64,000 nt of DNA from Octopus sinensis (lineage: Eukaryota), in contig NC_043004.1 in the NCBI RefSeq assembly GCF_006345805.1, positions 51,088,001-51,152,000 on the forward strand, given 5' to 3'. The notes beneath the pieces were generated by a model, which saw only the letters and a program-made list of their open reading frames with translations, did no database searches and was not told the DNA's origin. Every line of letters begins with the position of its first letter. Positions within the stretch are counted from its first letter, which is position 1. Position numbers and translations under genes: made by a program. Below, piece by piece: positions 1-64,000 of the stretch.

Positions 1-342
1 CCATCATCATCATCGCCATCGCCATCGCCATCTCCATCACCATCACCATCACCATCCTCTTCGTCATCGTCATCGCCATCGCTATCGCCATCGCCATCAT
101 CATCATCATCGTCATCGTCATCGTCATCGTCGTCATCATCATCATCATCATCATCATCACCATCACCATCATCACCATCACCATCACCGTCACCACCACC
201 ATCACCTCACCATCATCATCACCATCATCATCATCATCATCATCATCATCACCATCGCCATCGCCATCGCCATCATAATCATCATCATCATCATCATCAT
301 CATCGTCATCGTCTTCGCCATCGCCATCACCATCACCGTCAC

Positions 343-392
<50 letters not shown>

Positions 393-559
393 CCATCACC
401 ATCACCATCATCTTCATCATCACCATCATCATCATCATCATCATCATCATCGCCGTCGCCATCGCCATCACCATCACCATCACCATCATCTTCATCATCA
501 TCATCATCATCATCATCACATCACCATCACCGTCACCATCACCTCACCATCATCATCAC

Positions 560-602
<43 letters not shown>

Positions 603-987
603 GCCATCGCCATCGCCGTCGCCATCGCCATCATCATCATCATCATCATCGCCATCGTCATCGCCATCGCCATCGCCATCACCATCACCGTCACCATCAC
701 CTCACCATCATCATCACCATCATCATCATCATCATCATCATCATCGCCATCGCCATCGTCATCGCCATCGCCATCACCATCACCATCGTCATCGCCATCG
801 TCATCGCCATCGCCATCGCCATCAACATCACCATCACCATCATCATCACCATCATCATCATCATCATCGTCATCGCCATCGCCATCGCCCTCGCCATCAT
901 TATCATCATCATCATCGTCGTCATCGTCATCGCCATGTCCATCACCAACACCATCACCATCACCATCGCCATCACCATCACTATCAC

Positions 988-1022
<35 letters not shown>

Positions 1023-1081
1023 CTATCACCATCATCATCATCATCATCATCATCATTACCATCATCATCACCATCCCCATC

Positions 1082-1113
<32 letters not shown>

Positions 1114-1304
1114 CATCATCATCACCCTCACCATCACCCACACCATCATCATCCTCATCATCGCCATCGCCATCATCATCATCGCCATCGTCATCGTCAT
1201 CGTCGTCGCCGTCGCCGTCACCGTCACCGTCATCGCCATCGCCATCATCATCATCATCATCATCATCACCACCATCATCATCATCATCATCATCATCATC
1301 GTCG

Positions 1305-1350
<46 letters not shown>

Positions 1351-1364
1351 TATTATTATTATTA
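1..1364. repeat. Compound (CAT/CAC/CGC/CGT)n microsatellite ending in (TTA)n
   Basis: Direct reading; yields poly-M/D/I ORFs. Confidence 0.98.
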
Positions 1365-2255
1365 CATATTTGACTTTTGCTTTATATTTGTACAAGTTGG
1401 CTCCAAGTCTCACCCAGAGACCTCAAGAGACAACAGGTTGGAAGTTCACGTTGTTGTTATACCTTGTGTGCCATATATTTGGTTGTTTTTCTGTTTTACT
1501 AGTGGATCTCTAAAAAAAAATGTTTGTTTTAAACCTTGAGATTACATAGAAAGTACTTTGCGTAGGGTATGAGTAGTTCCCATGAGCACTACCTTTTGAA
1601 TTTCTGCCATTTTTGGGTTTCCTGTTAGGTAGCAATCAGCCCCTTTTGCTATCATTCCCAGGGCACCTATGACAACAGGTATTGTTTTAGTCTTCAGGTT
1701 CCACAGTTTGCTGATTTCTATTTCAAGATCTTTATATTTGCTCAGTTTTTGGTAGGTCTTGACAGATACGTTTATATCGATTGGGACAGTCATATCAATG
1801 AGGAGGCATGTTCTTTGTTTGAAGTCTTTCAATATGGTGTCTGGCCTATTTGCATCTATCTTTCTGTCAGTTTGAATGGTGAAGTTCCAGAGGAGTGAGA
1901 TGTGGTCATTTTCAAGCACTGGGGGTGGTTTGTGTTCCCACCAGTTTTTTTCATGGGGAAAATCCAGGTTTTTGCAGATTACCCAGTGAATATATTGTGC
2001 AGTTCTATCATGCCTGTTGAGATACTCTGTAGGCGCTAGAAGACTGCACTTGGAGACCACATGATCAATGGTTTCATTTTGTTGCTGACATACACGACAT
2101 GTTGGGCTACTGCCGATCTTTAATATGTTGGCCTTGTAGTTTCTTGTTGGTAGGCATTGATCTTGAGCTGCTATGATAAACCCTTCTGTTTCAGATTTTT
2201 AGCCAGAGGTCATTAGCCATTGATGGGTCAGGTCTTTGTCAACATCTGCATTTAG

Positions 2256-2256
<1 letters not shown>
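1365..2256 (-). mobile_element. 5'-truncated R4/Dong-clade (REL endonuclease) non-LTR retrotransposon
   Basis: ETEGFIIAAQDQ, zinc knuckle CRVC..ETIDHVVSKC, NRPD...IDMTVP...KYKDL; one in-frame stop near 2200; 3' UTR; flanked on both sides by TAA repeats. Confidence 0.9.

Positions 2257-2338
<82 letters not shown>
2257..2338. repeat. (ATT)n microsatellite
   Basis: Pure triplet run. Confidence 0.98.
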
Positions 2339-2339
<1 letters not shown>

Positions 2340-3696
2340 AACGGAAAGACTGAATAGAGGATTTAAAGTCCTTCTGGAGAGTAAATCTTCAAAATGAGAG
2401 GAGAGCCAGTCGTGATCTGTCGTGTTAAATTCCACTGTGCAACCAACGCACTTCACCGGATGCAGCTATAACTACTCCAACCATGCAACAGCCATTTTGT
2501 TTGAATTCTCACTAATGGTCTGTCTTTTATTTTTAGCTTTGGCAGAACCAGATTAAGATTTCGTAAACCCCTGGTTTCCAAGTACTGCGAGATCCCTTAC
2601 AGATATTTTCATAACAATTCACATAATCTTCGGAGGCTGTCCAGCTGAGCTGTCGTTCCTTAAGTTCATGTCTTAACTCGACACTCATCCTTGGAAATTC
2701 TCTCACATGTTCTTGTCCTCTTCCTCTTCCCCTTCTATCTTTATAATCCTTCCTTTCTCACTGTTTGTGAGTAACGTTCCTTTATTTATTCCCTACCACC
2801 AAGTCTAGTAGGTGCATTCATCATGCAACTCTTTCTTTTACTCTCTGTCCCCCTCTCTCTATGCCATTTAAAGCATCAATAAAGAAGTGAACCTACCAAC
2901 CAACCTACCAACCAACTAATATTTATATCAGCTTTTATTGTTTTGTCTTTAATTTTTACCTGTTTCAATCACTGGACAGTGGCCAAGCTGGAACATTGCC
3001 CTAAAAGATTTAGCGGAACAAATCTACCACAGTATTTATGTACTGAGGTAATTTGCACACATGTACGCCCCCCCCCTCCACCACCTCCACCAAATACACA
3101 TACATATGAGCGAGCAAGAACAAGAAAAGACACGAGAGGAATATGTTTTAACAAAGGTGGTATTAGTACAAAGCTTAAAATGAAAGAGAAAAGGTCTTCA
3201 ACGTTTCGGATACGAGTCCGTTATCAGAAACAAAAAAAAGTGGAGGAAGTGTGATGGAAAGAGAAAAAATGCATAAGGGCCAGATGGGAATGTGGTTATA
3301 TGAGGGGAGAGTTAGAAAGAGAGGAGGCGGGATGGTGTGCGCATGTATAGGAGGATATCAATGTAGGGAGATGGGCATAAGGGGGATATGTGTGAGCGGC
3401 GTAGGGAGCAGATGGCTACCATATATTTCCGTCTACCACATCCACTCACAAAGCTTTGGTTGGCCCAAGGCTATAGTAAGCTCAAGGTGCCGAGCAGTCG
3501 GACCGAACGCGGGAACCATGCGGCTACAAAAATACCTTTTTTTTGTTGTTTTTTTTTTGCTCAAGTCTGTGAGGTGAGGTCTTTGCTGCGTTATTATTAT
3601 ATTGTTTGGCAAAAAGAGCGCTTTCTTATTTATCAGCAGCATTTAAAAGTCGGTTGATCAACCTACTTCTGTTTACGCTCCTACTTTTGTTTACGC

Positions 3697-7220
<3,524 letters not shown>

Positions 7221-8927
7221 CACTCACACAAACACACCTACACTTCTGTTTTCGCAAACATCATGTACTGATTTCTAGATAACCTACTTTACGCGAGATA
7301 CAAATGTATCGCAAAAGACCTTGGCAGAGTAGATTAAAAATGTACCTAAGCGAGTATCTTTATTAGTCGCTAGCGACCACGACAGTTGCACGCTACAACA
7401 CTTCCACGCATACTAAGTTACCTCTGCGCATGCTCACTCCTGCTACGATCCCCGCTACTGAGTACGCAAAGTACTCGATATCTCGTTAAAAACTATTACA
7501 ATGTGCAGGATAGCGACTACCTGCCAACTAGCCATGCCTAAGTTGTGGCACAAAGGTGAAAATAGTTCTTTCATGATTCGCAATTTCCCAAACGGCACGA
7601 GACCAAGATCTTGCACATTTTTCAGTTTTTCAACCTATCCTGCGTAATGTTTTCATGTTTTCATGTTTTCAGAATAAGCAGACATCCTCATGCGTAGATG
7701 ATAGTAAGCACAAAATCCTCACACCTTTCCCCATACACATCTGAGCGGCGAGTGCAATCTTCTATAAGCCGCCTTGAAACTACGAAATATACTGTCGCCC
7801 TTGTAATTAACAGCATAAAAGAAAAATTAAGTACAACCAAACATTACACTCAATGACCATAAGTGCCTCTCATACCTGATAGTAGACCCAAATCTCGCTG
7901 TTATCCCCACACTCAGCAGTGTAGCTATTCCATTTTTTTCCTCAACGATATATGACAGAAACTTGGTTTGAAAATAACAGACTTCAAATAACATCTACCA
8001 AATGAAGATGCTACTTGCAAAACAAGAGAATTTTTTTTAAAAACCATACATCATAACCAATAACCATAAGTGTCATAAACGTACAAGACAAAAATGAAAC
8101 AACACCGTCACAAATGACGCACATAGATATTAAGAACAATCACATATACCATATTTTGTCAAAAAATTTTTTTTTTAAATAAAACAAAAAATTCAGCCAC
8201 GACGTACATACAGAAAGAAAAAAAAAACAGAGCATTAAATCCATCAAGGGCTTTGCTAGTCCTACGTGGAGCCCCAATATCTCTTCACACAAATCTTATC
8301 ATAATCACCAATGAACACAAAATTACATATTTGCCATCATAATAAAAAGTGACAAAAAAGCCACATTCTTCTGATGATAGTGACTTGACCTTGCCTTACG
8401 AATCCAAAGGAACACGTATTGTTCATACACCTACGATATTATGATTCTTTATTAGGTAATGAGCAGGGTTACTGCATAAGCCACGGTTTACTCGAAACAG
8501 CTGTCAAGATAAGATTATTACATAACTCGTTTTGTTTATTTTGTATTCTATATTTCGTCTTCTGTATTTTATATATATACTAGCAGAGATACCCGGCGTT
8601 GCTCGGGATTAATATGGCATAGTTTTTTTATTGCTTTACTTGCTGGAGAAACGCCTTTAGTCGAAGAAATCGACCCCATGATTTATTCTTTGCAAGCATA
8701 GTACTTATTTTATCAGTGTGTTTTAAAACACGGCTAAATTGCGGGGACGTAAACTTAACAACATATATATATATATATGAATGGATGAATGAATTATCCT
8801 TTGTTTACAGTTAACACGGAGAATTCAATAAACAGTTACCAGGGTAGCAAAATTCACGCAAGTAACAAGGATGTAGCGACCTATTCAAAGGTAGAAACTC
8901 CGGGTTAATGTGCAGTAATTTGTATAG

Positions 8928-9116
8928 TATAAGTAAATAAATGGAGTTGAACGCAGATGTTATTAAAATTCTTTTATTTTCGGACAACATTGGTTTTATT
9001 CCAAAGGAATAAACCCTATATTCCTTTGGAATAAAACCAATGTTGTCTTCGAAACATATGTTGAAAGTAAAAGAATTTTAATGATATCTGCGTTCAACTC
9101 CATTTATTTACTTATA
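8928..9116. repeat. Foldback containing the 3' half of a hammerhead-type motif
   Basis: Nested inverted arms around a 7-nt loop; right arm carries cgaaacatatgtt, deleted in the left arm. Confidence 0.85.
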
Positions 9117-9121
9117 TATAT

Positions 9122-9368
9122 ATAGTTATCGCCAAGCTAACTTAGCAGTCCAGAAAAATAGGACGAATGCTGCCGTTGATTAGCTCCAAGAAGCCATCGC
9201 TTCAAGCTAGCTATGTAACACACAAACCCGTGTCCATTACAACCTTCGAACAGGGGAGGCCATCGGCATGCTGGTTCAAGCAACAACAGACTAGTTTCTC
9301 ATGGAGCTAATCAACGGCAGCATTCGTCCTATTTTTCTGTACTGCCATGTTAGCTTGGCGATAACTAT
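9122..9368. mobile_element. MITE with 67-bp TIRs
   Basis: 9122-9188 vs 9302-9368, 3 mismatches, TA-type flanks. Confidence 0.8.
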
Positions 9369-9430
9369 TAATACCCAATACTACTGCCGTAGTCTCCTTT
9401 AGAGAGATTTAGAAATAATAATATTCTCTC

Positions 9431-9461
<31 letters not shown>

Positions 9462-9494
9462 ATCTCTCTATATATTATATATATATATATATAT

Positions 9495-9542
<48 letters not shown>

Positions 9543-9554
9543 TATACATATATC

Positions 9555-9628
<74 letters not shown>

Positions 9629-9764
9629 GTATGTATGTATGTATGTGTTGTGTTTGTGTGTGTGTGTGTGTGTAATTCGCGGGGAAATTCGAGTTAAATA
9701 ATATGTACTCTATAACATGTATTTAGCACTCCTTTCTTATTTGTTAGACGCAATTCAACGTTTG

Positions 9765-9805
<41 letters not shown>

Positions 9806-10248
9806 CCTCTGTGTGTTTCTGTGTGTGTGTGTGAATTTGTATAATTACGTAGGCGTATGTCGAGGTCCCAGCTATGGTTTAATTAGCATATCAAGGCTTG
9901 CCTGCCTGTGCATGTAAAGACAGGATCCGGCAGATTCTGCGGAAGAAACCTTCATGCTTCAATGGAGGAAAAGGCGGATGCAGCCACGCTTTGTGAAGTG
10001 CAGAGAATAAGATAAGCAAGTAAGACATCTTGATCGTCCACTGCATTTGTTTCCATCCTCAGCTGGTCGACTCGGCCCGGTCTTGCTACTTGGGTTGAAG
10101 ATAGTCACGGACGAGAAAGTTAGACCTACGGTGCACAATTCTTCTTTACTTTTAACAAAATTCAGTTATTAGTCATCCTTAAGGCTGGCTAGATGTTCCT
10201 CGTTACTCGAATGGACGAATATGTGTGAGCGCGTGTACACACACACAC

Positions 10249-10298
<50 letters not shown>

Positions 10299-10754
10299 TC
10301 CAATTAGAGGGTCATGTAAGGCGGCGAGCTGGCAGAATCGTTAGCACGCCGGGGAAAATGCTTAGCAGCATTTCGTCCGTCTTCACGTCCTGGGTTCAAA
10401 TTTCGCTGAGCTGAACTTTGTCTTTCGTTCTTTCGGGATCGATAAATTCAGTATCGGTGAAATACTGAAGTCGATGTAATCGACTTGTCCCCTCCCCACA
10501 AATTTCAGGCCTTGTGCCTTCAGTAGAAAGGATAATTAAGGGATCATGTACTGAATGCCGTAGTTCACAGTCCGTCTTGAATTTATTGAAATTTTCCCTA
10601 TAAGTTGAAGAAATAAAATGAAAAGGTGTAACAAGTTTTTGTAACCCTCCGAGATAAAGGAAGAGAACCTCAAAGAATTATGAATTTATTTGTCAAGTTA
10701 ATTTATACGTTAAAGGAAAAGGCAGTATGGTCTTTATTTACAGACCGGGAAGAA

Positions 10755-10796
10755 CTATGGACATATGTTTCGGTCTATTTGACCTCGTTAGTATAG
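10755..10796 (-). ncRNA. Degenerate hammerhead remnant (G5->A)
   Basis: ctata-CTAACGA-ggtc(aaata)gacc-GAAA-catatg-TC-catag. Confidence 0.5.
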
Positions 10797-10995
10797 CATA
10801 CTTTTTTCATATACACATAAATTAAGTTGGGAAATTTATTGCTTTTACTCTTTTACTTGTTTCGCCTGTAGTCGAGCAAATCAACCCCAGGACTTATTCT
10901 TTGTAAGCCCAGTACTTATTCTATCGGCCTCGTTTGCCGAACCGCTAAGTTACGGGGGGCGTAAACACACCAGCATCAGTTGTCAAGCGATGCTG

Positions 10996-11095
10996 NNNNN
11001 NNNNNNNNNNNNNNNNNNNNNNNNNNNNNNNNNNNNNNNNNNNNNNNNNNNNNNNNNNNNNNNNNNNNNNNNNNNNNNNNNNNNNNNNNNNNNNN
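10996..11095. other. Assembly gap (100 N) between two different SINE fragments
   Basis: N run; round length suggests a placeholder of unknown true size. Confidence 0.99.
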
Positions 11096-12275
11096 TCTGG
11101 CACCTGTGTCGGTGGCACATAAAATCACCCACTACACTCTCGGAGTGGTTGGCGTTAGGAAGGGCATCCAGCTGTAGAAACACTGCCAGATCTGACTGGA
11201 CTGGTGCAGCTTTCGGGCTCCCCAGACCCCAGTTGAACCGTCCAACCCATGCTAGCATGGAAAGCGGACGTTAAATGATGATGATGATGATGATGATGAT
11301 GATATATATATATATATATATATATATAGCTAAATCACTACCTGACGTAGAGAAATTTCTGGTGTGGAAGCAAAGCCTGGAATCTAAGGGCATTAGACCA
11401 GAATGAGACGAAAATAGTGAATGCTTCTCCATCCTCTTCTAATTTCCTTTTTCTTCCCCTCTGTTGCCCTTACATGTGTTTCATTTGTTAATAGTCATTA
11501 CAACATTGTACACGTCAAAAAACATCATGTTAGATATCTCATATTAGAAATTTTTTAGACAGATAATCAAATAATATTTGGTGGCGAGCTGGCAGAATTG
11601 TTAGACACCGGGGAAAAATGAATAGCACTATTTTGTCCAACTTTACGTTCTGAGTTCAAATTCTACAGAAGTTAACTTTACCTTTCATCCTTGCAAGGGG
11701 CTAGGCTTCTCTATTACACAAGTTCTAAGGCCTGGTTCTGATAGAGTAAGTGCATTAAGTATGAGTTGAGTACTGTGGTTGATGGAATCAACTAGGACCC
11801 TTCTTCCAAAATTTCAGGCCTTGTGCCTATAATAAAAAGTATTATTGCCATAAGAATTGTTATGTAAATGATGACTATACTTTATACTATTACTATAGAT
11901 AACATCAGTGTTAACACAACTATAAGCATTATATGCTGACTGTCTACTCGTGACCAAGAAAAAATATCACTGATCATTGAAAACATTGTGCAATCAGACA
12001 AAATTATGCAGTTTACTTGCGGATCCATGAATGACTAATGAACCCAGCTCTTGATAAACATACACGACCGCTCCTATTGAAGACAAACCTTTCTCCAAAG
12101 CCCCAGTGCTCAAGATGTCAGTTCCTCTCAAAGCCTCTCTGTCTGCAGTCAACAATGACTACCCAACATTCAGAATGTGTTTCAGACATCTGAGATGGAA
12201 GCGTTGAAGGACCCTTACATGGTGTCTATAAAGGATCCATATCTCTCATGAGAAAAAGAGTGTCAGCACTCACAC

Positions 12276-15200
12276 TGTTACACATTCATATCTATGTGTA
12301 TACGTGGGTATTGAACTCATGCTCGGTACCACAGTATGTGTATATCACAGAGTGATATCTTGCCTGTCAACCTTTACAAAAAGATGTTCCCAGAACACAT
12401 GACACTAGAGGATAAAGTCAAAGAAGGAATCCTCACACCAAGTGATGTAATCCTCACTGCGTACGGAGGTACCAGGATTCCACAACTGAGCAAAACAACA
12501 ATCACAGGGACACACAAAGGAAAAATAATCAAGTGTTCTTTTTATGTCACAAGAACAGAAGGACCAGCATTTCTTGGACTCAATACCTGCAAAAAGCTAA
12601 ATATTGTGTCAATCAATGGTGAAGTGAAGGCAGCTCCGAGCAGGATTGACCACCAATCACAAACAAAGAAGAACTGATAAGCATGTATCCTGAATGCTTT
12701 GATGATACAGTTGGGTGCTTTGTGAAATGTCGATACCATATAAAAGTCGACCCCAATATCAAACCAATTGGTCACCCACCTCGCCGCGTCCCTCTAGAAC
12801 TAAAAGAGAAGCTGAAGGCAGAGTTGGACAGAATGGAAAAAATAGAAATAATCACCAAAGTGACACGACCAACAGACTGGGTGAATTCAATTGTAATCAA
12901 GGAAAAACCCAATGGTACCCTACGGATATGCCTCGACCCAAGGGACCTGAACAAGGCATTAAAAAGAGAGTACCATCCAATTCCAACCCTTGAAGAAATC
13001 ACACCATCATTGGCTGGATCCAAATTATTCAGCAAACTGGATGCCAGTAATGGGTACTGGAATGTAAAGATAGACAAAGAGTCACCCATGCTCACTACCT
13101 TCAACACACCATTTGGCAGATATCGATTCAATCGACTCCCATTTGCATTGAAGGTGAGCCAAGATGTTTTCCAGCGCCAAATAGATGAGACCTACCAAGG
13201 CTGCAAGGGAGCAGTTGGGATAGCAGATGACATCCAAGTGCATGGCAAGGATGAAACCACACATGACTTCAATTTACATGAAGCTATGGAGAAAACCTGA
13301 CAAGCAGGCATCAAACTCAATGCAGACAAGTGTGTGATAAAAGCAAAGGAGTGCAAATTCTTTGGAATTATATACTCTGCAGAGGGAGTTAAACCAGACC
13401 CCGCTAAAGTGGAAGCCATCAGAGACATCAAAGAACCCAAAGACAAGAAGGAACTCAGGAGCTTCCTGGGACTCATCCACTACATGGGAGCCTTCATACC
13501 CAAGCTGGCCGATCACACTGCAAATCTCCAAGAACTAAACAAAGATGACGTAGAGTTTGATTGGTGTGCTTCACACACACAGGTTTTCAAAGCAATCAAA
13601 AAGCTCATCAGTAAGGAGACAACTCTGCAATACTATGACAGACGCAAACCAGTAATACACTCCAAGTCGATGCTTCTATGAGAGGAGTTGGCGCAGCACT
13701 GATACAGGAAGGTAAACCCATTGCATATGCCTCGAAAGCTCTCTCACCCACAGAGACAAGGTACGCAAATATTGAAAGGGAACTCCTGGCAGTAGTATAT
13801 GGATGTGAAAAGTTCCATACATACCTGTATGGCAGACATTTCAATATTGAAACAGACCATCGCCCGCTAGAACAAATACATAGAAAAAACCTCACGAAAG
13901 CACCAGCCAGACTGAAAAGATTACTGTTAAGGCTTCAAACATACGACTATGACATCAGGTACAAGCCAGGAAAAGACCTGATATTGGCGGATGCTCTTTC
14001 CAGACTATCCTCACATGATAAACAGGAGATGGAAGGACTAAGCATAAAGGTTCACCACATTGTAAATGTAACAACCACAAAGCTAGCAGAAATCAAAGAG
14101 GAGACCAGCAAAGATGAAGAACTGCTGCTCCTTACTCAGATGGTGATTCAGGGGTGGCCAAAACAATCACTACAGTGGCTCGAGGACTTCCAGCAGAGCA
14201 AGGAATACCAGAGCAGATCATATGTGACAATGGAACCCAGTTCCCATCGCAAGAATTCAAAAAGCTAGTCGATGAGTATGGGTTCAATATTACAACCTCA
14301 TCTCCACACTACCCCAAAGGTCATGGGTTTATAGAAAGATAGGTGCAGACAGTGAAGCGAACACTAGTCAAATGCCGAGAGACTAAGGAAGACCCACACC
14401 TGGCACTTCTGTCCCTACTGAGAGCTGACATGAAATCCCCAGCAGAATTGCTGAATGGCAGGAAGTACAAAACTACCCTGCCAACTAAGATCCAACCTCC
14501 TATTGACCAGGAAGGGACGGGGGCAAAGCTAGCAGCCACTCAAGAACAATCACAGAAATATTACAACAAACATGCACAATATTTACCTGAGATACTTGGA
14601 GGACAACATGTGCATACTCAAGATCCATAACTAAAACATGGATCCCAGCACGGGTTGTCAGTAGAGCTAAAACTCCAAGATCGTATATAATAGAAACGGA
14701 ATCTGGTAGGCAGCTGAGACGCAACAGGGCCCACATCCGCCCAACACCAAAGCTGTCGAGGACAACGTGTACAACACCTGCTGCATCAGTGACAACACCC
14801 ACAGAATCATCACCCCAACGGGCACCAACCACCCATCAGTAGCCCAATAACACACCTCAGACACCGGTGCGAAGCACAAGATCCACCAGATGAAGATCGA
14901 ACATTCTGCCACCGGTTCGACACCGTTAAAGAAAAAAAAAAAGAAAATGAAAAGATAAATAACTAATTCTACTAGATTACAAAGCAGAGGCAGAATAATC
15001 TCACGGTTTCTGCTGCAGGATTGCCACCTCGCGCTGACAATCCATTAGAGTAAGGGAGACTACTTGTATTTGTCTTCACTGCCAAAAGACCCCTTTATTT
15101 TTTTCAAGAAGAAGGGATGTTACACATTCATATCTATGTGTATACGTAGGTATACGTGTGTAGAATACATCCCCACTTTTGGCACTATTTTGTTAGTAAA

Positions 15201-15349
15201 CAGTACAAACTGTGTCTAAAGTATATATTTATCACTACTCTAAATGTTGACAGTTCGTGTAACATGTAAAGTAAATAAACACGTAAAACAATAACAATGC
15301 CTTCATTTGAGTTGTCTATGACCCATCAAGAATGGAACTACACATAACA
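12276..15349 (+). mobile_element. Internally deleted Ty3/gypsy LTR retrotransposon (Mag/K02A2.6-like pol)
   Basis: Termini TGTTA...TAACA, cacac TSD on both sides, PPT aagaagaaggga 15106-15117; RT (LDPRDLN, IADDI), RNase H (DAS..GVGA, ERELLA, TDHRPL) and partial integrase (DNG); stops and frameshifts. Confidence 0.93.
15118..15349 (+). repeat. Complete 3' LTR (232 bp); only the first 36 bp of the 5' LTR remain (12276-12311)
   Basis: 35/36 identity at the LTR starts; follows the PPT. Confidence 0.85.
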
Positions 15350-16378
15350 CACACACAGTACACAGCAATTTTTGTTCATTTTGGGATGCCACGTTGAGAC
15401 CAGACACAAGACTCGAGAGCCCTGAAAGAATCAGTTGCCTTCTGAAGCTCTAAGGAGCAAGAATGGATGAGTGTACTGCCCAGGTAAACAAAAGTCTACC
15501 ACTAAAGAATATTAGATTCATAATAGCAAAAGTATTATACAATATTGTACAAAATAAGATTTTTTTTCTTCCAACATAATAACCGGTTTTGCTATCGCTT
15601 TTCAAATTTTGAGTTTTGGGTGAAATTCTGAATTAGACATTTTGTTTGTTAGAGGGGAATAATTGGTAATCAAGGTATTTTTCAGTAAAGTGGGATTGTA
15701 CAATACTGTATAATACTTTTACTATTATTATTCTAATACACCGTAAAAACCCATGTAATTTGCGTACCTGTGTAATTTACAGAGGTGATTTTCAGGATAA
15801 AAATTGTTATAAAAAGCTTCTACTCGTATAAAATTCGCACCCAAAGGTTTTCAGAATTGCCAATATGACCAGGGGGAAAACGTTTTCAATTTAGTTGTAT
15901 TTAGCCTAATTTCACTTAGTTATGATTAGTTTTTATTAAATTTTCACTAAATAAAAATAATTTCTGTTTAACAAGTATCACATTGAAAGCTATTAAATTA
16001 CGAAATGTCTGTGTTGTTTATAATAAACTTTATTTTACATTTCTTGCTCACAAGATATTATATCCGATCTTTAGTATACTTCTGTATGTCTTCTCAAATC
16101 ACAATCACAGGAAAAGTTGTTCACAATTCTTATCAACAAAAACAAAGCTGATAAATATGCACAAGTGTTGCAAAATAAGTTTAATTACCAATAAACATCA
16201 ACTTGGATGACACTCTACTCAACAGATAGCGGAAGGTGACCGATCAAAACTATTGCAAAGTTTGCAAGACGCAACGAAAATTTTAGGAAAATAAAAATAA
16301 GAAATAAGTGGAAATTTTACCGGTGAGTGTGTTACATGATAAGGCACAAAAAGAAAATGACTCTCCCGTGACACAACA

Positions 16379-16415
<37 letters not shown>

Positions 16416-16552
16416 CCACAACCCTTGATCCTTTCTTTGAAGAGATGTTATAGGTCATCAGCCATTAGGGGTCTGGTGGGATGTGTGTAAAGCTAAGCAC
16501 TTTATGGGTGTGAAACCCTGGGTAACGCTATGAACCAGCCATAACTTACACA

Positions 16553-16627
<75 letters not shown>

Positions 16628-16809
16628 AACACACACACACAAAAATATACAAATATACATAAATACATACAAATACACTTACATAAAATGTATATGTATG
16701 TATGCATGGATGGACGGATGGATGTCCAGTAAGTATTCATATGTCAGAAAAAGCAGGCACTTAGAAATGGATGGATACAATATAAGGTGAGCTTCTGGCC
16801 ACAGTGATA

Positions 16810-17570
16810 GCAGTAGAGCAATTCTATATTGAGAATGCTTATTCATCTATATAGAGGGACTTGTTGTACAGGACACTTGGCTTCAAAAAAGACTATATTG
16901 AAATTAGTGACAGGAATATAGGTATTATCATGCATGCCAGAAAACGTCTGCTGTTTAACAAATGTTTGGCCTGAGTCAAATGGACTGACTTGAAAGGCTC
17001 CTTTGGTGTTGGCAATAGAAGCATTTGACAAAGCTAATAAATGTGATCTTATGGGTCACTTTTATTCTAGATATGCAATGTAAGGAATTCCTCTAAACGA
17101 GCTTGAGCCTATATAGGTGTGACACCTTGGCCTTATTGAAAGGGGTAAAGGGTCATTGCATTCACTATGCTCCAGAAGGACCTGACTCATGCCCTTAATG
17201 CCCTTGATTAGGGGAGAGGGTGAAAGTTGTATGGTGTCTCATTGACACACCATGAGTGTTGGAGGGGAGAGAGAGAGAGAGAGATGTTCCTATGGCCAGG
17301 GTGCCAGACAAAAGAACGAGGTGGTCCTTTGGCAATGTGCTGGATGAGACAGATGCTCCTCCAGCAAGAAGAGGCTGGGTGAAAATATGGGAAGTGGTCC
17401 TGAAGAATTCGGTTTGGTATTCTGTATTTACACACGTCAAAAATTAGAAGCAGGTCAGAGAACAAAGACTGGTTAATGCATCTGTGTTGAACTGAATTGC
17501 ACCGAAAGATTTTCAAGGAAACAATTACACTTATCTTAGCATGACACTTGAGTCTCGTAAATCTCTTAGT
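16810..17570 (+). mobile_element. Decayed Penelope-like reverse transcriptase remnant (YRDDGL type)
   Basis: Broken frames give QFYIENAYSSI*RDLL...IIMHARKRLLFNK, AFDKANKCDLMG, LYRCDTLALLKG and RKIFKETITL; these resemble PLE RT FYPSI...HARKSLLF, GSYDGAEICELVG and LYRDDGL. Confidence 0.55.
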
Positions 17571-18089
17571 GCAAATGTTGGAAACATAGAAAAAGCTTAT
17601 TGAAAAATCTTGACTAAGGTTTTGATTCCTGGCTAAGAATCCAGGTGATGACTTGCTTTGTGGCTAGGCTGTTTAAATGGGCAAAGGAATATTTGATTTT
17701 GGCTGCATGCTGTCCTCATATTAAAACAAGTTTCCTATTAACTTTTCAATAAATCTGTCGTTCCTTTTGTTGACTGCTATCTCTAGCATAGAAGTCATTC
17801 ATTGTTGCTTGTAGACGTCTGTGGCAATCTTGTTAAAATGAATTAGTTTGATGTGAGTTGTGTATAAGTAGATTACATCTAGCAAATTTTTGAACAAGAT
17901 TCTGCATTAGTTACAGAGAGAAGTTCATGCATTGCAAATCCCTGTCAAAATAGCAAAGATGAAAATAGTTGAATAGAACGTGGGAGAAAACTGGCCATTC
18001 AGAGTTACGACTGGGTTGGTTTTAACATAAGGAGTAAATATCCAGGTGTGGTGCCATGTCTACCTTATATTGGCATATAGTCATTAGAA

Positions 18090-19381
18090 TGACTGTCAAG
18101 GAATGTGTGTTGGTAATATGCTAAAGAACAAACACAAATCGGTGACGGTGGAGAATGTCATTCTGCTCTGATGTCTGTGACAGTCTGCAAATTGCTGTTC
18201 TTTATGGCTGTATATATAGGCTGTGCTAAAGAAAAGTTCAAGAATGTCTATAGAAGCTATCATATGAACAACAGCCGCTGATTGAACAGTTACTCAGTTG
18301 TTTAAATTATAACTTGTAATTCATAACCACATATCCATTGTACCTGGGCTGTGATTTCTCAATGCAGAAAAGTACTGGTTTGACTTGGAAAGCCTCATAT
18401 AATGACATTGAGCTTTTTATTATTAAAATTCATAAGAGAAATAATTTAGAACAATGTTGATTTGCTTATTAAGATAGTCATTTACTTTTTTATGTGCTGA
18501 AAAGGTGATATGGATATGGTCCTGGTGATGTTATTATTTTCTGGTTTCAAACGTGTCATGATAAAAAGCATCAAGAAATATGAAGACACCAATTAAAAAT
18601 GACGGCCACATTTATTTCTCCTTTAATAGAAGATACAGCGAATGAGTACAACATGAATAATTCTATTAATAAAAATACCTTGGTTCCTCATGTAGCTTGT
18701 ATATGATGATGTACGTAGGAAGAACACAAAATATGGCGTCAAAGATCTCTGTTGACAATCCTCTCCTCACTGAGAATGCACAGTGGAATAAAACTTGCTC
18801 TCTGCCAAAGATCCGAATTCCATCATGCAAAACCCACCTCACTGGCTGTGCTCAAAAGAAATTCCTTATTTATATATATCTGTAGGTTCAAAACAGACCA
18901 CACTTTTGCTGGTCTTGCAAGTGATTTGATTGGATAGCTTAAAGCATTAATCAGCACAAATGTGTAAGGTCATGTGACCACTTGTAGAAAACAGGAAAAA
19001 TAGAGACAGCCAAATAATAAAGATAGCATCCGGGTACGATTTAATGTGAATAATATATTGTTATGACATAAAATTAACGTCATCACCATGTCTGGTGAGT
19101 ACACAAGTTATTTGTTTATTACAGTGAAATGCTTTCTGTGGACTCATGGGCCATTGTGTACATTAGTAATTTAGTTTCGTTCCTGTACAGCCAGGGAGAA
19201 AGATATAGTAAAAAAGATATAGGCAGCTAGGGACAATAAAAGTTCTACTTTCACGCATCTGCTCTTTGGCTAAAGGCCAAAATGACTGAAAGCAAGAATG
19301 ATATGTATACTTGACTTGTATGTAACAGGATGTGCTCTTGGTTGGCACTGAATTTATCAAAGAGATGAACTTAGTATTTGA
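18090..19381 (+). repeat. Copy 1 of a 1.29-kb direct duplication
   Basis: Matches 20244-21541; only five small indels seen. Confidence 0.95.
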
Positions 19382-19393
19382 CTGTTTATTCAT

Positions 19394-19556
19394 GTACGAA
19401 CTGTGTCTAAAGTATATATGTATCACTACGCTAAATGTTGACAGTTCGTGTAACATGTAAAGTAAATAAACACGTAAAACAATAACAATGTCTTCATTTG
19501 AGTTGTCTATCACCCATCAAGAATGGAACTACACATAACACACACACAGTACACAG
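19394..19556 (+). repeat. Copy of the LTR 3' portion plus its genomic flank (=15203-15365)
   Basis: 163 bp, 5 substitutions, includes TSD and 11 flanking bases. Confidence 0.9.
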
Positions 19557-19719
19557 TGGTTAAAGTAGGTAAACTGAGAATAATGGACTTCCCCAGTATT
19601 ATCAGGGCTAACCACAGAATACGCTGAGAAAAATCAGGTCAACTCATTCACATTAATTTCTGAGTACATAGGCAAGAAAACAATAGGTTTTTTAAGATTT
19701 GCTTGATGATGTTGAGGAA

Positions 19720-20140
19720 CGTAGATTTGGTTTCAAATCCTTGCTTAGCTATTCAGTAGCTGTTCGCTACATTCCCTGATTTCTGAGCTACGCACCCTGT
19801 CAAATAACATTACTCAAGAAATCCTTCAAGAGGAACTGCATTTCGATCGATTATATTTGCGATTGTACTCTTTCAGTCATTACTCAGCATTCATGACCAT
19901 AGGTGTGGATAGGCAAACTTGCTCTCTTCTGTGAAGAGGAGAGAGCAAGTTTGGCTTTTTAACCAATCTCTCTCCTTCTGAGGATCGAATGCTGGAGCTG
20001 ATGCATTACTGTGCCAGAACCTTAAATTCTTGTGTCCAATCCAGTCTCCTGAACACTCAGGAATATGACCCTGAGATATTTCTCTACTTGGTCTAGTGTT
20101 GTTCCACCTTCAGAAAAACACCAAACTGATAACGTAATGC
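19720..20140 (-). mobile_element. RTE-clade LINE RT/C-terminal fragment
   Basis: LDQVEKYLRVIF...KAKL...LPIHTYGHEC*VMTERVQSQI..EMQFL, typical of RTE/Expander. Confidence 0.75.
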
Positions 20141-20243
20141 AGGGGTCAGTGAGATATAAATAACCGAGGAAGTATGAAAGGTCTCTGTTTTCTTCATTTC
20201 TTTCCTAATTTCCTTAGTTTCCCCTTTTTGTTCACTTTCCAAT

Positions 20244-21541
20244 TGACTGTCAAGGAATGTGTGTTGGTAATATGCTAAAGAACAAACACAAATCGGTGAC
20301 GGTGGAGAATGTCATTCTGCTCTGATGTCTGTGACAGTCTGCAAATTGCTGTTCTTTATGGCTGTATATATAGGCTGTGCTAAAGAAAAGTTCAAGAATG
20401 TCTATAGAAGCTATCATATGAACAACAGCCGCTGATTGAACAGTTACTCAGTTGTTTAAATTATAACTTGTAATTCATAACCACATATCCATTGTACCTG
20501 GGCTGTGATTTCTCAATGCAGAAAAGTACTGGTTTGACTTGGAAAGCCTCATATAATGACATTGAGCTTTTTATTATTAAAATTCATAAGAGAAATAATT
20601 TAGAACAATGTTGATTTGCTTATTAAGATAGTCATTTACTTTTTTATGTGCTGAAAAGGTGATATGGATATGGTCCTGGTGATGTTATTATTTTCTGGTT
20701 TCAAACGTGTCATGATAAAAAGCATCAAGAAATATGAAGACACCAATTAAAAATGACGGCCACATTTATTTCTCCTTTAATAGAAGATACAGCGAATGAG
20801 TACAACATGAATAATTCTATTAATAAAAATACCTTGGTTCCTCATGTAGCTTTGTATATGATGATGTACGTAGGAAGAACACAAAATATGGCGTCAAAGA
20901 TCTCTGTTGACAATCCTCTCCTCACTGAGAATGCACAGTGGAATAAAACTTGCTCTCTGCCAAAGATCCGAATTCCATCATGCAAAACCCACCTCACTGG
21001 CTGTGCTCAAAAGAAATTCCTTATTTATATATATATCTGTAGGTTCAAAACAGACCACACTTTTGCTGGTCTTGCAAGTGATTTGATTGGATAGCTTAAA
21101 GCATTCAATCAGCACAAATGTGTAAGGTCATGTGACCACTTGTAGAAAACAGGAAAAATAGAGACAGCCAAATAATAAAGATAGCATCCGGGTACGATTT
21201 AATGTGAATAATAATATTGTTATGACATAAAATTAACGTCATCACCATGTCATGGTGAGTACACAAGTTATTTGTTTATTACAGTGAAATGCTTTCTGTG
21301 GACTCATGGGCCATTGTGTACATTAGTAATTTAGTTTCGTTCCTGTACAGCCAGGGAGAAAGATATAGTAAAAAAGATATAGGCAGCTAGGGACAATAAA
21401 AGTTCTACTTTCACGCATCTGCTCTTTGGCTAAAGGCCAAAATGACTGAAAGCAAGAATGATATGTATACTTGACTTGTATGTAACAGGATGTGCTCTTG
21501 GTTGGCACTGAATTTATCAAAGAGATGAACTTAGTATTTGA
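20244..21541 (+). repeat. Copy 2 of the 1.29-kb direct duplication
   Basis: Matches 18090-19381. Confidence 0.95.
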
Positions 21542-22617
21542 TTGAAAAAATATTTACTTTGTGTAAAAAAATGATTTATTTCGTGTTTTATTTACTTTGC
21601 TAGGTAGTCGTTGTAGGATCGACTGGTCACGACTCGCTTATGCGGAAGCGCGAATGCGTGCACCAGGACCACTCTTCTTAGATAGTATCCAAAAATTATA
21701 ATTATAATTATTGATTATCATTATTTAAAATGATACAATTTTTGTTTTCCTTTACTTCTATATAAATTCTGATCCACACCTAAATTCTAACCTGAGTCTT
21801 TCAAATGGAAAATGTTTGTTACTTTTACGTTTTATAAATTCCCGAATTGATTCGCCAGAAGTGCTAAAGGGAGGTAACTACAAGCAGACTCCGGTCGATC
21901 ATTGAGTTTAAAACATCAGTTTGACTTACATCGAAATTAATTAAATTTGTCTATAAATCGACGGTGTGGCATGTAAGGACAGTCAGCTGATAAATGCGTG
22001 TTTGCAGTAGTCGAAGATATACTACGTTTAATAAAAAGGGCGGCCAAAATCCATACAACTCCACTGTTACAAATTATTTATCAGGGTCGTAATTTTTTTT
22101 CCTTCCGTATTCTCAAATGGCTTCTTTGCTCTCCCTTATCACACGACCAGGTAGTGTGTGTGAGAGAGATTTTTACCTGCAATTAAGATGTGCTGTTGCT
22201 GTTCCCAAACAAATATTTTTAAGAAGTGTACAACTACAAAGGAAAATTCTTAATATATGAAAAAAGGCAAAAAATCGAAATAATTTATTTTTACAATGAA
22301 GTCCCATAAAATAGACTAAATGGAAGCAAACAAACTAGTTTTTTGATAGTACTGAAAAAAAGTGCCTTGCTCAAGAGCATAACTCACAGCCTGGTCCAGG
22401 AATCAAACTCACAACCTCACAATTGTAAGCTCAATGCTCCAACCACTGAGCCATGTACCTTCACTATGAAGCCATGTAAAATTGTACCAATAATAAATAT
22501 GTATATAAACTGTCACCAAGTCTTGTCATAACTACTCGCTACAGTCTTGTTACATCCACATTAAATAAACACAGGAGTTAAATGAAGGATGGCAATAAAC
22601 ATACATCGTTAACTTCA

Positions 22618-23033
22618 AGTGTTGATGTTTCATCACATTTTCTTATGTAAAAATTTTCCAGGGGAATAGATTCAAATGAAACTGATGCTTCAGGATTTTC
22701 TTTGCTTTGTAAGATAGCCTAATGGTTGGGGTGCCAAAGCACTGTAAGTGAATTTGGTAGATGGAAACTGAAAGAAGCCTGTTGTATACTTTGCATGTGT
22801 CTGTGTTAGTATCTACATACCTTGACATAGGATGATAGCTGTAAAGGAATGTCACTGTCCTCTCTCACTTGCTTCTCCAGTTCTCGCATCCTTAATGTTC
22901 TGCTGGGTAAAAGAGTTAGTGTTGATGTTTCATCACAATTGCTTATGTAAACATTTTCAATGGGAATTGCTTTAAATGAAACTGATGCTTCATGGTTTTC
23001 TGTGCTTTGTAATATAGCCTAATGGTTGGGGTG
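22618..23033. repeat. Two gap-free 116-bp diverged direct copies with 300-bp period
   Basis: 22618-22733 vs 22918-23033. Confidence 0.85.
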
Positions 23034-26000
23034 TTGCACTTGTGATCATAAGATGGTGGTTTCAGTTCTTGGACCAAGCATTGCATCATGTTCTTGAGCA
23101 AAACCCTTCATCGTCATCATGATATTGATGATGATGATGACACCACTACCACTAACATTAGCACCACAATCACTACCACCTTCATGTTATGCTTGTGTTT
23201 CAAGGCTTGCATGGATTGGCTAGCTCTTCTAAAGTCCTTTTCTTTTTTTTTTTTTTGCTTTTGTTTTGGTGTGGTCCTTTGCAAAAGTACATGACCCAGT
23301 AGTTAGTAAGTTGCACTTACAATTGCAAGATCATGACTTTGATTCCATGGCCAGGTTGTATGCAGAGTTCCTGGGCAAAACACTTCATTTCACAGAGCTC
23401 CAGTCCACTCAGCTGTGAATGAGCTTCTACAATGGCCGAGAAGTTAACAAGTTAACCCGTCAATGGACAAGTGTTCTGTTCAGTGGGGGTAAGTGGTGGT
23501 GGTGGTGATGATGATAATGATGATGATGATGCTGCTGCTGCGAGTTATGCTCTTGAGCAAGGCGCTTTATTTCACGTTGCTCCAGTTCACTCAGCTGTAG
23601 AAATGATTTGCGACATCACAGGTGCCAAGCTGTATCGGCCTTTGCCTTTCCCTTGGAAACTGGGCTAAATTCTGTCCTTATGAGTTTTTAAGGAGTTGCA
23701 GCAGGTCTGATATTGATGTGTTTTGTATCATTGTCAAAGTTGATGATGCTGCTGTAATTGTTGTGGTGTGAGATAAGGCTGGCTGCATATAGTAATATAT
23801 CATAACAAAAGCAGACCCCAAAACATTTTGACAACTGATTTTATCTAGGAAAGGTTAACTATGTAAGAAAGAACCCCTTCAGTCATGAATGAGCATAGGA
23901 TTGCACCTAGAAAGTTCCCCTGTAAAGCACAAGTCCTGGCAAGATTGTTTTGTGGAACACCGTCAGTTGCCCATGCATGCCAGTCCCATTCAAAGGCTAA
24001 GAATATATACAGACATAAATTCTCAAATCCTCACCTGTAACAAGATTATCATCATCATTTAACATCTGTTTTCCATGCTGGCATGATTTGGATGGTTTGA
24101 CAGAAGCTGGCCACACTCCAATTGTCTGTTGTGTTCTAGTTTCCACGGTTGGTTGCCCTTCCCAATACCAACCACTTTACAGGGTGTGCTGGGTCTCTTT
24201 CACATGCCACCAGTGCAGGTGCATTTACACCGCACTAGCACCAATGCATTTTATGTGGTACCAGCACCTATAAAAGACAAATCTGTATGTGTGGATGACA
24301 GTGATTTTACTTAGCTCAAAGTGTCTTCTCAAGTACTTGTGTGTTAATAACAGGTTAAAAAACCCTTTGGATGCAAAAAGTTGAAGGCTGTTTATGGGGC
24401 CACAAACCCGCTTCTCCTATAAATATGAGAGGTGTTCTACCACCGGACCAAAGCAATTCTTTGAATTTCTCTATCCATTTTGAAAACTTTAATCTTACCA
24501 GCAAGAATTGTAAAGAGGGATTGACTGAATTGTATTTGTTCAGCCATTAGTTGTCTGGAAAATGAGAGACAAAATGCTACAAGTCTGCCAAAATTCTATC
24601 TTTTATCTTTTACTTGTTTCATTCATTAGATGGTGGCCATACTGGAGCACTGCCTTGAAGAAGTTTTAGTCAGATGAATATTTTTCTTTAAGTCTGGTAC
24701 TTATTATATTGATCTCTCTTTACCGAACCACTAGTTTACTGGGATGCAAACAAACCAACACCAGTTGTCAAGCAGTGGTGTTGGTCAAACAGACACAAAC
24801 ACACACACCACATCCAGTGAGTTCACTGTCATCAATTAACGGTTTTTTTTTTACAATAAAATAGTTTTTAACTATTAATGGTGAGTTGCTATGGATACAT
24901 TTTCTCAGCAAACTTTTCTCATGGTGAACTCTCCTCAAGGTGAATTGATGATAGTGAACTTAACAATAATCCACACATACACACACTCATATATATATAT
25001 ATATATATATATTTGATGGGCTTCTTTCAGTTTCCATCTACAAAATCCACTTACAAGGATTTGGACAGCCTGAGGTTATAATAGAAGACACTTGTCCAAG
25101 GTGCTACGCACTGGGACTGAACCTGGAACCATGTGGTTGGGAAGCAAGCTTCTTACTGCACATCTACACTTGCGCCTAACTTGTTAAATTTTTTCCTGAT
25201 ATCCCCCACTCCATATGCATGCACACATGTATATCATGACTCCTACACTGTTCACTTACTTGACCTTTGTACATAATTCTATGTACTGTACATGCACCTT
25301 TGATGAGTTGTAGTGCACCTGAGCACTCTCTTTTCTCTTTTACTTGTTTCAGTCATTTGACTGCGGCCATGCAGGAGCACCGCCTTTAGTCGAGCAAATC
25401 GACCCCGGGACTTATTCTTTGTAAGCCCAGTACTTATTCAATCGGTCTCTTTTGCTGAACCGCTAAGTGACGGGGACGTAAACACACCAGCATCGGTTGT
25501 CAAGCAATGCTAAGGGGACAAACACAGACACACAAACATATATATATATACATATATACAGCAGGCTTCTTTCAGTTTCCATCTACCAAATCCACTCACA
25601 AGGCATTGGTCGGCCCGGGGCTATAGCAGAAGACACTTGCCCAAGATGCCACGCAGTGGGACTAAACCCGCAACCATGTGGTTGGTTAGCAAGCTACTTA
25701 CCACATAGCCACTCCTGCGCACTATACACAATAATTTCATTATTATAGTAGAAGACACTTGCCCAAGGTGCCTACCATGCAGTGGAATTGAACCTGAAAT
25801 TATATAGTTTCAAAGCAAGCTTCTTAAACATACAGCCACGCTAGCACCTTTAGTAATGTCTGGAGTCTAGTAACAGGTATTGTCACTGACAGTCTTCCTT
25901 CATCTTTGCATAATCAACTATTTTATTTTCAGACTTCATACTTCAGTGACAAGGTGTAGGAAGAAATACAAAATGTATTGATAAGAAAGAGAAGAACTAT

Positions 26001-26104
26001 TTATAAAATGTGTTTATTAAATAAGCAAAAAAAAAAAGTAATAAAACAGCAGTGAGTCACATTTTGGCTACATCACGATTGCATGAAATAAATAAAATAA
26101 ATTA

Positions 26105-26343
26105 ATAGGTATGTACAAAGCAACAATTATGTATATCTGTATGTATATGTACATGCCTGTGTATATGCGTATGTGTGTGTATATATATATATTCACACAT
26201 ACGTATATCTTTATGTATATATATATATGTATATATATATGTATATATATATGTATATATATATTGTATATATATATATGTATATGTATATATATATATA
26301 TGTATATATATGTATATATATATGTATATATATATATATAATG

Positions 26344-26375
<32 letters not shown>

Positions 26376-27091
26376 ATGTATATATATATTATATATATGT
26401 ATATATATATATTATATATATATATACACTTATGTACATATATGTCTAGTCCATGTATATATGCATATATATAAACACACACATGTACATATATGTGTAT
26501 ATATATACATAAATATGCATCTCTACATATATATGCATGTATTTATACATTTAAGATATACAGCGAGAGAGAGAGAGAGAGAGCTACACTATATAAATAT
26601 GTATATATGTGTGTATATATATATATAAATATATATGTCTACACACATGTCTATATTTATACATATATATACATACATATACATATATATATTTATACAT
26701 ATACATCTATGTGTATACATATACATATGTGTATACACACACACACATATATATATATATATGTATGTATACACTTCAACTCTCCTGTCCAGTCATTGTG
26801 ATTGGCTATCAAGTGGAATGGGCTGATGTAGTGACATCAGTCATCAAACAAAGGCTCAGAATCTAATGGTGAGGTAGGCTAAGACAAACTGGTAAACCAC
26901 GGCTGAGTACAAGAATGTTCATTCTATACCCTCGTCAGAAATCAAGCTCATTACAATTTAATGAGGTACAACTTTGAAGTCATACCACTGCTCTTAGAAG
27001 ATGGTTTCATGTAAATTGTATTTTGTAGATGATGTATAGCTTATTTTAATACCACCATATATACATATATAAATATATATATACATATATA

Positions 27092-27125
<34 letters not shown>

Positions 27126-27448
27126 CAGAAAAAGAGAGATATATAGACAAATAGGCAACTATGTTGATAATATGTGTGTATATATATATATAAATATATA
27201 TATATACATATGTTTGTATATATATATAAATATATAATGTTATATAATTAGGGCTCAGTAAAATAATTTACTTTACTACACACTGAAACTTTTAGAAAGT
27301 TTCAATGTGTGGTAAAGTAAATTATTTTACTGAGCCCTAATTAAATAACGTAATATTTTAAATATAACTTGAATGGCCCTTTTACATACTGAACACTGCT
27401 TGGTGGAATTAATTAATAATTAATTGATTTTACCCTTTTATTATTGAT

Positions 27449-27497
<49 letters not shown>

Positions 27498-28511
27498 TAT
27501 GTTTGTATATATATATATATATATACCTAATACATCAGTGTCAGAGTCCCACAAAACATAGCTGCTGAGGAAAGTCTGTTTTTTATGCCCACCCCCACTC
27601 TCGAGCGAAAATAGAAATGTCATCATTTATTGTACTCATAGTGAAACAAAGCAAGGAGGAGAAAAATAAAGACAATCTGTTCTTTCATCAAGCCATATTG
27701 GTAGTCAATGGTGGTGGTCATGGCAGTGTGATGATGATGACAGCGGTGGGTTGATCTATGACGATTAACTCCAGTTGTAAACATTTAAATTGTAGACTAT
27801 ATATATATACACATATAAATATATGTATATGTATGTAGATATAAACATACAATTTATAGTCTGTATTAAATATATAGCACATGTATATTCTATATCAAAT
27901 ATATAGTGCAACAGCATGTATATAAAAAAATATATCGCCGAGAATATATATTAGATATGTTAAATTCATGTTTTTAAGTAAGTCTGTACATGTGTGTGTA
28001 TGTGCTTATGTTTATGAGTATAAGCATGAATACAATACAGATATATGTATACATATATATACACATATACACATACAGGTACATATATGTATATATGTAT
28101 GTACTGTATTGTAGAAAATATGTATAAATGTGTATGTATATATATATATATATATATATAAATGTACGTACACATATATACAGAGGTTATTCTTGGTCTC
28201 ACCTGTTTAAAGAAACATAGTAAGGCCACATGCAATAAAGTACTCCAACTATGAAATACAAAGCATGAAAATATTTTATAGTAAACAGCAAAGTCCAATA
28301 AAAAGCATTTCTTTAAATTCAGAAACACAACATCTTTTGTTGGGCTCACTGTTTTAATAATGCATATATATATATATATATATATATGCATGCACACATA
28401 TGTATATACATATACACATATGCAACCATATATACATACATGCATGTACAAATTTATATATTCATATACATGTACATATATAGATCTCTATAAATACATG
28501 TGTGCGCGCGC

Positions 28512-28570
<59 letters not shown>

Positions 28571-28620
28571 TACACACACACATATATTGTGTATATATGT
28601 ATGTATATACTCATACACAT
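26105..28620. repeat. TA/CA-rich microsatellite blocks with short unique spacers
   Basis: Direct reading. Confidence 0.9.
27245..27343. repeat. Near-perfect foldback, 48-bp arms, 3-nt loop
   Basis: 46/48 identity; termini taattagggctcag resemble the 40971 foldback. Confidence 0.92.
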
Positions 28621-29105
28621 AAAGATAGTAGCACATACACACAATGCTAGTTTCTTTGTATACGTATATAAAAAAAAAAAAGGCGTTTCGTGAATTCAGT
28701 AGTAAAAAAACTGGGTTTCTCCGGAAAATATATATAGAAAATATATTCAATACAAAATCTGTATAGAAAATATATTCGATGGTCTCAACCAAGTAATGTT
28801 ACATATAATGACGTGTGTCTGTTTGTGTGTGTGCATATGCGCGTGTGTATGTAGAGTCTGTCAGAGTCGAGACACGATGACGGACAAACAATCAGCAGTA
28901 GAAAAAGACTAACGAGGAAGGCAATGTGGCAAGTCAATTAAGAGCAACCAAAGAGGTTGTATATATGTATGGATGTATGTATGTATGTATGCATATTTGC
29001 ATACATGTGTGTGTGTGAGTGTTTGCATTTGTGCATGGATGTAAATTTGTGTGTAAGTATGTATGCATATATTTATATATATATATATATTCAAACATAT
29101 AAGGG

Positions 29106-29377
29106 ATGGCCATAATAGGATATCCGACTCACTAGAAAGAGCAGCCAAATTCCAAACCACTAGTAGTTGTAACTCTGAAATGAATGCTGACGAGGCAACG
29201 CCAGTGGTAAATAAATTAATTAAATTAATTTATTTTCAAAAGATTGCCGAAACTATGCATAGTCCAGAAAGGAGAGGGTAAACGTTTTTATTTCTCTTTC
29301 CATTTCAGAATTACAACTATTAGTGGTTTGGAGTTTGGCTGCTCTTTCTAGTGAGTCGGATGTCCTATTATGGTCAT
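29106..29377. repeat. Inverted repeat, 77-bp arms (29106-29182 / 29301-29377)
   Basis: 72/77 identity, all differences transitions. Confidence 0.92.
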
Positions 29378-30073
29378 GTATATTATATAGTCTATTGACT
29401 ATATTTTCTTTCTCACTTGACCACTGGTAGCGGAGAATTTTTCTAGAATTTTTTGCTACCCTAAAATTTATTAATTATTTATATATATATATATGAATAC
29501 ATGATAAATATATGTATATCTATACATACATATTATATATGTAAATATATATGATGATGATGATGATATATATATATATATCTATGTACATATATCATAT
29601 ATCTACATATTTATATATATATATATATACACACAAGTGGAGGTGCGAGGCTTAGTGGTTAGGGTATCAGCACCATGATCGTAAGATTGTGGTTTCAATT
29701 CCTGGACCGGTCGACGTGTTGTGTTCTTGAGCAAAACACTTCCTTTCACGTTGCTCCAGTCCACTCAGCTGGCAAAAATGAGTAACGCTGCGATGGACTG
29801 GTGTCCCATCCACCTGGGAAACACATACGCCATAGAAACCGGGAAGCCGGGCCCATGAGCCTGGCTAGGCTTTAAAAGGGCGCATGTATATTTTTTTTAT
29901 ACACACACATATATAGATAGATATACACATACATACATGTGTGTGTGAGTGTGTGTGTGTGTGTGTACATAGTTTAGTTGCGCACATATAAGTCTGTGTG
30001 TTTACATATACACACAAAGACTATCACATCACGTATACACACATGTTTCGGAATGGATTTCAGTAGTTTTTAC

Positions 30074-30079
30074 TTTAAT
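30074..30079 (-). terminator. Candidate proximal polyadenylation signal ATTAAA for MAP3K1 (AATAAA alternatives at 29467-29472 and 29287-29292)
   Basis: Hexamer about 195 nt after the stop codon in AT-rich sequence; no transcript evidence. Confidence 0.3.
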
Positions 30080-30271
30080 GAAATGTCATAGAGTTTCTGT
30101 TTTTCGTTTTTGTTGTGTATTTTTTTTTTAAATATAATATTTTTGTTCGTTAATTATTTCTACTGTCACACCACTGCATATATACTTGTTGCATAAAATA
30201 TGCACATCAATTTCTGCATGCAAGCTGTAGTGGTGGTGTGACACCTTTGAATGAATGCAAATTGCATTCTG

Positions 30272-30427
30272 TCACCGATTCAAATGTTGCATAAAAACAG
30301 GGTGTGTGAGTAGCTCCTTAGCTGGCGGTCTGTCTTCGGACTTTACTTCCAAACAACGAAGCATAATGTCACGTACACCGGGGGACATCTTCTGTGGTAT
30401 TGGTGGAGGCTGCACCGATGAAGCTAT
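30272..30427 (-). CDS. MAP3K1: MAP3K1 terminal coding exon (IASSVQPPPIPQKMSPGVRDIMLRCLEVKSEDRPPAKELLTHPVFMQHLNR-stop); absent from the ORF track
   Basis: Long pyrimidine tract ending ccttgcag; matches MEKK1 IASATTAPSIP...[23 protein letters not shown]; TGA at 30272-30274. Confidence 0.96.
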   Translation of the reverse strand: MASSVQPPPIPQKMSPGVRDIMLRCLEVKSEDRPPAKELLTHPVFMQHLNR

Positions 30428-30976
30428 CTGCAAGGACCAAACCAAAGAAAAACAATTAAAAAAAAAGATTAACTACAATATATAAACTTCAAGAAAACAT
30501 GAAATAATTCTTTCTCGGTATGGTGGATCTTGAAGCACACAGAGCTATAAATATGAGTGTGTAAATATTGGGTAAAAAAAGCCCTTCAGATAAAAAAGAA
30601 ATCAAAGGTTGCTTATGGAGTATGAACCTGTATCTCGTGTAGACATGGCAGATGTTCTACCACTGGACCAAAGCAATCCTTTGAATTTCTCTTTCCTATA
30701 TGGAAACTTTATTCTTACCAGCAAGAAATGTATCTTTCATCCTTTACTTGTTTCAGTCATTCAACTGCAGCCATGCTGGGGTACCACCTCGAGGAGTTTT
30801 TAATAGAATAAATCAACCCCAGAGCAGTTTTTTTTTTTTTTTAAAAGTCTGTTGCTATTGGCATCTTTTTGCTGAACCAGTAATTTACAGTGATGTAAAC
30901 ATACCAACACAGGTTGCCAAGCAGTGGTGGGGGACAATCACAGACACAAAGACACCCTACCACACACACACATATA

Positions 30977-31193
30977 TGAGGGGGTGCTGTAAAGTTCCTG
31001 GCCTTGGGTAAAAGAAAATATAGGAGGATCAGTTAATTATGATTTTATTCAACATGTTACCCTCTCAGATTCACACACTTATTGCAGTGGTCCTTCAGTT
31101 TTTCTAAATTCTGTAAAAGAACATGGAAGGTTGGGCTTCCAACCAGGCCTTTCTCGACACCCTTAAAGCCAAGAACTTTTCAGCACCCCCTCA
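30977..31193. mobile_element. Mariner-type MITE nested in a SINE
   Basis: TA|tgagggggtgctg...cagcaccccctca|TA. Confidence 0.85.
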
Positions 31194-31339
31194 TACACAT
31201 GATAGGCTTCTTTCAGTTTCTGTCTACCAAAGCCACTCAAAGGGTTCCAGTTAGCCTGAGGCGATAATAGGAGACACTTGCCCAAGGTATCATGTAATGG
31301 GACTGAACCCAGAACAATGTAGTTGAGAAGTAAGTTTCT

Positions 31340-31920
31340 TATTTCTTTATTGCCCGCAAGGGGCTAAACAAGGACAGACAAAGGGATTAAGTCAATTACA
31401 TTAACCCCGGTGCGTAACTGGTACTTAATTTACCAAACTCGAAATAATGAAAGGCAAAGTCAACCTCAGCGGAATTTGAACTCAGAACGTAATGGCAGAC
31501 GAAATACCTATTTCTTTACTACTCACAAGGGGCTAAACACAGAGAGGACAAACAAGGACAGACAAATGGATTAAATTGATTATATCGACCCCAGTGCGTA
31601 ACTGGTACTTATTTAATCGACCCTGAAAGGATGAAAGGCAAAGTCGACCTCAGCGGAATTTGAACTCAGAACGTAACGGCAGACGAAATACCTATTTCTT
31701 TACTACCCACAAGGGGCTAAACACAGAGAGGACAAACAAGGACAGACAAATGGATTAAGTCGATTATATCGACCCCAGTGCGTAACTGGTACTTATTTAA
31801 TCGACCCTGAAAGGATGAAAGGCAAAGTTGAACTCAGAACGTAACGGCAGACGAAATACCTATTTCTTTACTACCCACAAGGGGCTAAACACAGAGAGGA
31901 CAAACAAGGACAGACAAATG
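31340..31920 (-). repeat. Head-to-tail array of about 3.3 identically truncated SINE-B units
   Basis: Units start at 31340, 31509, 31693, 31861; identical junction gaaatacc|tatttcttta. Confidence 0.9.
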
Positions 31921-33809
31921 CCCTTGAATGTTGGAAGTTTCTAAATTCCTATGACATCAACAACATACAATTCTTGCTGGTAAGATTAAAGTTTTTTTTT
32001 TTTAAAGTTGATTAAAGTTGATTACTTATCCAAAAGGATAAAAGGCAAAGTTGACCTCAGTGGAATTTGAACTCAGAATGTAAAGACAGAGCCCTGCATG
32101 CTAACAATTCTGCAATTTTGCTGCCCAAATAATATTAAATATAAAACAAAGCAAAACAATGACATACGTATTCAATCTTAATATATTTCACCAGATTTGA
32201 ATATGAATATGCTAATCACTATTGTATTTTGTCTATGAAGAACACGTCCTTGATTCTCATTTGTATAACTCCTCCCACAAACACTCTCCTCTTTCTTATC
32301 CTGTCTCTATGATTCTTTCTGTTTCACTGCGCGAAATTTCTGATCTTTCTTTGTACTGTGACGATCTGATTATCTCCCTTGTAATAGCAGTAGTAAGCAG
32401 GTGTTTGGGACAAAAGCGAACGTGAAATTTTGATAGAAAAATTGTCATCTAGATAATTTTTAAACAGGAAGTTTGTATCACAGAACCTGGGTGCATTCTC
32501 AGGCAGGTTGGTATCAAAAGGGTTAAAGACAGACGGTATAATAAGCAAAAAAGTTTTTAAATGTGAAGAATTATAACAAGGAAAGGAAGTCTTAAAAAAA
32601 AATTAACCATTTTACTCTTTTTTTTTATTCTTTTACTTGTTTCAGTCATTTGACTGAGGCCAAGCTGGAGCACCGCCTTTAGTCGAGCAAATCGACCCCC
32701 AGGACTTATTCTTTGTAAGCCTAGTACTTATTCTATCGGTCTCTTTTTGCCGAACCGCTAAGTTACGGGGACATAAGCACACCAGCAGCGGTTGTCAAGT
32801 GATGTTGGGGGGACAAACACAGATACACAAACATATACATACATATATACGACAGGCTTCTTTCAGTTTCCGTCTACCAAATCCACTCACAAGGCTTTGG
32901 TCAGCCCAAGGCTATAGTAGAAGACACATGCCCAAGGTGCCACGCAGTGGGACTGAACCCAGAACCATGTGGTTGGTAAGCAAGCTAGTTACCATATTTC
33001 TGTTGAAATAAACCTAATTTGTTTCAATTAACTTTGAAAATAATGGAGAATTTAGTAAACAGTGACCAAAAATTTGAGAACTTTGTATTAACTAAACAGA
33101 AAAAATAAGTTGACATGTGAATTTAACGCATATTTTTCCTTATAATTCCTTAATTTCAATTTCAAATTTCTATTCTTACTCAAAAGATTAATCAGTCGGG
33201 GTCACCATTTTATAATGGAAGGCAACGTTTACAATATTGGGAGAATATCGCCTTCTCCCATTATATTTTGTTTGTCGTATACTTCAGACTCCAGCAGGCG
33301 AAGAAAGAAGTCTTTAAGTACAAATGCAATTTACAACCGGTTTATTTACAAGATTCACAGAATAGGTGAAGTGCATTGCTCTCAGCAACCATCTCGAGCT
33401 GTGTGCATTGTGTTGTATCTCCACTAGTGTGGGCACATTGCCTCTGCAGGTACAACATGCAGACAGGCCCAGCCAGTGAAGTGTGCTCAGCAAGCACTGC
33501 TGCATCAAAGCAGAGAGAGAGAGAATGAGTCTGTTTCTGTTTTGCCTTATATACAGTTTGCTATCATGAGCCTTGTTGTGATGTTGCACATGGGAAACGG
33601 ATGCTGGTGAGGTCTCGCTCCAGTCTCGGAGATGGCAGTGGCTGCCGCAAGATCTCATCCAATATGGCGCTGACTGCTTGTGCCACTACAGCTTCAATTG
33701 ATTTTGAAAATTATGAAGTGTCTAATAACTTCATCATGAATTAAGCTAGTGTTTTGGGCTTGAAATTTTGACTGGAGATTTTAATTTAAAAATTCTTTTT
33801 AAACAAGAA

Positions 33810-33988
33810 GGCGCAGGAGTGGCTGTGTGGTAAGTAGCTTGCTAACCAACCACATGGTTGCAGGTTCAGTCCCACTGCATGGCATCTTGGGCAAGTGTCT
33901 TCTGCTATAGCCCCAGGCTGACCAATGCCTTGTGAGTGGATTTGGTAGACAGAAACTGAAAGAAGCCTGTCGTATATATGTATGTATA

Positions 33989-34036
<48 letters not shown>

Positions 34037-34240
34037 TGTCTGTGTTTGTCTAGCATTGCTTGACAACCGATGCTGGTGTGTTTACGTCCCCATCACTTAG
34101 CGGTTCAGCAAAAGAGACTGATAGAATAAGTACTGACTGGGCTTACAAAGAATAAGTCCCAGGGTCGATTTGCTCGACTAAAGGCGGTGCTCCAGCATGG
34201 CCGCAATCAAATGACTGAAACAAGTAAAAGAGTAAAAGAG
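33810..34240 (+). mobile_element. Full-length tRNA-derived SINE family A (about 430 bp, gtaaaaga-repeat tail)
   Basis: A-box-like tggctgtgtgg, B-box-like ggttcagtccc; other copies on the minus strand at about 25325-25720, 32620-32991, 48973-49376, 56581-56990, 57425-57811, and partial at 10843-10995, 30720-31330, 42490-42840. Confidence 0.85.
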
Positions 34241-34619
34241 AAGAAATTTGTAACAGAGAACCAAGGGTGGTCTCAGGCTGGATGGCATCAAAACGGTTAA
34301 AGCCAAATGGTTTAGGCTAGCACTCCATCTGATCTGATCAATGGAACAGCCCACTCATGAAATTAACGTGTAAGTGGCCAAGATATGCATCTCTTAATGT
34401 AGTTCTGAGGGAAAGTCAGCATGACACAGGATGTGACAAAATTGGCCCTTTCGAATTACACGTACGGCTCATTCTTGCTGTGTGAGTGAACTAGAGCAAC
34501 ATGAAATAAATTGTCTTGCTCAAAGACATAATGCGCAGCCAAATATTGAACTCACAACCTTATGATCAGGAGAAAAATTACTTGACCACTAAGCCATGCA
34601 ACTTCACAATATAGTTTAA

Positions 34620-34840
34620 CCCTTTCGTTACCAATCCAGCTGAAACCAGCTCTGGCTCTGAGTACAAATGTCTTGTTTTCCTAAGTTTTTAATTAAAATC
34701 TTCCACCAAACCTGAGTCACAATTTATATGCCTAACACTAGCTGAATGATAACTAAGTTATTTTAGTAAACTCTTTGTTATATTTAAAATCAATTGAAAG
34801 AAACACAGAGCATCTCAACAGAAATATGGTAACAAAAGGG
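34620..34840. mobile_element. piggyBac-type MITE copy 1
   Basis: TTAA|ccctttcgttacc...ggtaacaaaaggg|tttaa. Confidence 0.8.
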
Positions 34841-34873
34841 TTTAAATATATATAACAGAGAAACAATTCTTAA

Positions 34874-35091
34874 CCCTTTTGATACCAATCCGGCTAAAAC
34901 CGGCTCTGGCTCTGAGTACAAATGCCTTGTTTTCCTCAGTTTTTAATTAAAATCTACCAAACCTTAGTCACAATTTATGTTCCTAACATTAGTTGAATGA
35001 TAACTAAGTTATTTTAAGTAAATTCTTTGTTATATTAAAATTAATTGAAAGAAACACAGAGCATCTCAAAATAAATACAGTAACGAAAGGG
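34874..35091. mobile_element. piggyBac-type MITE copy 2 (tandem)
   Basis: TTAA|cccttttgatacc...gtaacgaaaggg|TTAA; interior homologous to copy 1. Confidence 0.85.
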
Positions 35092-35132
35092 TTAACTATA
35101 AACAAATAACAAAACATTTGAAGAAGTCTTAC

Positions 35133-35264
35133 TCGAAAAATTAAAGCCAAATGGTTTGATATGTCATTAGCATTCCATGGTGGTTTTGTTGTGGCCATTT
35201 CAATCATTACACAGCCAACACTCCACACATCACAACCTCGTCCATAGCTCTCCCCTCGGAGTAC
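35133..35264 (-). CDS. MAP3K1: MAP3K1 exon 11 in window (132 bp; [44 protein letters not shown])
   Basis: attccatcag acceptor, gtaaga donor; matches MEKK1 [18 protein letters not shown]...SNHLALIFK. Confidence 0.98.
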
Positions 35265-35453
35265 CTGATGGAATGATAGAGAAATAAACAGATTGAATTA
35301 CAGAGTAAATCTTAATTAATATGATTAAACACTTTTTTAATTATTCAACAGTCTCACAGCATAAAGATTTAATTCGAAGGTTTTTATATTAGTTTTCAAG
35401 ATGTACATGTATAGATTGCTTGTTCTTTAGAGTGTGTGTGCATGCATGTATGA

Positions 35454-35495
<42 letters not shown>

Positions 35496-35610
35496 GTGGG
35501 TGACTGAGTGACTGTGTGTGTGTGTGTGGTTCTGTAGCATGGGGGAGATGGAATAGTGAAACAAGCAGTAATGAAGTAATGATAGAATGATAGAATGTCA
35601 GTAATTTTAC

Positions 35611-35753
35611 CTCTGGCGCCATAAAGGCTATTGTCCCTAGTAATTGTCCCTGAAATTCACCAGCCTGAGTAGTCTGTGAGGCCAAACGAGCAGCAGCACC
35701 AAAATCACCAATTCGGACCCTCTGTCCAGTACTGTCCACTAAGAGGTTAGCAC
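35611..35753 (-). CDS. MAP3K1: MAP3K1 exon 10 in window (143 bp; [47 protein letters not shown])
   Basis: atctgcag acceptor, gtaaaa donor; DFG-to-APE activation segment diagnostic of MEKK1 ([18 protein letters not shown]). Confidence 0.98.
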
Positions 35754-37412
35754 CTGCAGATATTAATATAGAGAGATGTGAGTGTTGTGGTCAATGAGGG
35801 TGTGTACACCAGTTGTAGGCAAACTGCAGCCCACAATGCTGCATGGCTAATGAAAAATTACTTTGAATTTTATATTTCGTAGTGCAGCCAGCCTGAAGAT
35901 GTGCCATGTTTCATACAGCCTGCTTCTCTAAAAAGGTTTACCCATGCTTGGTGCACACAGTACAGAGTGAACAGTTCACAAAACAAACACAAACGCACAT
36001 GCACACACACACACACACATATTTTTTATTAATATTTAGCAGAGTCAACAGAATGAATCAAAGTCCAAAAGTTTCGTGCGTTGGCACTTATCAAACCGGT
36101 TACAGGTTGCAGGTCCGTGTGTTTATTGTAGCTATGTAAGACACAAATAAGATGATAATTTATTTTCGAATGCAGAGACACCGTTAGAATATCAAAAACA
36201 TTTGATAAATTACTCTTACAAAGCAGAAAAATCTGTCACCAAACACCCATGGAACTATTTGACAGATTTTTCCACTTTGTAAAGGTAATTTACCCAATTT
36301 TTCTGTTGTTCTAATGGCATTGCTGCGTTTGAAAATAAATTATCATCTCTCTCATTTGTATTTTACAGTAAACATTTCAACGCTCATAAAAAAACAAATG
36401 TTAGTTTGTTTACATTTATATACACTTAGTTATATATATATCTGTAAATGTAATATGTGACAATTATTCGGTAGCCATGATAAAACCTCGAATTCTGGAT
36501 GTTGGGGTGGAAATCCACGCTGCCATCTCTTCAGTTATCCGGCCATCGGAAAAAACGCTATGAAAATGACCGTTAAAGAAAGGGAAATTACTGTGTGATT
36601 GACCGTTATTAAGACAAAAGAGGTCTTTGAATGATTGCTAAGTGAGGGGAGGGAGTAAAAGTAAGAGGGAAAAAATGTACATAGTATTCGTGTAAGCACA
36701 TATGTCTTTACCTACACATGTGCTCCTGCACACCCACATACATGTGCCTATAATTATACACTCACCCACACCATTCGGCAAAAAATATATATAAATACAA
36801 TCCCCCCCACATACACATGTGCACCAAAAAGGTTCATACACAAGTCTATATACACACATGTATGTATACACACACACACACACAGGTTAGAATATAAGTA
36901 CATAAGGTGGGAAAAATATGTATAATATAATAAGTGTTAAGTACAATTCATAGGATTATGTGCAAAAGTCAGGAAAGTGAACAGTGAATGAGTCAAGATA
37001 TACATGTGTGCATGCGTATGGAGGGGTGGGATATCAGGTGTAGTGTTGGCACCGAAGATATAGTAATATGCTTTTATTAAAGCTGCAAAATTATCACAAG
37101 ACTCAGAGTTTCACATTCCCATTCATCACAACTGTCCAACAAATGGGAACGTGAAACTCTGAGTAACAGTCTTGTGATAATTTTACAGCTTTAAAACAGT
37201 GAAGCAGTAACATTTTGTAGAAGGTTGATTATTATGACCAGTCAGAGAGTGGCCGTTAGTTTTGCACCAGACTCAAATGACCTGACGAGTCGCCTATACT
37301 GCTAAGTGCTTTATAGGTGCAAAACCAATAGCCACTCTCTGACTGGTCATAACAATCAACCTTCTAAAATATAAATACATATATACATATATATATATAT
37401 AATATATATATA

Positions 37413-37443
<31 letters not shown>

Positions 37444-37559
37444 GTAGTAGTAACAGAAAAGAGGAATTTCGGTTGTCCCCACGTGATGGATTGTAATGTA
37501 TATAAGAAAAATAAAAATGGAAAATACGCACACTTACATGGTTATAATATAATTTTTAA

Positions 37560-37596
37560 TGTATCGACCGGTTTCGCAATCGCTATTCACGATACA
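37560..37596 (-). ncRNA. Minimal Penelope-type hammerhead variant (core GUGAAUA), partner copy in the inverted repeat
   Basis: Reverse complement reads tgtatc-gtgaata-gc(gatt)gc-gaaa-ccgg-tc-gataca. Confidence 0.4.
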
Positions 37597-38040
37597 ATGT
37601 TTAATTTATATGAAAATATATTTTTTCTTAAGAAGAAAATGGATCCATGTTGTTTATAATGAGATTCACGAGTGAATGATTTTACAAGTTGACAAGTAAA
37701 GGGAGGTAATTGGTTGTTATTATTGTCTGTAAGGGAGATAACTGTTTAGGTTTTGGGTGGGGGAAAAATGTGTACAGAAAGGAGACAGGTTTAAAAAAAA
37801 AGGGGGCCTTCTTTAGTAGGGGATTTATGTACAGTGATGTAAAAATATAAAAATTGGTTATGCGTGCTTATTCAGACGCGTTTTGTATTTTTCAATGAAA
37901 AAAGTTTCTTTATTTAAGCGTTCTAGTTGAGAGATTGTGTCTTTGCACTGGTAGAAAGGGAAGACTGTAAAATGTGGTTTGATGTTACCTGCACATTTTT
38001 CTATGTGTTCAAAAAATATATTTTCATATAAATTAAACAT

Positions 38041-38077
38041 TGTATCATGAATAGCAATTGCGAAACCGGTCGATACA
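38041..38077 (+). ncRNA. Minimal Penelope-type hammerhead variant (core AUGAAUA)
   Basis: ugUAUC-AUGAAUA-GC(AAUU)GC-GAAA-CCGG-UC|GAUACA; palindromic stem III typical of PLE hammerheads. Confidence 0.45.
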
Positions 38078-39019
38078 TTAACAATTATACTATAACCATG
38101 TAAATGTATTTTCCGTTTTTATTTTTCTTATATATATATATATATGCATATGACATACATCCAGAACCACGCTAATAGCCAAGGAGTGAAATTTAGAATT
38201 CTGCGGTTTTCTGTGAATCGCTTTTGATAAAACTTTTCCCAGCTAGTTTGCACAACTATGGCAACACCATTGTTATGTTTTCATTATTCTGTGTAATGTC
38301 CTTTCTTTTTTATTTCAGATTCTTCAGTTTTTGGGTGAACCACACTAATAGCTTTTGAATGAAAATAGCCCATCTAAACATTTTTTGTTTTTCAGAAAAT
38401 GAAGGGTAATGATACATATTAAGAATATACTGAGTATATATTTAACAGAAAACGTAATAAAATCATAACATTTATTTGAGGAATATTGGTTGCAAGTTAC
38501 GTGGGAAACCTGGACAAACAAGCAAAGCCCTTTTCACTACCTCTGGACTTCCTCATGTACCAAAATCCACCAGAAGTCGCATCCTTGGGACCATGGCCTT
38601 CGAATTATTGGTAGAACTCGTTTTTGCCAGCAGCGTGGACTGGAGCAATGTGAAATAAAGTGTCTTGCTGAAGGACGTAACACAGTTGCCGGGAATTGAA
38701 CTTATGACCCTGTGACTGTGAGCTGGATACCCTAACCACTAAGCCACACAACAGGCATATAACACACACATATATCACATACACACACATACACATACAT
38801 ATATTGTACTATGGCTATAGGACAGATTGAGTTAGGCTTTCACAACAATACAGAGTGTCATAGTGTTGTGTCATGGCTTTGATATGTACAGTGGTAGCAT
38901 TTGTTGTGGCTACAGTATACAGTGTAGTAGTGTTGTGTTGTGGCTACAGTGTTGAACAACTGAATGATATTCTTAGAACTGACCCATATGACCAGATTGG
39001 TTTGAGGTTTGCCACTCAC

Positions 39020-39151
39020 CTTTAAGATCACGATGTAGAACTTGGTTTTCGTGAAGATATGTCAAGCCACGAAGTACTTGGTGTGTGTAGCTAATGACCA
39101 CAGTCTCAGAAAAGCTGCCATACTTTGCCAATAGGTTGGAAACAGAGCCAC
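39020..39151 (-). CDS. MAP3K1: MAP3K1 exon 9 in window (132 bp; [13 protein letters not shown]...[12 protein letters not shown])
   Basis: tgtcaccag acceptor, gtgagt donor; HRD catalytic loop; phase 1 to 1. Confidence 0.98.
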
Positions 39152-40182
39152 CTGGTGACATAAGGGTACATAAAAAAAAGAGCATTACACACAGCAGCTA
39201 AATACATCATCATCATCATAATTTAGTGTCTGCTTTCCATGCTGGCATGGAATAGACTGTTTCACTGGAACTGGAAAGCCAGAGAACTGCCCCAGGTTCC
39301 AGTTTAATTTGGCATGGTTTCTATGGTTGGATGCCCTTCCTAATGCCAACCACTCCAAGAGTGTAGTGGGTGCATTTTGTGTGCCACCAGCATGGGTGCC
39401 AGTTACGTAACACTAGCATCAGCCACAACTTCTCAAGCACAGTATATCATCAAAGGTCTCAGTCACTTGTCACTGCCTTCATTAGGCCCAATGTTTGAAG
39501 GGTGCTTTTTACATGCCAGTTATGTGACACTGGCATCGGCCATGACTATGATTTCACTTGGTTTCACGGGTCTTCTCAAGCACGGCGTATCACCAAATAT
39601 CTTGGTCACTTGCCATTGCCTCTGTGAGGCCCAAAGAAAATGAAGTAGATTTTCAATGTGGGATAGTTGTGAAAACAGCCTAGAAAATCAGGTAAATACC
39701 CCTAGAAAAGGTATAGGGTACGATTTTCTGTGACCACCTGCTAGCAGCTCTTTCCCATCTTAGAGTATTTACCCAATTTTCAAAATTCGAAATTTAATTT
39801 ATTTTCAGTAACCCACACAACGTGGGGTGCTTGGTGTTAGGAAGGGCATATAGATGTAAAAACCATGCCAAAACAGACACTGAAGCCTGGTGCAGTCTTC
39901 TGCCTAGCCAGCTCAAGTCAAACCGTCCAACCCATGCCAGCATGGAAAGCAGGTGTTAAAGGATGATGATGATGATGATATATATATATATATATATGAA
40001 ATAACAGAAGTTGAACATGCACAGCGAATGTATATGAAAATTTATTTATATTAATATCAATGCACCTAACCAGTTTCACATTTGTGTTATTTTCAAAAGT
40101 GTACTATTTGAGAGACATGGAGCTGTGTCACAAATTATCATTTCTAGGCATTGTCCTAAAGTTTGTTCATTTTTATAAAGAG

Positions 40183-40547
40183 ACTAGCAGTATCGCCCGG
40201 CGTTGCTCGGGTTGTAAGGGAAATAACTATATAAGCATTTTTAGAGAGTTATAGCCAAAAAATAGCAAAAAAAATTATGGTAAATTTTTTTTTATATCGT
40301 TGACTCATCGTAGACATTTTTAGAGAGTTACTTCCCTTATATAATAGCGAAAAAATGCATCAAAATGGAAAAAATTATGGTAAATTTTTTTTTAAATCGT
40401 AGACTCACGCTAATACCCAGAAGGGCTCGATATGAATCACGACTATAAGATACCCGGTTTTGGTTAAACTGAACGCAAAATGTGGGAGTAGTTAGGAATC
40501 TAAATCGTAGGAGACAGACACACAACTTCACTTTTATATATAAAGAT
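40183..40547 (+). mobile_element. Non-autonomous Helitron/Helentron-like element (5' fragment also at 8579-8607)
   Basis: 5' actagcag..cccggcgttgctcggg hairpin, internal direct repeats, 3' gacagacacac...ttatatataaagat. Confidence 0.55.
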
Positions 40548-40970
40548 GTGGCTCCCATCACAATCAGTTAACATACAGATTGACTGGTTGGAGATGATCA
40601 CACAGTAAAGTAAGGGTACTTTTGGATCAGTTCTCTGCAATGTCCATTGATTATGGCCAAATGATAGCTGTGTGTGAGGGTAACATCAAAGGTTTAGTGC
40701 AGGAGCTCTGTCACGTGACAGTCACACCAATAGCTATGTCTCCTCTAGTCCTTGAAATAAAACACAGCTGAAAGGCTACACATTTTCACAGAGAATTACA
40801 ATTGATACCATTTATATGATAGTGGTATATATTTATATATATATATATTGCTCAGGTACCTATCACTGACAAAGCCAAATGAGATCGAAATCTTGTGATC
40901 TGGTAGTCCTCTCAGTAGAAGTAGCAGTGATTGCCTGCCACTGGTGAAGCTATATATATATATATATATA

Positions 40971-41147
40971 TACTAAGTAATTAGGGTTCAGCAACGATTT
41001 GCCTCACCACACACCAAATTTAGAAATAGCAGTCAAAAAATCTTGGCTATTCTTTAAAGTAGAAAGAATAGCCAAGACTTTTTGACTGCTATTTCTAAAT
41101 TCGGTGTGTGGTGAGGCAAATCGTTGCTGAACCCTAATTACTTAGTA
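40971..41147. repeat. Near-perfect foldback, 85-bp arms, 7-nt loop
   Basis: 83/85 identity between arms. Confidence 0.95.
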
Positions 41148-41240
41148 TTACTTAAACTTACCTTGAATTGGTCTTTTACATGCCGAATTCTACTTGGTGA
41201 AATTACTGATTACTTCTTAATTAATTAATTTCACCCTTTG

Positions 41241-41282
<42 letters not shown>

Positions 41283-41758
41283 TGTATTAAACCTTAGGCA
41301 AGGCTCACCATTCAACTTTATATAAATACCTTAGTATATTTAATTACAGCTTTAAAATTATGAATTCTTATTATCATAAGATTATCCCTGATCTCCAAAC
41401 CATGCGGTTGTGAAATACTTAACAACACAACCTGCCTGCACCTTGCCATCTATTCAGTCAGGACTAAGCTAGACTAAGCCACAACATCACCATCACTGTT
41501 GCTGCCAACCACCACCACCACCACCACCACCACCACCACCACTACTACTACTACGACAGCTGCTGCTACAGCTACTACTATTACACCACTACCACCTACT
41601 ACTGCTACTTGTACACCTACAACTACTACCATCGACTACTACTACTATTAATACTACCACCACCACCATTACCTACTACTACGACTACTACTACTATGAC
41701 TACGACTACTACGACTACTACTACTACAGATACTACTACTACTACTACTACTACTAAC

Positions 41759-41921
41759 CTGGCATCCATTCAACAAACATATTGAAGTGGCAGCCTTGCC
41801 GTGTGGCACCCATGATCCGTACAACATTGGGATGATTCAGTGCAGCTATCATGTGAATCTCCTCCGTGACATCTTGGATCACCTTCTCCTGCTCTTCTTC
41901 CGTGTTCCGACAGAAGGAAAT
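41759..41921 (-). CDS. MAP3K1: MAP3K1 exon 8 in window (163 bp; ISFCRNTEEEQEKVIQDVTEEIHMIAALNHPNVVRIMGATRQGCHFNMFVEWMP)
   Basis: atcatttcag acceptor, gttagt donor; alphaC helix and hinge; phase 0 to 1. Confidence 0.97.
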
Positions 41922-43033
41922 CTGAAATGATAAAGAAGGAGAAATAATCATCATTAAACCAATTGGTTAAGTAAATATCTAAACAAAGCATGTTAACGAA
42001 TCTCTTATCATTCAGATGCCAGTGCCCCATAAAAAGCACTATCCAAAACGTGATCAAGGCCAGGCCCACCTGACTGGCCCCTGTCCCAGTGGCAGTTAAA
42101 AAGCACCCACTACACTCTCGGAGTGGTTGGCATTAGGAAGAGCATCCAGCTGTAGAAACCTTGCCAGATCAGATTGGAGCCTGGTGTGGCCTCCTGGCTT
42201 TCTAGACCTCAGTCAAACCATCCAACCCATGCCACTATGGAAAACGGATGTTAAACGATGATGAAGCTGGCTTCGCAACTACATGGTTCCAAGTTCAGTT
42301 CCATTACACTGCACTTCCAGCAAGTGTTGTCTGCTACAGCCTTGGGCTGACAAAAGCCCCATGAGGGGATTTGAGAGACACACTAAAAAGAACACGTTAT
42401 TCATTCACTCATTCATGCATGCATACTTACATACATGAGTATACACACGTTCTCTTTTTTTCTTCTTTTTTTCTGTCATTTTTTTTTTACCTGTCACTAG
42501 ACTATGACCATGCTGGAGCACCACCTTGAATTTTTAGTTGAATGAATCAACTCCAGGACCTATTTTTTAAAGCCTGGTAATTATTTCATCAGACTCTTTT
42601 CTTAAACCGCTAAATTATGAGGATGCAAACACACCACACTGGCTGTCAAGGGGGGACAAACACAGACATGAAGTCACACACACACACACACATATATGAG
42701 GGGCTTCTTCTCGCTTCCGTCTACTAAATCTACTCACAAGGTTTTGGTCAGCCAAAGGCTATAGTAGAAGACACTAACCCAAGGTGCCATGCAGTGGGAC
42801 TGAACCTGGAACCATGCAATTGGGAAGCAAGCCTATTACCATGTATATGTATATATATATATAATTAATAAAAACAGCTGTTTGCAACATTACACCATAA
42901 AGAAAAATTATAGTCATCATCTAAACTTAACTAACACCTACATTGCTTGAAATAGGAGTTAAAATGCTACAATGCTGTTACAAAGCACGTGACATACTCT
43001 GATAGGGGCGGCAATCACACCGAACGAAGAGTT

Positions 43034-43085
43034 CCTTAAACTGACCGGCCAGTTTCGGCTATTTCCATAGCCATCTTCAGTAAGG
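43034..43085 (-). ncRNA. Type I hammerhead ribozyme fold, intronic, sense to MAP3K1
   Basis: CCUUA-CUGAAGA-U-GGCUAU(GGAA)AUAGCC-GAAA-CUGG(CCGG)UCAG-UU|UAAGG: complete core and three paired stems. Confidence 0.8.
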
Positions 43086-43679
43086 CCGGCTCATTTGGCT
43101 GATTCCAGGCAACCTCGCCTATCAGAGTATATATATATTCACCATAAAAATCTATGGATGATTTAGCAGATCGCTAATGTGTATACAAAAATTAATAAAA
43201 GCAGCTGTTTGAAACATTATACCATAAAGGAAAATTATAGTCGTCAACTATACTTGACTAAGGGCATGAATAACACACATATATGCCGCCCTCATATATA
43301 TATATATATAAAGAATAATCAGCCGAAATTGTGAGGATAATCTGGTGCTTGACTGAAGAAAGAAAACTTCGAATGACCCGTTCTTGTTTTCATTGGAATG
43401 TAGAGAACAAAAATAAATTCACATTTTGAACCTGAGAAAAGTCTTGCACAGTTTTACTGCTCCACTTAGATATAGTTTTTGTAATGTACATGTTAGCTGG
43501 TTGATTTCATTCTCTGAAAATTTTTTAAATACCCAGAAAAATATTGGTGTTGCTTTGGCATGTGATCTACAACTTACAGGGTGATTGCTGTAAGTTATTG
43601 TTTAGTTTACTTTTCAATTTCTAAAGGAAAAAAACCATGACATTTTGATTCGGTTAACTGATGCCGCTTATCGTAAAAG

Positions 43680-43955
43680 AAAGATTGCAATGGATTTTGT
43701 TATTTAAATCAGTATAATAGAATAGAACCATTTCCTGTTTGGATAGACTGATAAGTTTGGCAGCTGCAAGTTTAGAAAACATAAAGCTGGCAAGATTTCA
43801 CCGGTTTTCCCTTTTCTTTGGGGATCTTTCATTTCTCCACCACAAAGATGACATCGTGCAACATTTTCTTCATCATCTAAACGACCATTTTCTCATAAAA
43901 ACGCAACTGCCTTTGTCTCTTCACTGATCTTACTGTTAAAATCTTTAGCCAACAT
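43680..43955 (-). mobile_element. Merlin/IS1595-like transposase N-terminal remnant
   Basis: MLAKDFNSKISEETKAVAFL*ENGRL...ARCHLCGGEMK...then CQTYQSIQTGN after a frameshift; zinc-ribbon pattern. Confidence 0.5.
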
Positions 43956-44587
43956 CTTACAGGTTTTTAGTGGCACCAAAAAATCACTATATGCTTGTAG
44001 ATGCATATTGAAAAGGTTCATCTTCAACTAGATATTGATATTGAAGCAATTTCTTCCAGATCTACACAGATTGGAAGACATAGAATATATTTGTCTTGAA
44101 AACGTCACATTTGCTTTCGTCAGGCACATCACAAAAGGCAAATAAGAACTGTGACTATTGACATTATTGTCCAACGAATTCATTAGCATATTTTTGAAAT
44201 TTTAAAAATAAGTTTAAATAAATACGATGAAGCTTTTGATGCTGCTCTGGTGAAAATTCTGAGTAATTAGCAGATAATATTTTCAGGTGAAAAAAGTTAT
44301 TTTGGGCAATGTTTTGTATGTTTACACATTTTTGGATCCTCTTAAAAATATTCAACATACGTTCCAGATAAAATTCTTTTAGTTTAATAGGGTAGTCAAA
44401 CTTTACTGGGAAAAATAAATCAATATAATTCTTGTCAGTGTTCAAGATTTACAGATTGGATATTTCATTGGGGTCTGTCTGCTGTGTACGCTTTGGGAGA
44501 GTGGCAGGAGGACATTATAGGGAAGTTACACTGTCTGGAGATGTTACAAGAGGAGACAACTCTGTTTGAATTACCCAAACAATCTTA

Positions 44588-44790
44588 CAGTTCTTTAGTT
44601 CTCCACTACACACCTAATCCATCACCCACCTAACGATGTGTCTATATATCCTACCTACTGCTACAGGCAAACCTAACTCTTACCAGCATTGCTTCAAAGA
44701 GAAAGTGGAGTGGGAAGAAGCAGTATGGCCAAGTCTATTGAAGCATCAGCAAAGCAAATGCTTTCTCTCTCTCTCTCTCGATCTACTCCA
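44588..44790 (+). pseudogene. Inverted, decayed duplicate of MAP3K1 exon 6 with upstream intron flank and acceptor
   Basis: Aligns to 49707->49508; 50/61 identical over the exon start; shared intronic words cagttctttagtt and atccatcacccacct; deletion breaks the frame. Confidence 0.9.
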
Positions 44791-44965
44791 AGAGGAGACA
44801 ACTTCGTCTCTAAACGTCAATTATAACGTACAGGTCCAACACTAATACCTTTCCATACTATTGATTTTGCCAAACCGTTAAAATTACTTGAAATGAAATA
44901 CAAGTGCTTGCACATTAGTATAGTGTACTTGTTCATTAGTACAAACGATACAAGCTAATTAATAC

Positions 44966-45196
44966 TTATTTCTTTATTACCCACAAGGGGCTAAACACAG
45001 AGGGGACAAACAAGGACAGACAAACGGATTAAGTCGATTACATCGACCCCAGTGCGTAACTGGTACTTAATTTATCGACCCCGAAAGGATGAAAGGCAAA
45101 GTCGACCTCGGCGGAATTTGAACTCACAACGTAACGCAGACGAAATACCACTAAGCATTTCGCCCGGCGTGTTAACGTTTGTGCCAGATTGCCGCC
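44966..45196 (-). mobile_element. SINE family B with 16-bp TSD acaagctaattaatac
   Basis: TSD at 44950-44965 and 45197-45212; similar minus copies at 54032-54256 and 61441-61672. Confidence 0.9.
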
Positions 45197-45675
45197 ACAA
45201 GCTAATTAATACTGTACTGTGCAATGTTCTAGTCTGTGCAAGATACCAGTAAGCTAATATGGTAGCCACAAGAATTTGAGGTTCGTTCCTGGTCATGAAT
45301 TAGTGTGGATTATAAAAGGTTCTGGATCATCAATATCCAGAATGTCAGTGTTGTACCTGCAGTAATGAACCCTAGGGAGAGCTGAGCAGCAGAAAGTCTT
45401 CAGTGAAATAACTCCATACTCCTAATTCAAGTGTTTTGGCCCTTAACTCCTTATACTCTAAGGGAACTGGTTCATATCCAGGTCATGACTCCTGGATATC
45501 CTCTCTACTGTCACATATGGTGGTGCTATTTTCATTTTGACCTGCTACTTCCTCTAATAAGACATGAACTGACCCTGGAGCTAAACAATAAGTGTATAAC
45601 AATTGGATTCGATCCTGTGTTCTCCATATAGCAATTACATTTCAATCACATGCACAAGCCTAATTGGTATATAAA

Positions 45676-45910
45676 GGCGGTGAGCTGGCAGAAACGTTAG
45701 CATGCCGGGCGAAATGCTTAGCGGTATTTCGTCTGCTGTTACGTTCTGAGTTCAAATTCCACCGAGGTCGACTTTGCATTTCATCCTTTCGTGGTCGATT
45801 AAATAAGTACCAGTTACGCACTGGGGTCGATATAATCGACTTAATCCGTTTGCCTGTCCTTGTTTGTCCTCTCTGTGTTTAGCCCCTTGTGGGTAGTAAA
45901 GAAATAGGTA
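45676..45910 (+). mobile_element. SINE family B (ggcggtgagctggcagaa head, aaagaaata tail)
   Basis: Other plus-strand copies at about 10318-10535, 11580-11835, 60976-61180 (TSD agttagataa). Confidence 0.85.
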
Positions 45911-46234
45911 TACAATCACTGATTGCTGCTCATGTTATAGTTCAATGGCTCATCTACACATTCTGTGGACTCAGCATATAAACACAATCAAATTTGTTGC
46001 CAATTTCATAGAGTGTCAAGACATCTGAGCTGCCATAACCCTAACCCCATTATTGCCACCTTCGGACTGTTCCATTTTCCCGTTGGCATTCACTCTCCTC
46101 ATGACACTGCGAATATGGATTTGATGTGTAAAAATGAACCCGAATTTCTAACAAAGACTTTCTGCATGTGTCACATACATTGTTTCATTTGAATATTTAT
46201 TTGCTTGTAATAAATCTTCTCTATTAAATCATCA

Positions 46235-46600
46235 TCATTGTTTAACGTCCGCTTTCCATGCTAGCATGGGTTAGACGGTTCAACTGGGGTCTGGGAAGCC
46301 CGAAGGCTGCACCAGGCCAGTCAGATCTGGCAGTGTTTCTACAGCTGGATGCCCTTCCTAACGCCAACCATGAGTGTAGTGGGTGCTTTATATGTGCCAC
46401 CGACACAGGTGCCAGACGAGGCTGGCGAACGGCCACGCTTGGATGGTGTTTTTTACGTGCCACCGGCACGGAGGCCAGGGAAGGCTGGCACAGCTACGCT
46501 CAGATGGTGTTTGTTACGTGCCACCAGCACGGAGGCCAGTCGATGCAGTACTGGCTACGGCCACGTTTGGATGGTTTTCTTATGTGCCACCGGCACTGGT
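46235..46600 (-). mobile_element. GAT-tailed retroposon family D (gaagggcatccagctgtagaaa core)
   Basis: Other copies at about 11096-11300 (+), 39815-39975 (+), 42075-42263 (+), 24050-24270 (-), 39205-39640 (-), 51270-51705 (-), 62480-62700 (-). Confidence 0.8.
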
Positions 46601-46751
46601 ATCACAAAACTACAAATTCCATTGATGTTCATCGATTTTGATTTGATTCTTTGATTTTTGATTTTTAGATTATGTTCTAAACCATAAAGAGCTCTTCCAA
46701 CGTGTTACAAGTACAACTGAACACATAAACAAACATATATATGACACAAAC

Positions 46752-46891
46752 CTGTTTGACAGCCATTAAGGTCCCAGTCTTCACATCCCTTGCTTGGTAA
46801 CAACTGCTGAATGCTCCTGTCCCTAACAAGTTACTTCGTACCCAATGTACATTCTCTAAGTACAGAGGGCTGTTGTTGTTGTTGCTGTTGT

Positions 46892-46929
<38 letters not shown>

Positions 46930-46997
46930 CTGTTTGGCATAGAAAGCATGCTACTGTGGTTGAATGGACTTGCCAATGGGTGCATATCTGATTGACT
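46752..46997 (-). CDS. MAP3K1: MAP3K1 exon 7 in window (246 bp): poly-S/N tract, kinase Gly-rich loop and catalytic Lys ([26 protein letters not shown])
   Basis: tgtgttgcag acceptor, gtttgt donor, 82 codons; kinase subdomains I-II nearly identical to MEKK1. Confidence 0.97.
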
Positions 46998-47775
46998 CTG
47001 CAACACAAATCAACACAGGTACAGATGAGTAATGATTAAGTAGAGTAATGAGTGATGAGTAATGCAGAAGGTAAGTTAAATTTTTATTATAGGTGCCTTC
47101 TAGTCATATGTTTAAAAAAAAGTTTGCTTTCCAGCCACAAAATTGCAGGTTCACTTCCCACAGCATGGCACCTTGAACAAATGCATCCTGCTATGGATGG
47201 AAGCACTCCGTCGGTTACGACGACGCGGGTTCCGGTTGATCCAAATCAACAGAACAGCCTGCTCGTGAAATTAACGTGTAAGTGGCTGAGCACTCCACAG
47301 ACACGTGTACCCTTAACGTAGTTCTCGGGGATATTCAGCGTGACACAGAGAGTGACAAGGCCGGCGTTTTGAGATACAGGTACAACAGAAACAGGAAGTA
47401 AGAGTGAGAGAAAGTTGTGGTGAAAGAGTACAGCAGGGATCACCATCACCCCCTGCCGGAGCCTCGTGGAGCTTTAGGTGTTTTCGCTTAATAAACACTC
47501 ACAACGCCCGGTCTGGGAATCGAAACCGCGATCCTATGACCGCGAGTCTGCTGCCCTAACCACTGGGCCATTGCACCTCCACTGCATCCTGCTATAGTGC
47601 CAGGCTAACCAAAGCATTGTGAGTGGATTTCCTTAACAGAAGTAATGAAGGACATCCAATCGGAGAAACCATGCCTCGACAGACAGCTGGAGTCTGGACA
47701 GCTCTCTGCTAGCCAGCTTCATGTCAAACTGTCAAACCCATCCCAGCATGGAAAGCAGATGTCAAACAATGATAA

Positions 47776-47811
<36 letters not shown>

Positions 47812-48388
47812 AGAAACCCATTGTGTGTGTGTGTGCATTTCCTAGTCTTGGCATTGCATGATAGCTGTAAATGAATGTGACTGTCATACAAGCTGTACCA
47901 TTCATTTTTAAAACCCCTGCAAAAACGGAGAAATATGTTGCTGGGAAATAAATGAGGGGCTGCCAACAACCTGGAAGTGCAACCAGTCATAGAAATTCTT
48001 TCTCAGAAAAAAAAAAAAAAAAAACTCTGTCCAAGCCATACAAACATGGAAAGGTGGACACTAAAACCAATGTTGATGAGTGGAAGGATTTAATTAGTAT
48101 TGAACTCAAATTGTACAGGAGTCAAATTACGCCTACACTTCTTCAGAAACTTTGATTGATAAAAAGTAACATAGCAGTAATACACTCAAGTTTGATTTAG
48201 TCATCTATCATCTGTTTCATCACCAGTATCATCATCATCATCATCGCTTTAAGGTCCACGTTTCCATGCTTGCATGGCTCAGACGAAGTTTATTGAGGCA
48301 GGATCTTTCTACTGCTGGATTTCTTTCTTGTTATCAATCCTCACCTATTTCAATGTAAAGTAATATTTTATCCATGAGCAGACATGGT

Positions 48389-48690
48389 GGAGGCACATGG
48401 CCTAGTGGTTGGAGCAGCGAAATCACGGTCAAGGGATCGCAGGTTCGAATCTCAGACCAGGCGATGTGTGTGTTTATGAGTGAAACACCTAAGCTCCATG
48501 CGGCTCCGGCAGAAAATAATGGCGAAACTTCTGCTAACTCTTTCGCCACAACTTTCTCTCACTCTTTCATCCTGCATCTTGCAGCTCACCTGCGACGGAC
48601 CAGCGTCCCGTTCAGGTGGGGAATCCGATATGCCAAGGAAACAGGGAAAAACGGCCCTATGAACTAGGCATGGCTCGAGAAGGAACAAAC
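48389..48690 (+). mobile_element. tRNA-derived SINE family C with TSD catgagcaga
   Basis: A box tggcctagtgg, B box ggttcgaatc; other copies at about 29638-29885 (+), 59790-59960 (+), 47390-47582 (-), 59040-59215 (-), 62250-62473 (-). Confidence 0.85.
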
Positions 48691-49465
48691 ATGAGCAGAT
48701 ATGTTTTTGCAAAATATTTGAAATGATGGAGATTCATTTACAACCTTAAGTGATGCCAAGACAAAGAGACACAAACAGAAAAACACACACACATGCAATA
48801 GGCTTGTTTCAGTTTACTAAATCTACTCACAAACCTTTTGTTGACCTGGATCTATGGTAGAAGACGCTTGCTCAAGGTACTACACAGTGGAACTGAACCT
48901 GAAACCATGTGATTGAGAAGCAAAATTCTCAATCACACAGCCATGTCAGCATTTCTTTTAGAACAAATATATACTCTTTTACTTGTTTCAGTCATTTGAC
49001 TGAGGCCATGCAGGAGCACTACCTTTAGTCGAGCAAATCGACCCCAGGACTTATTCATTGTAAGCTCAGTACTTATTCTATTGGGCTCCTTTTTACCGAA
49101 CCGCTAAGTTACGGGGACGTAAACACATCAGCATCGGTTGTCAAGCGATGTTGGGGGGACAAACACAGACACACAAACTTATACACACACATGCATATAT
49201 GTATACATATATACGACGGGCTTCTTTCAGTTTCCGTCTACCAAATCCACTCACAAGGCTTTGGTCGGCCCGAAGCTATAGTAGAAGGCACTTGCCCAAG
49301 GTGCCACGCAGTGGGACTGAACCCGGAACCATGTGGCTCGTAAGCAAGCAACTTACCACACAGCCACTCCTACGCCTATATATAAAAATTTTTTAAAAAT
49401 CTAACTGAAGTAGAAGAGTAAATGGGATTTGTTTTTGATTAGACAAAATATTTATGCATTTTTAC

Positions 49466-49635
49466 CTCTGGTTGGATCCGAACTGTGATTACTTCTTCCC
49501 GATCTGATGGAGTCAATCCAGGCACCAAAGGACAAGGCTCTTGTTTTGCTGATGCCTCTAGAGCCTTGGCTAAAGCTACTGCTTCCTCCCGCTCCACCTC
49601 TTCTTTGCAGCAATACTGGTAGGAATCAGGCTTGC
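49466..49635 (-). CDS. MAP3K1: MAP3K1 exon 6 in window (170 bp; KPDSYQYCCKEEVEREEAVALAKALEASAKQEPCPLVPGL...VRIQPE)
   Basis: Matches MEKK1 [32 protein letters not shown]; ctacgtag acceptor, gtaaaa donor; phase 1 to 0. Confidence 0.95.
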
Positions 49636-50749
49636 CTACGTAGCAGATGGTAGAACACATAGTCAGGTGGGTGATGGATCAGTGAATCATGGCAAACTAA
49701 AGAACTGGGGCGGAGGAGGACAAAGAGAGTATAGGGTGCACATGATACATACATGCAAGGAATAGTGGATTGATGTGTGAGGAGAATATTCAGTAAATGT
49801 GGAAAAAGTATGGGTTTATGAGGAAGATATATTGGGTATTGTCCAGGGTGTGACTTTCAGCTACATCCAGAAGTGGGTCTCTGGTTCAAGAGGTCCAAGG
49901 TTTTAAGGAGTGTGGAACCATCATGTAGTCACTATTGTTTTCAGGTCTACTATGCCCTGGGGTAGTAGCACCTGTCAGGGTCCCAGCAATGGGTTACTTA
50001 GCATGTTATGGAAGAACCTCCAAGTACAAACCCAATAGGAAAAGAAAAGGCTAGAGGGGCCAGCCTTAAATCAAGGAGCAGAGTCTCTCACATGATTCAA
50101 TTGCCTCTTTAGAAGTAAATAAAGGTACTTTCTTGAGTTATATGGACTCATAAGGGCCGGTTTCCCGATTTCAAGGTGTATGTATTCTCCACCAGGATGA
50201 GACACCAGTCCATCACAGGATTACTCATTTTGGTCAGCTGAGTGGACTGAAGCAAAGTGAAATGCAGTGCCTTGCTCGAGAACACTATGCATTGCCTGGT
50301 CCAGGAATTGAAACCACAATCTTATGATCATGAGTCCGACACTATAACCTCTAAGCCACACACTTCCACAGTGACCTCTTTGACACCTTTACCAGCAACT
50401 CCAAGGTAGGCAGAACTCTTCAGCTCTGTAAGGCAATTCACCAAGGAGAAATCCACTCCAATGTAAAAACCTATAACTTGTTGGTCACTGCAGGCTGCCT
50501 TAGCTTGCTGAGATGCAGTGGTCAGACCTCCAAGTCTAAAGAGGTGGGGAGGTCAGATTGCACAGACTGAATTTCACTTTAGAACAACTAAGAACTGATA
50601 GGAAGAAAAACCCTGCAGTGTCAAAGATCAGTTTACATTGCTGCATGAGGGCAGGCTGCTCTTCTTTGTGATTTTTGGACGATGCTGCTATCATTTTGGA
50701 TATATGTAAGAGGTAAAAACAATGAATACAGGTGGATTTGTTTAAGAGA

Positions 50750-52200
50750 GGTGAGTATTAGATCTAACTGAGAACAGAGTACAAGCTCTGATTAAAAACA
50801 ATGTATTGAAACTGGTTGATGAAAGAATATAAGAACTGTCTGAGGAAGGAGCACTGGAATTTGTTAATAATGGTGTACTGGAGTTGACTGAGCAAGAAGT
50901 TTAAGAATTGCCAGGAAATGAAGTATTGGAACTGGCTGATAAATGAGTAATAGAACATTAATAAATGAATATTAGAGTTGGACCTTACTGTAAAAAGAGT
51001 ATTGGAACAGGGTGGGAAAGGATTACTAAATTTGACAGAGAAAAGAGTATCATGTCTGATTGAAAAAGAGCTGTTGGAAAAGATGGAAAAGGAGTATTGG
51101 ATCTGGCTGAGAAAGGAATATTGATTGGGTTTAGTCATCAATATTAGCTCAGTCTGAGAAAGATTTGCTGGAAATAGCAGAGATAAAAGAAGTATAGGAC
51201 TGGGTAGAAGAGGAGTAATAGAACTGCTTGATAAATGAGATTAGATATAAAATCATCATCAGCATCATCATTTAGCGTCTGCTTTCCATGCTGGCATGGG
51301 TTAGACGGTTTGGCTGAAAATGGTAAGCTGGAGGGCTACACCAGGTTCCAGTCTGATTTGGCATGGTTTCTATGGCTAGATGCCCTTCCCAATGCCAACC
51401 ATTCCAAGAGTGTAATGGGTGCTTTTTACGTGCCACTGGCATGGGTGCCATTTACATGACACTGGCATCAGCCACAACTACGGTTTCACCTGGCTTGACC
51501 GGTCTTCTTAAGTATGGCATATCGCCAAAGGTCTTGGTCATTTATCGTTGCTTCTGTGAGGCTCAATGTTTGAAGGGTGTTTTTCCATGTCACTGGCACA
51601 GGTACCAGTTATGTGACACCAGTATCAGCCATGATTGCGATTCCACTTGGCTTCACAGGTCTTCTCAAAGCATGGCATCTCACCCAAGGTCTCAGTCACT
51701 TGTGAGTAGGCAATGACAAATAGTATATTTGGCTGATAAAGGAATTTTGGAAATGGCTTGGAAAGATGTATTGGAACTGGTTCAGACAGTCATTTGCTGG
51801 GAAAGAAATATTGGAACTCACCTAGAAAGGGATAGGAGATTTGACTGAGAAATGAGCATCAGAACTGACTTAGAAACGAGTATTGAAACTGAATGAAAAG
51901 GACTATTGGGACTGCCCGAGAAAGATGTGTTCAAAGCAGCTGAGCAAGAATTGGTTATTGGAGGTAGTTTTAAAAAGGCTAAGAAAAAGGCATTAGATCT
52001 GTTTGTAAAAGGAATAACTGAATAGAGTGAGTAAGGAGTCCTGGATGTAGATGAGAAAGGAGTTTTGAATATGGATGAGAATGAGATATTATAGGAACAA
52101 GTTTACGGAATCAGGGAGACAAAAAGATCCTGTATGGAAGGAGAATAAGGGATACTATGAAGAACATGGGGACTGAGTTGACAGAATGGAGAAACTAGAT
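50750..52200. repeat. Highly decayed 24-bp minisatellite (consensus about ggagtattggaactggctgagaaa), split by a family D insertion
   Basis: 8-codon periodicity visible in both strands' translations. Confidence 0.65.
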
Positions 52201-52226
52201 GTGTCAATGCTGAAAGAAACACTTAC

Positions 52227-53747
52227 TTTGGTCCTCGGTTCCACAGGGTGAACCTTTCGGTGTTGCTATCTCTGTTTTGAAAGAGACAGATGGTCCATTG
52301 CTGCCTGTTGGAGAAACAGTGATGTCAGAGAGATCTTCAGTGAGTATGTTGGACGACGAGTGACTGGAGCTGCAGGCAAGAGGAGTAGAGGAGCAATGGC
52401 AGACACTGCTGTTGTTGCTGTCATCAAGGTGGTGCTGCATGGATGAGGACGGTGTTGATGTTGACGGCATGGTCACCATAAACTGAGATCGGTCTCCAGG
52501 GCTGTCCGTGCAGTTGTTCACTTTGGTGGTACACACGATGTTGTGGACTAACTGTTTGTTACTGTTGCTGCTGCTGCTGTTGTTGTTGTTGTTGTTGCAA
52601 CTGCTGTTAGTGCTGATGGTGTTGGTGTTGTTATGATTGTTGTTGCAGGCTGTAATGCTGGAAATCTCTTCGACCTTACATTCACCGGAATGGTCACTGG
52701 TTGCCAGGGTTACAGAGCACTTCACAGAAACATTCTGCAGCTTTGCACAGCTAGCATTAACACCACAGTGGGGATGTTGGGAGCCTAAGTGGGGGTCATA
52801 TTGAAGGTCATTTTGGGAGCTGTGTTGAAGTTCATTCTGGAGGTCATTTGGGGCATCGGTCAAGAGGCCATGTCGAAGTTCATGTCCAGTGTTATTAACA
52901 ATATCCATACAAGAGCTATGTTGATGATTATTTTGGGGGTCATTTTGAAAGCTGTGTTGAGGTGGGTCTTGGTGATTGTCCTTAGATATGTAGGGGTGTG
53001 TCATGGATAGAGGGTCATTAGCTGCACTGTCTAGTGTTGTAGGGAGAGGGAACGGAGAGTCTGGGGGTGTAGAGAGTGGGGTTTCATTGGGTGATGCTGT
53101 GGCTGATGTACCGACACAGCTGGTACCTTGACTGCTCTCAGAATCATGCCACACCTTATTAGCAGTCTCCTCAGTTTGTTTGATTTTGTCGACCATGTGT
53201 GACAGCTTTTTGCGCATTGGTCGCATCAGCTTAGGGTCCACGGCAGTGACGAGTAAATTGTCCAGCTGTATCACAATCTCATCCTGCCCTGCGCTGAATT
53301 TCACACAAATGAAGAAGATACGACGTGCAATTTTTGCTATTCTGGAATGTGCATTACCAACGGCATACGTTGCAAACCTGGCAACAATAACAATCCGACA
53401 GAATTCATTTTGTGAGGAAGAAGAAGAAGGAGGACACGAAGAAGAGGATGTAGGAGGAGGAGATGATGAAGAAGAAGAAGAAGAAGTAGTAGTAGTAGTA
53501 GTAGTGGCAGCAGAAGAAGAAGAAGTCTCAGGAGTATGTGGCTGAGGTAAAGGTGAAGAGTTCAGTTCTTCTTCAGAAGCATCTGGGTCTGGTTCTGGGT
53601 CACGTATAAACTCCCCAGGGAACTCCTCTAGTAATCTGTCCAAGACATACAGCCGCCCCAACAACCACTGCCATCTCACAGTTTTCACTTGATATTCCTG
53701 GAGCACGAGTTTCAGGATGTAAGCCAATCCTCCAAGACCACCAGAGC
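52227..53747 (-). CDS. MAP3K1: MAP3K1 exon 5 in window (1521 bp): end of TOG region plus long S/T/N/Q-rich linker
   Basis: Open frame within ORF 52204-53814; WQWLLGRLYVLDRLLEEFPGEF matches MEKK1 [22 protein letters not shown]; tgtttttcag acceptor, gtaagt donor; phase 1 to 1. Confidence 0.95.
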
Positions 53748-54907
53748 CTGAAAAACAATTGTTCAAAATTTGTGTTTTAATGATAATAACAATAATCCTT
53801 TCTACTATAGGCAAAAGGCCTGGAATTAGTGGGATGGGGGGATGGTCAATTATGTTGACCCTAGTACTTGACTGGAACTTAATTTATCAACCTCAAAAGG
53901 ATGAAAGGATGAAAGTCGACCTCGGTGGAATTTGAACTCAGAATGTGAAGGTATACGAAATGCTGCTAAGCATTCTGCCTGGCATGCCATCAGTTTTCCC
54001 AGCTCACAACCTTATGATGATAATAATAATATATTTCTTTACTACCCACAAGGGGCTAAACATAGAGGGGACAAACAAGGACAGACAAAGGGATTAAGTC
54101 GATTATATCGACCCCAGTGCGTAACTGGTACTTTATTTATCGACCCTGAAAGGATGAAGTGCAAAGTCAACCTCGGCGGAATTTGAACTCGGAACGTAAC
54201 GGCAGACGAAATACGGCTGCGCATTTCGCCCGGTGTGCTAACGTTTCTGCCAGCTCAATAATAATAATAATCATGATGATGATGATGATGAACATTTCTT
54301 TTATTTGCTCCCAGGGCAAAGGATGAAAAGGACAATACAAAGACAGATGTAAAGTGTGGGGGGGGGTACATAATGGAATAAAGTAATAATAAAAACAATA
54401 ATAATAACAATGATGATGATGATGAAAATAATAATAACAACCACAACAACAATAATAAGGACAACACTTGCTTACATCTATCTATCTCTCTGTCTGCTGT
54501 CTTTCTCTTTATATCTATTTATCTATCTATGTATAAATGTGTGTGTGTGTATGTATATATATATATATATATGACTTTTCATGACAATAATTGTTTATGT
54601 GTGTATATGTATCACACACACAATATATATATATGTAAATATCAAGCAACAAGAATGAGTGCTCAACACCACATTGGTGGATAGAATTTCTAGAGTAACA
54701 GACTGATGATGGACAATGATCCTGAAACATGCGTGTCTCTAGATGCAGGCCTGGCTGCTGGGGGTGTTTGTCTCCCCTTCGTAAATGTATATAAGGACAC
54801 AGGGAAAATGTGTTGAAGCCAGCAGGAAGCATTGATGCTTCCTGGGGCTAAACAGCGGTGGTGTAACCCCCTACTGTCACGTTCACGTTAGATTGACAGT
54901 ATACAAC

Positions 54908-54939
<32 letters not shown>

Positions 54940-55081
54940 TGATAATGGTTGAAAAGAGATAACAAATGGTCCCACCACTACTTCCCAAATAAAACATACC
55001 CACACATGCATGCCTACACACACACAGCCCAAAATCAATGACTGAAAGCTATTTTCAGAATCAAGATGTTATATTTCTTAC

Positions 55082-55173
55082 CAGGAGAGACAATCTCACG
55101 TCCAACAGCCAGTTCGCCATCTTGACCTTTGGTCAGTTCAACCATAGTGGACAGTGACAGCTGGCTGGTACGT
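55082..55173 (-). CDS. MAP3K1: MAP3K1 exon 4 in window (92 bp; [30 protein letters not shown])
   Basis: ctcttctttcag acceptor, gtaaga donor; near-identical to MEKK1 [27 protein letters not shown]; phase 2 to 1. Confidence 0.97.
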
Positions 55174-55417
55174 CTGAAAGAAGAGACAAAAAGAGGGCAG
55201 GGTAAAATGTTTGGCAGAAACACTGTAACTGCCCCTGGTTCTATGATATGAAATCCCTGTTTTAAAGTGATCCAACTTTAAAACTTCACCAAAATTTTTT
55301 GTTAATTTATGTTCCAAACACAAGATGAATAAAGACAAAAATACTTCTATATTTTCCAGCATGAAATTCAAATTTTTTCAGATCAAAATTTACAGTTAAG
55401 AAAGCCAGGACAAGTTA

Positions 55418-55635
55418 CGAGGGGCCACTGAAAAGTTCCTGGCTTTGGGTAAAAGGAAATGCAGGAGGATCAGTTAATTATGATTTTATTCAACATATTC
55501 CCCTCTCAGATTTGCACACTTATTGTTAACAGTCCTTCAGTTTTTCTAAGCCCTGTAAAAGAACTCAAAAGGTTGGACCTTCAACCAGGCCTTTCATGAA
55601 ACCCTTAAAGTCGGGAACTTTTCAGAACTCCCTCA
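55418..55635. mobile_element. Mariner-type MITE, same family as 30977-31193
   Basis: TA|cgaggggccactgaaaagttc...gaacttttcagaactccctca|TA; shared interior. Confidence 0.8.
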
Positions 55636-55876
55636 TATCCACCAAGACGACTTTAGAGGACCAAAGATTCCATGTGAAATACAGCACGGTTTGGAAAGAT
55701 AAGGGTGATGTTTGAATGGTTACACTACATGTGTATGCTATACATTACACTGACTTGCATGCTGGAAGAATATAAATTCTCTATTTTCTTCAAAATTAGT
55801 TGAAACAAAGGAAATGGTTTTCAACAGAAATATAGTAACAAAAAGGTTAGTAAATCAATAACACACACACACACAT

Positions 55877-55912
<36 letters not shown>

Positions 55913-56096
55913 TTATAGATAGATAGATAGATAGATATAGATAGATAGATAGACAGATAGATAGATAGACAGAGAGCTACATACATTCATATATACATGC
56001 ATACATACATACACACACATACATGTGTACACACACACACATATATACATACACACATACATAGATACATACAAACAAACAAACATATATATGTAG

Positions 56097-57245
56097 AAAT
56101 TAGTGTGTACCATGTATGCCCAAGAGGCATAGTGGGATCAAAGGTAAACAGGTTAAGGGGGAAAGGTAGATTTTGTATGTGGCAAACACATAGGAGCAGA
56201 CAGCAGTAAGAGTACACATGAAATAAATACTTTCAAATACATGGAAGGCTCCAAAATAGTAGTCGAGGGCTTTTGTTAGCTCGGTGATCTAATTAGCAGT
56301 AGAGGTGGGTGTTCCAAAAGCACAGTAGCTAGAGTAAGAATGGAGTACAAAAAAAAATGGGGTAGGTATTTCTGCTGGCAACAAAGGATTTCTCCATCAG
56401 AGTGAAAGGTAGATTCTGTGATGCTTGCGTATAAACTGTATGGGTCGTACTACATGGGGCTTTGAAAACAGAGGATTTGCAAAGATTAAAATGAAATGAA
56501 GTGGGTATACTCTGCTGGGTGTGTAATGTTAGCATGCGTGAAGAACAGAGCACAAATGAGCTAATAGAAATGCTGGATACTCTCTTTTACTCTTTTACTT
56601 GTTTCAGTCATTTGACTGCGGCCATGCTGGAGCACCGTCTTTAGTCGAGCAAATCGACCCCGGGACTTATTCTTTGTAAGCCCAGTACTTATTCTATCGG
56701 TCTCTTTTGCCGAACTGCTAAGTGACAGGGACATAAACACACCAGCATCAGTTGTCAAGCGATGGTGGGGGGACAAACACAGACACACAAACACACACAC
56801 ACATACATATATATATATACATATATACGACAGGCTTCTTTCAGTTTCCATCTACCAAATCCACTCACAAGGCATTGGTCGGCCCGGGGCTATAGCAGAA
56901 GACACTTGCCCAAGATGCCACGCAGTGGGACTGAACCCGGAACCATGTGGTTGGTAAGCAAGCTACTTACCACACAGCCACTCCTGCGCCTATAAGAAGA
57001 ATTGGATATAGGGTGCAAGAGAGAGGACAACACTGATGGACATATAAGGAGGATGCTGGCTGTATGAGGAAGTGTTAAGCACTTGAAGTAGAATGAACAT
57101 ATAGAAGAGAGAGAGAGAAGAGAAGGAAAGACCTAGGATGAAGAGGTGAAGACCAATCAACAAGTTGAAGATGATGAACATCACAAAGGGGATAGTAAAG
57201 GACTGTGGTGGGTTGCAACATGATGTACTACAAGAAATCAACCCC
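56097..57245 (+). mobile_element. RTE-clade LINE 3' fragment interrupted by a SINE (56581-56990)
   Basis: FC*LGDLISSRGGCSKSTVARVR, KDFSIRVKGRFCDACV, ALKTEDLQRL..NE, then a GRP-containing C-terminus after the SINE. Confidence 0.7.
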
Positions 57246-60200
57246 ACCCCCAATACATGAATGGCAAATCAAGTTTTAAAACAGTGAAGATTTTGGATGT
57301 ATAATACCTACATGTGGGGCCCCCTTGTCTGTCATGCCCCTTTTAACTCTTTGAATACAGAAAGTAGATATTTCCACTCACAATTCTATTGCAGTTAACT
57401 TTAGGAAGTGGTTTTGCCCAATGGCTCTTTTACTCTTTCACTTGTTTCAGTCATTTGACTGTGGCCACGCTGGAGCACCACCTTTTGTGAAGCAAATCGA
57501 CCCAGGACTTATTCTTTGTAAGCCTGGTTCTTATTCTATCGGTCTCTTTTGACGAACCACTAAGTTACGGGGATGTAAACACACCAGCATCAGTTGTCAA
57601 GCGATGTTAAGGGGACAAACACAGACACATAAACACACACACATATAAATGTATACGACAGGCTTCTTTCAGTTTCCATCTACCAAACCCACTCACAAGG
57701 CTTTGGTCGGCCCAAGTAGAAGACACTTGCCCAAGGTGCCACACAGTAGGACTGAACTCGGGACCATGTGGTTTGTAAGCAAGCTACTTACCACACAGCC
57801 ACTCCTACGCCTATAAGTAAAAATACCTTTCCTTATGTTGTGAGTAGCAGAGACACCTTCAGTGACAATGTCATTGTCATCGTGATCGTCATCACCACCA
57901 CCCTTCACCATCATCATTTAATGTCCTTTTTTCCATGCTGGCACAGGTTAGATGGTTTGACAAGAACAGACAAACCAGAGGGCTCCACCAGGTTTCTACA
58001 GCTGGATGCCCTTCCTAACACCAGCCACTTTACAGAGTGGATTGGATGCTTTTTACACAATCACTAGTGAGGTTGCCAAATACCCACAAGATAAGACCCC
58101 TCAACTGAGTGGGGTATAGACAGGAGGAATAAGAAACTATGATAATTAAGTTGTTGGACCATGAAATTTAATTATGTAATCAGAGGGTTAAACACATCCT
58201 TTCTCTCCCACCCTTTCCTTTGTAAACCCTCTCATCTATTACACACCCTTTCTCGTATTTACTGTACCATTCTGCTTGTCTAAAAGATGATGTTGCTTCT
58301 GTCCATATTCAATACCATACTGCTCACATCATCCTTTATCTCTCAGCTTCTCTTCACCCATCATGCCACCTGTGGTAATAAGAGATGGCTTCAGCGCTCT
58401 CCATATTCAACCACCACTACTGATCATTACCTTTTTCTTTTTATTGCTTGCCACCACTCTCATTCATTCTCTGTCCCTAACACTCCACTAAAATCTACTG
58501 CTCTTTCTCTTACCATTACCCCCATCCCTCTCTCCTTACTCCATCTTCTATCATTCACTGTTGATATTAATAACATACATCACCCTCTCTTTCCCTCATT
58601 TCCATTATTTCCTCTTCAACCATCCTATCTAAGATAGGGCTGGATTTACTACAGGTCAATATTGCTAATCAGCCACATGGTTCCGGGTTCAGTCCCACTG
58701 CGTGGCATCTTGGGCAAGTGTCTTCTGTGATAGCCCCGGGCCGACCAATACCTTGTGAGTGGATTTGGTAGACAGAAACTGAAAGAAGCCTGTCGTATAT
58801 ATGTATATATGTATGTGTGTTTGTGTGTCTGTGTTTGTCCCCCTAGCATTGCTTGACAACCGATGTCAGGGGTCAGGGGTTCCTTTAGCTTAGATAAGTC
58901 TAAAGCTTGGAGTTAAAAATTAAAAGATATTTTTACGGCAATGAAATAAATAATTTGTATTTGTTTTTTTTACTTACTCTTTTACTCTTTTACTTGTTTC
59001 AGTCATTTGACTGCGGCCATACTGGAGCACCGCCTTTAGAGTGAGAGAAAGTTGTGGCGAAAGAGTACAGCAGGGATCACCATCACCCCCTGCTGGAGCC
59101 TCGTGGAGCTTTAAGTGTTTTCGCTCAATAAACACTCACAACGCCCGGTCTGGGAATCGAAACCGCGATCCTACAACCGCAAGTCCACTGCCCTATCCAC
59201 TGGGCCATTGCGCCGCCTACTTGTTTAAATTTTTTTAATCCACTACTTTTTTTAAACAGTATTGATCCCTCTTTTGAATTAATGGGACCTTTTTAAATTT
59301 AAAAAGCCACTAAATTTAACTGCAACCCTCTGAATTTATTGAGGCCCTTTCAAGCTTATGGGGGGTGGGGGGCTCTTCAAACTCTTTCAGGCCCCTTGTT
59401 TTAATGGGGCCCATTTTATTATCTTGTTTTGAATTATCATACTCATCGAGGCCCGCCCCCAAACCTATTAGCCCAATCTTCCTTCTATCATTCTCTCCAA
59501 AGCAGGCCTAGAGCTACACAGCAACAATGACAAAAAGAAAGACATATTAGATAATGTAGTCCAAGATATATTAAGCTAAAAGCATCTTTGATCACATGTC
59601 TGCTGGACCAAGGCTGACCTAGGGTTCAAAAGATAATAATCTCAAAGAAGAACATATGATTACATAGTGTAATCTTTGATGGACTATGTCAATAAAATAC
59701 AAGATGATCACAGCTGGATCCAGACTTTGCTCACAGATTTGTTAAATCAGTGCTGATCTTGGACTAACAACGACAACAACAACAGCAGTGGAGGCACAAT
59801 GGTGGTTAGGGCAGTGGACTCACGGTCGTAAGAACGCGGTTTTGATTCCCAGACCGGGCATTGCGAGTGTTTATTGAACAAAACCACCCAAGCTCCACAA
59901 GGCTCCGGCGGGGTGGGGTGGTGAACCCCGCTTTCACCACAACTTTCTCTCACTCTTTCTTCCTACTTCTGCCACAAAGCAGAGGAACCATGTAACCCAC
60001 TATGGTGTGGTAAACTTTCAGACCCTAGTCTAGATCACGAATCCTCTGTACCCCAGGATGGTTCAGCTCTCCACCCGTTAAAAGCCACCATTTACGGAAA
60101 GAGGATAACAACATAGCTTTCGCACCCGGGCAACTGCCACTCTATCGCATGTGGTGGGTGGATCTTCAAGTTGCCACACGCATTCTTAGTAGCTTAGAGT

Positions 60201-60341
60201 AGGCTCGAATTAGAGATTATTCTTTGTGGCTAATGGCTTGAGTCCTGATTGGAAGAAGAAAAAGACAACAACAGCAGTGAGGGTGGGTCGGACAGGTTGA
60301 AAGTTGAAAGAAACACCAGGTGGCAGAAGAAAGAAACTTAC

Positions 60342-60463
60342 TTGTTTCCATCTGTACATTTAATAATGATGGCTTCAATAACAGGTTTTAAGATGATCTG
60401 TAACCGTTTCCTCTGTTGTTTGTCTCGGCATGGTGTGTACGACAGCAACGCTCGGAGAGTGCG
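60342..60463 (-). CDS. MAP3K1: MAP3K1 exon 3 in window (122 bp; RTLRALLSYTPCRDKQQRKRLQIILKPVIEAIIIKCTDGN); absent from the ORF track
   Basis: ttttcttctttag acceptor, gtaagt donor; matches MEKK1 KTLRAMLVYTPC...LQRLLQPVVDTILVKCAD; phase 0 to 2. Confidence 0.96.
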
Positions 60464-61818
60464 CTAAAGAAGAAAAGAAAAAAGACCAGAAGGTCTGACT
60501 CTTACTCAAAGGGGAAGTAACTCAACTTGGAATTTGGTAAATGAGGAACAGAGAAAAAACATTTCATTTCATATATCATGGCACAGGCAGTTAGAAGCTG
60601 GTTTCTCGACCATATGGTTCCAGGTTCAGTTCCACTGCATGGCACCATGAGCAAGTGTCTTCTACTACAGCCTCAGGCCAACCAAAGCCTTGTAAGTGGA
60701 TTTGATAGATGGAAACAGAAAGAAGCTGACTGCATATATATATATATATATATATATATGCTTTAGTAGAAGACACTTGCCCAAGGTTCCACACAGTGGG
60801 ACTGAACCCTGAACCAGGTAGTTCGTAAGTAAGCTACTTACCACACAGCCACTCCTATGCCTTTATTTTATCAATCCCCCACAAGAATAAAAAGTAAGGT
60901 TGATCTGGCCAAAATTTGAACTCAGAATATAAAGAGTTAGAACAAATACTGCTCTGCATGGATTTAGTTAGATAACGAGTGGGCGAAATGCGTAGCCGTA
61001 TTTCATCGGCCATTATGTTCTGAGTTCAAATTCCGCCGAGGTCGACTTTGCCTTTCATCCTTTCAGGGTCGATTACATAAGTACCAGTTACGCACTGGGG
61101 TCGATGTAATCGACTTAATCCGTTTGTCTGTCCTTGTTTGTCCTCTCTGTGTTTAGCTCCTTGTGGGTAGTAAAGAAATAAGTTAGATAATTTAAAAGGA
61201 AGGGCTAGTTGATTAAACTAATCCCAGTACTTGACTGACACTTTATTTTATCAACCCCAGAAGGTTAAATGACTAAGCTGACCTTGGCAGGATTTGAACA
61301 TGGAACATAAGGAGCTGGAACAAATACTGCAAGACGTTATATTCAACATTATATTTTTTTCAGCAAGATAATTTCTAACACAGATGATACAAAGTCACAG
61401 ATTTAAGGAGCAGGAACAGTTGATTTTGATTCAACAATCCTTATTTCTTTATTGCCCTCAAGAGGCTAAACATAGAGGAGACAAACAACGACAGACAAAC
61501 AGATTAAGTTGATTATATCGACTCCAGTGCATAACTGGTACTTATTTAATCGACCCTGAAAGGATGAAAGGCAAAGTCGACCTCGGCGGAATTTGAACTC
61601 GGAACGTGGCGGCAGGCGAAATACCGCTAAGCATTTCGCCCGGCGTGCTAACGTTTCTGCCAGCTCGCCGCCTTCAACAACCCTTAGCAGTCAACCAGTA
61701 CTTCTTTTATTAATCCTGAAAAGATGAAGAGAAAATGAAACCCCCATCTCAAGCTGTGTAAGTAAGGACAACAAAAACAACTTCAGCAAAATATCAAAGT
61801 AGAACAAAGTAAACTTAC

Positions 61819-62061
61819 AAGACATGAAATGAAGACTCTGTAGACAGGGTCTGCACACATGAATGCAAGCACGCTGCAACAACACTCCAGCATCTGATGG
61901 GTGGCAGTTTGTTGACTCGAAGATATCATCGCACCACTGCGACCTTCTCCAGAACCTCTCAGCAACGTGGAGACCATCTCACGACTCAGATACTTCAACG
62001 CAGCCTCTCGAATTGACCAGTTCCGTGAAAATAGACAGCACACGAGGTCCTCACCCAGAAC
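61819..62061 (-). CDS. MAP3K1: MAP3K1 exon 2 in window (243 bp), start of TOG/HEAT region (VLGEDLVCCLFSRNWSIREAAL...MCADPVYRVFISCL)
   Basis: ttcgccatag acceptor, gtaagt donor, 81 codons; matches MEKK1 LVGCLFSRNWNVRE and CCSVLSMVCADPVYKV. Confidence 0.97.
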
Positions 62062-63775
62062 CTATGGCGAAATATAGAAAGAGTAAAAATGGTAGTAGAG
62101 CAAGGGTACCCAATCTTTTTTGCACCATGGACCCATTTCGTCGTCATCATCATTATTATCATTTCACCGTGATCACCGTGACCAACCAGTCTATCAGATG
62201 TTGCTACACATCGCTGGTCACAATGCGCTTCACATTGTTTTAGCCTTCAAATGACACCACCCCGCTGGCTAAGCGAGCAGGCCAACAGAAGAAAGAATGA
62301 GAGAAAGTTGTGGTGAAAGAGTGCAGCAGGGATCACCACCAAATCCTGCTGGAGCCTTATGGAGCTGTAGGTGTTTTCGCTCAATAAACACTCACAATGC
62401 CTGGTCTGGGTATCGAAACCGCAATCCTGCAACTGTGAGTCCGCTGCCCTAACCACTGGGCCATTGCACCTCCAGATTATTATCATTTAATGTTTACTTT
62501 CCATGCTGGCATGGTATGAACTGTTTGACAGGAGGTGGCTAGCCAGACAGCTGCACCAGACTCTAATCGTCTGTTTTGGTATGATTTCTACAGCTGGATG
62601 CCCTTCCTAATACCAACCACTTTACAGTGTGCTGGGTGCTTTTACGTGGCACCAGTATTGGTGCTTTTACGTGGAACCCACACAAGTGATTTTTACATGA
62701 CAATCTTTTCCTTGAGCCAGGGTATCACACGTATAACAAAACACAATAAAATACGCAACATATAATTTAATCATAACATATATATAATACATATATTATA
62801 TATATAATACACATATAATGCAAAAACATCATGCAGACTGTGACAGAGGAACTCTGCAATTAGGGTACAGAGCATTAAGATTAACAAACCAAAAAACCTT
62901 TTGCAGAGCATTGGTAGAAGAAAGATGTGGAATTCTACTTCTGTTCTTGTAACAAAGTACTAGAAAGTAGGGGTAACTTATCACAAGAAATGGTTAACAG
63001 GCACTTCCTACATCAGTTTAGGCTACATGGTAATTCTTAAAAACATAAGTTCTCTTCAATAAAATCAGTATATCTATCTATCTATCTATCTATCTATATA
63101 TATATATAAGAGTATATAAGGCTCATCTTTGCATTATAACACAGAGCCATCTACTACTTTATCTAGATATCTTGGGAGATGTAAATGAATCTGGACAGAC
63201 TATAAAGATAGGGTAACCAGTTGGTTTTGTTTCTTGCTCTAAACTGTAGCAAGGACTAATTTCACAGCAGTATTAAATATACATGGATAAAAGGGTAAAG
63301 GATGAAAATCCCCTTTGGTTATGAATGACCATGGGATTGCACCAAGAAAGTTACCCTCCCAGGCACAAGTCCAGGCAAGGTTGTTTATGAAAGACCAGCA
63401 GTCGCCCATGCATACCAGCCTCCTCTCTCCATGCCCCCCAGTGTTATCCAAGAGAATGGCAAAGGCTGATACAGGTTGGCACCAGTGAGATGTTGCAACT
63501 CATTTCTATAGCTGAGTGAACTGGAGCAACATGAAATAAAGTGTCTTGCTCAAGAACACAACACACAGCCCAGTCTAGGAATTGAACTCACTGCCTCGTG
63601 ATTGTGAGCCTGACATTCAAACCATTGAGCCATACACCTTCACAGATATACATAGATTACTCTCTATATTTATACAAAACTCACACATTCATTTATCTCC
63701 TCCTTCACACACATGCTCTGACTCCAGTTTCTTTTTTTTTTTTTTGTCTTCTAAAAATGGTAAATCCATACATAC

Positions 63776-63893
63776 CTGGATCCAAGGTCGAGCTGTGTCT
63801 CTGTATTCTACAGGAACTGGTTCAGCATACGGAAGTCTTAAGTCATCTGGAATCAATGGTGAAGAAACTTCTCCTTGGCTGATGCCTGTTTCA
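63776..63893 (-). CDS. MAP3K1: MAP3K1 internal exon 1 in window (118 bp; ETGISQGEVSSPLIPDDLRLPYAEPVPVEYRDTARPWIQ); gene continues upstream beyond the window
   Basis: Ends PWIQ|gtatg; resembles vertebrate MEKK1 IPPAYKDLAEPWIQ; acceptor ...ctacctttaatcag is the most plausible (less certain than the donor); phase 0 end joins next exon. Confidence 0.85.
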
Positions 63894-64000
63894 CTGATTA
63901 AAGGTAGATGGAGAAAATGTTCCAATGAAAAGTATAAAAAAAAATGTCTGCAGTCAAGAGACAGACTGATCAGATTAAAAACAAAACGGTATTAGGCTAA

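What the first reader, a model, noticed from the sequence alone, without database searches (positions are those of the whole stretch)
43034..43085. Apparently intact hammerhead ribozyme on the sense strand of a MAP3K1 intron
Seen: the minus strand reads CCUUA CUGAAGA U GGCUAU-GGAA-AUAGCC GAAA CUGG-CCGG-UCAG UU|UAAGG. That is a 5-bp stem I (extendable by GAG/CUC across an internal loop, 43029-43092), the full CUGANGA and GAAA core, a 6-bp stem II with a GNRA loop, a stem III with a palindromic CCGG loop, and a GUU triplet. Predicted cleavage is between 43039 and 43038. Known: NUH triplets cleave (GUU is slower than GUC), a single extra base between A9 and G10.1 is a tolerated natural variant, and type I hammerheads occur in Penelope-like elements, retrozymes and some vertebrate introns. 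Inference: the nascent kinase pre-mRNA could self-cleave between exons 7 and 8, competing with splicing or releasing a truncated or circular RNA.
Basis: partly seen in the sequence, partly recalled or inferred. Interest (0 to 1): 0.85.

Follow-up and report, generated by a model that had tools for sequence, protein, structure and literature searches.

The report
Retroelement-type hammerhead motif in kinase intron
A complete hammerhead ribozyme motif does sit on the sense strand of an octopus MAP3K1-like intron, but it has the hallmarks of hammerheads carried by Penelope-like retroelements and is most likely a weakly active or inactive relic of a mobile element, not a regulator of the kinase gene.

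Summary
Window 43085-43034 (minus strand) reads helix I (5 bp), CUGAAGA, one extra U, helix II (6 bp, GGAA loop), GAA, helix III (5 bp, CCGG loop), U17, then helix I. The predicted cut is between 43039 and 43038. It is the only such motif in the window, and chance expects about 2e-6 per window and 0.1 per genome. It lies sense-strand in a 4.8 kb GT-AG intron of a MAP3K1-like gene.

No Rfam hammerhead model reaches threshold (best 12 bits). The hammerhead fold is 4.6-6.2 kcal/mol less stable than a competing GCCGGCC/GGCCGGU helix.

The motif fits the published signature of Penelope-like-element (PLE) hammerheads: an unpaired base between A9 and G10.1, a long helix II, a short helix I and a palindromic loop 3. 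These cleave poorly in vitro. The same core and helix II recur in eight eukaryote-like metagenome contigs as minimal PLE-type hammerheads, with none in 596 Gb of prokaryotic genomes.

The motif sits in a 327-nt unit present in about 1.2-1.35 tandem copies between (TA)n tracts, beside SINEs.

It is most likely a retroelement relic and a new member of a known kind. No octopus genome could be searched, so copy number and orthologous conservation are untested.

The parts
43034..43085 (-). Type I hammerhead motif. Helix I 43085-43081 / 43038-43034; core CUGAAGA 43080-43074; unpaired U 43073; helix II with GGAA loop 43072-43057; GAA 43056-43054; helix III with CCGG loop 43053-43040; U17 at 43039. 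Predicted cut between 43039 and 43038.
   Evidence: Direct reading. Only descriptor hit in the window. Weak RAGATH-1-hammerhead alignment over exactly these coordinates, 11.8 bits.
43029..43092 (-). Helix I extended by GAG/CUC across a CCGG/AA internal loop. The 5' GCCGGCC here is also the competitor strand that pairs with GGCCGGU of helix III.
42995..43127 (-). 133-nt imperfect hairpin with the hammerhead at its tip. It is closed by terminal inverted repeats CTCTGATAGGCG / CGCCCCTATCAGAG next to TA dinucleotides. GC 0.52 against 0.39 for the intron.
   Evidence: (MFE -49.8 kcal/mol).
43190..43261 (-). Upstream copy of a 72-nt direct repeat. It marks the start of the 327-nt unit.
   Evidence: Self-BLAST, 88.9% identity over 72 nt. 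The alignment shows weaker similarity extending to about 43293.
42863..42934 (-). Downstream copy of the 72-nt direct repeat. It is a partial second unit, giving about 1.2-1.35 tandem copies with a period of 327 nt.
43294..43310 (.). (AT)n microsatellite bounding the unit on its 5' side in gene orientation.
42844..42863 (.). (TA)n microsatellite bounding the unit on its 3' side in gene orientation.
41922..46751 (-). Host intron (GT...AG, 4,830 nt) of the MAP3K1-like gene. The motif starts 3,666 nt into the intron and lies about 1.1 kb upstream of the 3' splice site.
   Evidence: tblastn of P0001; splice sites read.
46752..47000 (-). Upstream exon, ending ...[24 protein letters not shown] (kinase glycine loop and the lysine-containing AVK motif).
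41757..41921 (-). Downstream exon, starting ISFCRNTEEEQEKV...

Best explanation
The motif is a hammerhead of the Penelope-like-element (PLE) / animal non-LTR retrozyme lineage, carried into the intron by a small non-coding retroelement copy. That copy is a 327-nt unit present in about 1.2-1.35 tandem copies, lying between (TA)n tracts.

In the parent element, such hammerheads are thought to process multimeric element transcripts. [quoted passage not shown]

In this intron only one copy is left. Its sense orientation is incidental. Any self-cleavage of the kinase pre-mRNA is expected to be slow or absent, for three reasons: a strong competing fold, U17 instead of C17, and no recognisable helix I-helix II tertiary contact.

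**Shown:** the motif, its context, the relatives with the same core and helix II, and the energetics.
**Inferred:** the PLE or retrozyme origin, the low activity, and the lack of host function.
For: 1. **Published PLE signature.** The motif meets all four incidental PLE-hammerhead hallmarks listed by Cervera & de la Pena 2014 (PMC4209133):
   - G10.1-C11.1;
   - a long helix II (6 bp) with a short helix I (5 bp);
   - a palindromic 15.2-16.2/loop 3 (CUGGCCGGUCAG is self-complementary with two G.U pairs).
2. **Relatives elsewhere.** The pattern CTGANGA-N-GGCTAT-N4-ATAGCC-GAAAC hit 8 JGI metagenome contigs.
   - All are eukaryote-like: GC 0.36-0.40, microsatellites, no long ORFs.
   - Five of the eight, representing three sequence families, parse as minimal PLE-type hammerheads. 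They have different, compensating helix I sequences (UCAGC/GCUGA, CAGC/GCUG, GGGC/GCCC), an extra C or U, a palindromic ACAUGU/ACGUGU and N17 = A or C.
   - The other three (L003, L005, L007) did not parse cleanly.
   - The same pattern has 0 hits in 596 Gb of prokaryotic genomes and 0 in IMG/VR.
   - One relative (L006) has the head-to-head inverted duplication typical of PLE insertions (PMC8557442).
3. **Insertion context.** There is a 327-nt period with 72-nt direct repeats at 89% identity, (TA)n on both sides and GC of 0.39. PLEs form partial tandems and prefer (TA)n targets. Animal retrozymes are tandem monomers of 150-450 bp with low GC (PMC7229834).
4. **PLEs in octopus.** They are abundant, and some are recently active, in Octopus genomes (PMC13282606; PMC8967140). 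Lineage-derived hammerheads should therefore far outnumber the roughly 0.1 chance motifs expected per genome.
5. **Rfam is uninformative here.** Its models also miss the metagenomic PLE-type relatives, so the lack of an Rfam hit does not argue against this subclass.
6. **Low expected activity.** See the competing fold and the poor in vitro cleavage of PLE hammerheads even with an added helix III.
Against: - No second copy of the unit or of the hammerhead exists in the 64 kb window.
- No octopus genome could be searched, so membership of a repeat family is not shown.
- No RT or GIY-YIG ORF is near the motif. The only RT fragments (12.6-14.3 kb, 1.5-2.2 kb) belong to other retroelement types.
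- Helix III is 5 bp, much longer than the 0-2 bp typical of PLE hammerheads. This motif could therefore work as a monomer, unlike them.
- The hammerhead is in the unique part of the unit, not in the duplicated 72 nt.
- The metagenome relatives were found with a pattern that fixed helix II, so the sharing of helix II is by construction.
- The terminal inverted repeats next to TA would also fit a small DNA-transposon (MITE-like) hairpin.
Confidence: 0.6

Rival explanations
1. It is an active intronic ribozyme. The motif folds co-transcriptionally, cuts the nascent MAP3K1-like pre-mRNA between the exon encoding the glycine loop and AVK lysine and the next kinase exon, and thereby lowers or modulates mRNA output. 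This would be a domesticated hammerhead like those in amniote RECK/CTCL/DTNB introns.
For: - The core is intact and all three helices are available.
- The 5-bp helix III removes the need for dimerisation that limits PLE hammerheads.
- It is in sense orientation inside an intron.
- The 72-nt repeats have diverged by about 11%. Under the same decay about 3 changes would be expected in the 52-nt motif, yet no core position or base pair is broken.
- There is precedent for domesticated intronic type I hammerheads (PMC6155905).
Against: - The hammerhead fold is 4.6-6.2 kcal/mol above the competing fold, and the competitor strand is transcribed first.
- U17 is a slow cleavage-site base (own knowledge of the NUH rule).
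- No recognisable loop 1-loop 2 contact is present, and there is no match to Rfam HH9/HH10 or Hammerhead_1.
- PLE-type motifs cleave poorly even with an engineered helix III.
- The G.U pair in helix III and U17 may themselves be decay products.
- Retrozymes are depleted from introns, which suggests such insertions are tolerated at best (bioRxiv 10.64898/2026.07.22.740005).
- Slow intronic ribozymes do not prevent splicing (exon tethering; own knowledge).
- Conservation is untested.
Confidence: 0.1
2. It is a chance hammerhead look-alike inside an unrelated structured repeat, for example a MITE-like 133-nt hairpin with terminal inverted repeats inserted at TA. On this view the core letters arose by chance in a sequence that already supplied hairpins.
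For: - Terminal inverted repeats CTCTGATAGGCG/CGCCCCTATCAGAG are flanked by TA.
- No Rfam support.
- About 0.1 motifs of this quality are expected per genome under a Markov model, and more in hairpin-rich repeats.
- No other copy is available to show covariation.
Against: - Beyond the generic descriptor, the motif also carries features that were not required to find it and that are specific to PLE hammerheads: the extra base at 9/10.1, a 6-bp helix II with G10.1-C11.1, and a palindromic loop 3.
- The identical core plus helix II recurs in independent eukaryotic minimal hammerheads and never in 596 Gb of prokaryotic DNA.
- The window-level chance expectation is about 2e-6.
Confidence: 0.17
3. 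It is a live non-LTR retrozyme locus that yields a small circular RNA of about 327 nt through hammerhead cleavage and ligation.
For: The unit length of 327 nt, GC of 0.39, more-than-unit copy and self-paired fold (z = -2.6) match the published description.
Against: Only one hammerhead is present in the 1.2-1.35 copies, so a monomer cannot be excised from this locus. The repeats are 11% diverged, so this is an old copy. There is no array.
Confidence: 0.05

Closest known systems
Hammerheads of Penelope-like elements (min-HHRs and their variants with a small palindromic helix III; Cervera & de la Pena 2014, PMC4209133)
   Same: Type I topology. Conserved unpaired nucleotide between A9 and G10.1. 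G10.1-C11.1. Long helix II (6 bp) and short helix I (5 bp) without a defined loop 1. Palindromic 15.2-16.2/loop 3. Host genome rich in PLEs. (TA)n-flanked, more-than-unit copy.
   Different: Helix III is a stable 5-bp hairpin instead of 0-2 bp. N17 is U. No RT/GIY-YIG ORF or recognisable pLTR pair is nearby. Copy number in the genome is unknown.
Metazoan non-LTR retrozymes (Cervera & de la Pena 2020, PMC7229834)
   Same: Unit of about 327 nt. Low GC. Self-paired RNA with a type I hammerhead that has a real helix III. Partial tandem arrangement.
   Different: Only about 1.2-1.35 units and one hammerhead. No array. No evidence of circular RNA. Loop 1-loop 2 contacts are not recognisable.
Conserved intronic hammerheads of amniotes (RECK, CTCL/C10orf118, DTNB; Rfam HH9/HH10)
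   Same: Type I hammerhead on the sense strand of an intron of a protein-coding gene, probably derived from a retroelement.
   Different: Those have canonical loop-loop contacts or pseudoknots, deep orthologous conservation and demonstrated cleavage. None of these is shown here, and the Rfam models do not match.
Eight metagenome contigs L001-L008 with CUGANGA-N-GGCUAU-N4-AUAGCC-GAAAC
   Same: Identical core spacing, extra base and helix II sequence. Where they parse (five contigs), helix I is 4-5 bp with different, compensating sequences.
   Different: Helix III is the bare palindrome ACAUGU/ACGUGU (dimer-dependent). N17 is A or C. They come from unidentified, arthropod-like eukaryotic DNA and share no flanking similarity with the window.

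Membership tests
Hammerhead ribozyme (general) | Core C3-U4-G5-A6-N7-G8-A9 and G12-A13-A14 | tested here: met
   CUGAAGA at 43080-43074 and GAA at 43056-43054.
Hammerhead ribozyme (general) | A15.1-U16.1 pair followed by H17 (not G), and G10.1-C11.1 closing helix II | tested here: met
   A at 43053 pairs with U at 43040; U17 at 43039; G at 43072 pairs with C at 43057.
Hammerhead ribozyme (general) | Three helices around the core forming the preferred fold | tested here: inconclusive
   Helices of 5, 6 and 5 bp can be drawn. The hammerhead fold is not the minimum-free-energy fold and is 4.6-6.2 kcal/mol worse than the competitor. Energy models ignore core tertiary structure.
Hammerhead ribozyme (general) | Match to a curated Rfam hammerhead covariance model at gathering score | tested here: not met
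   0 hits at gathering. Best scores are Hammerhead_3 at 12.2 bits (cut-off 48.5) and RAGATH-1-hammerhead at 11.8 bits (cut-off 56.3). The PLE-type relatives are also missed.
Hammerhead ribozyme (general) | Site-specific self-cleavage giving 2',3'-cyclic phosphate and 5'-OH ends | not testable with these tools
   Needs transcription and cleavage assays or RNA end mapping.
Hammerhead ribozyme (general) | Helix I-helix II tertiary contact for activity at physiological Mg2+ | tested here: inconclusive
   A GGAA loop 2 and a CCGG/AA internal loop in helix I exist, but they match no contact motif I could verify.
PLE-type hammerhead | [quoted passage not shown] | tested here: met
   U at 43073; criterion from PMC4209133.
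PLE-type hammerhead | Long helix II (6-8 bp) with short helix I (4-5 bp) | tested here: met
   6 bp and 5 bp.
PLE-type hammerhead | Palindromic 15.2-16.2 / loop 3 | tested here: met
   CUGGCCGGUCAG is self-complementary with two G.U pairs; loop CCGG.
PLE-type hammerhead | Helix III absent or 1-2 bp (dimer-dependent) | tested here: not met
   Helix III is 5 bp, so this is a variant of the type.
PLE-type hammerhead | Located in the pseudo-LTR of an element encoding RT and GIY-YIG endonuclease | tested here: not met
   No such ORF in the intron. ORFs of 55 aa or more listed. The RT fragments elsewhere are LTR-type and non-LTR-type. A solo pLTR or non-autonomous copy remains possible.
PLE-type hammerhead | Many genomic copies forming families with covariation | not testable with these tools
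   No octopus genome was reachable. Single copy in the window.
Metazoan non-LTR retrozyme | Tandem monomers of 150-450 bp, low GC | tested here: inconclusive
   Period 327 nt, but only about 1.2-1.35 copies. GC 0.39.
Metazoan non-LTR retrozyme | A hammerhead in each monomer, so that a unit can be excised and circularised | tested here: not met
   One hammerhead only.
Domesticated intronic hammerhead (amniote HH9/HH10 type) | Conservation at the orthologous intron across species | not testable with these tools
   The orthologous octopus loci are not on record in the collections.

The most novel reading that the evidence does not exclude
A PLE-derived hammerhead acquired a stable 5-bp helix III, so it can act as a monomer. 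It has been retained on the sense strand of a MAP3K1-like intron in octopods, where slow co-transcriptional cleavage tunes kinase mRNA output. This would be the first domesticated gene-embedded hammerhead in an invertebrate.
Probability: 0.06. Interest if true: 0.7.

Novelty: new member of a known kind. Interest (0 to 1): 0.25.

Why it matters
If the retroelement reading is right, this is ordinary. Type I hammerheads are carried in large numbers by Penelope-like elements and retrozymes in invertebrate genomes, and octopus genomes are rich in PLEs. The copy has two modest uses:
- It documents this hammerhead type in a cephalopod gene.
- It is a natural variant with a long helix III, which could show whether PLE-type cores can cleave as monomers.

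It would matter much more only if the motif proved to be conserved at this intron and active in vivo. It would then extend domesticated intronic ribozymes from amniotes to molluscs.

Tried and rejected
**Tried, led nowhere**
1. **Rfam.** The gathering scan of the whole window gave nothing. The E-value scan of 701 nt gave no hammerhead. On 101 nt there were only sub-threshold hits.
2. **Other copies in the window.** A 32-mer search with 3 mismatches and self-BLAST found none apart from the 72-nt direct repeat.
3. **Octopus copies through the protein databases.**
   - A concatenated six-frame peptide query of the element gave no hit at E <= 10.
   - The O. bimaculoides protein P0001 is not on record for contig look-up.
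   - A kinase-domain query returned only transcripts and other phyla.
   - Exact-ORF look-ups near the motif and at the downstream exon found nothing on record.
4. **Second, minimal hammerhead.** A relaxed descriptor found none in the window.
5. **PLE coding remnants.** None lie near the motif. Pfam on neighbouring broken ORFs found only unrelated RT and RNase H fragments far away.

**Considered and rejected**
- **The type III reading suggested by the Rfam Hammerhead_3 alignment.** It has no helix I hairpin.
- **A plant-type LTR retrozyme.** That needs hammerheads inside both repeats, whereas here the repeats lack it.

Full report
**1. The observation**

On the minus strand the window reads:
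- CCUUA (43085-43081)
- CUGAAGA (43080-43074)
- U (43073)
- GGCUAU-GGAA-AUAGCC (43072-43057)
- GAA (43056-43054)
- ACUGG-CCGG-UCAGU (43053-43040)
- U (43039)
- UAAGG (43038-43034)

Every conserved hammerhead position is present: C3-A9, G12-A14, the A15.1-U16.1 pair, the G10.1-C11.1 pair and a non-G base at position 17. Helix I has 5 Watson-Crick pairs and can be extended by GAG/CUC across a CCGG/AA internal loop (43092-43029). Helix II has 6 pairs. Helix III has 4 Watson-Crick pairs plus one G.U. The cleavage site would be 3' of U17, between 43039 and 43038.

**2. Chance**

A descriptor scan of both strands returned only this site, even at thresholds of 3 bp per helix. The descriptor was helix I, CUGANGA, 0-1 extra base, helix II closed by G-C, GAAA, helix III, UH, helix I. 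A version allowing a missing helix III also returned only this site.

In 758 Mb of first-order Markov sequence with the window's dinucleotide statistics there were 13 hits at >=3/3/3 bp, one at >=4/4/3 and none at >=4/4/4. The loose rate is about 17 per Gb-strand. Each extra required pair costs a factor of about 0.37, so the observed 5/6/5 quality is expected about 0.02 times per Gb-strand. That is about 2e-6 per window and about 0.1 per octopus-sized genome. The last step is an extrapolation, not a count. The motif is far beyond chance for the window and borderline-to-unlikely as a chance event for a whole genome.

**3. Gene context**

The long minus-strand ORF at 52207-53883 is 93% identical to a 914-aa Octopus bimaculoides kinase-domain protein, P0001. 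More distant relatives are named mitogen-activated protein kinase kinase kinase 1 by their sources.

tblastn places P0001 exons at:
- 55145-55080
- 53748-52222
- 49633-49454
- 47000-46749
- 41924-41757
- 39155-39018
- 35754-35608
- 35267-35016
- 30433-30275

All are on the minus strand. The motif lies in the intron 46751..41922, which has GT and AG ends. It is in sense orientation, starting 3,666 nt into the intron and about 1.1 kb upstream of the 3' splice site. The intron splits the kinase domain just after the AVK lysine.

The label 'exons 7 and 8' cannot be checked, because P0001 lacks the N-terminal half. The 93% identity in the low-complexity exon, and small differences elsewhere, suggest an Octopus species other than O. 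bimaculoides.

**4. Curated models**

Rfam gives no hit at gathering thresholds in the whole window and no hammerhead in a 701-nt E-value scan. On 101 nt there are two sub-threshold alignments:
- Hammerhead_3, 12.2 bits (cut-off 48.5), in a register that has no helix I hairpin.
- RAGATH-1-hammerhead, 11.8 bits (cut-off 56.3), over exactly 43085-43034.

By that test the motif is not a recognised member. The same models also fail on clear minimal hammerheads of the Penelope type, so the failure has little weight for this subclass.

**5. Folding**

- **Bare 52-mer.** The hammerhead secondary structure scores -12.4 kcal/mol.
- **Longer contexts.** With 64, 133, 255 or 399 nt of context, a GCCGGCC/GGCCGGU helix forms between the 5' flank and helix III/loop 3. 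It wins by 6.2 kcal/mol in the 64-nt context and 4.6 kcal/mol in the three longer contexts. The hammerhead-compatible ensemble is about 1e-5 to 2e-4 of the total.
- **Order of transcription.** The competitor's 5' strand is made first, and its partner emerges before the 3' strand of helix III.
- **Caveats.** Energy models ignore the tertiary structure of the core. Viroid-like and retrozyme RNAs also bury their hammerheads in more stable folds. This is therefore evidence against efficient cleavage, not proof of inactivity.

**6. What kind of hammerhead**

Cervera & de la Pena (2014, PMC4209133) describe the hammerheads of Penelope-like elements (PLEs) as having:
- a larger than usual helix II (6-8 bp);
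[quoted passage not shown] - the G10.1-C11.1 pair;
- palindromic positions 15.2-16.2, and a palindromic loop 3 when present.

The octopus motif has all of these. The segment CUGGCCGGUCAG is self-complementary with two G.U pairs.

The one departure is helix III, which is a stable 5-bp hairpin rather than 0-2 bp.

The same paper reports three activity results for PLE hammerheads:
- No detectable cleavage for a single motif.
- Low cleavage for dimers.
- Only weak cleavage, mostly at non-physiological Mg2+, when a helix III was engineered in.

**7. Independent relatives**

An exact-pattern scan for CTGANGA-N-GGCTAT-N4-ATAGCC-GAAAC found eight JGI metagenome contigs. It found none in 596 Gb of prokaryotic genomes and none in IMG/VR.

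The contigs are eukaryote-like: GC 0.36-0.40, microsatellites and no long ORFs. One contig carries insect-retroelement-like ORFs; that resemblance is from my own knowledge.

Five of the eight contigs, representing three sequence families, parse as minimal hammerheads:
- helix I of 4-5 bp with different, compensating sequences (UCAGC/GCUGA, CAGC/GCUG, GGGC/GCCC);
- an extra C or U after A9;
- the same helix II;
- GAA;
- the bare palindrome ACAUGU or ACGUGU;
- A or C at position 17.

The other three did not parse cleanly. L003 and L005 had no helix I of 3 bp or more, and L007 gave only an aberrant parse.

One contig (L006) carries a near-perfect inverted duplication that includes the 5' half of its hammerhead. 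This is the head-to-head arrangement described for PLE insertions (PMC8557442).

Helix II identity is by construction of the pattern. The rest of the architecture was not imposed, and it places the octopus core among natural retroelement hammerheads.

**8. The carrier sequence**

- **Hairpin.** The motif is at the tip of a 133-nt imperfect hairpin (43127-42995, -49.8 kcal/mol, GC 0.52), closed by CTCTGATAGGCG/CGCCCCTATCAGAG next to TA.
- **Direct repeats.** Two 72-nt direct repeats (43261-43190 and 42934-42863, 88.9% identical) define a period of 327 nt. Weaker similarity extends the upstream copy to about 43293. About 1.2-1.35 tandem units are therefore present.
- **Flanks and composition.** (AT)n at 43294-43310 and (TA)n at 42844-42863 flank the unit. 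The unit has GC 0.39 and folds somewhat better than shuffles (z = -2.6).
- **Published parallels.**
  - Animal non-LTR retrozymes are tandem monomers of 150-450 bp with low GC and a type I hammerhead (PMC7229834).
  - PLEs form partial tandems.
  - PLEs prefer (TA)n targets.
  - PLEs often carry a 30-40 bp tail at one end.
  - A 2026 preprint argues that animal retrozymes are non-autonomous derivatives of PLE pLTRs.
- **PLEs in octopus.** They are abundant, and some are recently active, in Octopus genomes: 31 recently active families in O. vulgaris (PMC13282606; see also PMC8967140).
- **Age.** The 11% divergence of the repeats corresponds to a Jukes-Cantor distance of about 0.12, or about 0.06 per copy. 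On the calibration quoted this is roughly 15-20 million years. This is a rough inference.
- **Neighbours.** Immediately downstream lies a tRNA-derived SINE-like element, with an inverted relative further on. The intron is a typical transposable-element landing zone.

**9. Best explanation and rivals**

- **Best explanation (confidence about 0.6).** A retroelement-lineage (PLE/retrozyme-type) hammerhead was brought in by a small non-coding element copy and is now a solitary relic. Sense orientation is a coin flip. A single site cannot release a unit-length or circular RNA. Cleavage of the pre-mRNA, if any, should be slow, and slow intronic ribozymes are known not to block splicing (own knowledge of exon-tethering work).
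It keeps some probability because helix III is stable and no core position or pair has decayed. About 3 substitutions would be expected in 52 nt over the age of the repeats, so survival of all constrained positions has roughly a 6% chance under neutrality. However, U17 and the G.U pair may be just such changes.
- **Chance motif in a MITE-like hairpin (about 0.17).** It cannot be excluded without copies from the genome.
- **Live circular-RNA-producing retrozyme locus (about 0.05).** This is unlikely with one hammerhead.

**10. Limits**

No octopus genome or repeat library could be searched with the tools at hand. All protein-based routes to orthologous or paralogous DNA failed. Three things are therefore untested and are the decisive next steps:
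- copy number, family assignment and orthologous conservation;
- activity in vitro;
- RNA ends in vivo.

**11. Verdict**

Its most likely nature is already well known: a hammerhead carried by Penelope-like or retrozyme elements, widespread in invertebrates. It is a new member of a known kind, and interest is low to moderate.

Noticed in passing
window 42480-42835 (-) and about 42040-42340: A tRNA-derived SINE-like element, with a B-box-like GGTTCAGTCCC and an A-rich tail, lies directly downstream of the hammerhead unit. A related copy in inverted orientation lies further on in the same intron.
   Followed up: partly
window 12650-14265 (+): Broken LTR-retrotransposon pol: RVT_1 (E = 3.6e-12) at 12650-13297 and RT_RNaseH (E = 7e-29) at 13639-14265.
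   Followed up: partly
window 1545-2198 (-): ORF with a weak zf-RVT match (24.4 bits, below the cut-off of 27.5). It is probably the C-terminal part of a non-LTR retrotransposon RT.
   Followed up: partly
window 10996-11095: A run of 100 N, which is an assembly gap.
   Followed up: no
window 43700-43960 (-): A frame-shifted ORF (…CHLCGGEMKDPQRKGK… then …FSKLAAAKLISLSKQEMVLFYY…) that from memory resembles the zinc-ribbon N-terminus of an IS1595/ISXO2-like transposase. Pfam gave no hit.
   Followed up: partly
window 1-1536 and 41541-41756: Long trinucleotide arrays. The (ACT)n array at 41541-41756 starts immediately after the exon that ends at 41757. The first 1.5 kb of the window is His/Ser-like low-complexity repeat.
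   Followed up: no
L006 769-863: A metagenome contig with a near-perfect inverted duplication that includes the 5' half of its minimal hammerhead. Rfam reports it as a spurious miRNA-precursor match. This resembles the head-to-head arrangement described for Penelope-like insertions.
   Followed up: partly
window 52222-53748 (-): The large low-complexity exon is only 93% identical to the O. bimaculoides protein, while the kinase exons are 96-100% identical. This suggests the window comes from another Octopus species.
   Followed up: no

What the first reader, a model, noticed from the sequence alone, without database searches (positions are those of the whole stretch)
44588..44790. Inverted copy of exon 6 and its 3' splice site in a downstream intron: candidate editing-complementary sequence
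Seen: the plus strand here matches 49707->49508 (intron flank, acceptor and exon 6), so in the pre-mRNA it is antisense to the exon, about 4.7 kb away and looping out exon 7. Over the first 61 nt there are 11 differences, and 7 become G-U wobbles in the pre-mRNA orientation (57/61 paired). One A-C mismatch falls on exonic A 49601 in an AAG context. Known: coleoid cephalopods recode mRNA extensively by ADAR, which needs exon-intron duplexes and favours A-C mismatches. Inference: this dead exon copy may direct A-to-I editing of codons such as UAC, CAG, UAU and AAA in the pre-kinase helix, or influence skipping or back-splicing of exon 7, which carries the Gly loop and catalytic Lys. The wobble bias is suggestive but the sample is small.
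Basis: partly seen in the sequence, partly recalled or inferred. Interest (0 to 1): 0.8.

Follow-up and report, generated by a model that had tools for sequence, protein, structure and literature searches.

The report
Dead inverted exon copy in intron
A decayed, backwards partial copy of one exon of an octopus-type MAP3K1 kinase gene sits in a later intron of the same gene and could pair with the real exon in the unspliced RNA, but nothing here shows that it is maintained or used for RNA editing or splicing.

Summary
Plus strand 44588-44790 is a diverged copy of minus strand 49707->49508, which is the last 72 nt of intron 5 plus the first 128 nt of exon 6 of a minus-strand MAP3K1/MEKK1-like gene. 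The copy lies in intron 7, 4,717 nt downstream in the pre-mRNA, with exon 7 (Gly loop, catalytic Lys) in the loop. It is dead: frameshifting indels, and its 3' third degraded into (CT)n. With 26 nt of filler it lies between perfect 15-nt direct repeats, as a templated insertion would. In silico the two arms form a ~170-bp imperfect duplex (-245 kcal/mol). That duplex persists when the whole 5.2-kb stretch is folded, and neither arm has local structure of its own. So if exon 6 is edited, this is the obvious partner. Evidence for selection is weak. The wobble excess is real (14:5), and transcription-linked mutation bias does not explain it (control 179:181). But P is about 0.03 on transitions only and 0.10-0.23 once transversions are counted, and the test was chosen post hoc. 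All three exonic A:C mismatches, including 49601, fall on synonymous third positions. Editing data and other octopod genomes could not be reached. Most likely it is a neutral inverted micro-duplication and at most an incidental ADAR substrate.

The parts
44588..44790 (+). Inverted pseudo-exon. Its plus strand is the sense copy of intron 5's 3' flank plus the 5' 128 nt of exon 6, so in the minus-strand pre-mRNA it reads antisense to exon 6. Sub-parts: 44588-44664 is the intron-flank copy (with an 8-nt insertion at 44641-44648); 44665-44757 is the exon copy (with a 4-nt frameshifting deletion); 44758-44790 has degraded into (CT)n.
49508..49707 (-). Source arm: the last 72 nt of intron 5 (49707-49636, including the polypyrimidine tract and acceptor AG at 49637-49636) plus the first 128 nt of exon 6 (49635-49508).
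49466..49635 (-). Exon 6 of the MAP3K1/MEKK1-like gene (170 nt, phase 1 in, phase 0 out). It encodes ...KPDSYQYCCKEEVEREEAVALAKALEASAKQEPCPLVPGLTPSDREEVITVRIQPE. This helix is conserved in other lophotrochozoan MAP3K1 proteins and looks UIM-like by eye (Pfam gave no hit).
46752..46997 (-). Exon 7 (246 nt, so in-frame if skipped). It encodes a poly-Asn/Ser tract, the Gly loop GTGAFSS and the catalytic-Lys motif MAVKQ. It lies inside the loop closed by the two arms.
41759..41921 (-). Exon 8. It marks the 3' end of intron 7 (41922-46751), which holds the copy.
44547..44561 (+). Left copy of the perfect 15-nt direct repeat CAAGAGGAGACAACT that flanks the insertion (like a target-site duplication).
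   Evidence: (D15)
44789..44803 (+). Right copy of the 15-nt direct repeat. Its first two bases (CA) overlap the end of the homology with exon 6.
44562..44587 (+). 26-nt filler between the left repeat and the start of the homology. It has no other match in the window.

Best explanation
The element is a dead, inverted, partial duplicate of the intron 5/exon 6 junction of a MAP3K1 (MEKK1)-like gene. About 200 bp of nearby unspliced genomic sequence, plus 26 nt of filler, was inserted in reverse orientation into intron 7 between 15-nt direct repeats. The most likely origin is a templated insertion made during break repair or replication template switching (inferred). Since then the copy has decayed roughly as neutral sequence does. 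Because it lies in the same transcription unit in antisense orientation, the nascent pre-mRNA can fold exon 6 onto it as a ~170-bp imperfect duplex. This is possible for as long as intron 7 is unspliced, and at least 2.7 kb must still be transcribed after the copy appears. In a coleoid nervous system that duplex is expected to be an incidental, promiscuous ADAR substrate, like the inverted SINE pairs in the same introns (inferred, not shown). There is no evidence that it is maintained for editing or splicing.
For: Homology and boundaries.

The source is the real exon. Its peptide is conserved in other MAP3K1 proteins, and the phase fits the exon 5 donor.

The copy is dead: 8-nt insertion, 2- and 4-nt deletions, and a (CT)n tail.

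The copy includes intron sequence, so it came from DNA or unspliced RNA. It has no poly(A). It is flanked by a 15/15 direct repeat found only at these two sites in 64 kb (direct-repeat alignment 17 versus 8.4 +/- 1.4, 0/500 shuffles).

Duplex: -245.4 kcal/mol, ddG -142 versus -13.5 +/- 4.6 for a shuffled arm, 171 pairs, helices up to 20 bp. In the MFE of the whole 5,221-nt stretch, 158 of 200 source-arm nt still pair with the copy. Neither arm has local structure (z -0.47 and +0.17).

Neutrality:
- With the local neutral spectrum, the number of wobble-making changes is not unusual once all substitutions are counted (P = 0.10 and 0.23).
- Divergence of the exon part (19%) is no lower than that of the intron part (17%).
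- The A:C mismatches are synonymous third positions.
- The pair is one of about 25 low-copy duplicate pairs in the window.
Against: Among transitions alone, wobble-making changes exceed mismatch-making ones 14:5 (18:8 over the full length). The mutational explanation I proposed, transcription-coupled strand asymmetry, is not supported: SINE copies in the same gene give 179:181, and 65 other inverted pairs give 564:534. This pair has the highest wobble fraction of 41 comparable pairs.

The two 15-mers are identical although the insert is 17-19% diverged. P is 0.06 to 0.002 depending on the assumed neutral divergence. This fits poorly with a single old event followed by uniform neutral decay.

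No RNA data were available, so 'incidental editing' is itself unverified.
Confidence: 0.6

Rival explanations
1. The copy is a selected editing-complementary sequence. It is retained because it pairs with exon 6 and directs ADAR to recode specific codons of the conserved pre-kinase helix (for example K>R/E, Y>C, Q>R, E>G) in neural tissue.
For: The duplex is stable and is the only dsRNA partner of exon 6 in the window. Of the 35 exonic A in the arm, 31 are paired and 21 would recode if edited. The wobble excess among transitions is not explained by mutation bias. The kinetic window is plausible, because the copy lies mid-intron 7.
Against: The wobble test is post hoc and is not significant when transversions are included. 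The best-preserved block pairs with intron, not exon. The copy has indels and microsatellite decay. All exonic A:C mismatches are synonymous. Most recoding A have a 5' G or C and/or lack a 3' G; only 2 of the 9 A in a favourable (U/A)-A-G triplet would recode. No editing or conservation data exist.
Confidence: 0.12
2. The duplex acts on splicing. By looping out intron 6, exon 7 and part of intron 7, it promotes exon 7 skipping (246 nt, in-frame, giving a kinase-dead MEKK1) or back-splicing of exon 7. Alternatively it masks the exon 6 acceptor.
For: Exon 7 is 246 nt and phase 0/0. The duplex covers the polypyrimidine tract and AG of intron 5. In the 5.2-kb MFE it is the outermost helix enclosing exon 7.
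Against: The upstream arm is mostly exon 6 itself rather than the intron next to exon 7. The intron 5 acceptor is transcribed about 4.9 kb before its partner, so it can be used first. A closer inverted SINE pair already flanks exon 7 (46234-46299 / 47708-47773, I4). There are no transcript data.
Confidence: 0.1
3. The long hairpin is a substrate for Dicer-type processing or nuclear dsRNA surveillance and lowers MAP3K1 output (endo-siRNA or hairpin RNA).
For: Only the existence of a ~170-bp intramolecular duplex.
Against: The duplex is interrupted every 6-20 bp, and there are no small-RNA data. The same introns hold longer and more perfect SINE hairpins: 174 nt at 94% (I1) and 173 pairs.
Confidence: 0.03
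4. The inverted copy is an assembly artefact (a chimeric or fold-back read).
For: Inverted duplications are a known artefact type (my own knowledge).
Against: Artefacts give near-identical arms. Here the arms are about 18% diverged, with indels, a microsatellite, 26 nt of filler and flanking direct repeats.
Confidence: 0.02

Closest known systems
Intronic editing-complementary sequences (ECS) of ADAR targets, e.g. GRIA2 Q/R and R/G sites and Drosophila Syt1 (background in PMC5705066)
   Same: An intronic segment in the same pre-mRNA is complementary to an exon and is predicted to form an imperfect duplex with G:U pairs, mismatches and bulges.
   Different: Known ECSs are defined by demonstrated editing and by strong conservation, and they usually lie in the adjacent intron within a few hundred nt to about 1-2 kb. 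Here editing and conservation are both untested. The partner is 4.7 kb away, in a non-adjacent intron with a whole exon in the loop. The element is visibly a decaying copy of the exon rather than a trimmed, conserved pairing element.
Inverted repeat-element pairs (Alu in primates, SINEs in cephalopods) that give promiscuously edited dsRNA in introns and UTRs (PMC5705066, PMC9068888)
   Same: Two diverged (~80%) inverted copies a few kb apart in one transcript, about 170-200 bp long. The same introns contain several such SINE pairs.
   Different: One arm here is a unique protein-coding exon rather than a repeat. Hyper-editing would therefore recode a protein instead of hitting non-coding sequence.
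Templated insertions from break repair or MMBIR/template switching (e.g. PMC8421209, PMC11724301)
   Same: A short stretch of nearby sequence was copied in inverted orientation into a new site, with extra filler and a small flanking duplication.
   Different: The events documented in those papers are mostly shorter, somatic or experimental. Junction microhomology here is only 2 nt on one side, and the other junction is obscured by filler. The mechanism cannot be proven from one old, diverged locus.
Inverted intronic repeats that promote exon circularisation or looping-out (my own knowledge, no paper read here)
   Same: The complementary arms bracket an internal exon (exon 7).
   Different: The upstream arm is the preceding exon plus its acceptor, not the intron immediately flanking the looped exon. 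No circular or skipped transcript is documented.

Membership tests
ADAR editing-complementary sequence (ECS) | Lies in the same primary transcript as the edited exon, in antisense orientation | tested here: met
   The copy is in intron 7 of the same minus-strand gene, and its plus strand equals the exon sense.
ADAR editing-complementary sequence (ECS) | Predicted to form a stable duplex with the exon in competition with other structures | tested here: met
   -245.4 kcal/mol, ddG -142 versus -13.5 +/- 4.6. 158 of 200 nt still pair in the MFE of the 5.2-kb context. This is thermodynamics only, not kinetics.
ADAR editing-complementary sequence (ECS) | A-to-I editing is observed in the paired exon (RNA versus DNA A>G) | not testable with these tools
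   No RNA data for this species. The cephalopod editing tables are not held or have no entry. No transcript-derived proteins of this gene are in the databases.
ADAR editing-complementary sequence (ECS) | Conservation or covariation of the element across species | not testable with these tools
   No cephalopod orthologue could be retrieved. The only relatives found share about 50% identity with the exon 6 peptide and are non-cephalopod (L001-L007).
ADAR editing-complementary sequence (ECS) | Within-sequence signature of selection for pairing (excess of pair-preserving changes) | tested here: inconclusive
   G:U versus A:C is 14:5 (P = 0.03 on transitions only), but P = 0.10-0.23 with transversions. 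The pair ranks top of 41 control pairs, yet lies only 1.6 sd above their mean.
Templated insertion (break repair / template switching) | The inserted sequence is copied from a nearby genomic template, often inverted | tested here: met
   The template is 4.7 kb away on the opposite strand and includes intron sequence.
Templated insertion (break repair / template switching) | Microhomology at the junctions | tested here: inconclusive
   2-nt CA overlap at the right junction. The left junction is separated from the homology by 26 nt of unmatched filler.
LINE-mediated retrocopy (target-primed reverse transcription) | Target-site duplication | tested here: met
   Perfect 15-nt direct repeats at 44547-44561 and 44789-44803, unique in the window.
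LINE-mediated retrocopy (target-primed reverse transcription) | 3' poly(A) or element-specific tail next to the 3' duplication; a spliced mRNA as source | tested here: not met
   No A-run at either end in either orientation, and the copy contains 72 nt of intron. It is therefore not filed as a retrocopy.
MAP3K1 / MEKK1 (host gene) | Ser/Thr kinase domain most similar to MAP3K1, preceded by the conserved acidic/Ala-rich helix | tested here: met
   Best named hits are MAP3K1 (Bugula, Nymphon), with Pfam PF00069/PF07714 on the hits. The helix aligns with P0001 and P0004. A Pfam UIM model did not hit the short peptide.

The most novel reading that the evidence does not exclude
The copy is a young editing-complementary sequence born by inverted self-copying of an exon into a non-adjacent downstream intron, and it is kept under selection for pairing, which would explain the wobble excess and perhaps the intact flanking repeats. 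On this reading it recodes the conserved ubiquitin-interacting-like helix of MEKK1 in neurons and/or tunes production of an exon-7-less, kinase-dead isoform. That would be a concrete example of how a cephalopod recoding site can originate in one mutational step.
Probability: 0.1. Interest if true: 0.6.

Novelty: new member of a known kind. Interest (0 to 1): 0.3.

Why it matters
If exon 6 is edited and the editing depends on this copy, the locus would show the birth of an exon-intron ADAR substrate by a single inverted micro-duplication. Its age and decay can be read directly from the sequence, and its geometry is unusual: a non-adjacent intron with a catalytic-core exon in the loop. This bears on the open question of where the many cephalopod recoding sites get their double-stranded partners. 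If exon 6 is not edited, the locus is an ordinary neutral pseudo-exon. It would still be a useful negative control, showing that a thermodynamically excellent 4.7-kb-range duplex is not sufficient for editing.

Tried and rejected
1. Transcription-associated mutational asymmetry as a neutral cause of the wobble excess: rejected. SINE copies inside the gene, compared with their family consensus, give coding-strand A>G + C>T = 179 against G>A + T>C = 181. The 65 other inverted pairs give 564:534. Intron skews are small (GC skew -0.005, TA skew +0.053).

2. A second, permuted partial copy of the exon 6 3' end to the left of the insert (44470-44587), or an extension of the copy beyond 44790: not supported (141/500 and 477/500 shuffles score as well).

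3. LINE-type retrocopy: rejected. There is no poly(A), and intron sequence is included.

4. A transposon carrying the exon: no terminal inverted repeats seen by eye, and no other copy of the insert, filler or 15-mer in the window.

5. Cross-species conservation:
- The protein search with exons 6-9 found no cephalopod gene model.
- Exact-ORF look-ups of the exon 6 ORF and the copy ORF found nothing.
- Homology searches with both ORFs found nothing.
- The metagenome scan returned only seven relatives at about 50% identity.

6. Published editing tables: the Cell 2017 and Nature 2015 cephalopod papers are not held. The supplements of PMC8382921 have no MAP3K1 entry. A full-text search for MAP3K1 + octopus + RNA editing gave nothing relevant.

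7. Rfam: no family in the window. Pfam: no hit for the exon 6 peptide or the copy ORF.

Full report
**1. What is there**

The gene on the minus strand is a MAP3K1/MEKK1-like kinase. A query made of the peptides of four consecutive exons finds MAP3K1 of Bugula and Nymphon, and many kinase-domain fragments, as best hits.

Exon boundaries read directly from the sequence:
- The large upstream exon ends CAA A|GTAAGT, phase 1.
- That phase fits the acceptor ...ACGTAG|GC AAG CCT... at 49636|49635.
- Exon 6 is 49635..49466 and ends CCA GAG|GTAAAA.
- Exon 7 is 46997..46752. It is 246 nt, phase 0/0, and carries a poly-Asn/Ser tract, the Gly loop GTGAFSS and MAVKQ.
- Exon 8 starts at 41921.

The exon 6 peptide (…EEAVALAKALEASAKQEP.P.VPGLTP…EEVI…IQPE) is conserved in other lophotrochozoan MAP3K1 proteins (P0001, P0004; L001-L007). 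Exon 6 is therefore the functional original. The helix looks like a ubiquitin-interacting motif to me, but Pfam gave no hit on the short peptide, so this is a lead only.

**2.

Plus strand 44588-44790 aligns with minus strand 49707->49508. The score is 85 against 12.3 +/- 1.5 for shuffles, and E = 9e-31 by sensitive blastn.

The source segment is the last 72 nt of intron 5 plus the first 128 nt of exon 6. Identity is 58/70 for the intron part and 74/91 for the exon part down to 49541. The last 33 columns of the copy are largely replaced by a (CT)n run.

The copy carries an 8-nt insertion (44641-44648), a 1-nt insertion, and 2-nt and 4-nt deletions, so it cannot code.

It lies in intron 7, 1,961 nt after the exon 7 donor and 2,666 nt before exon 8. 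The loop between the arms is 4,717 nt and contains exon 7.

The pair is unique in the window, and no other exon of the gene has a copy. Roughly 18% divergence plus indels rules out an assembly artefact.

**3. Origin**

The copy includes intron sequence and has no poly(A), so it is not a processed retrocopy.

Together with 26 nt of filler that matches nothing else in the window, it sits between two perfect copies of CAAGAGGAGACAACT (44547-44561 and 44789-44803). These are the only two occurrences of that 15-mer in 64 kb. The direct-repeat alignment scores 17 against 8.4 +/- 1.4, with 0/500 shuffles as good.

This is the layout expected for a templated insertion of nearby sequence at a staggered break or after a replication template switch (class described in PMC8421209 and PMC11724301). 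That assignment is an inference.

One point stays unexplained. The 15-mers are identical while the insert is 17-19% diverged. P is 0.06 to 0.002 depending on the assumed neutral divergence.

A suspected second, permuted fragment of exon 6 to the left of the insert is not statistically supported.

**4. Can it pair?**

In pre-mRNA orientation the two arms co-fold at -245.4 kcal/mol. The ddG relative to the separate arms is -142, against -13.5 +/- 4.6 for a shuffled arm. There are 171 intermolecular pairs (82 A-U, 70 G-C, 19 G-U), with uninterrupted helices of 20, 15, 14, 14, 14, 13 and 13 bp.

When the whole 5,221-nt stretch 49760->44540 is folded, 158 of the 200 source-arm nucleotides still pair with the copy, even though several strong SINE hairpins lie nested inside.

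Neither arm has notable local structure (z = -0.47 and +0.17). The copy is therefore the only substantial double-stranded partner that exon 6 has in this window.

Kinetically, pairing needs only that intron 7 is still present. After the copy is made, another 2.7 kb must be transcribed before intron 7 can be removed. Prior splicing of intron 6 would shorten the loop to about 2.2 kb. These last points are inference.

**5. Is it maintained?**

Transitions give G:U versus A:C at 14:5 in the well-aligned part and 18:8 overall.

I first suspected transcription-coupled mutational asymmetry, because wobble-making changes are coding-strand A>G and C>T. The local controls reject this:
- SINE copies inside the gene, compared with their family consensus, give 179 wobble-making against 181 mismatch-making transitions.
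- The 65 other inverted pairs in the transcript give 564:534.

The excess is therefore real, but small:
- P = 0.03 on transitions only.
- P = 0.10 (well-aligned part) and 0.23 (full length) when transversions, which all break pairs, are included.
- Among 41 control pairs with at least 15 transitions, the mean wobble fraction is 0.53 +/- 0.13 and others reach 0.70. This pair, at 0.74, is the top but lies only 1.6 sd out.
- The test was also suggested by the data.

Further points argue against maintenance:
- The exon part is no better preserved than the intron part.
- The longest well-preserved block (44614-44641, 89%) pairs with intron.
- The 3' third has become a microsatellite.

**6. What editing would do**

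Of the 35 exonic A in the arm, 31 are paired and 21 would recode if edited. Examples are K>E/R, D>G, Y>C at 49620 and 49614, Q>R at 49617, and several E>G.

The three exonic A opposite C all fall on third codon positions and would be synonymous: 49601 (GAA), 49571 (TTA) and 49544 (AAA). They are most simply read as ordinary synonymous or neutral differences.

**7. Verdict**

This is a real, old, decaying inverted micro-duplication of an exon-intron junction. It gives the MAP3K1 pre-mRNA a long-range exon-intron duplex.

The most likely status is neutral, with at most incidental, promiscuous ADAR editing (confidence 0.6). A selected ECS (0.12) or a splicing or back-splicing role for exon 7 (0.10) is not excluded. 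Both can be tested directly with RNA-seq and with other octopod genomes, neither of which could be reached here.

In kind, it belongs with known exon-intron and inverted-repeat ADAR substrates. The unusual aspects are that the antisense arm is recognisably a copy of the exon itself, and that it lies in a non-adjacent intron.

Noticed in passing
window 44547-44561 and 44789-44803: The two 15-nt direct repeats flanking the insert are 100% identical, although the insert they flank is 17-19% diverged from its source (P 0.06-0.002 under uniform neutral decay). The 16 nt upstream of each repeat are only 9/16 identical. This remains unexplained.
   Followed up: partly
window 44681-44725 (read on the minus strand): Antisense to the purine-rich exon and its internal CCAG, the copy presents a long pyrimidine tract, then AG, then CUG|GUAAGAG within intron 7. 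These are cryptic acceptor-like and donor-like signals created by the inversion.
   Followed up: no
window 47385-47585 / 48386-48582; 44962-45135 / 45738-45911; 47126-47194 / 49278-49345: Inverted SINE-type repeat pairs inside introns 6 and 7 form long hairpins in the 5.2-kb fold (173, 72 and 60 pairs; one pair is 94% complementary over 174 nt). They are stronger and closer dsRNA substrates than the exon 6 duplex.
   Followed up: partly
window 46234-46299 / 47708-47773: A 66-nt, 76% complementary inverted SINE pair directly brackets exon 7, with one arm in intron 7 and one in intron 6. It is a closer candidate than the exon 6 copy for looping out or circularising exon 7.
   Followed up: no
window 18090-19384 and 20244-21544: Two 1.3-kb direct repeats, 99.5% identical and separated by 860 nt, lie outside the part of the gene examined. 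This is either an LTR-like pair of a small non-autonomous element or a very recent tandem duplication.
   Followed up: no
window 12336-14268 (+) and 1542-2060 (-): Broken reading frames with retroelement pol-like sequence (reverse transcriptase / RNase H type) lie in the first, unexamined part of the window (coordinates below 30,272). They look like decayed endogenous retrotransposon fragments.
   Followed up: no
window 34616-34850 and 34870-35100: A tandem direct duplication of about 235 nt (89% identity) lies in the intron just downstream of the exon at about 35130-35228. It shows that small local duplications are not rare in this gene.
   Followed up: no
window 46869-46934: Exon 7 begins with a coding (AAC/AGC)n-type microsatellite that gives a poly-Asn/Ser tract immediately before the kinase Gly loop.
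   Followed up: no
L001-L007 (metagenome contigs Ga0056115_1001742 etc.): Seven metagenome contigs encode a 49-55% identical relative of the exon 6 peptide. They are presumably host animal DNA in host-associated metagenomes. This confirms that the exon 6 helix is conserved outside cephalopods.
   Followed up: no
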